DNA from: a virus
Lineage: Duplodnaviria; Caudoviricetes
Reading direction: 5' to 3' (one strand)
Length of the DNA stretch: 44,035 nucleotides
IMG/VR virus record: IMGVR_UViG_3300025530_000020
Location: 1 to 44,035 of that record
Shown here one piece after another: positions 1-44,035 of the stretch (the stretch's first letter is position 1; each line of letters opens with the position of its first letter). The position numbers and the translations under genes are program-made. The notes beneath the pieces are model-generated. The model saw only the letters and a program-made list of their open reading frames with translations. It was not told the origin of the DNA and made no database searches.

Positions 1-896
1 TCGACGACGATGGTCGGCACGGTAAGCGGGAATAGCATCCCGTCCTCCGGCTGCGGGTCGCCGGGACGCCACAGCTTGACATCGACCACCAGACCGTTGT
101 CCTGCACTATCTGATCGATCAGTTCGTAGAGCTTGTCCATCCTCCACGTCACCGACACGACAGGTGAAGTGTCCGTGAGGAAGTCAAGCGGGCGTTGCAT
201 CACATAGATCGGCGTGCGCAACATTCTCATCACGTCGGTGATGTCGAACTTTCCGTCGGGTCCGACGATATCCCGCATCAAGAACGTGCCGAGCCACGAC
301 CGCCAATCAAGGTTCAGCGACGCTAGGTTGTTCACCAAATCCCATATGCCGGACTGCAATCGGAAAGTCTGCGTCGAAATCAGCCACTTGCACACCTGAA
401 TCGCGGTGCCGATAGCGTAACCGCGTGGCGGAAACTGAACCTGGATCGGCAGCAGAAAGTTCGGCCACGCAAGGATTTTCATGAGCCATGCGCGGTCGCC
501 CTCAAGTTCCGCCACCACGGTGTCAGGCTCGTTCGGGAACCCGAACCTGTCTTTCGCCACCTTAATCCGACCGGACCACAACAGATTTCCGATTTCAATC
601 GTGATCGGCACAACCTCGTCGTGGCAGCGCAGCGCCCAATCAGCAAGCGGGTCATCGCCTTTGAGTGTCAGCGAGCCTGTCTCGACGAGGAAGCGCGGGA
701 ACGCCGCGTTGAGCTGTATGTAGTCGTTCACCTCGCCACGCGGACGGTAGAACTTGTCGTAGATGGTGACGAGAATGTCTGTGGGAGCTGCCATTTCGAC
801 AGCAGCCATCATGTCTGCGGCACTCACCGCGACTCGCGCGTCACCCTGAAGCTTTCGCTTCAGTGTTTCGAGGTCTGCTATCTCTACTCTGGCCAT
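1..896 (-). CDS. Minor tail protein (mycobacteriophage type), runs off window edge
   Basis: Not in the ORF track because it is truncated. Manual translation from ATG 896 gives MARVEIADLETLKRKLQGD...ILVTIYDKFYRPRGEV...LAWPNFLLPIQVQFP...DTSPVVSVTWRMDKLYELI...LWRPGDPQP, a typical second minor tail protein after the tape measure gene. Confidence 0.85.
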   Translation of the reverse strand, partial: MARVEIADLETLKRKLQGDARVAVSAADMMAAVEMAAPTDILVTIYDKFYRPRGEVNDYIQLNAAFPRFLVETGSLTLKGDDPLADWALRCHDEVVPITIEIGNLLWSGRIKVAKDRFGFPNEPDTVVAELEGDRAWLMKILAWPNFLLPIQVQFPPRGYAIGTAIQVCKWLISTQTFRLQSGIWDLVNNLASLNLDWRSWLGTFLMRDIVGPDGKFDITDVMRMLRTPIYVMQRPLDFLTDTSPVVSVTWRMDKLYELIDQIVQDNGLVVDVKLWRPGDPQPEDGMLFPLTVPTIVV

Positions 897-2896
897 GTCC
901 GCAAGGGTGTCAGCGCGGCAACGATTTTCGACTCAGCGGTGCCATTGACAATCTCCACGGCTATCTTCGCCGGTGTGGGCGGCTCGCCAGATGGCTTGGG
1001 CGGCACCGGGTTTGTGAACCTGCCCTTGAGCAAGTGGTACATCTCTCCCTGTGGCGGCAGAATGCCGAACAGTGACTCGAACCATTCGAGTAATGGCGGA
1101 ACATTGTTGTTCGTCGCGAAGCTGATCAGCTTGTCGATGAAATTCTGTACCGCGCTCAGCTCTTGCTCCGGCTGGTCCGGCGACAGGTCGACGACGCCGC
1201 GCAGCCGTGGAAGCGTCGTCAACAACGCAATCTGATTCTCTCCCAATGGTCCGAACTCGACGAACTCGCTCGAACCCGGTCCGTTCGCGATGCGAAACGT
1301 GCCGGGACCGTACACCAGATAACGCGGGTAGCCTTCGATGTCACCGAAATTCGTCACTGTGACAAAACCCTTTTGGGTGACAGACACGTTGTCACCGGCC
1401 TCAAACGCGTCAACCGACGGCGGAATCGCCTGCCCACCAATCAATTCCCGCGTACCGACACGGGCACCGAACCCAACGCCACGATTGCTGGCCCCGATCA
1501 CCGAGCCGGTGCCCTGCTCGACGTACGAGAGCCGCGTGAACCGGCCACGCTTGACCTCGAACTTTCTTTGGTTAGTTGGTGTTCCGCACACCAGTGTCCA
1601 ATCCTCCCACCACTGCGGAGGCACCAGCAGCGGCACGCGCTTCATCACAGTCTCCACACCACTGTTGAAGCGCGACAACGTAACCCAATGCCGCTCAATC
1701 GTCGCACACACAGCCGTCGGCGCATCGTCGTTGTCGTCCATACGACCCCAGATACGCAGAAATCCGTTGTGCGGGAACGGCCACTCCCAGATGTCGCCGA
1801 GATTGATTGTGATTACTTGATTGTCGGTGCCCGTAACACCCGGCGAGCCATCGGTGTTCGTCGCCACGGTCACCGAACCCTGTGTGCCGTCCGGCGTGAG
1901 ATTCGACCCGTCCGCTGACGTCGAGATGTTCTGGAACGCCAAGTCACCGAGAAACGTTACGCGCCAAGGGCCGCCGTTCGGCCCGGTGACCTCGACATTA
2001 CCCTCGCCGACGTTCGGTAGATCCTCAATCGCCGCCTGAACATCCTCAGCCGACGCATCGAAATCGATTGGGTCGGTGGTGACGTTGTCAACAGTGAAAG
2101 TCCAGGTGCCGCCTTCATATTCACCGTTGAAACCGATCACCTGCACCTCGTTGAGTCCGAGCAGACGATTACGAACCTCGACCTCACCGCTGCCCGGGAA
2201 GAACATCGCGCGACCATCCTTCACACCGAATTTCGATGTACCGTCACCGATGTACGTCTGCTTCCACTGCGGACCGAGAGAGTCGAAATCGTCTGCGCGC
2301 CTGAAACTGTCGCGCCGGTAGTTGTACGAGAACTTGAACACCGACACCGAATCGGTGCCGCGCCAGAACCCGTCATCGTTGCGCACGGTCCACGTGTACC
2401 TCTGCCGCAAACGCCTCGCCTGAGCGCGGAATTCACGCTCCGGCGGCGTCTTCGACAGGCGGACACGCGCAACCCACCTGCCCATATCCGGTGTCACATA
2501 CACCAATTCGCCGGTCCGCTCCGGCGAGAACGAGTCGCGCCATTCCCGCAGTACCCGCCGAATCGCCGACGCAGCCAACTCCGGCTGAACAGGATTGGGC
2601 GGCACGGTGACCTCGACCTGTAAGTCATACTCGGCGGGGTCGTAAACCGTGCGCTGATACGTAACACCGTGCTGCCGTGCGCCTTTGCTGTCGATCAGCC
2701 TGAAAGTTGGTGTCAGACCGGCAACCCCGTCCACGAGAGCCACACCCTCTTGCACGCCAAGCTGAGGCTCAAGGCCACCGCTCAGACACCATTGGATCGT
2801 CCTATCCGGGCTGACATACAGCACCAGCGGCTCAAGGCGGCTCTTCAGAATCTCTATGCCGCGCCGCGTAACCCGTCCAGGTGGATACGTTTTCAC
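884..2896 (-). CDS. Minor tail protein (distal-tail/Dit-like, with inserted beta-rich domains)
   Basis: 670 aa, immediately downstream of tape measure with a 4-nt overlap. Ends in LTPLRTWPE. Carries an internal NEVQVI..GGTWTFTV..ASAEDVQAAIEDL module typical of actinophage tail proteins. Confidence 0.85.
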   Translation of the reverse strand: MKTYPPGRVTRRGIEILKSRLEPLVLYVSPDRTIQWCLSGGLEPQLGVQEGVALVDGVAGLTPTFRLIDSKGARQHGVTYQRTVYDPAEYDLQVEVTVPPNPVQPELAASAIRRVLREWRDSFSPERTGELVYVTPDMGRWVARVRLSKTPPEREFRAQARRLRQRYTWTVRNDDGFWRGTDSVSVFKFSYNYRRDSFRRADDFDSLGPQWKQTYIGDGTSKFGVKDGRAMFFPGSGEVEVRNRLLGLNEVQVIGFNGEYEGGTWTFTVDNVTTDPIDFDASAEDVQAAIEDLPNVGEGNVEVTGPNGGPWRVTFLGDLAFQNISTSADGSNLTPDGTQGSVTVATNTDGSPGVTGTDNQVITINLGDIWEWPFPHNGFLRIWGRMDDNDDAPTAVCATIERHWVTLSRFNSGVETVMKRVPLLVPPQWWEDWTLVCGTPTNQRKFEVKRGRFTRLSYVEQGTGSVIGASNRGVGFGARVGTRELIGGQAIPPSVDAFEAGDNVSVTQKGFVTVTNFGDIEGYPRYLVYGPGTFRIANGPGSSEFVEFGPLGENQIALLTTLPRLRGVVDLSPDQPEQELSAVQNFIDKLISFATNNNVPPLLEWFESLFGILPPQGEMYHLLKGRFTNPVPPKPSGEPPTPAKIAVEIVNGTAESKIVAALTPLRTWPE

Positions 2897-5800
2897 CAGC
2901 TCATCCCCGCACCGTGAGCATTAACCTGCCGCTGCACATCGGCGGCTATCTGCTGACCATTGTCCTGACTCGACACGTTCATCTGCCCGATCAACGGCGC
3001 ATTGCCACGCTCGCCAGAACCGTTGCCATTGTTGACATTTGCGAAGCCCTTTTCAATCGCCTTGGTGATGTCCTGCATCGGCACCTCCTGCTGCCCAGCC
3101 GACACAGCCAATTGCGGAGCAGCACCAGCCATAGCACCGGCGATGCGGAACAACCAGTTCTGCGACAAATCGCCAAGCGCAGAACCGTTGGGCAGGAACG
3201 TTTCTGTAACCCCCTGCACCCCGATACCGGCGGCCTGACCGGCGAAACCGATTGTGCGATTGATTAATTCCATCAACATTTGCGCACCAGCAGCCGCAGC
3301 CTGCCCCGCGATAGCCCCACCCGGTCCGGCGCCAGCGGCAGCCCCGGCAACACCAGCACCAGCACCAGCAGCAGACAGCGCACCACTAGCCATTCCCATC
3401 AGCCCGCCACCGAAGCCACCGAAGCCAGAGCCAGCTGGTTGCCAAACGCCTTGACCAGGCGAACGGCCTTGCGGCTGAACAGGAATCGACTCAGAGAACC
3501 CAACGCCCGGCAACAGCCCCATAGGACCACCCATGCCGTGCACCGTGCCCTGCGCGATCAGGTCACCGGCGCGCGAGTACAGCGGCGACCATGGTTGTGC
3601 CCCAACGGAAGTCAGCGGGCCACCTTTGCTCGTCGCCGGTAACGCCTGCTCAATCGGCAAATGCCGGTACTTCTCAAGTTGATTCAGATACGCATACGTG
3701 TTCGCCACAGGATCGTCGCGCCACGACGGATGAATACCGCCTTCCATCGCGAACGCTGGCTTCTGCTGAAACAGCCCGATCACGGTGTGCTCCGGACCCG
3801 TACCGCCTTGCGGCCCACCGGAAGCGGACGGGTTGAGGCCGCTTTCGCCCAGCGCATACGCGACTATCGATTGCGCTTCATGATCGCTGTAGCCGCGTGC
3901 GCGCGCCATCTGGTAGATCATGGCCGCGACGCTCGCCGGATCGTTCGGGTTGACAGCCGGAAACCCTGCTCCGCCACCGCTAATCTGTCCCAGCGCGCCT
4001 CCCAATGACAAACCGCGTCCACCGCTCGGGATCGGCGGGGCAAGCATGCCGATCAGCCCCTTGCCCGGCTCGCTCAGCCCGGCCTGCGCCATACCTATCT
4101 GCTTGATCGCCGACAACTGCCCCAGAAGCGGTGCCGCAGCGAGATTTGCGATGAACTTGACAAGGTTCTCAGCAAGACCGGCCAAGCCTTTGGACAACCC
4201 GAAATCGGCGTCGAGCACAGCACCTATCTGATCCTCGACGGCGGTAGCTGTGTTGGCAACCTTGTCATTCAGCTTCTTCCATTCACCCTGCTGCGCCTCG
4301 GCGAGGTTGCGTAGCGACTCGTCGAGCGCGCGCCGTTTCTGCGCCACATCGTTCTCGGCGGCGAGCAATTCGCGTTGTGTCGCATTGCCTTTGGCGCGAA
4401 CCTCCAACAGCCGAAGGTTCGCTTCCTCAAGGGCTTCCTTCTTCGACAGAACATCCATCTCCGCGCGCCGAACCTTGTCGGGGTCGACGACGCGAGTACC
4501 GCCGGGTCCGAAATCCGTTGAGCCGAAATATGGTTGGACACCACCCGGCATGCCGCTGCCGAACTGCAACGGCCCGTTGATCGCAACATGCACATGGTTG
4601 GTGTGGTCGCCAGCGTTGGCGTAGGTCGAGTCCGGCGTCGGCTGCCCACGGTAGACCTGCCTGCCCGAGAAGCGCGGGTCGTGGTAAATCAGTTCTGCCA
4701 GTTGAGGTCCGAACTCTGCGCGCAGATACTCGGCGAACGCCAGCATGTTGTCGGTGTTGACGCCGCCACCCGGTGGCGCGAAATCCGCTGCCATGCCGGT
4801 CGAATGGAACGAGCCTGTATCTCCCGGGCGCAGACCGGAAGTCATTGTCAGACCGAACTGTTCGGCTATCTGCGCGATACGCAACAGGTCCGGGTGAACC
4901 CCTTGCGCGGTTGCCGGAAAATTCATTGCGCCAGAACCGATGTCAATCGGCAGGTCGACCTGCCATTCGTTCGGATCGAAGTACGGTGGCGGCTCGGAGT
5001 CGCCACCACGGCCCTTATCCGGCATAGTGAATGGCACGCCGGGTCCGCGACTCGGTTTCGGTCGCTTGAACACATCAGGTGCCTCGCCGACCGGCACCAA
5101 CGCGCCCCCCTGCGCTTGATCGAAATCGACGTTGATCTTGATGCGACCGTCGGGCAGGCTTTCGACAGCAATCCCCACATCACGCAGTCGGTCAATAACC
5201 TCCTGCGAATTGTCATTCAGAACAACCTGTTTCGTCTCGGGGATCAGTTCGATGCTGTCCTTGATCTCGTTGTAGAGCTTGATCCGCTCGGACTGCATCT
5301 CGGCGTCGGCGGCAGCTTTATCGGTGGCTTCCGAAATGCTTGCGCTCAACTGCGGCAACGTGTCAAATGCCAAGTCGCTCATGAACGAACTCAAGTCGCC
5401 GAACGTCGACGACCATTCCTGATTCCGCTGAATCAGGCCGTCCAATGCCGTATTCGCCTCAGCTGCACCACGTTTCAGCGCCTTCGCCCAGCCGGGAAGC
5501 GCGGCGTCGGGAATCTTCGACATCACCGTGTCAACAGCGTTGACAACGGTGTCGACAGCCTTGAGCACATGAGCAACAGCACCGGCGCTGACCGACACAG
5601 CCCGCAGCAGCCCCGCCATCCAAGCCGAAATCGATCCTGCCGCAATGACTCCCGCCTGACCGACAGCGCCGAAAAACTCAATCAGTTCAGGCTTGTACTC
5701 CTGAATTTTCGTCAGCACACCGTCAAGCGCCTCGACCATCGTGTCGCCGCTGGCGTTGGCGATGCCTTCGATCATGTCGTAGAACTCAAGCTTGATGCCG

Positions 5801-7029
5801 TCCAGCGTGTTCGACAGGCCCTCAACCACGCCCGGCAGGCCCGCAACCTGCGCTTTCGCCAAATCCGCTGCGTGACCGGTCTTTTCGAACGATTCCATCA
5901 GCGCGTCGAACTTCTCGACACCCTCACCCGCTGCGATCATGCCGCCACGAATGCCGCGCGTTCCGAAGATGTCGGCCATAGCACGTTGGAACTCAGCGGG
6001 ATTCATGCGATCAGCGGCTTCGCCTATCTGCCGCAACAACTCTCGCATACCGACGAAGTTGCCCTCGGCGTCGCGTATCTGAAGCCCCATCTCCTGAATC
6101 GCCTCACCGGCAGCCTTTGACGGAGACGCAAGCTGAATCAGCATGGTGTTCAACGCAGAACCCGCTTCAGCGCCCGTCAGGCCAGCGGAGTGGAACGCGC
6201 CAAGCGTCGCCAGAACCTCTTCAACGCTCAGCCCGAACCCGTGCGCCGTGGTGGCGACGTTCTTCAACGCGTCGGCGTAGCCAGCCATGTCGCCCGGCGC
6301 GCCGGTCACCGTCGCGGCCAGCAAGTCCGCGACGTGCTGCGCTTCGCGCGCGTCTAGCGAAAACGCTTGCAGCACAGACGATTGAATCCGCGCAGCCTCA
6401 GCTGCATCCAGCTGCGCCGCTGTCGCCAACTGCATCGAACCACGAGCCGCATCCATGGCGTCTTGCACGCTCATGCCGCCTTTGACCAGCTCAAGCATCG
6501 CCGTAGCCGCCGACGCTGCCGTGGTGCCGACAAGGTTGATGTCCGAGCCGAGGTCTTGCGCCAGCTTGCGCATCGCGGCCATCTCCTGCTCGGAAGCCTT
6601 TGTCACACCTCGGAATTCGTTGATGGTGCGGGAGAAATCGATCCCGTCGTCAAGGACTGACTTGAAACCCTCGACAACCTTCTTCGCGGCGCGACCGGCG
6701 ATACCGACAAGCTCATTTCCCAACAGCGCCAACGCAACACCGGCGAGGAACGCTCCACCGCTCGACTTGCCAACAGCCATGAAAGTGCTCACCGGCCCGC
6801 TGCGCTGGCTCATGAAACCTTCGGTGAATTGGCTGAACGATGCCGACGCGGACTGCGCAACCTGTTGTCCGAATTGCTGACCGGTACGTGCCGCCTGACT
6901 CTGCATACGGCGCGAAAACTCTTGCGCCGCACGCTCACCAGCACCAGCGAATGCGTTCTCGGCCTGCCGGGCGGCTTCCTGCATAGAACCGGCGTCAAGT
7001 CGGGTCTTGATGTCGATACCGATAGGCAC
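2893..7029 (-). CDS. Tape measure protein with C-terminal putative peptidoglycan-hydrolase domains
   Basis: 1378 aa and Ala/Gly-rich. Has a TP901-like TMP core (AATAMLELVKGG, GAEAGSALNTML), a metallopeptidase-like segment (SGLRPGD..FHSTGMAADF..HTNHVHV) and a lysozyme/transglycosylase-like segment (LGESGLNPSA..GLFQQ). Confidence 0.95.
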   Translation of the reverse strand: MPIGIDIKTRLDAGSMQEAARQAENAFAGAGERAAQEFSRRMQSQAARTGQQFGQQVAQSASASFSQFTEGFMSQRSGPVSTFMAVGKSSGGAFLAGVALALLGNELVGIAGRAAKKVVEGFKSVLDDGIDFSRTINEFRGVTKASEQEMAAMRKLAQDLGSDINLVGTTAASAATAMLELVKGGMSVQDAMDAARGSMQLATAAQLDAAEAARIQSSVLQAFSLDAREAQHVADLLAATVTGAPGDMAGYADALKNVATTAHGFGLSVEEVLATLGAFHSAGLTGAEAGSALNTMLIQLASPSKAAGEAIQEMGLQIRDAEGNFVGMRELLRQIGEAADRMNPAEFQRAMADIFGTRGIRGGMIAAGEGVEKFDALMESFEKTGHAADLAKAQVAGLPGVVEGLSNTLDGIKLEFYDMIEGIANASGDTMVEALDGVLTKIQEYKPELIEFFGAVGQAGVIAAGSISAWMAGLLRAVSVSAGAVAHVLKAVDTVVNAVDTVMSKIPDAALPGWAKALKRGAAEANTALDGLIQRNQEWSSTFGDLSSFMSDLAFDTLPQLSASISEATDKAAADAEMQSERIKLYNEIKDSIELIPETKQVVLNDNSQEVIDRLRDVGIAVESLPDGRIKINVDFDQAQGGALVPVGEAPDVFKRPKPSRGPGVPFTMPDKGRGGDSEPPPYFDPNEWQVDLPIDIGSGAMNFPATAQGVHPDLLRIAQIAEQFGLTMTSGLRPGDTGSFHSTGMAADFAPPGGGVNTDNMLAFAEYLRAEFGPQLAELIYHDPRFSGRQVYRGQPTPDSTYANAGDHTNHVHVAINGPLQFGSGMPGGVQPYFGSTDFGPGGTRVVDPDKVRRAEMDVLSKKEALEEANLRLLEVRAKGNATQRELLAAENDVAQKRRALDESLRNLAEAQQGEWKKLNDKVANTATAVEDQIGAVLDADFGLSKGLAGLAENLVKFIANLAAAPLLGQLSAIKQIGMAQAGLSEPGKGLIGMLAPPIPSGGRGLSLGGALGQISGGGAGFPAVNPNDPASVAAMIYQMARARGYSDHEAQSIVAYALGESGLNPSASGGPQGGTGPEHTVIGLFQQKPAFAMEGGIHPSWRDDPVANTYAYLNQLEKYRHLPIEQALPATSKGGPLTSVGAQPWSPLYSRAGDLIAQGTVHGMGGPMGLLPGVGFSESIPVQPQGRSPGQGVWQPAGSGFGGFGGGLMGMASGALSAAGAGAGVAGAAAGAGPGGAIAGQAAAAGAQMLMELINRTIGFAGQAAGIGVQGVTETFLPNGSALGDLSQNWLFRIAGAMAGAAPQLAVSAGQQEVPMQDITKAIEKGFANVNNGNGSGERGNAPLIGQMNVSSQDNGQQIAADVQRQVNAHGAGMSW

Positions 7030-7072
7030 TAGCCAGTCACCAGCCTTCCAACAGGTTTGCGTATATGCGCGA

Positions 7073-7122
7073 ATGCGCCCAATTCGCCCTCAGATCGATT
7101 CTGATGGGCGAATTGGGCGCAT
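7073..7122. promoter_or_regulatory. Long inverted repeat upstream of tape measure gene
   Basis: ATGCGCCCAATTCGCCC (7073-7089) pairs with GGGCGAATTGGGCGCAT (7106-7122), 17 bp perfect, intergenic. Confidence 0.6.
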
Positions 7123-7141
7123 CCAGTGTCATCTATGCGGG

Positions 7142-7573
7142 CTACCTCCTGCGTTCCCGCTCAGCGCGTTTGGCGGCAATATCCATCTCCTGCCGCTCCC
7201 ACACAATGCTCAACAGGTCGGGAGACCCGCCAGCGGCCTCAAAACGGCGGTACTTCTCTTCACCCCAAATCGCGATGAGCCGCAAAGCATCTCGCGAGTC
7301 GGGCAACAGAACGCCGTTGCGCCGCAACGGAAGCAGGAACAAACCGTTCTCGTCCTTGTCGCAATCCTCAAGCGACTTGTCAACAGCGTCGATCCGGCGC
7401 TGCACATCAGCCGAATAGAACTGTTTGTAGGTGATTCGGTAAACCTCGTCGCCGACACGGAAGTCGTAATGCGGCTGAAAGCCAAAGGCTTCCGCCAGCT
7501 CGTCGACCGCCTCGTCGAGCGTCGGAATACCCCGAATCGATTGACGCACTTCAGGTTTCAGTTCCTGAACCAT
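7142..7573 (-). CDS. Tail assembly chaperone paralog
   Basis: ATG 7573 with GAGAGG RBS. WGEEKYRRFEAAGGSPDLLSIVWER resembles WGDEKYQRWIDAGGPPGMIQIVWNR of the 7882-8319 protein. Confidence 0.7.
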   Translation of the reverse strand: MVQELKPEVRQSIRGIPTLDEAVDELAEAFGFQPHYDFRVGDEVYRITYKQFYSADVQRRIDAVDKSLEDCDKDENGLFLLPLRRNGVLLPDSRDALRLIAIWGEEKYRRFEAAGGSPDLLSIVWERQEMDIAAKRAERERRR

Positions 7574-7589
7574 GCTGACTGTGTTCCTC

Positions 7590-7888
7590 TCAATCTTCGA
7601 TGTCCGCCATATCAAGCGGCCTGCCGTACGCTTCCGCCAGCAGCATCGCGCGGGCTTCCTTCATACGCCGTCGCGACTCTTTCTCTTTGCGTTCCCGAAG
7701 ATCGGCGGAGACAACCGCGCGAAGCCAGGAACGCTCCTGAGTCATAATCAAACCCTCTACGAGAACGAGGAATTCGCGGCTACTGATCCTGCCGGTCAAC
7801 CAGTCGCCGATACGCACGCCGCAGAAATTCCGAAGATCGAACTCAATCTGCGGCGCATAGTCGAGCCAAATCGCAAATGCCTCAGCGA
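7590..7888 (-). CDS. Tail assembly chaperone frameshift extension (GT-like)
   Basis: The frame VAEAFAIWLDYAPQIEFDLRNFCGVRIGDWLTGRISSREFLVLVEGL... is open back to CCC-AAA-A at the end of the chaperone gene. Confidence 0.7.
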
Positions 7889-8319
7889 CTTTTGGGGTCG
7901 GCGTTCAACCTCGTCGTGAACTGATGCCGCATACGGTTCCAGACAATCTGAATCATCCCCGGCGGGCCACCGGCGTCAATCCAACGCTGATACTTCTCGT
8001 CTCCCCACACCGCGCGACCGATGTGCTCGTCGAGGTCGAACAGTTCACCCTTGTAGGTGCGCGGCTCCTTGTATGCGCCAACGATTGTCGTGTAACCGCC
8101 TTTGCCGTCGGATATCTGAATTTCCTCGCGGTCACACTCGGCGTACATCTGATAGACCTTGTTCAGCCGTTCACGCGTCTCGGCGTCAAGCAGTTCGCGG
8201 TAACGGATTTCGAATATCTCGCCGTTCAATTCGATCTCGTCGCAGATATCGAACCCGAAGTACTCGGCGTTCTGCGCGAGCGCTTCTTCGAGACTGAAGC
8301 GTCGCCGCTTATCGCTCAT
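7882..8319 (-). CDS. Tail assembly chaperone (G-like)
   Basis: Lies between major tail and tape measure genes. ATG 8319 with AAAGGA RBS. Ends GAC CCC AAA AGT CGC TGA. Confidence 0.8.
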   Translation of the reverse strand: MSDKRRRFSLEEALAQNAEYFGFDICDEIELNGEIFEIRYRELLDAETRERLNKVYQMYAECDREEIQISDGKGGYTTIVGAYKEPRTYKGELFDLDEHIGRAVWGDEKYQRWIDAGGPPGMIQIVWNRMRHQFTTRLNADPKSR

Positions 8320-8368
8320 GGTGACTGTGTCCTTTCTCGAAATCGACTGTGTACGACTGTGATTGAGG

Positions 8369-8407
8369 CCCACCGGGGAGGGCCACAGTCAAACCCTCCC
8401 CGGTGGG
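8369..8407 (-). promoter_or_regulatory. Stem-loop after major tail gene (14-bp stem, 11-nt loop)
   Basis: CCCACCGGGGAGGG pairs with CCCTCCCCGGTGGG. No U-tract follows. Confidence 0.65.
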
Positions 8408-8420
8408 AGACTTCAACCCG

Positions 8421-9443
8421 CTACGGGCCAAGGGCGGTAATCTCGTTGGACGGCAACGAAACTGCCGACAGCTGATTCGTACCGGTGGCGACAGCGCGGA
8501 ACTTGTAATTGTCCCCCGGCGTCAAGTCCTTGACGCTCATCGTCACCGTCGGACCGACGATTGACGGCGTGCCGTCAAGGGACGCCTCCACCCATTCCAG
8601 CGGATCGTTCGCCGTGTCCGCCTGCTCAAGCACATAGGTGAACGGATCGTTCTTCCCCACAGCCTCAGCGAACGACACCGTAGCCTTGCCGCCAGCAACA
8701 GCGGAAGCTGTTGGCGCAGAACTGAACTTCGGATAACCGCCCAGCGCGCGCCACGCCGAGCCGTCGTAATGTTCCAGCACAGGCTTGTTCACGTACGGGC
8801 ACGGCAGCACCATAAACGTCATGCGAACGCCGGTGCCTTCCTTACCTTCTCGCGCCCACTTGAACTCGGCGACGTTCGTCTTCGCGGCACGCGGAATGGT
8901 CCGCGCGAAGCGATGCTCACCGTCGAAACCGAACAGAATAAACTGCCGCTCAACGATTGTCGCTTCCATAGGCTTTGGAATCGTCAGGTTCGCGGTACCC
9001 ACGTCGGGCACACTGACGAGCGGGATTTCGTTGACCAGATAGCGCACCAGTGGTGTCATTTCCAGTGCGACAATCTCGAACGTCTCACCCTCGCGAGTGA
9101 TGTCGACGCGCGCTGGCCGCAGGGACTGCGCCACCGGGACTTCCTCCATATCCATGTTCGGATCGAACGAAATCCCGTCTGCGCCAAGCATACCCACATG
9201 GTAGAAACCGAGATTCGGCCCGTCGGCGGTCACCAGCAAGTCTTTGCGGACCTGACCGTCCTTCGCGTAAGGCGTGAAGTACCCGTCATCGCCAAGCCCC
9301 GCCGATGGATCGGCGAGATTCGTAGACGACTGAAGATAGTCCCGCACAAACACATCGGTGATGATGCCTTTGCGCACAGCCAAGGGGTTGATACCCGGCT
9401 GCAACACTTCGGCATACGATCCACCAGTATCAGGCAGAGCCAT
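8421..9443 (-). CDS. Major tail protein with C-terminal FnIII/Ig-like domain
   Basis: Position in the tail module. C-terminal VKDLTPGDNYKFRAVA..S.PSNEI is an FnIII-like signature. Confidence 0.85.
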   Translation of the reverse strand: MALPDTGGSYAEVLQPGINPLAVRKGIITDVFVRDYLQSSTNLADPSAGLGDDGYFTPYAKDGQVRKDLLVTADGPNLGFYHVGMLGADGISFDPNMDMEEVPVAQSLRPARVDITREGETFEIVALEMTPLVRYLVNEIPLVSVPDVGTANLTIPKPMEATIVERQFILFGFDGEHRFARTIPRAAKTNVAEFKWAREGKEGTGVRMTFMVLPCPYVNKPVLEHYDGSAWRALGGYPKFSSAPTASAVAGGKATVSFAEAVGKNDPFTYVLEQADTANDPLEWVEASLDGTPSIVGPTVTMSVKDLTPGDNYKFRAVATGTNQLSAVSLPSNEITALGP

Positions 9444-9529
9444 ATCATGCTCCCTCGTGGTTTATGCCCGCTGTGCGAAACAGCTGGGCGTCCAACAACT
9501 TTGACTGTGTGAAACCTGGTGCGCAATCA

Positions 9530-9976
9530 TTACGCAGCTTGATAGCGCCACGAAATGTCGTACTCGGTGACGAACTGTTCCACCGAGCCGTCCTCGCTGT
9601 ACTGCACCCATTCGGTCGCCGTCTTCGTTTCCACGGTGTCCGGCATAACAACCGTTCCGTCGGGCAACACAACCGATTGCTGCGGCATCAACGGAGGACC
9701 GAACGCAAGGACACGCCTATGCACCAGATCAGCTGCATCCCTTGCGTTTTTGACCGCCGACACACCATTGCGGGCTACATCGAACACGTGTACCGCGTAC
9801 ACGCCGCGATAGGTGAGCTTGTCGTCGGACCCACCCGGCATGAGCCGGACCATTGCGTACGGATAGCCAGCGCCGGGAGGCTTGGTCGCACCAGCCTGAA
9901 CGACTTCACTAATCCACTTAATAAGTGCCCCAACGCCATCCGGCGCCTTCCACGGCAACAGAAGCGGATCACTCAT
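9530..9976 (-). CDS. Tail terminator / tail completion protein
   Basis: Start ATG 9976 (MSDPLLLPWKAPDG) overlaps the upstream gene. Synteny just before the major tail gene. Confidence 0.7.
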   Translation of the reverse strand: MSDPLLLPWKAPDGVGALIKWISEVVQAGATKPPGAGYPYAMVRLMPGGSDDKLTYRGVYAVHVFDVARNGVSAVKNARDAADLVHRRVLAFGPPLMPQQSVVLPDGTVVMPDTVETKTATEWVQYSEDGSVEQFVTEYDISWRYQAA

Positions 9977-10325
9977 CGTCCATGTACCGCCCCTCACACC
10001 CGAACTGATCCGCCACTTTCGCGCGAATCGCCTGCGGATCGGTGTGTTTCGAGCCGTATTCGAGGATATGCGCATGCCTTGCCTTGTTGATCACGCGGCG
10101 TACCGGTCTGCGCTTGCTGTCCGTGAACGCTTCCCGCTCGAACGACTTCACATACTCTCTGGTGTCGACCGGCGAGATCGACACCCAGAAGTTCTCGACG
10201 TCATCCGCGCGGGAATTCAGTTGTGACTCAATTTCACTGCCGTACTCGCGATAGATGTCGTCAACAGTGAAACCAAGACGGTCCAGCGCGTCGCGCAACG
10301 CTGGCTCGTCCTCCCACGACGCCAT
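9969..10325 (-). CDS. HK97 gp10-like neck protein
   Basis: SPVDT..Y and AHILEYGS motifs, plus synteny. Confidence 0.75.
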   Translation of the reverse strand: MASWEDEPALRDALDRLGFTVDDIYREYGSEIESQLNSRADDVENFWVSISPVDTREYVKSFEREAFTDSKRRPVRRVINKARHAHILEYGSKHTDPQAIRAKVADQFGCEGRYMDDE

Positions 10326-10543
10326 CAGGACTTCTTCTTATCCTCCGGCGCCGCAGCGGGTTTAGCCACCGGCTGAGGCTGCGGCGCAACTGACTGCACC
10401 GGCTCCACGTAGCCACTGCTCACCAGCTGCTGCGCCTCAGCGCTGTTCGGAATATCGATAACCTCACCGACTTTGCGGAAATGCTTGACAGACTTGCCAT
10501 CTGCGGCAGTCACGACAACCGGAGCGATCACACGGTAACGCAT
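10325..10543 (-). CDS. Small hypothetical virion-associated protein
   Basis: 72 aa with GGAG RBS. GEVIDI..AEAQQLVSSGYVEPV pattern is common in head-tail modules. Confidence 0.65.
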   Translation of the reverse strand: MRYRVIAPVVVTAADGKSVKHFRKVGEVIDIPNSAEAQQLVSSGYVEPVQSVAPQPQPVAKPAAAPEDKKKS

Positions 10544-10565
10544 CGTTATTGAATCTCCTTACCAG

Positions 10566-10913
10566 CTACGCGATTTGCGTTTGCTGCCTCTTACACATGA
10601 CGGTGACCTTGAATAGCTGACCGGAAGCATCGGTGAACGGTCGCATACCGCCATCCACCTCATAGATGATTCCGTTGTGCTGAATTTGACTGTCCGCCTT
10701 GATAGCCAGAATGTCCGGCACAGGCGGGGCTGTCAGTTTCCATGTCTCCGACGCGCGGTCGGTCAACGCCACCTGCTCCTGAGCGTTTAGCGGCCTGAAC
10801 CGAACGCCCGCAACGGTTTTCCATTCGCTGTAGCCGACCGGCACACCCCAATCGTCTGTTGCGGCGTTCTCGCCGGTCAGCCGGTGCCTAACCTGAATCG
10901 AATCGTTGAGCAT
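10566..10913 (-). CDS. Head-to-tail stopper
   Basis: Synteny after the adaptor. DDWG and YEVDG motifs. Confidence 0.75.
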   Translation of the reverse strand: MLNDSIQVRHRLTGENAATDDWGVPVGYSEWKTVAGVRFRPLNAQEQVALTDRASETWKLTAPPVPDILAIKADSQIQHNGIIYEVDGGMRPFTDASGQLFKVTVMCKRQQTQIA

Positions 10914-11497
10914 CAGTGCGGCAACAGAATTCGATACGGCTCCACCAGCCGCTCATTGATGACTCGCTCAGCGAAATCACCAGCACGCGGGTCGAACCAT
11001 TCACGCTTCACATCGTCAACGTCATAGCGCTTCAAGCCACCGACGCTCACATTGCCCTTGGTCTGCGCAAAGCGATCAACGGCGTCGAGCACGGCAAGCC
11101 TGAAATCCGCCGCGTCCTCCTCGTCAAAACCATGAGTCATTTCGACGACGATATTGCTGTAACCCATCGCCCACACGCCACCGCTGCGCTTACGCAACCG
11201 TACCGGCGTGCGCTTCCCGGCGTTGTACGCCGAAGCGACCAATCCGCTCACGTCGAGCGAATGCCCGTTTTCCTCAACGGATTTCAACTCGACGAGATAC
11301 ATGGTCGGCAACACGAGAATGCGTGAACCCTCCCCGTCGAAAACCAATGTCTCGTCACGGGGAGGGGTCACGTGCCATTCGCAGTAGTTGCGCACAGCCG
11401 CCAACGCGTAATCGAGCAGCCGCTGAGTCTCAGGGTCGTCAGCAGGCAGCCGATTGTTCGTGTAGTCGGCCACGTCCTGCGGGGTTAGTTCAGCCAC
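10913..11497 (-). CDS. Head-to-tail adaptor
   Basis: AVRNYCEWHVTP..DGEGSRILVLPT..V.MTHGF pattern, plus synteny. Confidence 0.8.
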   Translation of the reverse strand: MAELTPQDVADYTNNRLPADDPETQRLLDYALAAVRNYCEWHVTPPRDETLVFDGEGSRILVLPTMYLVELKSVEENGHSLDVSGLVASAYNAGKRTPVRLRKRSGGVWAMGYSNIVVEMTHGFDEEDAADFRLAVLDAVDRFAQTKGNVSVGGLKRYDVDDVKREWFDPRAGDFAERVINERLVEPYRILLPH

Positions 11498-11516
11498 AGC
11501 GGTTTTCGCGCTCCGA

Positions 11517-11936
11517 CTAGGCCCGCTTCACCGGCGACGACGAAGCTCCGTTAGCCACCGCCACAGCCGACAATGTACCGCCGGAGCTAGTGTCTTCAGC
11601 GGTCACAACAACGCGCACATAGCGGAAACCGGCTGGGATATAACCGACTTCAGCCACAGCATCGTCGTCGTCGCTTCCGAACTCGGGCAGCTCACCCTGA
11701 ATTCGGTTCTCCGGCACTTCTTCCCAATCGGTGCCGTTGTCCGATTCCTCAAGCTTCACCGAGTAGGTGCCGTCGGTGATGGTTCCGGTCTGGAACACGA
11801 ACAGCACCGAATCGCGAAAAGCGTTCTGATTCTTCAGAAGATCAACAGCCGTGCCGTTCACATCGCCGTCGGCGGTAACGTTTGTGATCTTCAGCGCCTC
11901 GTAGACGAGAGCGTGAGTGTAGAGGGTATACCTCAT
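11517..11936 (-). CDS. Hypothetical beta-rich virion protein (possible capsid decoration)
   Basis: 139 aa, two genes after the capsid gene. VKLEESDNGTDW..RYVRVVVT pattern. Confidence 0.55.
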   Translation of the reverse strand: MRYTLYTHALVYEALKITNVTADGDVNGTAVDLLKNQNAFRDSVLFVFQTGTITDGTYSVKLEESDNGTDWEEVPENRIQGELPEFGSDDDDAVAEVGYIPAGFRYVRVVVTAEDTSSGGTLSAVAVANGASSSPVKRA

Positions 11937-12269
11937 TTAACCTTTCACCCCCAATTCACCCCCAACGATTTTCGATGACGAACCGCCGCCACCCTTGTGG
12001 TGCAGAGGTTTACGAGGGGCTGACAGAGACCGACGCTCGTCCGGCTCACTCGTCGCCGTCTCCGTCTTCGGCGCAGCCTTCACCGGCTGCGTACGCTGCT
12101 GCGCGCGCTCAACGGTGCGCTCAACAGTCTCGAACATCTTTTCCCGACCCTTGACGACCGAATCGTCGTGCTGCACAAGCGTTCCGCGCTTCATCACTGC
12201 CGTGGAACCATCAGGCCGGGTATATGCGAATGAACTCTTCGCTCGTAACACAGTCATGTTGTGTGGCAA
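11937..12269 (-). CDS. Hypothetical protein following capsid
   Basis: ORF in the operon. ETATSEPDERR motif. Start could be TTG 12269 or ATG 12257. Confidence 0.6.
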   Translation of the reverse strand: MPHNMTVLRAKSSFAYTRPDGSTAVMKRGTLVQHDDSVVKGREKMFETVERTVERAQQRTQPVKAAPKTETATSEPDERRSLSAPRKPLHHKGGGGSSSKIVGGELGVKG

Positions 12270-12288
12270 GCCTTTCCGAGAATAGACA

Positions 12289-12327
12289 GGGAGGCTGAGG
12301 GACCGTTTGCCAATCCCTCAGCCTCCC
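12289..12327 (-). terminator. Stem-loop after capsid gene (14-bp stem, 11-nt loop), terminator or attenuator
   Basis: GGGAGGCTGAGGGA pairs with TCCCTCAGCCTCCC, just after the capsid stop. Weakly U-rich tail. Confidence 0.65.
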
Positions 12328-12334
12328 AAAGGGA

Positions 12335-13903
12335 CTAGGTGACGTTCAGCAGACGGAACGCGTTGGTGTTCACAACGTCCGCGCCAACCCGGTAGTAGGC
12401 GTACCAGCCGCGCTGCCCGGTCGGGAACCCGTTCGTGGTGCCGAACAGGTGCGGAATGAACTCGACAGCCATGCCGAGCCGGTCAGTGATCACGTAGTTC
12501 TCGAAATCGCCGAACACCAGCACGTAGTTGTCCTGCGACGTGTTGATCACCCCGTCCATGGCCTCAGCCTCAAGTGCGCTGCGGCCCAACAGCATTGCGG
12601 GACGATCAGCGGACAGGTCGGTCCACAGTGAGCCGCCGTAGTCCTCGTTGAACTGCCGAATCAGGTTGTAGATCAGGTTGTTCGCGAGCCACGCGGCGTT
12701 CGCGCGGTGCCGCGCGGGCAGCGCTCCCTGAATCTTGTACACATCGGCGAGATCAAACGTGTCCGTGGTGTCCGACGGCAGAACCACAGTAGCGCCAGCG
12801 GATTTCAGCTTGGTGATCAGGCCGGTCGGCTGACCCGAGCCGGTGCCGTTGATCAGCGCATCGGCCTCAAGGTCCGTCTTGCCACCGGCAAGCAGACGAC
12901 CGACCTCCTGCGCGACATTCGCCTCATCGGCAAGTGCCTCAATGGAAATCGGCACGAACCCGTCTGCCTTGTAGTTCGGGATCGTCGGCTGACTGAAGGT
13001 CGGCGCACCATCGGTGGCCTCGGATTCCTCAGCCGCCCAACGCCACTGGACATGCGACGAGGCAACGCCGTGCCACACATCGCCGGTCGCCACAACCTGC
13101 CGCGCAACCTGGCGGATGTCGTTGCGCACACCGCCGGACAGGATGATCAGCGTCGGGTCCAGCTGGAACGGAACGAGATAGCCACCCTTGGCGTCGGTCA
13201 GCGTGATCGACCGGAACCGGTCGACCTCAGCCAGCGCACGCTGTTCCTCAACGGTCAGCGTGTTCGCCCGGTTGCACGCCATCTTCGCCCACGCACGCAT
13301 ATAGGCAGGCTTCGAGGTATGCAGGATGAACTGCGCGATCTTCGCGTCGCGAGTGTCGAACTTCTCCAGCATATCCGTTGCGGCAGAACGGATTCGGTCG
13401 CTGGCGCCCTGCATCTTCTCAATCGCCGACAGCGCGCGCGAACGCAGCTCCTGCGACACATCGGACGGGTCACGCCCGAAAGTGCGAACCTCACTCAGAT
13501 CCCACGGATCACGGAATCGGCAGTCCTCCACCGAATCCGGGTGCAGAATCGGGTCACGGTCGTACTCGTCGCTGCGCGAACCCGTTGTGCTGCCAGGAAT
13601 CAGGCGCAATCCGCGAATCGACTTGTCCACGTTCTCGGCAGCCCGATTGATCCGAGCCAGTTCATGCTTGCGCTCAAGGCGCTTACGGTGCTCGTCGACC
13701 TCGTCGAACTCATCGCGAAGTTCGATGAAGTACGCCTCGTCCTCCGGGGTGAGGCGATCAAGTTCGTTGAGCCGCTGCATTTCTGCACGAATCTCATGCA
13801 GACGGTTCACGGCCTGCGAATGGGTCAGGGTCGGCCCAGCCGAGCGGCGCTCGTCGTCGTGACCCTGATCGCCGCCGTCATTGACCGGCAGGTCTTCAGG
13901 CAT
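12335..13903 (-). CDS. Major capsid protein (HK97 family) with N-terminal delta domain
   Basis: Coiled-coil N-terminus. GGYLVP, GTGSGQPTG, FGDFENYVITDRLG and YYRVGADVVNTNAF motifs. Confidence 0.95.
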   Translation of the reverse strand: MPEDLPVNDGGDQGHDDERRSAGPTLTHSQAVNRLHEIRAEMQRLNELDRLTPEDEAYFIELRDEFDEVDEHRKRLERKHELARINRAAENVDKSIRGLRLIPGSTTGSRSDEYDRDPILHPDSVEDCRFRDPWDLSEVRTFGRDPSDVSQELRSRALSAIEKMQGASDRIRSAATDMLEKFDTRDAKIAQFILHTSKPAYMRAWAKMACNRANTLTVEEQRALAEVDRFRSITLTDAKGGYLVPFQLDPTLIILSGGVRNDIRQVARQVVATGDVWHGVASSHVQWRWAAEESEATDGAPTFSQPTIPNYKADGFVPISIEALADEANVAQEVGRLLAGGKTDLEADALINGTGSGQPTGLITKLKSAGATVVLPSDTTDTFDLADVYKIQGALPARHRANAAWLANNLIYNLIRQFNEDYGGSLWTDLSADRPAMLLGRSALEAEAMDGVINTSQDNYVLVFGDFENYVITDRLGMAVEFIPHLFGTTNGFPTGQRGWYAYYRVGADVVNTNAFRLLNVT

Positions 13904-14954
13904 CGTTACCTCCGATTGGATTGATGGACATCAACACTTTTCGTGAACGCACCAGTTCGCGAGCAATCGTTGTCTTGGTAATACGTTCACGCGGTTGCGG
14001 TTTCGACGGGTGCTTACCGGCTGACAGGGAATCACGCTGGCGCACAGCGCGTTCGCGGTGACCCTGATCAGTGGATCGCGGCGCGTCACTACCTCTCGCT
14101 GAGGGCGACGACGGGTGCTCCCCGGCGGTGTCGCGTGAAGCCACTTGCGCGGACTGCTGTTCCGCGCTGGCCTCCGGCACCGTGGCTTGCGGCGCGTCGT
14201 CCGACCTCGACTGTGTTTCCCTGGACTTGCCCACAGCAGGCATCGCCCAAAGTTTACGTGCCAACGCAACGCGCGTCTCGGGATCGCGGTCAAGCTCCGC
14301 AAGATCGATCACCTGCTTGCCGCGAACACTCACCGACGTCTCGCTGTACGCTGGCCAAACCACCGGCCCCATCTCGGGAACCCGAAGCTCCTGCAACGTC
14401 CGAATCGGCAACTCTTCCTCCGGAACATCGCCGCTCCACGTACGTCGCAACTCGCTCAACAACTCGTCCTCGTCGCGAATTACCTTGCCGTCAGCGGTCT
14501 CCCACTTCTCACGCACAACCGAAAAGCGGAAACTCATGCCGCGCACAGCTTTAGCGGCGATAGCCTCCCGCAACGGCTCAAAAAACAAGTGCCGGAATAT
14601 ATCAGCGACGATATGCGCACCACCCTCAGGCGCCAGCTCCGGGTCCACTTCCTCGCGCGCGAAACGGAGGTTCGCAATCGGGAACGATCCGATCAGCGGG
14701 TGGCGACCGTGGTCGAACTGCACAATTGGCGGATTCTCCCGGAACGACTTCCGCATCGCGCCGGGCGCAATACGTTCACGGAACACGCCTTCCCAGCTGT
14801 CGATGACAGTCATGCGATTGAACACAGCGCCGTAGCCGTCGAGGGTCCAGCCGTCGCCTTCGATCTCGCTATCGCCGTTGTCCCGCAACGCAAAAGGCGC
14901 CTGTCTGATACCGCTCCCCGCAGGGACCGCGCTGCGACGTTCGATCTCGCTCAA
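13896..14954 (-). CDS. Prohead maturation protease (HK97 type)
   Basis: GYGAVFN, FRERIAPGA, FDHG, GMSFRF and GPVVWPAY motifs. Confidence 0.92.
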   Translation of the reverse strand: MSEIERRSAVPAGSGIRQAPFALRDNGDSEIEGDGWTLDGYGAVFNRMTVIDSWEGVFRERIAPGAMRKSFRENPPIVQFDHGRHPLIGSFPIANLRFAREEVDPELAPEGGAHIVADIFRHLFFEPLREAIAAKAVRGMSFRFSVVREKWETADGKVIRDEDELLSELRRTWSGDVPEEELPIRTLQELRVPEMGPVVWPAYSETSVSVRGKQVIDLAELDRDPETRVALARKLWAMPAVGKSRETQSRSDDAPQATVPEASAEQQSAQVASRDTAGEHPSSPSARGSDAPRSTDQGHRERAVRQRDSLSAGKHPSKPQPRERITKTTIARELVRSRKVLMSINPIGGNDA

Positions 14955-16390
14955 CGGACAATCCTCCCATTGGTCGGGGCCAAAGCCCGATTCCGTTGCG
15001 GCTCATCATCATCCTGCTTACCCGTGCCCGGCTGCGAACCCGGCTCCATAAGCTGCACACTGGTCAACCCTGTGTGCTCAAGCAGCCGCCAATCCTGTGC
15101 CGTAACGGCTTTCACAACGGACTCCGGCGTGTATCCAGCAGTGATCAACTTGTTGATCGTCTCTGCCTCAATCTGCGCGATTTCGGCTGCATCCTTCTCG
15201 TCCTCGCGCAGGAACGGCACACCCGTGGCGTCGTACCACAGCCGGTGCATACCGCGCCGACGAGGCTTCGGCATGATCACTTCCAAGCTGCCAGCAGCGT
15301 TCTCCCACAACGGATGCATCGTCGCATCGGCGAACTTACGACGAGCCTGCCCGAAGTTCGAGTAGGTGGCGTTCGCCAAACCCTCTGAGAAACCGGCGAT
15401 TACAGGCGGAACACCAGCCGCTGCGGCGATACGCGTCTCGCCAGCGCCGCGAACCTCCTTGAAGTCCACCTGCCGCAGCGTGGCGCCGACAGGCACAGGG
15501 TCCGCGCCGGGCGCCAAATGCAGTGTCTTGTAAGCGTTGTCGACACCTGTGTGGCGTTCTTCCAGGAGCTCCTTGAACGCCTTGATCTTTTCCAGCGTCA
15601 TTCCCGGCTGGTACTTCACGATCATGTTCGGCGTAGCGCCCTGATCGAAGAACTTTCGTTGATGCCGAGTCATCGCGTGATCGGCCCACACCTCGCGCAA
15701 AACCGGTGTAAGCCAAGACATTCCGCGATACGACGCCAGCGGGTCCGGCACCGGCGCGAAATGCGCAACCTCGTCTACGTCGAGGAACACCGGCTCCGAC
15801 TCACCGCTGTTGACACCACCCTCTTGGTAGATGTAACCGACTCTGCGGTAACCGATTTGGCCGCCACCGACAGCACCGGGACCACCGTACACAGCACGAG
15901 GCTCCAACACGATATGCACCCAATCGGGACGCAGCCGCACCAGCTCATCGCCGTTGCGCATGATATACGCGTTACCGGCAAGATCGGCGTCAAGGATCAT
16001 CGCCACCAGCAAGTCCTGCGTCGTGCCGCCGCTCCAAGGACGTTGCAGCAGACGAAGACTCGGATCGTCGGCCCACAGATCGGATGGCTTGCCGTCAATG
16101 ATGTTCTGCCACATAAAACGCACCGACGAGAACACCAGCATTCGCACCATCTCGCACGCGAACACCGGCCCGCTTGCCGCGTACGCGTTCGTGGCCAAAC
16201 CGACGAACGTGGACGAGGGAGGCTCCGTCGTCTCACCGCCAAGCGATTGCTGAACGGCGCCTCCGGTGAACAAATGCCCAAAACCGTTGTAGAAGAACTG
16301 GTTATACAGGCTGATGTAGTCATCCACCGACCCGAAATCACGGCTACTCTCGCCGAGCAACCGGCCACGGATACGTTCTAACAGGTTCAC
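14951..16390 (-). CDS. Portal protein (HK97 family)
   Basis: LAGNAY, LRPDWV, GMSWL, IAAAAGVPP and ATYSN motifs. Follows terL. Confidence 0.93.
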   Translation of the reverse strand: MNLLERIRGRLLGESSRDFGSVDDYISLYNQFFYNGFGHLFTGGAVQQSLGGETTEPPSSTFVGLATNAYAASGPVFACEMVRMLVFSSVRFMWQNIIDGKPSDLWADDPSLRLLQRPWSGGTTQDLLVAMILDADLAGNAYIMRNGDELVRLRPDWVHIVLEPRAVYGGPGAVGGGQIGYRRVGYIYQEGGVNSGESEPVFLDVDEVAHFAPVPDPLASYRGMSWLTPVLREVWADHAMTRHQRKFFDQGATPNMIVKYQPGMTLEKIKAFKELLEERHTGVDNAYKTLHLAPGADPVPVGATLRQVDFKEVRGAGETRIAAAAGVPPVIAGFSEGLANATYSNFGQARRKFADATMHPLWENAAGSLEVIMPKPRRRGMHRLWYDATGVPFLREDEKDAAEIAQIEAETINKLITAGYTPESVVKAVTAQDWRLLEHTGLTSVQLMEPGSQPGTGKQDDDEPQRNRALAPTNGRIVR

Positions 16391-16394
16391 AGCC

Positions 16395-16601
16395 TCAGAC
16401 CGACCTCAACATCGGACCATTACCGTCGTTGCCTTTTCCCGTGCCGCCCTTGTTTTTTGGGTCGTACAACAGACCCGACACGAGCAGCACCAGGCCCCCA
16501 CCGACGATCAGACCGGCGGCGACACCGAAGTGCAGAACAACTCCGGTGATAATCGCCGCCAACCCGACTACCGCCAGCAGCCCAGACATGTTGTTGATCA
16601 C
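16395..16601 (-). CDS. Small two-TM membrane protein between terL and portal
   Basis: Hydrophobic stretch LLAVVGLAAIITGVVLHFGVAAGLIVGGGLVLLV. Preceded by the CAACAAGATTGGAG RBS motif. Confidence 0.7.
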   Translation of the reverse strand: MINNMSGLLAVVGLAAIITGVVLHFGVAAGLIVGGGLVLLVSGLLYDPKNKGGTGKGNDGNGPMLRSV

Positions 16602-16626
16602 CACTCTCCAATCTTGTTGCGCCACA

Positions 16627-18450
16627 TCACATGTACAAGCCCCACACTTCGCTGTCGTCCGGCGCGTTCGCCAGCGCACGACCCAAAGCCATGATCAGCG
16701 CCACAACGCCGTCGATCTTGTCGCCCGCATTCACTTTGTCCGGCTTCACATTCCCCGCCGGGTCCATCTGGACAGCGAAATTGTCGATCATCCAACGCAA
16801 CACGGGATTGCCGCCGTGCCGGATGATCGGCCTGACCGGGTGCCCATCCTCGTCGAGCTGCGCACCCATTTTCACCAAACGTTGAAAATCCTTGGTAGGC
16901 GCAGACATTGACGCATAACCCTGCCGCATCATTACCATCGGTGCGCCATCGTTCACCAAGTCATTCACCAATTCCTGCGCGTGCCAAGGGTCGTACGCAA
17001 TCTCGGCAACCTCGAACGTCGACAAATCCTCGTCAATCTGCTTCTTGATGAAGCGGTAGTCCGTGACATTGCCCGGCGTCGTGCGCAACCAACCCTGCGG
17101 AACCCATTCAGTAGACGCAGCATTCGCGGTCCGGTCGTCGAGGTTCACCAGATTCTCCTCCGGCGTCCAGAACCTCGCCAGCACATCGAACGCGCCGTCA
17201 TCCATGTCCGGGAACACCCACACCAGAGCCGTCAAGTCACTCGTCGAACCAAGGTCCAGCCCGCCATAACACAACGCTCCCTTGAGCTTTCGAGCGTCGA
17301 CCATCGCGGCGTTGACATCCCAATCCTCGACATCGATGAACCGGAACTCCTGCTTCGTGCGAATTCCCAAGTGCAGCCGCAGATATCGCGCCAACGCAGC
17401 CGGTGACTCCTTCGCCTTCTCGGCCTCGCCGAGCAAGTAACGCTTCGTCGGGCTGATACCGAAGCCAGGATTGGCACTCTTGATCGTCTTGATCGAAAAC
17501 GGGTCGAAATCAGGCGATTTCGCGTCCGCAGCGAACACAACACCGTAGGTGGTCGGGTCTTTCAGCACACCGCTCGCCAGCTTCTCAATGCGGTCACGCT
17601 TCACGTCATACGGCGTATGACGCTTACCGGCGTCCGCCGTCGTGATGTACATGATCAGCGGCTGAGTCCTTGAGCCAGTACCTGTTTCGAGCGCGTCGAT
17701 CAACGTCATCTCCTTGTGCAGATGAAGTTCGTCGACGATGCCGCAGTGAATATCCGCACCGTGCTGCGCATCTCCCGCATTGGCGACAGGCTGAAAATAC
17801 GAGCCGCTAGCGGGGTGAAGAATCTTGTACTTGTAGGGCTTCAGGTACGCACGCAGACCAGACTTGAGCACAAGCTGTCGCATCGGCTCGAACACGAACG
17901 AAGCCTGATCCTTTGTCGTTGCGGCACTCAGCACTTGGGCACCGTGCTCACCATCGGCGCCAGTCATGTACAGCCCGATACCACCGGCAAGGGTGGTTTT
18001 CCCGTTCTTACGTGGCAGGTCCACGTACATCAACGTGATCACGCGAACCCATTCGCCCGTATCCGGCGACTTCGTGATCCAACCCGCCCACGGTGCAATG
18101 ACATACGCAACCTGCCACGGGTCAGGCTCGAACACGTGACCGGCCATATGACCCTTGGTGTGCCGCAGCTGCCGAAAGCTGTTGATCACCTTGTCAACCC
18201 GCTCAGGATCGAACCGATAGCCGCGCGCCGCAGACACTTTCACATAGCCCGGCTCCGGCGTCTTAATCAACGGCGGACAGTCCGGCACCTTGTAGCCGCG
18301 CGACTCCATATACCACGCGACCTCCGGACTAATCTTCAACGCGTCGAGATCAGCTTCCGCCCAAGCCTTTTCGATGCTTGTCTGCCCGCTGGCGCGACGA
18401 CTAGCACTTCGCGTACCTGTGCGCGCACGACTCCGTTGACCCGCCATCAC
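16627..18450 (-). CDS. terL: Terminase large subunit
   Basis: Walker A PRKNGKT, Walker B IVDELH, nuclease motifs GGLDLG and KIDG. Confidence 0.97.
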   Translation of the reverse strand: MMAGQRSRARTGTRSASRRASGQTSIEKAWAEADLDALKISPEVAWYMESRGYKVPDCPPLIKTPEPGYVKVSAARGYRFDPERVDKVINSFRQLRHTKGHMAGHVFEPDPWQVAYVIAPWAGWITKSPDTGEWVRVITLMYVDLPRKNGKTTLAGGIGLYMTGADGEHGAQVLSAATTKDQASFVFEPMRQLVLKSGLRAYLKPYKYKILHPASGSYFQPVANAGDAQHGADIHCGIVDELHLHKEMTLIDALETGTGSRTQPLIMYITTADAGKRHTPYDVKRDRIEKLASGVLKDPTTYGVVFAADAKSPDFDPFSIKTIKSANPGFGISPTKRYLLGEAEKAKESPAALARYLRLHLGIRTKQEFRFIDVEDWDVNAAMVDARKLKGALCYGGLDLGSTSDLTALVWVFPDMDDGAFDVLARFWTPEENLVNLDDRTANAASTEWVPQGWLRTTPGNVTDYRFIKKQIDEDLSTFEVAEIAYDPWHAQELVNDLVNDGAPMVMMRQGYASMSAPTKDFQRLVKMGAQLDEDGHPVRPIIRHGGNPVLRWMIDNFAVQMDPAGNVKPDKVNAGDKIDGVVALIMALGRALANAPDDSEVWGLYM

Positions 18451-18471
18451 ACACCACTGATAGCCAAGCCC

Positions 18472-18876
18472 CTAGTCGAGCAAGTAGGCGGCGATGCTGT
18501 AAGCAATCTCATCCGCATTGTCATGCGTAACCCCGATCTGCACAACGTGCGGAAGAACCTGAGACACAGACACATTCGCGACTTCGCCGACGCCTGGGTA
18601 CACGGTCAGCACATGCGTGCCGACACTCGCCATCTCAATCGACTCCACCAGATCAAACGTGCTGTCGCTCAACACATCTACGCCAGACAGCTTAACCTTG
18701 ATCTTCGGCGAACCCTCGTCGTCGACTTCCGACACGTTCACAACAAGCTGAATACCGCTCGCCTTGTAGCCACGAAGCTGCACAGGAGCAGGAGCCTCAG
18801 TGCGCACCTCATCCGCCAGAATGATCAGCGAACGAGTCGCAGCCCCAAGATGTTTCACGATCGGTTCCTCAGACAC
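18472..18876 (-). CDS. Hypothetical beta-rich protein between terS and terL
   Basis: 134-aa ORF with GGAAGG RBS that fills the gap exactly. Confidence 0.65.
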   Translation of the reverse strand: MSEEPIVKHLGAATRSLIILADEVRTEAPAPVQLRGYKASGIQLVVNVSEVDDEGSPKIKVKLSGVDVLSDSTFDLVESIEMASVGTHVLTVYPGVGEVANVSVSQVLPHVVQIGVTHDNADEIAYSIAAYLLD

Positions 18877-18890
18877 CTTCGAATCCTTCC

Positions 18891-19361
18891 CTACGAGCCA
18901 GCGAACGGGTTGTCGGCGTTCGGCTCACCAGTACCCGTCGACGGTCCAGCCAGTCGCATTTCAGCCGAAGGCGTCAAACCGAATTCGGCGCACAACGCGC
19001 GAAACTCCTTAGCCGACTCACGCTCAACCTTCAGCCACGGCGCCTCAACGATACCCTGACTGTTCTTCCCAAGCACACCCTTCTTCTGCCGAACATCAAC
19101 AGCCTGCCGCCAGACAGCGTATGTCTCGCAAAGCATTTCAAGCGCAGGACCATCGATGTCCTTCAACAGGCCAAGTCTCGGCAGTTCCTCACACACCCGG
19201 TCCCACAGCTCAAGCGCAATGGGAGACAAGTGCTTTGGCCGCTTCGGTGGCTTGCGGGTGAACGCTGGCGGCGTCTTGATCTTCCGACCACCGCTATCGC
19301 GCCCATTGCCCCTACCTTCGATCAGCTTCAAGTTCGCATGACGAGGCTTCGGTGCTGCCAT
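18891..19361 (-). CDS. terS: Terminase small subunit (P27 family)
   Basis: ATG 19361: MAAPKPRHANLKLIEG..P.HLS..A..LW..EFGLTPSAEMRL. Confidence 0.92.
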   Translation of the reverse strand: MAAPKPRHANLKLIEGRGNGRDSGGRKIKTPPAFTRKPPKRPKHLSPIALELWDRVCEELPRLGLLKDIDGPALEMLCETYAVWRQAVDVRQKKGVLGKNSQGIVEAPWLKVERESAKEFRALCAEFGLTPSAEMRLAGPSTGTGEPNADNPFAGS

Positions 19362-19411
19362 CAGACTACAAAACCTTCCATTCTCCTTGTGCGCCAGAGC
19401 GTTTAGCCCGC

Positions 19412-20515
19412 TCAGGCGCCCCTGCCTTGTGCCGGAGGCTGATACTCGAACGAACGCACCAGGAGGCGGCGCGACGACATATTCAACTTCCGAAGCCATG
19501 GATCAGATGTCGTCGTACGCACAGACCTGGCTTTCGATTTAGTTTCACGCCAACGCGGCGACCTGCTATGCAGCGCTATCATGCCGGGATGAGCAACCAC
19601 GTTTCTGCACCGGTAACCACGGTCGGCGAGATACTGCCCCAACCAATCAGCAAGGCGCGAAGCGATTCCCAAACCCTGATAGTCAGGCAGCACCACCAAC
19701 CGATGCAGCATTTTGATGTTGTTCGTACGCGGGTGGCTGAAGTGCCGGTAAGCCACGAAGGCGCACAACTGATCATCTACGGTAGCCACGAAACACTGCG
19801 CCGCAGAGACTAGCTCCGAACTCAGATAGTGGTGTCGAGCAAACACTCGCCAAACATCGCGCTTAGCTTTGAAGACCTTGAGGTTGAGGCTGGGTCGGGG
19901 TTGAACCGACCTCCACGAAAACTCTTGGGCAGCAACGTCATACACCCAATCAGGTTGCAGCCAATCAACCACGTCATAATGGCAGGTAACCGCCACCAAC
20001 CGGCGATTCTCGACACCCCGAATCGCCTTCTGCACGCTGTGCGACGCAACCCGCGCCACCTGCCGGTCGACAACGCTCGTGAACTCGTCAATAACCACAA
20101 GGTCTTCCGACTCAGCGATAGCGCGCGCCATATCAACGCGGAACTTCTCGCCATTACTCAACGTCGAGTACGGTCGCAGCCACGCCGGAACGGTGCCGAA
20201 ACCAACGCTTGTCAACAGGTTCGTGATATCGCGAATCGGCATGCCGGTCGGGAACTGATCGATGACCGGCGCATCATCGGACCAATCAAAACGCTCCCGC
20301 ACCAGATCGCCCCAAATGCGTTTAGCCAGAACGCTTTTCCCACTACCCGACGGCCCGACAATAAGCCCGACGCGCCAATCAGCGTCATCAATCGGCAAGT
20401 CATGCCGCCACGACAACGCCAACTTCTCGTCAAGGCTTACATCGAACATGCCCGACACCTGCTGCGCCCTGGCGCTACGCGGCGGATCAACCGTCAAATC
20501 AATGTCAACCCTCAA
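19412..20515 (-). CDS. ABC-type ATPase fused to GNAT (Mom-like) acyltransferase, copy 2
   Basis: Walker A GPSGSGKS, signature LSNGE, Walker B VVIDEF, and acyl-CoA motif VVLPDYQGLGIA. Confidence 0.88.
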   Translation of the reverse strand: MRVDIDLTVDPPRSARAQQVSGMFDVSLDEKLALSWRHDLPIDDADWRVGLIVGPSGSGKSVLAKRIWGDLVRERFDWSDDAPVIDQFPTGMPIRDITNLLTSVGFGTVPAWLRPYSTLSNGEKFRVDMARAIAESEDLVVIDEFTSVVDRQVARVASHSVQKAIRGVENRRLVAVTCHYDVVDWLQPDWVYDVAAQEFSWRSVQPRPSLNLKVFKAKRDVWRVFARHHYLSSELVSAAQCFVATVDDQLCAFVAYRHFSHPRTNNIKMLHRLVVLPDYQGLGIASRLADWLGQYLADRGYRCRNVVAHPGMIALHSRSPRWRETKSKARSVRTTTSDPWLRKLNMSSRRLLVRSFEYQPPAQGRGA

Positions 20516-20559
20516 CGCCCTAACCCCAGCCTGCCATTGACGTTCTCCCTCAACTGCTC

Positions 20560-21231
20560 TCAGACACGAAAGCGTCCGTCGTCGTGCTCCAAGTGCTTCC
20601 GACGCCAGTCGTCGTCGCGGTACGGCTCCACGATCCGTTCACCGCGATACTCGACATAGGCACCGTACTCGTCAAACCCGTAGGTGCCCGGCGCATCCCA
20701 CGGCTGCGAACGATCCACGACAAGCTCACCCTCGACCAACTTGGCGAGCGCTGCGGCCTGCCGGATCACATAGTGCCCCGAACTACGCGTAGCGACAGCC
20801 TTGAAGGCGAGCCACAGACCGGCGGCGGTGTCCCCGATGTAGAACGGCAACATGCCACGATCACCCCAGGCGCGAGCCTGGGCAATCACATCGAAACTGC
20901 GTTCATCGTCGTCGGCCCGCAGCGAAACCCACACCACATCAAGGGCTTCGGCTACCTCGGCCGGGTCGATCCCCCACCGCTGCCACGCGTCGGCCCGATG
21001 GTTGTCGATGATGACATCGAACCGGCCCTTCGGAATGTTCACTACCTCTCGGGAGTGGCGCTCCTGCAACACTTTTCCGTATTGCAACCACTTCCATAGC
21101 TGCTTGCCGTTATGCAGTCCCAGTACCGGGTCATTCTGCTGGTACCACTTCTCCACGCAGTGGCCCTGCTCAGCGAGCACCATCCCCGCGTACGCCGGTG
21201 CCACATACTGCCCAAGCTCCAACACAATCAT
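20560..21231 (-). CDS. Compact class III CoA-transferase (CaiB/BaiF-like)
   Basis: N-terminus IVLELGQYVAPAYAGMVLAEQG..VEK, DVIIDNHR (compare DVLVENFR), and IGDTAAG at the position of the catalytic Asp. Only 223 aa. Confidence 0.8.
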   Translation of the reverse strand: MIVLELGQYVAPAYAGMVLAEQGHCVEKWYQQNDPVLGLHNGKQLWKWLQYGKVLQERHSREVVNIPKGRFDVIIDNHRADAWQRWGIDPAEVAEALDVVWVSLRADDDERSFDVIAQARAWGDRGMLPFYIGDTAAGLWLAFKAVATRSSGHYVIRQAAALAKLVEGELVVDRSQPWDAPGTYGFDEYGAYVEYRGERIVEPYRDDDWRRKHLEHDDGRFRV

Positions 21232-21575
21232 CGGTACTCAACCCTGCGCTCGACGCGGTTGTCCTTATCGCAGAACACAACCCGCGCACCAGGGAACGCC
21301 TCGGCCTGCCGGTACGCGATCACCACACAACGATCACCGACCACACCCAATCGAGCGCCGCCGCCGTTGAGCGTGAACACACCGGGAGTGTCGCCAGGCA
21401 GAACGTATGTCGTCCAGCGGCTTCCGTTGTTGAGGTTGACCACATCAACCTGCTCATAGGGCCTGATATCGACCTCGGCCAGCAATTCTGACGCGATGGT
21501 GACGCTGCCGACATAATCCACGCTGGCATCGGTCACGTGCAGGTTGTGCAGCTTCGCTGCCACGAACGTTCTCAT
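21228..21575 (-). CDS. panD: Aspartate 1-decarboxylase (pyruvoyl-dependent)
   Basis: AKLH..VT.A..DYVGSVTI (Gly-Ser autocleavage site), NNGSRWTTYV, LNGGGAR and GDRCVVIAY. Confidence 0.93.
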   Translation of the reverse strand: MRTFVAAKLHNLHVTDASVDYVGSVTIASELLAEVDIRPYEQVDVVNLNNGSRWTTYVLPGDTPGVFTLNGGGARLGVVGDRCVVIAYRQAEAFPGARVVFCDKDNRVERRVEYR

Positions 21576-22672
21576 GAGACTTGCTCTTTCGCTGGCGGCT
21601 GATACTCAAATGAGCGCACCACCAGGCGTCGGCTCGACAACGCTTGCCGCTTCAGGCTGCGGCTCTTCGATGTCGTCCGCACAGACTTGCTCCGCGAGTG
21701 TGTCTCACGCCAACGGGGCGACCGCGAGTACAGCGCGATCATCGCCGGGTGTGCCACGACATTGCGGTAGCGATAGCCCTGATCAGCTAGCCACTGCCCA
21801 AGCCAATCTTCAAGCCGCGACGCGATTCCCAAGCCCTGATAGTCCGGCAGCACGACCAGCCGGTGACCCATCTTGATATTGCGGGTCTTGGCGTGTGGGA
21901 AGTGCAGGTAGCTGGTGAAGGCGCACAGTTCGCCGTCTACGCACGCCACGAAACACTTTGCGGACTTCGCGATTTCGGAACTCAGATAGTGGTGTCGCGC
22001 AAAAACCTTCCATACAGAGGTCGAAGCCTCGTGGACTGTGAGCCGCATGGCCGGTCGGGGTCGAACCGACCTCCACGAAAACTCAAGCCGCGTAACATCA
22101 TAGACCCAGTCCGGCTGAAGCCAATCGATTACATCGTAGTGACAGGTGACGGCGACGAACTGCCGGTTGCTGCGCCTGATCATCTTCTGAACACAGTGGG
22201 AGGCAACGCGAGCCACCTGCCGGTCGACCACGCTGCTGAACTCGTCCACCACAACCAATGAGCCATCAGACTCGGCAACGGCACGCGCCATATCGGTTCT
22301 GAAGCGCTCACCGTTGCTCAAAGTTGAGTAGGGACGCAACCAGGCCGGTACCGTGCCGAACCCGACGCTCGTCAACAGCGCCGTGATGTCCCTGATCGAC
22401 ATATCGCGTGGGAACTGGTCGATGATCGGCTTGTCGGTCCACTCAAAGCCATCGACAACGCGGTCACCCCAAAGTTCGCGAGCCAGAACGGACTTGCCAG
22501 CGCCGGAAGCCCCAACCACAAGACCGACCTGCCACGGCCTCTCCTCGATGGGCAGGTTGTGTGACCAGCTGGCCGCAAGCTTGTCGGTCAGAGGTACATC
22601 GAACATGCCCGACACCTGCTGCGCCCTGACGCTACGCGGCGGATCAAGCGTCAAATCAATGTCAACCCTCAC
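21572..22672 (-). CDS. ABC-type ATPase fused to GNAT (Mom-like) acyltransferase, copy 1
   Basis: GASGAGKS, LSNGE, VVVDEF and VVLPDYQGLGIA motifs. Full-length paralog of 19412-20515. Confidence 0.88.
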   Translation of the reverse strand: MRVDIDLTLDPPRSVRAQQVSGMFDVPLTDKLAASWSHNLPIEERPWQVGLVVGASGAGKSVLARELWGDRVVDGFEWTDKPIIDQFPRDMSIRDITALLTSVGFGTVPAWLRPYSTLSNGERFRTDMARAVAESDGSLVVVDEFSSVVDRQVARVASHCVQKMIRRSNRQFVAVTCHYDVIDWLQPDWVYDVTRLEFSWRSVRPRPAMRLTVHEASTSVWKVFARHHYLSSEIAKSAKCFVACVDGELCAFTSYLHFPHAKTRNIKMGHRLVVLPDYQGLGIASRLEDWLGQWLADQGYRYRNVVAHPAMIALYSRSPRWRETHSRSKSVRTTSKSRSLKRQALSSRRLVVRSFEYQPPAKEQVS

Positions 22673-23232
22673 ATCAACGCCCTAACCCGAAACCCTTCTG
22701 CATCAAGGCGTTCCAGTAGCAGCGTCTGCTGCGCCTCAGTGTCACACTCAACAACAACCCCGAACACCACCGGCGGCTCTTCGATTGGAGCATCGCCGTC
22801 AACAATGCTCCCCGCCAGCAGCTTGTCGAGGTCTTCGTCGGTGTAGCCGGTGCCGGACAGGTCAGGAAGCTCCTGCAACAACTCCGCCAGCACCTCGTCG
22901 TCGTACCCACCCAGGTCGGCTGTTCTGTTGTCTGCCAACACAATCCGCTTCGCGGCGTCCTCGTCGACATCGATAACGAAGCACGTCACCCGATGCCACC
23001 GCTCATCGTCGGGGTACTTCTGCACAAGCTCACGGAACGCCATCACTGTGTGATTGCCCGCCAGCACCTCGTTCTCGCGCCCGGTGTGAGTCCCCCTGTT
23101 CACGACAACGGGCCGATACTGCCCATTTGCCAGCAGGGAACCGACAATCGCATCAACCTTGCCTTTGCGCGGATTACGTTGGTACAGACGCAATTCCGAC
23201 GGCGCGAACGCCTCAACCGCATATTCGCTCAT
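22669..23232 (-). CDS. ParB/Srx N-terminal-domain protein
   Basis: RNPRKG..IVGSL..GQYRPVVVN..VLAGNHT..A and LADNRTADLGGYD motifs. Confidence 0.88.
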   Translation of the reverse strand: MSEYAVEAFAPSELRLYQRNPRKGKVDAIVGSLLANGQYRPVVVNRGTHTGRENEVLAGNHTVMAFRELVQKYPDDERWHRVTCFVIDVDEDAAKRIVLADNRTADLGGYDDEVLAELLQELPDLSGTGYTDEDLDKLLAGSIVDGDAPIEEPPVVFGVVVECDTEAQQTLLLERLDAEGFRVRALM

Positions 23233-23299
23233 GGTGACTGTGTTTTCCTTTACTTCCTCTGTGCGCCAACAGTTCTGGCGCGACCTCCTACGAGCCTAC

Positions 23300-24300
23300 C
23301 GCCTCTGGGCGGCAACGCTTTCCGCGCACCTCGCTACGCAGCCGCCAAATCCATTGGCGCGCAGCAACGTCCCGACACGTCGAGGCGCACACGGAAAGCG
23401 TTGCGCGGCAATGACTCCCGCGCCCACGCTGCTGCCGCTCGCGGAAGTCGTTGCGGCACAACGCAACCCGACCTCGCCCCGGCCGCGGAAGTTGTTGCGG
23501 GACAACGACTTTAAGGGGCCTTCCAGAGCTGATCGCGCAAAAACGGAGGCGCGGGGCGGTGTCGCCTCGCCGGGGCCCCGGAGCTGAGCGCGCAAAAACG
23601 GAGGCGCGGGGCGGTGTCGCCTCGCCGGGGCCCCGGCGAGGGCCCCCCTCCCCCCTATGTGAGCGCCAAATGCGTTGGGCGGCAACGCTTTTGGTGCACC
23701 GGGGCGGGAAATGCGTTGGGCGGCAATGGATTTGGTGGCTGCGTGCGCGCGCTGGTGGGCGGGCGGCGGAGGCTGGGAGCCGCTGCGGTGCAACGGGTTT
23801 GGCGTGCGGCGCACGGGCTGGCGCGTTGGGCGTCGGGCAGTGTTGGGCGGGCGCGAGTTTGGCGCGCAGCCCGCGAATCCCGTTGTGCCACAACGCTACT
23901 GGCGGCGTGTAGGGCCGCAGAGCGTCGGTCGCGTTGCAGCACAATGCGTTTCGACGCTGCTCGCTGTATCGCGTTGGGCGGCAATGGGATTCGTTTGGCT
24001 TGTGGCGCAGTGCAGCGCGTCGATACCCGCCTTCGACCCAATGCCGTGTCATGCGCTGCACTGCGCTGGCCTGCCTGCAGCTACGTGCTGCTGGACTCGA
24101 ATCGCGTTGGGGCACAGTGCGGTTCGGCTCTACTGTGCTGGAATCCGTTGCGGCTAGCCCATTTTCGATTTTGGCCCCGATGCGGCCCGCGCCCGTGCCC
24201 GTGCCCGTGCCGGGTGACCGGGGTGGTGACTGCTGCGCTGTGCCGCAAGGCTTTTGGTTCAGCGTCCCGTTGGTTGGCTTGTGCGCCAATGGGTTTCGCG
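23300..24300. promoter_or_regulatory. Putative cos/packaging region with an array of CGTTG-N5-CAAYG palindromes
   Basis: Non-coding gap between HNH and the first late gene. About 13 palindromic 15-mers, a C-tract at 23643-23655, and a strand-composition switch. Confidence 0.7.
23526..23635. repeat. 55-bp tandem direct repeat (2 copies, 1 mismatch)
   Basis: GAGCTGA(T/G)CGCGCAAAAACGGAGGCGCGGGGCGGTGTCGCCTCGCCGGGGCCCCG at 23526-23580 and 23581-23635. Confidence 0.95.
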
Positions 24301-24382
24301 TTGCGCGCTCTGCGGTGGCAGCCCCGCCGGGCTGTGCGTGTGCTGTCGTGGGTTGCGTTGTGCGCGTTGATGTTCGGCGCGC

Positions 24383-24709
24383 TCATGTGATGATTCCTCT
24401 GGCGCGCTTGATGTCTTCGTTGGTTTTCTGCCTGTGGTGTTCGCGGCACAGGCTTTGGATATTGGTGACGTCATAGCGTCGGTGCGGCGCTTCCGCTATG
24501 GGGACAATGTGGTCAACTTCGTCGGCTGGCCGGTTGCATTCGGGCCATTGGCACCACGGGTTGTCGGCGAGCCATAGTTCGCGCATGCGTCGCCATCGGT
24601 AGGTTGAGCCGTTGTGGTGACTGCCTGTCCATGCGGGTCGGCACGGGCAGCGGTCGCCGTCGTATGTCTTGCGACAGGTTGGGCAGACACGTGGTGGCCG
24701 TTTAGGCAT
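24383..24709 (-). CDS. HNH endonuclease (terminase-associated, HK97 gp74-like)
   Basis: ATG 24709: MPKRPPRVCPTC..PWCQWPEC..ADEVDHIVP..NIQSLCREHHRQKT. Adjacent to the cos region. Confidence 0.92.
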   Translation of the reverse strand: MPKRPPRVCPTCRKTYDGDRCPCRPAWTGSHHNGSTYRWRRMRELWLADNPWCQWPECNRPADEVDHIVPIAEAPHRRYDVTNIQSLCREHHRQKTNEDIKRARGIIT

Positions 24710-24722
24710 CGTGGTTGCTTCG

Positions 24723-24998
24723 CTACCTGATGAGCGGGTTGGGCGGCAGCGTTGCGAGATCGACTTGGCCGCTTGGGTTGTGCATGACGGTGAACCCGTA
24801 CTGTGAGCCGGTATGCCGTTGCACGACAACGTCTTTGCGCGTTTTCGCCAAGTGTTCCATGACTTGGGCCATGTGTTCGATGATACGCGCCACTTCGGCG
24901 GTGGACAGTGCCCGAAGCCGTTCTGTCACCGTCTGTTCGGCGATGGTCGGGTTGGTCATGCGCTCGAAGATGGAGCGCCGTGGGTCCGGTGTTGTCAT
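24723..24998 (-). CDS. Hypothetical protein
   Basis: MTTPDPRRSIFER..., with an ATGA overlap with the upstream gene. Confidence 0.6.
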   Translation of the reverse strand: MTTPDPRRSIFERMTNPTIAEQTVTERLRALSTAEVARIIEHMAQVMEHLAKTRKDVVVQRHTGSQYGFTVMHNPSGQVDLATLPPNPLIR

Positions 24999-25528
24999 GG
25001 CACGTACAGCCTCGGCTCGTCGGGTGGTGTGCAGCTGTCGCACCGTCCTGCTGCGTCGAGCTGGTCGGTGTGTGCGCCGCATGCCCGACAGGTGTCGGAC
25101 CAGAAGTTCTCCTGTATGTGTGCCCGCATATCGTCGAGTCCTAGCCTGTTGTGCGGGCAGCGTGGATTCAGTTGGGAGACAGTGGATATGAACATGGCCG
25201 CGTCGACGGCTGAGACGCCGTCGACTGCTGGCAGGCTGACCAGGTGCTCGCTGGTGCACGCCGTTTTGTTGCAGCGGATCACGTATGTTGTGGGTGCTGC
25301 GGTGTCGGCGCCGTCGGGCTGTGTTGGGACGCCGAGCATTCCGTGGTTGTCGAGTAGGTCGACGATTGCTGTTGCGACTTTGCGCCGCAGTGTGCGCACG
25401 TGTTCGTTGTCGTACGCGAACGGCAGCATGTTGATGGTGCCGTAATCGGGGTCGGGCAGCGCGATGAGATGTTCGTACAGGAGGTTAATCGCGTTGTCCC
25501 GCAGTTGGTTTGGTGACTGTGTTGACAT
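24995..25528 (-). CDS. Hypothetical Cys-containing protein
   Basis: 177 aa with several CxxC-like motifs. Coupled to its neighbours. Confidence 0.65.
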   Translation of the reverse strand: MSTQSPNQLRDNAINLLYEHLIALPDPDYGTINMLPFAYDNEHVRTLRRKVATAIVDLLDNHGMLGVPTQPDGADTAAPTTYVIRCNKTACTSEHLVSLPAVDGVSAVDAAMFISTVSQLNPRCPHNRLGLDDMRAHIQENFWSDTCRACGAHTDQLDAAGRCDSCTPPDEPRLYVP

Positions 25529-25697
25529 GGGTGCGGGCTGCTTCCCATTCGGTGAGTAGTTGGTTGATGCGCCGGTGTGCGGCGTCGTCGAGTTTACGTG
25601 CCTGTTCGGGGCCGAGTCGTGCGCGCCGGAACCGGAGTCGTGTCAGTTCGTTGACGATTCGCACCTGAAGGATTTCGACGTCGGTTGGCGCGTCCAT
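25485..25697 (-). CDS. Hypothetical protein
   Basis: MDAPTDVEILQVRIVNEL..RRINQLLTEW, a helical ORF. Confidence 0.55.
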   Translation of the reverse strand: MDAPTDVEILQVRIVNELTRLRFRRARLGPEQARKLDDAAHRRINQLLTEWEAARTHVNTVTKPTAGQRD

Positions 25698-25983
25698 GTT
25701 CGTTGAATCGGTGTTGTGGCGGGATGCCTCGCCGTCGAGGCGGTGGGACGGTCGAGGCATCCCGCTTGCGCCCGAGAGTTATGGCGAACAACTTATGGCA
25801 TAGTGGTGCCGCTGTTGCTCGTTGTGCAAAATACCTCAGCCTGAGACGTTTTGCCACAACGCTGTGTTCAGCTCTCCGGCGTGTCCTCGTCGCAGTACCG
25901 GCAAGTCCAGCCGTAGCGCCGGTGGTAGACGAGTGCTTCACCGCACAGTTCGCACGTGTTCGGTTCGTCGTCGTACTGGCTGC

Positions 25984-26898
25984 TCATGCGTTGGCTGCCT
26001 TTCGTTTTCGCCCGCCGAGCGGTCGTCCTCGCCTGCCGGGCTTGGAGCTTTCCTCACGCGCTTTGCGTGCGTCGGCCACACGATATACCGGTTTGTCGTG
26101 GGGGCTGGTGCGTGCCACACCGATTCGTCGATTGTCTGGGCGTAGGTAGCCAGCGGGTTTGAGTTTGCCGACTTTTGGGTCGGCCCAGTGGTAGAGGGTC
26201 CGCATCGGCACGGGTGTGCCGAGCATGCGTAGTACCCGGTGGATTTCGGGAATGGTGCAGCGATAGCTGTCGGCGCGTGCGAGTAGGTGGTTGATGAGTT
26301 GTTCGACGTTGTGTGTGGTTCCGCATGCGGGGCAACGTACTTCGATTGCGCCTCGTCGGGCCATGAGTCGTGTGCCGCAGTCGTGTCGGTGCCCGTTGCA
26401 GTCGCCTTTGCATCGGCTGTGGTCGGTGATGATGGTTGGGCAGGGTCCGCAGAACTGGGGCGGTATGGGCCGGTTGATGAGGACGAGTGCTGTGCGTATG
26501 TCGTCGCGCAGCGTTGTGAGCAGTTGATGGCTGTCGCGTTGTGCGGCAAGGTGCTTGATGTGTGTCGCCAGGAACAGCGCGTGGACTGTCGGTGTACGCG
26601 GTACGCGGGGTCGGGTGGTGATCGCGATACCGTTCGTGGCCGCGATGTTTTCGGCCCAGCCGCGTAGCGTGTCCTCCAGCTTCGCTGCCAGCGCTGACGC
26701 TTTCGGGTTCAGTTGCACGCCTTTGGTGTCCGATGGTGTGCGCCGTGCGTTGTCGCCGAGTTTCACGTTGCCGACGGCTGCGTCGTGCAGGTAGTCGACG
26801 ATGGTGGGTGCGCGAAGCAGGTGTTCGCGTAGTGTGCGCTGGCAGTCTGCGCACAGGTAGGTGGCGCTGTCGGCGTGGCAGTTCTCGCAACGGGTCAC
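25984..26898 (-). CDS. Zn-finger/HTH protein typical of mycobacteriophage genome right ends (possible late regulator)
   Basis: GTG 26898: CENC..LCADC; GPCP..CGT.L; CPACG; C-terminal RTLYHW..KPVYRVADAR. Confidence 0.75.
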   Translation of the reverse strand: MTRCENCHADSATYLCADCQRTLREHLLRAPTIVDYLHDAAVGNVKLGDNARRTPSDTKGVQLNPKASALAAKLEDTLRGWAENIAATNGIAITTRPRVPRTPTVHALFLATHIKHLAAQRDSHQLLTTLRDDIRTALVLINRPIPPQFCGPCPTIITDHSRCKGDCNGHRHDCGTRLMARRGAIEVRCPACGTTHNVEQLINHLLARADSYRCTIPEIHRVLRMLGTPVPMRTLYHWADPKVGKLKPAGYLRPDNRRIGVARTSPHDKPVYRVADARKAREESSKPGRRGRPLGGRKRKAANA

Positions 26899-27227
26899 AG
26901 TGTGGCTCCAAACGCTATGGGTTCGACGCTGAGAAGGTCGTAGAACGACGAAAACGGCCTGCCGCAGTCGAAGCATCGTGGCGGACCCTGTTCGTGCCTC
27001 TGCGTGGCAATCAGGGCCACATACGACTCCTGTGCGCGTGCGACTACCGCGTGCAGGCAGGTTTCGCACAACGTGTAGGCACGGTCGCCGTTCGGGTCCA
27101 GTTGCGCAAGCGTTGCGCACCTGTCGAGCGCGTGCAGCCGCACAATGTAGCGCGCCGGACGCGTGCAGGGTTTCAGCCCCTCGCACGCGATTTCGATGGC
27201 TGAGACAAGTTCGGCAATGGATGTCAT
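26895..27227 (-). CDS. Hypothetical Zn-binding protein
   Basis: MTSIAELVSAIEIACEG..LCETC..CFDCG, with 4-nt overlaps on both sides. Confidence 0.65.
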   Translation of the reverse strand: MTSIAELVSAIEIACEGLKPCTRPARYIVRLHALDRCATLAQLDPNGDRAYTLCETCLHAVVARAQESYVALIATQRHEQGPPRCFDCGRPFSSFYDLLSVEPIAFGATL

Positions 27228-27901
27228 TGGTCGGGCAGGACTTTCACGTTGGTGGTGACAAGGATGATCGCTCCGGGCCTCTCGCCCGGCTCGGCGTAGC
27301 GTTTGCGGCTGTGGGTTTCGACGACCTGTGAATCGTCGTGCCACACAATGCCGGTCAGCGCGTCCTCAATCGCGCGTACCAGCTTCGACAGGTCCGGGTA
27401 CTTGGTGTGCGCCGGTGTTGTCCTCTTGGGCAGCGATTTCGGGCGTTCACGGACGAATGTCACGTCGAGCATGACAGCGCCTTCGAACATCGGCAGCGGA
27501 CCGTGATGTGCTTGCGTCCCATGCGCGCCGCGACAAATCCGCCCGTCGCGGCGCGCAGGCGTCCCATTAATAGCCGCTCCGCTACCGCTCCGCGGGGTAG
27601 CGCGAACCGCTTCGCGGTCCGCGCAAGAAGGCGTCCCATGCATACCCATCTCCGAGCTGAATGCCCTTCTACGCCAATGTCCCTGCATTGCGGCTCGGGC
27701 ACAGTACGCAACCTTGTCGCGCCATTCCTTGAGTCCCTTGGTCTTGTCGTACAGCGAGCCGTAGCGGTTGCGGATGATGTTGCCCTGCTGTACAGGTTGT
27801 CCGGCGACGATGAACTCCACTGTCTGATGATGGTTTCCGTCGTCGTCGACCCACACCGAGGCGGGTGCCCAATCCCACGGGACATGTTCGAAACCTCTCA
27901 T
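27224..27901 (-). CDS. rusA: RusA-like Holliday junction resolvase with ~60-aa internal insertion
   Basis: FIVAGQPVQQG, WRDKVA and PDLSKLVRAIEDALTGIVWHDDSQVV motifs. ATG 27901 with AGAGGG RBS. Confidence 0.88.
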   Translation of the reverse strand: MRGFEHVPWDWAPASVWVDDDGNHHQTVEFIVAGQPVQQGNIIRNRYGSLYDKTKGLKEWRDKVAYCARAAMQGHWRRRAFSSEMGMHGTPSCADREAVRATPRSGSGAAINGTPARRDGRICRGAHGTQAHHGPLPMFEGAVMLDVTFVRERPKSLPKRTTPAHTKYPDLSKLVRAIEDALTGIVWHDDSQVVETHSRKRYAEPGERPGAIILVTTNVKVLPDQ

Positions 27902-27959
27902 CGTGTTCCCTCTTCTCGTTGAGTCATGCTGTCCCAGCAAACTTTCCGACTGTCGGTCG

Positions 27960-28160
27960 CTGACTGTGTTCTGGACTGAGTCAAATATTTCACTCTCACG
28001 CGCGAAGTGTTTTGAATAATTGGAACAATTGGAACAATTGCAGGTCAGAGGCCATTTCGGTGTGAAACATTTAACGCGTAATGATTCCAAAAGTCCCGAA
28101 CATTTCTCTCTAAGGGCCTTCGTGACACGATTTGAAACGATTGGCCTTCCAACGGGGTCC
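27960..28160. other. AT-rich intergenic region with 9-bp repeats; candidate replication origin
   Basis: AATAATTGGAACAATTGGAACAATTG at ~28015-28040, directly downstream of the helicase gene. Confidence 0.4.
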
Positions 28161-28168
28161 GCACACCC

Positions 28169-29740
28169 TCAGCCGGGGTAGTCTGGCAAACACCACGCTG
28201 TCTGGTGCGGCTTGCCCGGCTCCGGCCTGTTGATGATCTTCACCCGCAATCGTTTCCGCGCGCGATGCAATCGGGACTCGCTGATGTCGGCCTGCGCTTT
28301 CGCGTCCTGCTTCACTCGCGCGCTCGGCGCTGGCTGCTCAATCTCCAGGTAGCGTCGGAGCCATTCCACATCGGCGTTGCCGGTCACAACGTCCTGATCC
28401 TCGCTGTCTCCACCGAGATCGGCGATGGACAGACTTGAGGGACCGATGATTTCGAATCGCGGTAGCTCGGTGAACTGCCCGTCGTCGGTCTGAAGTTCCG
28501 TCACCGGCAGGTGGTACGCCAGCCTCAAATCCGTCGGGCCAGCGCTGTTCTTCACCTGCTCCAACACATGAGTGCCGTCACCGACAGGCGCGAAACCGAA
28601 CACGCAACGCGGCAACTCACCGAACGCGCTCGAACCATTGATCTGATCCATCACATCACGCACCTGCCCTTTACGCAGATGAGTCACCGCCACCACAATC
28701 CCGTTGATAGCCTGAGCAATCCGCACATACGGCTGAAGCAACGCGCGAACCTCGTTGTTACGGTTCACATCCGTGCCCTTGTCGATGGTCGCCATCACAG
28801 GATCGATGAACAACGCGCGAACATCGTTGTCCAACAACTCATCCGTCAACAACGCCTCGTCCCGGGTGCTCATGAACGATGTCTCGTGATCACCGATCCT
28901 CACGGTCGGTGTGAACACGTTCTCCAAATCCGCTCCCGCAGCGATCAATCCGGGCACAACCACCGCATCAAGTTGTTCCTCAGCCATCAACAGCGCAACC
29001 CGCATCGGATGACCGAACCACGCGCCGGGCAGTTCACCCTTGGAGATACGAGCCGCGAACCAGCGCACCGCAGTGGATTTCCCGGCAGCCGGTCGCCCGG
29101 CGAACATCGTCAAAGCACCGAGCTGTATGCGTCCCTGACCGTCGTACTCCCACACCCACATCGGCACACGCGTGCGCACTTGAGACAACCGGTGAAGTGA
29201 GACAACGCGATTGGCCACTTCGTCCGGAGCTTCGCCTCGACGCTTCCCGTGCGATGGGACGCCACCCGCCGATGCGGACTCAGACCCGTTGCGGAAGTTC
29301 TGACCGCTATTAGACGCGTGTTCAATAACCCCGATGTGGGACAAATCTCGCGGAAGCTGCTTTCCCGCAACAAGACCCGACTGAATCGTCGCCCGCACAC
29401 CACGCATACCGCCACCGGCACGGTCACGATGCAGACCGCAATCCACAGCCGCGCGAGTAAGACGCTCAACCACCCGCTGCTCGTCCAGAACACCAGCAGC
29501 CACAAGCTGACCCAGATTGAACGCAGCCACATTGAGCCGGGGATTACGCGAACCCTTAGGCGTCGCAGCGACTTCCGAGCATTCATCCTCAAGCGCCGAC
29601 TCCGCGTAAGCCAATTGCGCGGCGCGCAAATCGGAAACAGCAGCAGCCCTGCGCCTACGCTTCGCCGGAGGCGCCAACGCGGCGCGGCGAGCACGCTCCA
29701 ACGCCTCAGCCCGCGCAATCTCATCGGTGAAATCCGACAT
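28169..29740 (-). CDS. RepA/AAA-type helicase with N-terminal primase-C-terminal-like helical domain
   Basis: Walker A GRPAAGKS, LFIDP, VTHLRK, GSSAF and KNS motifs. N-terminus GSRNPRLNVAAFNLGQLV. Confidence 0.85.
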   Translation of the reverse strand: MSDFTDEIARAEALERARRAALAPPAKRRRRAAAVSDLRAAQLAYAESALEDECSEVAATPKGSRNPRLNVAAFNLGQLVAAGVLDEQRVVERLTRAAVDCGLHRDRAGGGMRGVRATIQSGLVAGKQLPRDLSHIGVIEHASNSGQNFRNGSESASAGGVPSHGKRRGEAPDEVANRVVSLHRLSQVRTRVPMWVWEYDGQGRIQLGALTMFAGRPAAGKSTAVRWFAARISKGELPGAWFGHPMRVALLMAEEQLDAVVVPGLIAAGADLENVFTPTVRIGDHETSFMSTRDEALLTDELLDNDVRALFIDPVMATIDKGTDVNRNNEVRALLQPYVRIAQAINGIVVAVTHLRKGQVRDVMDQINGSSAFGELPRCVFGFAPVGDGTHVLEQVKNSAGPTDLRLAYHLPVTELQTDDGQFTELPRFEIIGPSSLSIADLGGDSEDQDVVTGNADVEWLRRYLEIEQPAPSARVKQDAKAQADISESRLHRARKRLRVKIINRPEPGKPHQTAWCLPDYPG

Positions 29741-29895
29741 ATCAACCAACCACTTCCTTGTCGTGAAAAGCTCGCAGCCCCAACGCCGCAAAGGCGCCCG
29801 AACAGACCGTAGACGGACTGAAGCGGCTCACCGGCACAACCACACCAGCAAGCGCGCTTCAGCCCGTCACAGCGGCAACTCGGCGCCTCGATCTC

Positions 29896-30216
29896 TCACA
29901 CAGCCGTCGAACCGGTACCCGCGAACCACGGGCAATACGTCACCACAGCAGCAGCCACCACAGACGCCGATTCGTCCACCGACAGATACGGCGCATTCAG
30001 ATACACCGTCACCCCGACCTCACCGAGAGAACTACCACGAGCCAATTGCAGACAAACCCACTGCGCCACACTGATCGCCGAATCCGCTGAGGTATACGAA
30101 ATCCCAGCCTCGTTCAGCAGATACAGGTACTGAGCATCCTGCTGCGGCGTACCCTCGGCGGGCGCCGCGAACCACAAACCCAATGCCGTAAACAGCGCCG
30201 CCACAATCGTTTTCAT
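29896..30216 (-). CDS. DUF732-family secreted protein
   Basis: Signal peptide followed by D..YL..L...GI....AI..A..VC..L..G......AV..YCP. Confidence 0.8.
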   Translation of the reverse strand: MKTIVAALFTALGLWFAAPAEGTPQQDAQYLYLLNEAGISYTSADSAISVAQWVCLQLARGSSLGEVGVTVYLNAPYLSVDESASVVAAAVVTYCPWFAGTGSTAV

Positions 30217-31148
30217 CACCAAACCTCCAATCCACTCTGTTGACCACAGATAGGTGTGTTGCGCCACGAATCGGCGCGGTGACGCATCAACTGCTCGGCG
30301 GCCGCGTACTCGTCCCGCCACCGGTCCCGGTGGGCGTCGGGCCAGTCGGCGGCTCGCCGGTCAACCTCGGCGGCCAGTTCGCCGAGGGTGCCGTCCCAGC
30401 AGCCGATGTTGAGGTGATGGCCGGTGTCAGTGCGGGCCAGTGTGATCCACTGGTTTGCTGATCCGATGGGGCCGATGACCAGAATGTCCTGGGGTGCGCA
30501 CACCCGCGCGTCACCGAGCACGTACGCGTAGCCGGACACCTGCGCGTCGCCGAACACCCGGGCGTTACCGGACACCCGCGCGTCGCCGAACACGCACGCG
30601 TTGTCGGACACCCACGCGTCGCCGAACACCTGTGCGTCGCCGAACACCCACGCGTCGCCGAACACCCGCGCGTCGCCGAACACCCACGCGTCGCCGAACA
30701 CGCGCGCGTTGCCGGACACCCGGGCGTTACCGGACACCCGGGCGTTACCGGACACCCGGGCGTCGCCGGACACCCGGGCGTCGCCGAACACCCGGGCGTT
30801 ATCGAACACCCACGCGTCGCCGGACACCCACGCGTTACCGAACACCTGCGCGCGACCGGACACCCGCGCGTCACCGAACACCCGGGCGTCACCGGACACC
30901 CACGCGCCGCCGGACACCCACGCGACGCCGGACACCCGGGCGTCGCCGAACACCCGGGCGTCACCGGACACCCGCGCGTTACCGGACACCCACGCGCGGT
31001 CGAACACGTTGTCGGTGGACTCCACCCAGCCACCCAAATCCCCGGCCTCCACACCATGCTCCGGCAAATCACGAACCGCGCGAATCCGGTGCAGCACAAC
31101 CCCATTCGGCGTGGCCATCGTCTCATCAGTCAACTCAAAAAGACTCAC
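30216..31148 (-). CDS. Hexapeptide-repeat (left-handed beta-helix) protein
   Basis: LHRIRAVRD..GDLGGWVES N-terminus followed by about 28 G[DN]A[RWQ]V[SF] repeats. Confidence 0.85.
   Translation of the reverse strand: MSLFELTDETMATPNGVVLHRIRAVRDLPEHGVEAGDLGGWVESTDNVFDRAWVSGNARVSGDARVFGDARVSGVAWVSGGAWVSGDARVFGDARVSGRAQVFGNAWVSGDAWVFDNARVFGDARVSGDARVSGNARVSGNARVSGNARVFGDAWVFGDARVFGDAWVFGDAQVFGDAWVSDNACVFGDARVSGNARVFGDAQVSGYAYVLGDARVCAPQDILVIGPIGSANQWITLARTDTGHHLNIGCWDGTLGELAAEVDRRAADWPDAHRDRWRDEYAAAEQLMRHRADSWRNTPICGQQSGLEVW
30500..31000. repeat. 18-bp coding tandem repeat array
   Basis: Units like CCG(G/A)ACACCC(G/A)(G/C)GCGT(C/T)(G/A) encode the hexapeptides. Confidence 0.9.
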
Positions 31149-31254
31149 CGGTCACCCCCCATCGGACCGATGTACTCAGTCGTATTCGCCATTGCCCTGA
31201 ACCTCCTTGTCCCTCAAATGGTTCGCCACAGGTGCGCAACAAGTGCGCACCCGG

Positions 31255-31407
31255 TCACGATGCGATGTCGTCCAGCAGCGCCGTCAACCTGTTCGACAGC
31301 GACATCGGACTCAATGAATGCCTGTCCGTTCCGGCCACGAACCCGGCCATGAACGCCGCCACGATCATGTCGCGCAACTCGCTGTCCTTCCGGCAACTAC
31401 AGGTCAA
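31255..31407 (-). CDS. Small hypothetical protein
   Basis: TTG start after AAGGAG. LTCSCRKDSELRDMIVAAFMAGF. Confidence 0.5.
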   Translation of the reverse strand: MTCSCRKDSELRDMIVAAFMAGFVAGTDRHSLSPMSLSNRLTALLDDIAS

Positions 31408-31439
31408 CCGTGAACTCCTTTCCCTCACTTCGCTTTCCG

Positions 31440-31538
31440 TCACTCGTCGCGGTCCTCTCCGCACGCGGCGCAATACTCGTCCTCGACGAAATTCAGCTCA
31501 CCGCAGTGCGGGCATTCCCACTCATTGCGCAGCAACAT
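31440..31538 (-). CDS. 32-aa stand-alone RanBP2-type zinc finger peptide
   Basis: Not in the ORF track. AAGGAGG RBS; MLLRNEWECPHCGELNFVEDEYCAACGEDRDE. Confidence 0.65.
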   Translation of the reverse strand: MLLRNEWECPHCGELNFVEDEYCAACGEDRDE

Positions 31539-31628
31539 CACCCGTCCTCCTTCCATTGACTCGTATGCGCCTCAACGCATTTCAGCTACGCGTGATCGAA
31601 CATCGCCACGACAAAGCCAACTGCGCGG

Positions 31629-32612
31629 TCATGCACCATCCCCGAAATCGAGTGCCGCATCACGTAAGCGGGTTTTTAGTGCGAGGTCGTGGTATGCGGG
31701 GTTGATGTCGATGCCGATGTACTTTCGGCCGGTGCGTTGTGCGGCGAGTCCGGTGGTGCCGGAGCCGCTGAACGGGTCGAGGACGGTGCCGCCGGGTTTG
31801 CATCCGGCCAGAATGCAGCGCTGCGGCAACTCCGGCGGGAACACCGCGAAATGCGCACCCGGGAACTTCTGCGTCGGGATCGACCACACGTCGCCGGGGT
31901 TGCGCCCGTGCTCGTTGTACGTGCCGTCCCAATTGCCCTGACGTGTACCTGTGGCCTGTGAGACGTAGGAATCGTTACCACGTTTGAACAACCCACCCTT
32001 TACATTTGGTGGTGCCACAAGCGGCTCGCGGATCGGATCGAGGTCGAACCAGTACCGCCGCGACTTGCTGAACAGAAACACGAACTCATAGCGGCTGCTC
32101 AGCCGGTCGGTGACACTTTCGGGCATGGCGTTCGGTTTTTGCCAGATGACCGCGTTACGCAGAATCCAACCGTCATCCTGCAACGCGAACGCCACCCGCC
32201 ACGGCACACCAACAAGATTCTTCGGAGGGATGTTCTCGGCGAGTAGTGCTTTCTTCATCTTCTGTTGGCGGTCTCTGCGACGGTCTAGCCCCGCATCGGC
32301 TTTCCATTTGTCGCCGTTTATGTCGTGGTTTCCGTAGCCAGAACCGGCGTATGAATCGCCGATGTTGAGCCAGAGTGTGCCGTCGTCAGCCAGGACGCGC
32401 CGCAGTTCCGCAAACAGTGCGCGCATCCGCTCCACATATTCGGCGGGTGAGTATTCCAGCCCGTACTGGCCTTCGACGCCGTAGTCGCGCAGCCCGAAAT
32501 ACGGCGGGCTGGTGACAATGCAATCCGCTGCACCATCAGGCAACTCGCGCGCGACAGCGAGCGCGTCACCGTGGTACAGCGTCACCTGGTCGTCGGAGTA
32601 GTAGACGCTCAC
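31629..32612 (-). CDS. N4-cytosine/N6-adenine DNA methyltransferase (beta class)
   Basis: TSPPY precedes [14 protein letters not shown] 32612 after AGGAG. Confidence 0.93.
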
Positions 32613-32673
32613 GTGTTCTCCTGTCGTATTGCGTAGGGGCATCTTGGTGCGTTCTGTTGCGGAACAGCATGAT

Positions 32674-33150
32674 TCAGCACCGCTTACCGCCGTGCCGGTG
32701 CGGACGCGTACCGTTGTAGCGATGCTTTGCCAGGAACGCTTCAGCCAGCGGCACATGAAAGCCCTGACACAGGTCGAACAACCGGATCAACACATCAGCG
32801 AATTCGCTTGCCACGCCGACAGGTTTCGCGGTCTCCGGCATGAAACTCGCATCGCCGTCGGCAAGATGCCTGCCGTTCTCGTCGATGAAAGACACGCTGC
32901 GCATATCGTCGCCCTCGCGGTACGCCTCAAGCGCCTCGGACAATTCACTATGAATCAGCGCCACAGCCTCGCCGAAGTTCCGCATGCCACGCCCGTCCCA
33001 CCAGCCCTTGAAACGTGAACGTCGGTAGCACGCGAACTGCATAACAGCCAAACCCAATGCGACAGCGACATATCCGTCGGCGGTCAGGTCGCCGTTGTGC
33101 TTGACATACTTCAACAGAGCCTCCCGATTAAGGGCATCGTCATCAGCCAT
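32674..33150 (-). CDS. MazG-like nucleotide pyrophosphohydrolase
   Basis: [34 protein letters not shown]. Confidence 0.85.
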
Positions 33151-33188
33151 GATCGTTGTATTCCTCTCGCTTGCTTGGTAATTCGGTT

Positions 33189-33629
33189 CTACTCACTGCT
33201 GCTCGCCGTCAGGTCAACCACGCTCGGCTCACCCTGCCCGTCGAAATCCGTCCAGCCGGAACGTTTCAGCCGGATAGCCATAGCCATCGCCTCGTCCCGG
33301 CCTTCCCACGCCGGTATGCTCACCTTCTTGCCGTTGCGGCACGCCCGCACGATGTACCGCAGCCGCCGCCGAGTGGGACGCAACGGCGCCTGCTTCGGCT
33401 CCGGTGATTTCTGTTGCGCCGCTTTCGATTCCGCGCGCAGCTTCTCGCGCTGCTTCTGCCACTCCGACTTCCGTGGCCTGCCGTTGCGGTACCGGCCTGC
33501 CGCTTCGATCTCCTTGGGGCTGCGGCGATTGCGCTGCCGAGTACACGGATCGACGAGGCAATGGTGCGCATTCGTCGTCGGGTCCGTGCAGCCGGAGCAC
33601 AAGCACGGGCACCGTTTCGGTTTCGTCAT
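33189..33629 (-). CDS. Hypothetical basic Cys-containing protein
   Basis: MTKPKRCPCLCSGC..HHC..C. An overlapping frame (33229-33612) is an alternative. Confidence 0.45.
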   Translation of the reverse strand: MTKPKRCPCLCSGCTDPTTNAHHCLVDPCTRQRNRRSPKEIEAAGRYRNGRPRKSEWQKQREKLRAESKAAQQKSPEPKQAPLRPTRRRLRYIVRACRNGKKVSIPAWEGRDEAMAMAIRLKRSGWTDFDGQGEPSVVDLTASSSE

Positions 33630-33810
33630 CGCCGAATTCCCCTGCCTAGCAATGATTCGAAATCCATTGGCAGCCCTTTCATCCGAGCCAGAACCACAGA
33701 ACACAGATCAACGCGAGGATTGACGACACGATGATGGCCCCCGTTACGGGCGACATCACACCTCCTTGAAATCCATTGGTACTTCTTCTATTTCGGTGGC
33801 TGCAACGCGG

Positions 33811-34368
33811 TTACCGCTGAATTCGTTTGCCTAGCATGGCGTTCCATTGCGCCTTGACCCAGCTCACGTCACCGGCTGCGGTGTGCCGGTCGAACATTGT
33901 CGGGTCGACACCGACGAGCCGCGACAGCCCGTCCGACGTGATCTCCGAGACACTCGCTCTCGTGGCGACATAGCCGAGCGCTACCGCCGTGATATCGATC
34001 AGCCGGTAGTGCCATTCGGGTTTGAATCCGTGCCGCAACAGCAGCCGTTCGATCCGCGTCGTGTCGAACGACGGCACGGCGCCGACAATCGTTGCGCCTC
34101 TTGTGATTTCGTGAATCAGGTGTGCGGCGACGTACTCGTCGACAGCTTTCGGCTCGGAATACCGTGCGCGGTAGTCGTCCACGAACGGCGACGGCAGACT
34201 GTCGAGCCAATCGCCGGGATCGTGTCTGATGAACATGTTCAGCGCCTCGTCCGCGTCAAGCAGCAGGCGACCGGGTTCGACGTTGTTGTACCGCTGCGCC
34301 GAGAATTCCCAGATCGGCGAATCCAGCGACAGCCCAAGGGTTTCCGTGTCCAGGAACACGAGGTCCAT
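33811..34368 (-). CDS. DnaQ/DEDDh 3'-5' exonuclease
   Basis: FLDTETLGL, GAVPSFD, WHYRLID and HTAAGD motifs. Confidence 0.88.
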   Translation of the reverse strand: MDLVFLDTETLGLSLDSPIWEFSAQRYNNVEPGRLLLDADEALNMFIRHDPGDWLDSLPSPFVDDYRARYSEPKAVDEYVAAHLIHEITRGATIVGAVPSFDTTRIERLLLRHGFKPEWHYRLIDITAVALGYVATRASVSEITSDGLSRLVGVDPTMFDRHTAAGDVSWVKAQWNAMLGKRIQR

Positions 34369-34379
34369 TGGTGGTCCTC

Positions 34380-34835
34380 TCACTTCAGTACTGCGGGATC
34401 GATGTGATATCGGTGGGTGAACCGTGGATCGAACGGTGATGCGGCAGCATCGCCGAATCGCCAGCGTTCACCGGATTGCCTTGCCTCAATGCGTATTCCG
34501 GCGACCTGAGCAACCATGTGCTGACTGTTCGTGCCGATGATGAACAGGTCGTCGGGCCTCGCGCCGGGAATGGCGTGCGGCCATTGACCGGCGATGAGGC
34601 TGTGCGTGTTGCCGAAACGCTTGGGCGGCAAACCCATTGCCAGCGACTGCGCCACAGACACAAGCCCTGAGCAGTCGGCTTCGCTGAGATTCGCTGCGCC
34701 GTAACGGTAGTGGCCGTTGGCGTCCTGTAGCCGCTGAACAACATGATGCAGCGACGGTCTGGCATCGGCTGGTGGCGTGACGCACGCAAGTACGCCTAGC
34801 GCCGCCGTCAAGGCGCAGGCGATCCTCCGGGTCAC
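34380..34835 (-). CDS. Secreted NlpC/P60-like cysteine peptidase
   Basis: Signal peptide; YRYGA..DCSGLVS..HMVA...IEAR. Confidence 0.8.
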   Translation of the reverse strand: MTRRIACALTAALGVLACVTPPADARPSLHHVVQRLQDANGHYRYGAANLSEADCSGLVSVAQSLAMGLPPKRFGNTHSLIAGQWPHAIPGARPDDLFIIGTNSQHMVAQVAGIRIEARQSGERWRFGDAAASPFDPRFTHRYHIDPAVLK

Positions 34836-35125
34836 GGTTTCTCAATGACGCCAGCCTCCGCCTGCTCGAAATATGTTGCGCGGTCCAGCAATTCGCGGAT
34901 GATGGCGTTATCGTCAGGTTGCCGCCCGATGCCCGCCTCCGACAACAATTGGTCAATCCTCGCAGCGGCGCGCCGCATGAGCCACGAAGTCTTCTGATAG
35001 ACAGGGTCTTTCGCTGCCGCGTAGCGCGGCGCGCCGGTCCGCACGCGATGCTCGGCGATGACAATCCGCAGTATCGACAGATCGTCGTCGCTGAGGTCTT
35101 TTGTCGACAAAACTCTTTCAATCAT
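34832..35125 (-). CDS. Hypothetical protein
   Basis: 97-aa ORF with 4-nt overlaps on both sides. Confidence 0.6.
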   Translation of the reverse strand: MIERVLSTKDLSDDDLSILRIVIAEHRVRTGAPRYAAAKDPVYQKTSWLMRRAAARIDQLLSEAGIGRQPDDNAIIRELLDRATYFEQAEAGVIEKP

Positions 35126-35307
35126 GCTCGGCTCCCAACCACGGGGCGGTAGATGCCGTCATCAGACCAATTCACCTTGAACACAGCTGGTATCGGATTG
35201 GCCACCGCGCGATACTTCCATCCTTCCCTCAACGCGTGTCTCCCAACGACGGATGAATCCGGGGTCGGCGTCCACCCGTTCGGCATTCCCTCGTTGTGCT
35301 TTCCCAT
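35122..35307 (-). CDS. Hypothetical protein
   Basis: GGAG RBS. MGKHNEG..VGRHAL. Overlaps the Prim-Pol 3' end. Confidence 0.5.
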   Translation of the reverse strand: MGKHNEGMPNGWTPTPDSSVVGRHALREGWKYRAVANPIPAVFKVNWSDDGIYRPVVGSRA

Positions 35308-36067
35308 TCCTGTTCTCTCCCTTCAGTTTCGGGCTTGGTGACACAAGCCATGAGTAGGAGCGTCCACGCCCGCCGAGTAGCGACGGCGGCGCCACGATAT
35401 ATCCGCCACGGCCCCGGTAGTCCACGCCGGGCGCTATCTCAAATTTGCTGGCCCAATTACCTTTCCCTGTGGGCGGCACGATCATGTGCATGCCGCCGTG
35501 CGCTGTGACGGCTATGCCATGCACATCGGGAAGATGCAGATGTGTGCGTGTTCTCTCGCTGCATCGGCAGTCAATTCTGTTGCGCGCCAACAGTTCCAGC
35601 CACGACATCGTTCCACCTTTGTCCGGGTCGATGTCGATCACGTCGAACGCGACGCCGGTCGCTATGCCGATGTTGTGCTGCGGGTATCGCGACCACCAGC
35701 GGTCCACCCGCTCGACGTCGGTCGTGGCGTCGTGAAATCCTCTGCCGCCCTTTGATTTAGGGATGGCGGGCAGTTTCGAGCGTCTGCCGAGCGGGAAGAC
35801 GGGCCATCCCCACTCCGCGTACAGCATCGCCGCCTTGTGCAGGTTCGGCGCCCGATTCTCCAGCCGCTCAATTTCTTTGGCGGTCAGTTGTTCCGTTCGC
35901 CGGTCCTCGGCGAGGACTGCGCTGAGCCACCCGTGTGCGAGTGATTCGAGCTTGGTCGGCTGTGGTTCGCAGCATGGGTGCGTGGTGTCGAACGGGTCGA
36001 CAACCCGCATGGTCTGCTGGCAGCTCCGGCACGTCGAGTAGACGCGCACCTGTCCGTCGAACAGCAA
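35162..36067 (-). CDS. Bifunctional DNA primase/polymerase (Prim-Pol domain)
   Basis: A..YAEWGWPVFPL..K.P, GFHDATTD, NIGIATG..FDVIDID, GGMH and DYRGRGGYIVAPPS motifs. Confidence 0.92.
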   Translation of the reverse strand: MLFDGQVRVYSTCRSCQQTMRVVDPFDTTHPCCEPQPTKLESLAHGWLSAVLAEDRRTEQLTAKEIERLENRAPNLHKAAMLYAEWGWPVFPLGRRSKLPAIPKSKGGRGFHDATTDVERVDRWWSRYPQHNIGIATGVAFDVIDIDPDKGGTMSWLELLARNRIDCRCSERTRTHLHLPDVHGIAVTAHGGMHMIVPPTGKGNWASKFEIAPGVDYRGRGGYIVAPPSLLGGRGRSYSWLVSPSPKLKGENRNGKAQRGNAERVDADPGFIRRWETRVEGRMEVSRGGQSDTSCVQGELV

Positions 36068-36079
36068 TTGCGTTGATCC

Positions 36080-36235
36080 TCAATAGAAGGCGTTGTTGTA
36101 GATGCCGCTGTAGCGTTCGTGACCGTTGGGCATGTACACGGTCTGCTCGCCGAACTTTCCGTCGTCCGGCTCGTAAATGGTGCAGCCGCAACGGCATTCG
36201 TTTTGATGTTCAGAATGTCCGCAGACGCAATTCAT
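36080..36235 (-). CDS. Small Cys/His-rich protein
   Basis: MNCVCGHSEHQNECRCGCTIYEP. Confidence 0.55.
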   Translation of the reverse strand: MNCVCGHSEHQNECRCGCTIYEPDDGKFGEQTVYMPNGHERYSGIYNNAFY

Positions 36236-36269
36236 TTCGCGGGTCTTGATGTTTGCAGGCCCGAGCCGG

Positions 36270-36300
36270 GGCCTGGTGCGCAATGGTTGCGCACCAGGCC
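36270..36300. terminator. Intergenic hairpin after the SSB-like gene
   Basis: GGCCTGGTGCGCAA-TGG-TTGCGCACCAGGCC, a 14-bp stem. Confidence 0.55.
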
Positions 36301-36320
36301 GGGCGCCGGAATCTGTTGTG

Positions 36321-36725
36321 TCAGAACGGAGGTTCGTCGTCGTCCTGAGTCGCACCGCCGGAACGGTCGATCTGGACACTGAACCCCTTGACCGTGCCGT
36401 TCTGAGTCTTGACCAGCTCCGAAAGGGTGATCTTGATCTTGTCGCCAGCCTTTGGCTCCGCCTTCCGAATCTTCTTCTTCAATTGCACTTGGCCGCAAGA
36501 CAGTTGGACAATCTCACCAGCGTCGTAGTCGGTGCGGTCGCCCTCCTTGTTGAACGACGCAGCCCGTTCGGTCAGCTCGACCTCAAGGTACGGGCACGGC
36601 TGTCCACCGAAATCTGTTGCGCCAGTCGGGTCGTAGTCAACGACAATGCCGGTGACGTGCTGGCCCTCCTTGGTGCCCCAGCCGATGAACTGCCCAGCGG
36701 GGACGTCGATTTCCTCCCATGCCAT
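36321..36725 (-). CDS. Putative single-stranded DNA-binding protein
   Basis: OB-like beta pattern and an acidic C-terminal tail DDDEPPF. Replication module context. Confidence 0.7.
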   Translation of the reverse strand: MAWEEIDVPAGQFIGWGTKEGQHVTGIVVDYDPTGATDFGGQPCPYLEVELTERAASFNKEGDRTDYDAGEIVQLSCGQVQLKKKIRKAEPKAGDKIKITLSELVKTQNGTVKGFSVQIDRSGGATQDDDEPPF

Positions 36726-36828
36726 TTTCGTATTTCTCCTATCTGTCGGTGTCTCAGATTTCCTGGCCCGCTGAGACTTTCGGGCTAGGTTGTGGGTGCG
36801 AGATCAATGCGCCGGATAGCTGTTGTCG

Positions 36829-37056
36829 CTAGCCGACTACGACCGCGTCGCGCAGTGCCCGCACAACGGTGACTGGGTACTTCGGTCGCCACACCCTGTT
36901 GATGTGGTCGGCCACAGCGGCGGCGGCCTCGAATGTCCTGTAGGCGTAAGGACTTACCCGGTATCCGGACGGTTTGACCAGTCCTCCGTACACGCTGTAC
37001 CGCAGGGCGGTCTCGGTGTCCCGGTAGTAGTGCAATGCGTATGCCATTCGACTCAT
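36829..37056 (-). CDS. Hypothetical protein
   Basis: AGGAGG RBS and a 4-nt overlap. Confidence 0.55.
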   Translation of the reverse strand: MSRMAYALHYYRDTETALRYSVYGGLVKPSGYRVSPYAYRTFEAAAAVADHINRVWRPKYPVTVVRALRDAVVVG

Positions 37057-37199
37057 TCCTCCTTCCCATCGTCGTCGACGACACGGCAGTTGTGCAGGAA
37101 CGCTTCAACCCACAGGGAACCGGAATGCTTGTGCCGCTTGAGAATTCGCAGCGCCTCAACGAGGGCCTGCTGTTCGCGGCTGGTGATCTTCGGGAGCAT
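37053..37199 (-). CDS. Small hypothetical protein
   Basis: MLPKITSREQQALVEALRIL... Confidence 0.5.
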   Translation of the reverse strand: MLPKITSREQQALVEALRILKRHKHSGSLWVEAFLHNCRVVDDDGKEE

Positions 37200-37217
37200 C
37201 AAGCCCCCAATAAATGG

Positions 37218-37282
37218 GCCGACCCGGCGAGGTCCACAACAAGATTGGAGATCACAGTAGCGGTTTCCATCACCGGGTCGGC
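37218..37282 (-). ncRNA. Candidate antisense RNA element (13-bp stem, 39-nt loop complementary to a multi-gene RBS motif)
   Basis: Minus-strand GCCGACCCGGUGA pairs with UCGCCGGGUCGGC. The loop contains AUCUCCAAUCUUGUUGUGG. Confidence 0.5.
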
Positions 37283-37623
37283 TCCCGCAGCATACCACGC
37301 CGGTCCCATGCTTCCATGGTTGGTGTCCACGGTCCGCTCGCGTCGAGTGGCACAATCTGTCCGTTCTGATTGATCCACCGGCCGTTGGTCCTTGTCGCGG
37401 TGGTGCGCCCGCCTCGGACTTGTGTCACGTGTGCGGGAACGTCTTCCAGCAGTGCGTAGCTCGGTTGATCGGTCACGGTGTTCTCCTTGTCATTCGTACG
37501 GTGTCGGAGATCAACATCCTCGACGGCGCGACACTGACAGGCATGGCTGCCCGGCGTTCTGGCGCGCCGTAGACGCGCCAGAACGCCAGCCAGCACAGCC
37601 AGTGCAGCGACGATCCTCGTCAT
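37270..37623 (-). CDS. Hypothetical protein (internal strong start GTG 37476 possible)
   Basis: 4-nt overlap with the upstream gene. AAGGAG RBS before VTDQPSY. Confidence 0.5.
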   Translation of the reverse strand: MTRIVAALAVLAGVLARLRRARTPGSHACQCRAVEDVDLRHRTNDKENTVTDQPSYALLEDVPAHVTQVRGGRTTATRTNGRWINQNGQIVPLDASGPWTPTMEAWDRRGMLREPTR

Positions 37624-37880
37624 GTCGGCACACCAGCCTGTTCAAGGGCGAGCAGCCGTTCCACAGCGACAGCGAGCCACCAAGTCATCGTGACGTAGCT
37701 CGAATCACTGCATGTGCCAAGCGATTCGAAGATCGCCGCTAGCGCGGTAACCCGAGCGGTCGGCGTCTTCGGGGCACGACCGGCATCGATGTCTGCCTGC
37801 AACCGTCGCAACAGTTCATCGAAGCTCGATGTCATGCCGTCGAAGTCGTGAATACATTTCTCACACACGGATTTACTCAC
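37620..37880 (-). CDS. Hypothetical protein
   Basis: 86-aa ORF coupled to its neighbours. Confidence 0.55.
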   Translation of the reverse strand: MSKSVCEKCIHDFDGMTSSFDELLRRLQADIDAGRAPKTPTARVTALAAIFESLGTCSDSSYVTMTWWLAVAVERLLALEQAGVPT

Positions 37881-38553
37881 CTTCGAGACTGTCGAGGATG
37901 GCCGTCAACCCGTCGATAATCTCGCGCAGCTTCGACGCGTTGTTCTTGGCAATCGTCTTGCGCGAGTTCTCGAATCGCGGGTCGACTGCCAGCTCGGCGA
38001 GCACGTCGAGCTGTGTTTTCAGTTCGGACACAACGTCTTTCACTTCACCGGTGATGGGACGCCGCTGCACCGTCGGTGGCTCGTCGTCCTCGTCGACTTC
38101 CTCGACATCAAGCGGTTCCTCGCCGGATTCCTTGTGCTGCTGAGGCTTCCGCTTTTTGTAAGTCTTGCCGTCGAGTCCGGTGACTTCCTCCGGAGTATCG
38201 GCGTCGGCGAGGTCATTGCGCACCGTGCCCTCGCTCACCCCGGTGATCGCGGCGATGGTGCGGTTGCTCATGCCCTTGCCGGACATAAGCTCTGCCAACG
38301 CTTTTCGCTCGTCCCGGTCCACCGGCGCAATCTTCACGGCATCCTTGACGTACGCCGTCCACGACTTATAGCCGAGGGCCACATGGATTTGCCCGAGCGC
38401 AGCCTGTTCCAGCAGATCGATCAGGTGGTCGAAGCTATTGACAACCTGTTCGCTGGCCTTGCGGATTTGCGCGTCAAGTTCCTTGGCTTTCTCTTCGCTG
38501 AACGGCTGGGTGCTATCGATGATTTCGGGTTCGATGTACGGCTCGACCGTCAT
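37873..38553 (-). CDS. Helix-turn-helix DNA-binding protein
   Basis: LGYKSWTAYV; GMSNRTIAAITGVSEGTVRNDL; VTGLDGKTY. Confidence 0.8.
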   Translation of the reverse strand: MTVEPYIEPEIIDSTQPFSEEKAKELDAQIRKASEQVVNSFDHLIDLLEQAALGQIHVALGYKSWTAYVKDAVKIAPVDRDERKALAELMSGKGMSNRTIAAITGVSEGTVRNDLADADTPEEVTGLDGKTYKKRKPQQHKESGEEPLDVEEVDEDDEPPTVQRRPITGEVKDVVSELKTQLDVLAELAVDPRFENSRKTIAKNNASKLREIIDGLTAILDSLEGE

Positions 38554-38655
38554 TGCTGTTTCCTCCAATCTCGTTGTGGATTCGATGGGTGGTGTGGTTC
38601 ACCGCTCTGTTCGGCGGGGCGGCCTCCTTTCTCGTTGAGCGCCAACGCGTTTTGT

Positions 38656-39720
38656 CTATACAGTGGCCTTTCCCAGTTCGGTGCGGCGCGCCATGATCGC
38701 GCGCTTCACGCTGTCCGTCAGCGCGCCGTCACGTTTCGCCTGCCTCCACAGCTCACGCAGCGCGTCTTCGCTGTTCGCTTGCGCCGCTTGCTCTTCCAGG
38801 CTCAGCGGGTCGTCGGCGTCGAGGCTTGGCGGCGCGATGTCGTCGCCGAGAATCAAGCCTTTGGTGTTGCGCCATTCCCACACCTTCACAGCCAATTGGC
38901 ATGCGTCCCAGCCTTTTCGGATGTCGACCGGCCTGATTTCGCAGCGCCCCTTACCAGCTGGGAGGCTGATGATGTACGCAACGTCGAGGTTGATCGGCGC
39001 GGGGTCCGTTGTGCGCCTGTCCTTCCCGATGTCGTACGGCACGCTGTGCGCATACATGGCCAATTGCATTGCGACACTATGCGGATAGCTGATCGGGTTC
39101 TCGTTCGGCGATGTCTTTATGTCGAACACATGCAGTTCGCCGTTGAGCCAACCGATGCGGTCCGCCGTGCCTCCGACTCGCCATTCGTCATGTACGCGAA
39201 AGCTTTCCACAGCCGCCCATTCGATGTTCTTCGTCGCAGCCTCGTAAGCCCTGAGGTCGGCGGGGTACGGCTCGGGAACGTGCCCAAGCTCCTGCCCGGT
39301 GTCCATCCATTCGGTGAGTGTGTGCAGCGCTGTTCCGATGTTCGCTCCCGCACTGGCTCGGGCGTGTTCCTTTGCGGCATCAGCGATTTCCTGCAACCTG
39401 TCGCGGTCCGACCCATCGTTGCGGCACGCGGCAGCGGCAAGTACTAGGTCTTCGCGCTGACTCATGCCGTAGGCGACCATTCGTCGATCCCATGCTTTCA
39501 GCGCGTACTCGGACTGCAACACGTCAATGAAAGTTGTTGTGCGCTTGTAGTAGATGCATGGGCAGTCGCCCGGCCTGGTTGTGCCTCGTCTGCCCGTGCG
39601 GCACGGTCGCTTGCATAGCGGGCATGTCTTGTCACCGGACGGTGTGTAGCCGTCCGGCAGCACTAGCGGGCCATCCCATTGCGGGTGGCGCGGTATGTCG
39701 ATTCGCTGATATGCCATCAT
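38656..39720 (-). CDS. PD-(D/E)XK (RecB/Cas4-like) exonuclease
   Basis: GTALH, GGTADRI..FDIKTS and MQLAMYA motifs. Confidence 0.85.
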   Translation of the reverse strand: MMAYQRIDIPRHPQWDGPLVLPDGYTPSGDKTCPLCKRPCRTGRRGTTRPGDCPCIYYKRTTTFIDVLQSEYALKAWDRRMVAYGMSQREDLVLAAAACRNDGSDRDRLQEIADAAKEHARASAGANIGTALHTLTEWMDTGQELGHVPEPYPADLRAYEAATKNIEWAAVESFRVHDEWRVGGTADRIGWLNGELHVFDIKTSPNENPISYPHSVAMQLAMYAHSVPYDIGKDRRTTDPAPINLDVAYIISLPAGKGRCEIRPVDIRKGWDACQLAVKVWEWRNTKGLILGDDIAPPSLDADDPLSLEEQAAQANSEDALRELWRQAKRDGALTDSVKRAIMARRTELGKATV

Positions 39721-39738
39721 TCTCCCTCGTTGTGTGGT

Positions 39739-40068
39739 TCACCAACCCCGTTGGCGCATAACGCGATTCACGGCTGTCTCTCCGGTCGGGTCCAGGTAGG
39801 AGATGACCGGCGCCAGTTCTGGGTGCGCTGCGGCGAGTCGTCGGCGGTGCGTCTCGTCGGCGAGGAATTCGTGAAATGTTATGCGCGCCTTGCGAAGTGC
39901 TTTCTCGAACCGGCGCGCGAGCTTGTTGACCTTCGCGGGGCTGATGTCGATGCCGCTGTCCTCCATCGCTTTTCGGGCAGCGTTGACTATCAGTCGTAGT
40001 TGTCGGCCAGTGAGCGCGTTGCGGCGTGTTGTGGAAACACTGGCCCCGGTGTCGGCGGCTGCTGTCAT
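39739..40068 (-). CDS. Hypothetical protein
   Basis: 109-aa ORF with C-terminal YLDPTGETAVNRV. Confidence 0.6.
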   Translation of the reverse strand: MTAAADTGASVSTTRRNALTGRQLRLIVNAARKAMEDSGIDISPAKVNKLARRFEKALRKARITFHEFLADETHRRRLAAAHPELAPVISYLDPTGETAVNRVMRQRGW

Positions 40069-40400
40069 GTGGCAGACCGTTTTTGTACGGGTAGCGGATG
40101 TGGTGGCCGGTGTGGCGGCCTAGGCGGCCTGGGTGGGCGACGGTTCAGCGCCGCAGGTTCGAGCACTATGGCTGATAGCGGGCAATTGAAAAGCCTTGCG
40201 AGACGGTAGATGAGCATCGGCGTGGCACGTCCGCGCCAGTTGTCGTCGAAGGCTTCGTATATGCGTGATCGGCTAGCGCCGATGCGCGCAGCTAGTTCGC
40301 CTCGTGAGTGAATGTCGTGTCGTACCAACAGATTTAGTAGTGATGATGTGTTCCATACCAGCTCGTCAACGTGGTAGTTGTCGTCGTCCGGCAACAGCAT
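40065..40400 (-). CDS. Xre/Cro-like HTH regulator
   Basis: SRGELAARIGASRSRIYEAF..LARLFNCPL. First gene after the regulatory gap. Confidence 0.7.
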   Translation of the reverse strand: MLLPDDDNYHVDELVWNTSSLLNLLVRHDIHSRGELAARIGASRSRIYEAFDDNWRGRATPMLIYRLARLFNCPLSAIVLEPAALNRRPPRPPRPPHRPPHPLPVQKRSAT

Positions 40401-40609
40401 GGGTGGGACTGTAGCACGGGTGTCCCGATTTCGGACACAATGTTCGGTCAGCGGATCGCCGCGTCGGGATCGTCGCAGTTCAAAGGGTGTTGCGCTGTCC
40501 CGAAAACCGGACTAAACTGCCCGCAACCCGTACGGGAAGACCGGCGGTACATATACATAAATAGGCAGCGAATGCGCCTTTGAGACCACAGGGGTGTAAG
40601 GGGATTTAA
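40401..40609. promoter_or_regulatory. Divergent promoter/operator region
   Basis: Operator-like GTGTCCCGATTTCGGACAC (~40420-40438) and TGTCCCGAAAACCGGAC (~40496-40512). AT-rich TACATATACATAAAT. Confidence 0.5.
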
Positions 40610-40792
40610 GTGGCAACGATTGGCGGACACGACAAGCGCGAGCTGGAACTTGCTGTGCGCCAAGAGAAAACGAAACTGATCAAAGAACGCACGGAACTGG
40701 TGCGCGAACTGCGCAGAATGCAGACGAGGCTGACGGAGATCGATGAACGTTTGGACCAGCTGAGGCAGGCTGAGATTCTGCTCGAAGAGTGA
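40610..40792 (+). CDS. Small coiled-coil protein; the only credible plus-strand gene
   Basis: 60-aa heptad-rich ORF, divergent from the HTH gene. Confidence 0.55.
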   Translation: MATIGGHDKRELELAVRQEKTKLIKERTELVRELRRMQTRLTEIDERLDQLRQAEILLEE

Positions 40793-40882
40793 CGCCTTGC
40801 GGCACAACATGATTGAGATGCGGTAGACTGAAGGCCGCCCTTGCAACGTCCATTGCTTGGACCCTCCTTGTTGTGGTGGTGG

Positions 40883-40936
40883 GAGAGGCCCCGGGCCTGG
40901 TCATCAAATGCGGTCCCGACCAGCCCGGGGCCTCTC
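40883..40936. terminator. Long GC-rich hairpin
   Basis: GAGAGGCCCCGGG-C-CTGGTC..GACCAG-CCCGGGGCCTCTC, between convergent genes. Confidence 0.55.
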
Positions 40937-41046
40937 TTTGCGCCCTGATTGCCCCTGTAACGAACGAACACCCCGTCTCGGGTGGTAGACCACTTGAGCG
41001 GACCGTTCGTACGTCTACGGGCCATCTAGGCGGCAATACTGGCGTG

Positions 41047-41250
41047 CTACACATCGAGGCGCCGTCGCACCGCCGACAGTCGTTCGATGATCAGGGCCAG
41101 TTCCTCATCAATCGATCTGTCATCGGCGTAGTCCTGCAACCAAGCCCTGAACAACTTCGACAGCGTCGTGCCTTCGCTGCGGGCCTTTGCAGATGCCTTG
41201 CGCCACAACGCATCTTCGACACGGACATACCGTTTTGGTGTTTCGGCCAT
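41047..41250 (-). CDS. Ribbon-helix-helix DNA-binding protein
   Basis: TPKRYVRVEDALWRKA..KA..EGTTLSKLFRAWL. Confidence 0.8.
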   Translation of the reverse strand: MAETPKRYVRVEDALWRKASAKARSEGTTLSKLFRAWLQDYADDRSIDEELALIIERLSAVRRRLDV

Positions 41251-41259
41251 GCGAAATCA

Positions 41260-41616
41260 TCACTCTCCCAACATGTCTCGAACAACAAGCGGGACGCTCA
41301 ACGTCTCGCCATCGTCGTCGCATCCGCCGGTGACCACCACGGTGCCGCAAAGCACTTCCCTACCCCGCACGAACGGGTTGAACTGCCACCACAGCCCCGT
41401 GGCGGCAGCGTTGAACGGCAAACCCTCAAGCCTGCCTTCATCGTTGACGAACAGGGTCACATCGGTATCCGTGCCGTAAACCGTGCCGTAAACCGCTTCG
41501 ATGTTGCCGCCCACTGCGTGCTGCAACGTTCGCAACGCATGAGCACGATCCACGGTGACCTGACGCCAACTGCCGTCCGGGTCGACGACGATTGCCTCGA
41601 ACGAGCCTAGACGCAT
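41260..41616 (-). CDS. DUF3846-like protein
   Basis: LQHAVGGNIEAV..FVNDEG..GLPFN..AT..LCGTVVVTG. Confidence 0.8.
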   Translation of the reverse strand: MRLGSFEAIVVDPDGSWRQVTVDRAHALRTLQHAVGGNIEAVYGTVYGTDTDVTLFVNDEGRLEGLPFNAAATGLWWQFNPFVRGREVLCGTVVVTGGCDDDGETLSVPLVVRDMLGE

Positions 41617-41713
41617 TTCTGTCTCCAATCATGTTGTGTACCAAATGTGAATGGCCTGAGCAGGCCAGGAACCGCAGGTGCGCAACCATGCGCACGCGCG
41701 GAACCCTACCGGC

Positions 41714-42088
41714 TCAGACAGTTCGCAATAGTTCGTCGTCCACATTGAACAGGCCGAGCCGCCCTCGTAGCGGTACCGGATCAATGGGACGCGGCCTGGA
41801 AAGTACCCAATGCCAATGCTGGCGCATTGCCCATCTACTGCGAACGCCCTTGCGGCAATCGACAATATCGACGAACCCGATCACCGCGCCGAACACGAGA
41901 TCGTCGTCGTCAGGCACATCGACGCCGCTATTTTTTATGAACGCCAACGCTTCTCGGTCGAAGCTTTTCCCGGCGTGAATCGCAAGCGGCCCACGGTAGT
42001 TGGTGAACCATGTGCGATTCTCAACATCCTTGAGGCCCTGCATGATTGCCCATGCCCAAGGTTGCTTCACCGACAGGCAGACAGCCAT
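41714..42088 (-). CDS. ASCH domain protein
   Basis: LSVKQPWAWAI..GLKDVENRTW.T.YRGPLAIHAG..GRLGLF. Confidence 0.9.
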   Translation of the reverse strand: MAVCLSVKQPWAWAIMQGLKDVENRTWFTNYRGPLAIHAGKSFDREALAFIKNSGVDVPDDDDLVFGAVIGFVDIVDCRKGVRSRWAMRQHWHWVLSRPRPIDPVPLRGRLGLFNVDDELLRTV

Positions 42089-42230
42089 CTACTCATCACC
42101 GCCCGAAATGGTCGGCGGCGCAACGTGCTCCTTGCTCATCACTGCCTCCAATCTCGTTGTGGTTCAGACTATTCGGGACTGAATAGCCGTGGAAGCCAAC
42201 GGGTCTAAGCCCGTTGGCAACCATGACGAT

Positions 42231-42404
42231 TCAGGCGGGCCTGTCATCACCACACTGATCGCAATGGACCAGCACCACCGAGCCAGTACTACGAGTCAAC
42301 GCCCAGCCATCCGGCAGCACGTCGAACATCTCGCAATACAGGCCAGGAACCTGTTGTGGCTCACTGACTTTGCCGCACTCGTCGCACTCAAGCAGTACAG
42401 CCAT
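42231..42404 (-). CDS. 57-aa zinc-ribbon protein
   Basis: Not in the ORF track. MAVLLECDECGK...DGW...HCDQCG. Confidence 0.6.
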   Translation of the reverse strand: MAVLLECDECGKVSEPQQVPGLYCEMFDVLPDGWALTRSTGSVVLVHCDQCGDDRPA

Positions 42405-42413
42405 CACTCGCCC

Positions 42414-43091
42414 TCACAGCCACTCCGGTCGAACCACCCGCCATTGCGTTTCGTTGTCGGACAACCGAATTGGCATAATCAACCCGAGAAAATCATCATC
42501 GATCAGAACAGCTAGAGGCTTGTTCTTCCGGTCGTCGTCCTCGTCGAACGAGTACATCGCCATCTGATGTGATCCCCCATTGACTCGCGCGAAGCGCGCC
42601 AACAGGTTCGGGTTCAGTCCAACCGATGACCGTTTGACCATCGGCGTGCTGTCGGACGGAATCAGCTGGCGCCACTTGGGAAGTGACTGAGACGGCGTCT
42701 TCATCGTGAAATGCTCGCCACTGCTGAACTCGAACGTCACCGTTCCGTCGTAGCACTGCTTGATCGTGACTCTACGGGTCGCTGAATCGCGCTTCGTTGT
42801 CTTCGCTGCTTTCACAAGCGTTTTCACGTTCGGCGCTGCGATGTTGAACGTAGCGCCGTCATCGTTGTTCGCTTGCCCTTTGACGCCGTCGAGGTCCAGC
42901 TTGGCGACGCCGAGCGTAAACCTGTCTGTAGCAACGCAAATCATGCGATGCGCGTCAAAGTTGAACTGCACCAATGAGATTTCCGGGAACAGTTCATGGT
43001 TGTCCTCCATGAACAGCGCCGCATTGCTCAGCACACGGTGCAGCTCGGAAGCGCGGACCCAAGCGACTGTCGTAGCGACCTTCTCGCTCAT
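42414..43091 (-). CDS. DNA polymerase III beta-clamp-like protein (truncated)
   Basis: CVATDRFTL, LPKWRQLIP, GLNPNLL and FLGLIMPIRL resemble the middle and C-terminal domains of DnaN. About 225 aa. Confidence 0.75.
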   Translation of the reverse strand: MSEKVATTVAWVRASELHRVLSNAALFMEDNHELFPEISLVQFNFDAHRMICVATDRFTLGVAKLDLDGVKGQANNDDGATFNIAAPNVKTLVKAAKTTKRDSATRRVTIKQCYDGTVTFEFSSGEHFTMKTPSQSLPKWRQLIPSDSTPMVKRSSVGLNPNLLARFARVNGGSHQMAMYSFDEDDDRKNKPLAVLIDDDFLGLIMPIRLSDNETQWRVVRPEWL

Positions 43092-43267
43092 CTCTATCTC
43101 CAATCTTGTTGTGGTTTCGACTGTTCGGGCTGAACAGCCGTGGAAGCCAGCGGACCGCAAATCCGCTGGCAACCATGGCGGTTCAGTCGAATCGACACGA
43201 ATTCCGGTCTTGAGCGACCGTGGAAGCCAACGGACCGAAATCCGTTGGCAACCATGAGCGCTCAAGC

Positions 43268-43537
43268 TCAGCGACGACGCACGATTCGCCTGCGGTGCCA
43301 CCTACAGTGCTGCATCGCGTCGCGCATGGTGGGGAACCAATCGATGCTTTCCCCTGCGCCCACGTCTGTCCGAAGGCGACCCTCAGGGTCGTACACAGCG
43401 GACCATTCGCCGCCCTCGAACCCCTCGTAATCACCTTCGGCCCAGACGCTTTTGCTTCGCGGCAGACTGTCGTGCATCACCGCGTACACGCCGTCAAGCG
43501 TTGCGTACCAACTTTTTTGGACCTTTGTGAACCTCAC
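43268..43537 (-). CDS. Hypothetical protein
   Basis: 89-aa ORF with a GTGA overlap. Confidence 0.6.
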   Translation of the reverse strand: MRFTKVQKSWYATLDGVYAVMHDSLPRSKSVWAEGDYEGFEGGEWSAVYDPEGRLRTDVGAGESIDWFPTMRDAMQHCRWHRRRIVRRR

Positions 43538-43905
43538 AGTTCATCATCCTCCGGCTCTCCGTTGTCAAGCTCCCAGCCAGCCTCGCCAGCCAGTCGCAAC
43601 GCGACACGGAGCGAACGCCGATAACGCTGCGACGCAACGGTTTTCATGAACCACGGCGCGAAACGATGCAGCTCACCGTAGTGAGCGGTGATGGCCGTCG
43701 GCCATGCTTCGACGAGTATGCCGACAATCTCATCGCTAGGCACCACAAGGACATCGCCATCCTTGATGTCCTCGCGAACCTGTGTGTCGTTGTAGCACAT
43801 CACGGTGTCCGGAAACACGTGAACCCGAACGCCTTGAATCGTGACCGATTCCGGCATGCCCTTGACGACCCACTGGTTCGCCGGTGCCGCAACATCAATC
43901 GCCAT
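43534..43905 (-). CDS. Hypothetical protein
   Basis: ATG 43905 after the GATTGGAG motif. YNDTQVREDIKDGDVLVV..VGILVEAWPTA. Confidence 0.7.
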   Translation of the reverse strand: MAIDVAAPANQWVVKGMPESVTIQGVRVHVFPDTVMCYNDTQVREDIKDGDVLVVPSDEIVGILVEAWPTAITAHYGELHRFAPWFMKTVASQRYRRSLRVALRLAGEAGWELDNGEPEDDEL

Positions 43906-44035
43906 CTTTGTCTCCAATCTCGTTGTGGTTGTTTTCCGTTTCGGTCTGAGCGACCGTGGAAGCCAACGGATCGAAATCCGTTGGCAACCATGAGCGCTCA
44001 GCTCTCGTGAGTGGTAGCCACGGTCACCCCTCCGC

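What the first reader, a model, noticed from the sequence alone, without database searches (positions are those of the whole stretch)
37218..37282. Stem-loop whose loop is the exact antisense of a ribosome-binding motif shared by about six genes: candidate multi-target phage antisense RNA
Seen: on the transcribed (minus) strand a 13-bp stem forms fully only on that strand, because it uses a U-G pair. It encloses a 39-nt intergenic loop containing AUCUCCAAUCUUGUUGUGG (37234-37252). This is a 19/19 complement of the leader CCACAACAAGAUUGGAGAU of the clamp-like gene (43096-43114). Leaders at 43911-43928, 42146-42162 and 38563-38579 read CCACAACGAGAUUGGAG; their single A-to-G change lies opposite a U, so it would form a G-U wobble. 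Partial targets are at 41622-41638 and 16605-16619. Each target covers the GGAG Shine-Dalgarno. Inference: a middle-region RNA could silence translation of a set of early genes, loosely analogous to the C4 antisense RNA of P1. The alternative is an orientation-independent DNA operator.
Basis: partly seen in the sequence, partly recalled or inferred. Interest (0 to 1): 0.82.

Follow-up and report, generated by a model that had tools for sequence, protein, structure and literature searches.

The report
Phage RNA silencing its tagged genes
A virus of mycobacteria-like bacteria marks the ribosome-landing sites of a set of its genes with a private sequence tag and carries one hairpin, conserved in six related viruses, whose loop is the mirror image of that tag, so it likely makes a small RNA that would switch those genes down together; the same layout sits unexplained in well-studied laboratory phages.

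Summary
The 13-bp stem (37218-37282, minus strand) encloses a 19/19 complement of the 43096-43114 leader.

The hairpin recurs downstream of the same HTH gene in six related phages. Its loop core CUCCAAUC is invariant, the outer stem changes in compensating pairs, and its G-U pairs work only on the transcribed strand. An extended -10 box lies 6 nt before the stem, one of only five in the window.

In phage G003 the leaders differ and the loop has shifted to match them. The core equals the host 16S rRNA tail with UU changed to AA, mirroring the leaders' AGA-UU-GGAG.

Best reading: a trans-acting antisense RNA blocking translation of tagged genes (0.65); function and timing are untested. Cluster K1/K5 mycobacteriophages place their single inverted start-associated sequence (SAS) in a similar loop. 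However, 10 of 17 K phages and one EF phage examined lack it. This scan noted similar layouts on other DNA before.

The parts
37289..37297 (-). Extended -10 promoter-like box (TG-N-TANNNT), 6 nt before the first G of the stem; no recognisable -35
   Evidence: One of 5 such boxes in the window against 23 expected; an A/T -10 pattern at the same spacing in 4 of 7 copies
37270..37282 (-). 5' arm of the outer stem; overlaps the last codons and TGA of the upstream ORF
37231..37269 (-). 39-nt enclosed region with a weak inner helix and the apical loop
37234..37252 (-). 19-nt antisense to the tagged leaders
37242..37250 (-). Core CUCCAAUCU (first 8 nt invariant in 7 of 7 copies, all 9 in 6 of 7); equals the 16S rRNA tail with UU changed to AA
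37218..37230 (-). 3' arm of the outer stem
37209..37215 (-). A/U-rich tail after the stem, candidate 3' end
   Evidence: U-rich tails in 5 of 7 copies; weak hint from RNA contigs ending at 37214 and 37206
37270..37476 (-). Upstream 68-aa ORF of unknown function, last gene of the HTH block
   Evidence: no Pfam match
37053..37199 (-). Downstream 48-aa ORF; weak homolog also follows the hairpin in L217
37873..38553 (-). HTH protein gene, syntenic anchor and itself a tagged target
38563..38579 (-). Tagged leader of the HTH gene (net binding -20.0 kcal/mol)
41623..41639 (-). Tagged leader (2 mismatches) of the DUF3846 gene (-13.0)
42146..42162 (-). Tagged leader of a 16-codon ORF (42139-42089) whose stop abuts the ASCH gene start (-15.9)
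43096..43114 (-). Tagged leader of the beta-clamp-like gene, 19/19 complement (-21.9)
43912..43928 (-). Tagged leader of the 123-aa unknown gene (-17.8)
16606..16622 (-). Tagged leader of a small membrane gene between terminase and portal (-15.4)
30225..30232 (-). Seed-only site before the DUF732 gene (-10.4), weak candidate
43947..44000 (-). Long irregular leader hairpin upstream of the 43912 tag
43211..43264 (-). Leader hairpin, first of two upstream of the 43096 tag
43130..43185 (-). Leader hairpin, second of two upstream of the 43096 tag
42179..42233 (-). Leader hairpin upstream of the 42146 tag
41656..41716 (-). Leader hairpin upstream of the 41623 tag

Best explanation
The hairpin is a conserved phage RNA element whose loop is complementary to a private ribosome-binding tag repeated in front of several phage genes, and it likely acts as a trans-acting small RNA that would pair with those tags and block ribosome loading, probably to turn early gene products down once infection has advanced. 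Shown by sequence: the tag, the single inverted copy, its enclosure in a covarying stem, the strand bias of the G-U pairs, the -10 box and loop-leader co-adjustment. Inferred: a 65-75-nt RNA made from the box at 37289-37297 (or released as the 3' end of the HTH-block transcript) and ending at the U-rich tail. Pairing would start at the exposed CUCCAAUC core and spread along the 3' strand of the inner helix while the outer stem stays closed. Selectivity would come from the tag reading AGA-UU-GGAG where the 16S tail is complementary to AGA-AA-GGAG, so the RNA pairs 9 nt without a break on tagged leaders and poorly on host-type leaders.
For: Seven copies in seven phages, all downstream of the homologous HTH gene: window, G002, G001/L217, L216, L222, L224 and G003. 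That includes 3 of 3 long relatives with the repeated tag. Outer 9 pairs: 58 of 58 cells paired, 4 pairs with changes on both sides, slid controls 13-48% paired (G003's 4 cells are out of register and the 4 pairs stand without them). G-U pairs occur only on the transcribed strand, which folds better in 7 of 7. The copies differ in length by non-multiples of 3, so they are not coding. The -10 box is 1 of 5 in the window against 23 expected, and another of the five sits 7 nt before the ATG at 40400. All 41 tagged leaders of four phages pair with their own RNA over 9 or more contiguous bp, 40 of 41 over 11 or more; G003 leaders pair over 12.3 bp with their own RNA and 8-9 bp with the other three. 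Net binding is -10.4 to -21.9 kcal/mol for 7 tagged leaders and -2.4 to -8.9 for 7 hand-picked untagged ones. The 16S tail was read from three mycobacterial genomes. The full tag plus start codon occurs in 7 of 401 Mycobacteriaceae genomes, once each. Loop pairing to ribosome-binding sites represses translation in mycobacteria (B11/6C, PMC10470900 passages). Analogue: in cluster K1 and K5 phages the one inverted SAS lies in a hairpin loop, in Adephagia where late transcription starts (PMC11373665 section 19).
Against: No experiment shows the RNA, its ends, its timing or repression. RNA-run contigs cover the site in 3 of 4 runs but carry no strand or end information and may include DNA. The -10 pattern is at the canonical spacing in only 4 of 7 copies (one more is off by 1 nt; absent at that place in L222 and G003). 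U-rich tails are weak in L222 and L224. The only leaders visible in L216 and L224 have a mismatch in the middle of the core, and the L222 HTH leader lacks the tag. Of 37 HTH-homolog loci from other phages or genomes, only 4 showed the hairpin; many are short or distant. One target lies among the virion genes (16601), and in L217 the tag also precedes the repressor-like and a reverse-strand gene, so 'early shut-off' is too simple. In cluster K the SAS persists without an antisense hairpin in 10 of 17 phages examined, and the EF phage AnnaSerena has none, so such tags can be kept for other reasons.
Confidence: 0.65

Rival explanations
1. The hairpin acts in cis as a terminator or attenuator in front of the downstream SSB-like and primase-polymerase genes, and tagged early leaders binding its loop set how much transcription reads through.
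For: The stem is followed by a U-rich tail in 5 of 7 copies. It sits between the HTH block and replication genes in the window, G002, L216, L217 and L224. RNA contigs of two studies stop at 37214 and 37206, a weak hint.
Against: The complement does not reach the outer stem in the window copy, so binding need not open it. The consensus terminator scan does not list it. An X1 contig runs across it. In cluster K the analogous hairpin occurs at two unrelated places, which suits a diffusible RNA.
Confidence: 0.14
2. The RNA pairs with the tags but its main effect is not blocking ribosomes: it marks the leaders for nuclease cleavage, stabilises them, or stores them for later translation.
For: Duplexes of 11-19 bp form next to long leader hairpins that look like double-strand nuclease substrates (the likeness to RNase III sites is recalled, not tested).
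Against: The invariant core covers exactly the Shine-Dalgarno and mirrors the 16S tail, which is what competition with the ribosome predicts.
Confidence: 0.1
3. The plus-strand transcript is the functional one: a decoy that shows the tag in sense form and titrates a protein that reads the tagged leaders.
For: The plus strand also folds stably (-31.3 kcal/mol). A protein reader of SAS has been suggested for cluster K (PMC3203893, PMC11373665 passages).
Against: The G-U pairs become A-C mismatches on that strand in 5 of 7 copies, and the minus strand folds better in 7 of 7. The -10 box and the tail face the minus strand.
Confidence: 0.04
4. The motif is a double-stranded DNA operator that works in either orientation, and the flanking repeat is incidental.
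For: An HTH gene and a ribbon-helix-helix gene lie nearby.
Against: The tags always lie on the coding strand a few nt before a start codon, and flip with reverse-strand genes in L217, G002 and ZoeJ. The main variable position is A or G opposite U. A DNA site would not need a covarying, G-U-biased stem.
Confidence: 0.04
5. The inverted copy is a by-product of a hairpin-mediated micro-inversion of an old leader and has no function.
For: Inverted repeats flank it, and repeated leaders in this phage vary and may recombine.
Against: The same orientation and core are kept in seven diverged phages while the arms change in pairs, and no ATG, GTG or TTG follows the motif on the plus strand.
Confidence: 0.03

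Closest known systems
Start-associated sequences (SAS/ESAS) of cluster K mycobacteriophages, with the single opposite-strand copy of K1 phages (PMC3203893, PMC11373665, PMC12699233; passages read)
   Same: An asymmetric, over-conserved Shine-Dalgarno tag before many non-structural genes, one orientation, function unknown, with one inverted copy not tied to a gene start. I found that copy in a hairpin loop in 5 K1 and 2 K5 phages, with the same trick of one U of the 16S tail changed to A.
   Different: Different tag sequence (no K SAS in the window). Upstream elements are long RNA hairpins, not ESAS inverted-repeat promoters. The window's RNA model does not hit K phage DNA. The passages read give no role to the inverted copy. 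In K1 it lies in a long multi-stem late leader, not a stand-alone hairpin.
C4 antisense RNA of phages P1 and P7 (PMC12197685, one passage read)
   Same: A phage RNA with loop-exposed complements that blocks translation around a ribosome-binding site of its own phage.
   Different: C4 targets the antirepressor mRNA, while this one matches 6-17 unrelated genes per phage. No Rfam match.
Mycobacterial 6C/B11 sRNA (PMC10470900, passages read)
   Same: Loops pair with ribosome-binding sites of many mRNAs and repress translation in the same host group.
   Different: 6C/B11 is host-encoded with generic C-run loops. Here a phage carries both the RNA and a private tag that is nearly absent from host genomes.
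P4 CI RNA attenuation and T7 early RNase III sites (recalled, no call)
   Same: Precedents for the cis-attenuator rival and for long hairpins in front of early genes.
   Different: Neither was tested here; no sequence relation is claimed.

Membership tests
P1/P7 C4 antisense RNA | Match to an Rfam model of the family | tested here: not met
   one match in the window at E 0.98 (unrelated miRNA model, far below its cut-off), none at the element
P1/P7 C4 antisense RNA | Target is an antirepressor mRNA | tested here: not met
   tagged genes are clamp-like, DUF3846, HTH, DUF732, membrane and unknown
P1/P7 C4 antisense RNA | Complement displayed in a loop and covering the ribosome-binding site | tested here: met
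   (predicted structure)
P1/P7 C4 antisense RNA | Demonstrated translational repression | not testable with these tools
   needs reporters or toeprinting
6C/B11 sRNA | Two loops with runs of cytosines; Rfam match | tested here: not met
   single loop, core CUCCAAUCU, no family match
Cluster K SAS/ESAS | The 13-bp K consensus | tested here: not met
   0 matches with up to 2 mismatches
Cluster K SAS/ESAS | Asymmetric repeat at the ribosome-binding position, oriented with its gene | tested here: met
   7 of 7 major-strand seed sites in the window have a start codon 3-10 nt downstream
Cluster K SAS/ESAS | Restricted to non-structural genes | tested here: inconclusive
   6 of 7 sites; one lies between terminase and portal
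Cluster K SAS/ESAS | One copy in the opposite orientation without a gene start (K1) | tested here: met
Cluster K SAS/ESAS | Upstream 17-bp inverted repeats that do not pair as RNA | tested here: not met
   upstream elements fold as 54-61-nt hairpins of -31 to -40 kcal/mol
Canonical intrinsic terminator | Short-loop GC stem followed by 5 or more U in 8 nt | tested here: not met
   one search does not list the element
Canonical intrinsic terminator | Mapped RNA 3' end after the stem | tested here: inconclusive
   contigs only; two end at 37214 and 37206, one runs through
DNA operator / stoperator-like site | Position independent of the start codon; protein binds double-stranded DNA | tested here: not met
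   spacing to the start codon is fixed; protein binding itself could not be tested

The most novel reading that the evidence does not exclude
Phages build private translation regulons: they install a slightly off-consensus Shine-Dalgarno tag in front of any gene to be controlled and make one RNA that copies the 16S tail with the matching change, an orthogonal anti-Shine-Dalgarno that out-pairs the ribosome only on tagged mRNAs. It has arisen at least twice in actinophages (this family and cluster K1/K5) and explains the inverted SAS copy noted in 2011.
Probability: 0.5. Interest if true: 0.9.

Novelty: new variant of a known kind. Interest (0 to 1): 0.8.

Why it matters
The role of start-associated sequences was called unknown in 2011 and still in 2024 and 2025 (PMC3203893, PMC11373665, PMC12699233; passages read). 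This finding supplies a concrete reader, an antisense loop, and a cheap test in a laboratory phage and M. smegmatis.

If true, it shows a phage controlling a gene set through a portable 9-14-nt address, so newly acquired genes join the regulon by gaining the tag. It would also be a natural orthogonal Shine-Dalgarno/anti-Shine-Dalgarno pair that could be used for gene control in mycobacteria.

Tried and rejected
- Named relatives by DNA: none by megablast, only short distant matches.
- Rfam: nothing at the element.
- Scans of viral contigs with the HTH protein or its alignment: no relative found; the patterns miss G002's own copy.
- Promoter-plus-core scan: 31 hits, only G002 with a stem of 10 bp or more.
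- Stem-plus-core scan: 11 hits, only G002 convincing.
- Covariance model R1: only its 7 training copies (and their reverse strands) among 82 sources at useful E-values. It found 0 of 151 genomes of the genus around G006, where only 40 candidates per genome were scored and no positive control was present.
- Avoidance of antisense words on the coding strand: observed counts are not below a third-order Markov expectation, so this was rejected.
- A conserved peptide across the element: rejected because the lengths differ by non-multiples of 3.
- searched only the right 40 kb of eight K phages and missed Paola's copy; searches corrected this.
- One search used a mis-registered structure; one search is the valid count.
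- ZoeJ's inverted SAS is an ordinary leader of a leftward gene.
- AnnaSerena (cluster EF) has 10 SAS and no inverted copy in a stem.
- The automatic leader table picked many wrong starts and was not used for statistics.
- RNA runs X3 and X4 hold small shares. Lack of cover over the element in X3 is no finding.
- The joints between repeated leaders have short sides and may be assembly effects.
- Literature: nine searches listed no paper describing an antisense RNA to SAS-type tags. The library lacks most subscription papers, and I read no supplements (Fig. S3 of PMC3203893 bears on the inverted sites).

Full report
Setting. The window is a whole 44-kb virus record with almost all genes on the minus strand: tail, head, terminase, replication and small early genes. 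Its terminase is about 69% identical to those of Mycobacterium abscessus prophages. No named phage is close in DNA, so the host is inferred to be a mycobacterium or a relative. RNA runs holding the stretch are labelled bioreactor metagenome.

Observation. Confirmed. The motif has four exact and two near copies just before start codons and one inverted copy inside the 13-bp stem. The 5' arm overlaps the stop of the upstream ORF. The 8-nt seed GATTGGAG occurs 7 times on the major strand, each with a start codon 3-10 nt downstream, and twice on the other strand. Five long irregular hairpins lie just upstream of four of the tags.

Relatives. A motif scan of viral contigs gave 17 stretches. They led to G001, with 15 same-strand tags, and G002, with 8 at up to 2 mismatches; the exonuclease led to G003. 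These share terminase (71% G001, 78% G002) or HTH (33-55%) similarity with the window; G001, the one compared directly, shows only two short DNA matches.

G002 has an inverted copy in a 12-bp stem downstream of the homologous HTH gene. An HTH alignment fetched 48 metagenome and 6 genome loci. I examined 40 of these 54 for stems, 3 being the window's own phage; 4 of the other 37 carry the hairpin (L216, L217, L222, L224). L217 overlaps G001 over 2,606 identical bases, so G001's phage has it too. G003 has it at the same place. All three long relatives with the repeated tag therefore have the hairpin. Of the loci without it, only L221, cut 380 nt after the HTH gene, showed more than one tag-like leader.

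It is an RNA on the transcribed strand. The core CUCCAAUC is invariant in 7 of 7 copies while the arms differ. For nine outer pairs, 58 of 58 cells pair and four pairs change on both sides; sliding the partners drops pairing to 13-48% (with the caveat that G003's four cells are out of register and related sequences inflate shuffle tests). G-U pairs occur in the outer stems of five copies, four of them in G003, and would be A-C mismatches on the other strand. An extended -10 box lies 6 nt before the stem in the window and G002. A xANNNT hexamer is at that spacing in L216 and L217, one base further in L224, and absent there in L222 and G003. The box type is rare in the window, 5 seen against 23 expected, and another copy sits 7 nt before the ATG at 40400. 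U-rich tails follow five of seven stems.

The loop tracks the tags. All 41 tagged leaders in four phages pair with their own RNA over 9-19 contiguous bp. G003's six leaders lack the A before the seed. The other RNAs pair with them over only 8-9 bp, but G003's RNA has extended its complement into the spacer and pairs over 11-13 bp. This is one case of co-adjustment, not a series. With opening costs included, tagged leaders in the window bind at -10.4 to -21.9 kcal/mol and seven hand-picked untagged leaders at -2.4 to -8.9.

Three mycobacterial genomes give the 16S tail as ...CACCTCCTTTCT; that the mature rRNA ends there is my own knowledge. The RNA core is that tail with UU changed to AA, and the tag has UU where the tail's complement has AA. 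Such a tag should still recruit ribosomes but pair better with the phage RNA (inference). The 9-nt tag plus start codon occurs 0-6 times in five mycobacterial genomes, and the 14-nt form in 7 of 401 family genomes, so the host is an unlikely main target.

Expression. Four metatranscriptome runs hold the region as contigs. The element is covered in X1, X2 and X4. X2 and X4 contigs stop at 37214 and 37206, just past the stem, while X1 runs through. This is a weak hint only: no strand, no ends, and X1 covers every bin, so DNA cannot be excluded.

Analogue in cluster K. Pope et al. (PMC3203893, passages) described SAS repeats of unknown role and noted one opposite-strand copy in four K1 phages. 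In Adephagia that copy is the apical loop of a hairpin with a 13-bp outer stem. It lies between genes 92 and 93, where late transcription appears to start (PMC11373665 section 19). The loop is exact in five K1 phages. The K5 phages Paola and Kratio carry it in a 15-bp stem near the left end instead. Across the five K1 phages and Paola, 94.8% of cells pair and three pairs change on both sides. A 33-nt query of the loop matched 144 Mycobacterium phage records, some partly. The loop again equals the 16S tail with one U changed to A.

Against generality: of 17 K phages examined, picked along a ranking or from papers and not at random, 10 lack it. Ellie and Phrank have a degenerate pyrimidine loop; Marshawn, Keshu, Yuna, LeMond, Nergal, TM4, ZoeJ and Aminay have none. 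All keep 9-23 SAS. The EF phage AnnaSerena lacks it too (PMC7302621 passages). The window's RNA model does not match K DNA, so the two look convergent.

Mechanism. Most likely a trans-acting anti-Shine-Dalgarno RNA (0.65), as B11/6C loops act in mycobacteria (PMC10470900 passages) and C4 acts in P1 (PMC12197685 passage). The HTH gene upstream is itself tagged, so read-through from that block or activation of the -35-less box could close a feedback loop (inference). In the temperate relative L217 the tag also precedes a repressor-like reverse gene beside an integrase-like ORF (both names are my reading of the sequence), so the RNA might also hold down immunity during lytic growth. Rivals are a cis attenuator (0.14), a decay or storage role (0.10), a sense decoy (0.04), a DNA operator (0.04) and a neutral inversion (0.03).

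Novelty. Blocking a ribosome-binding site with an RNA loop is known. A phage-installed private tag read by one phage RNA was not listed in nine literature searches or in Rfam. Cluster O repeats are a different, palindromic type (PMC4351075 passages), and the 2025 survey of 188 K phages has no occurrence of 'antisense' or 'opposite' (PMC12699233). Earlier notes of this scan describe like layouts in a soil phage and in archaeal proviruses. I saw them after reaching this reading and did not check them. Verdict: real, conserved, a new variant of a known kind, interest 0.8.

Noticed in passing
window 41656-41716, 42179-42233, 43130-43185, 43211-43264, 43947-44000; G001, G002, G003 early regions: Family of 54-61-nt irregular hairpins just upstream of tagged leaders, many beginning with a TGA or TAA triplet. 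They may be double-strand nuclease sites that cut the early transcript into single-gene mRNAs.
   Followed up: partly
window 42204-42209 and 43097-43933: RNA-run contigs show a variant loop in one leader hairpin, joints between repeated leaders, and other genes behind the same tag that are not in the window: possible cassette shuffling or assembly effects.
   Followed up: no
window 42089-42139: The 42146 tag drives a 16-codon ORF whose stop abuts the ASCH gene start; in L217 a longer ORF fills this place.
   Followed up: partly
window 40408-40416: Extended -10 box 7 nt before the ATG of the HTH repressor-like gene at 40400, likely a leaderless transcript.
   Followed up: partly
L217 4700-6300: Integrase-like ORF, tRNA-like stretch and repressor-like reverse gene at the place where the window has none; two reverse-strand genes there carry the tag. 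The window phage may have lost this cassette.
   Followed up: partly
window 30407-31126: 18-bp tandem array (about 26 offsets listed) inside an ORF on the minus strand, likely a hexapeptide-repeat protein.
   Followed up: no
window 19412-20515 and 21572-22672: Tandem duplicated ABC-ATPase/acetyltransferase-like genes (phrog_11143) next to a ParB-like gene, upstream of the terminase.
   Followed up: no
window 23288-24380: Repeat-rich stretch with two 55-nt direct repeats and several inverted repeats and no family match, upstream of the late genes; candidate structured late leader or packaging region.
   Followed up: no
L153 30560-30900 and L185-L195: Cluster K phages share a conserved promoter-like TAGACT box followed by a multi-stem leader with compensatory changes and a conserved downstream motif, kept even where the anti-SAS loop is lost.
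   Followed up: partly
L153 3345-3743 (Adephagia gene 39): An SAS-tagged gene whose product is reported as Hfq-like by fold (PMC11373665 Table 1); a possible chaperone for the pairing. No Sm/Hfq match was seen among 21 window proteins scanned.
   Followed up: no
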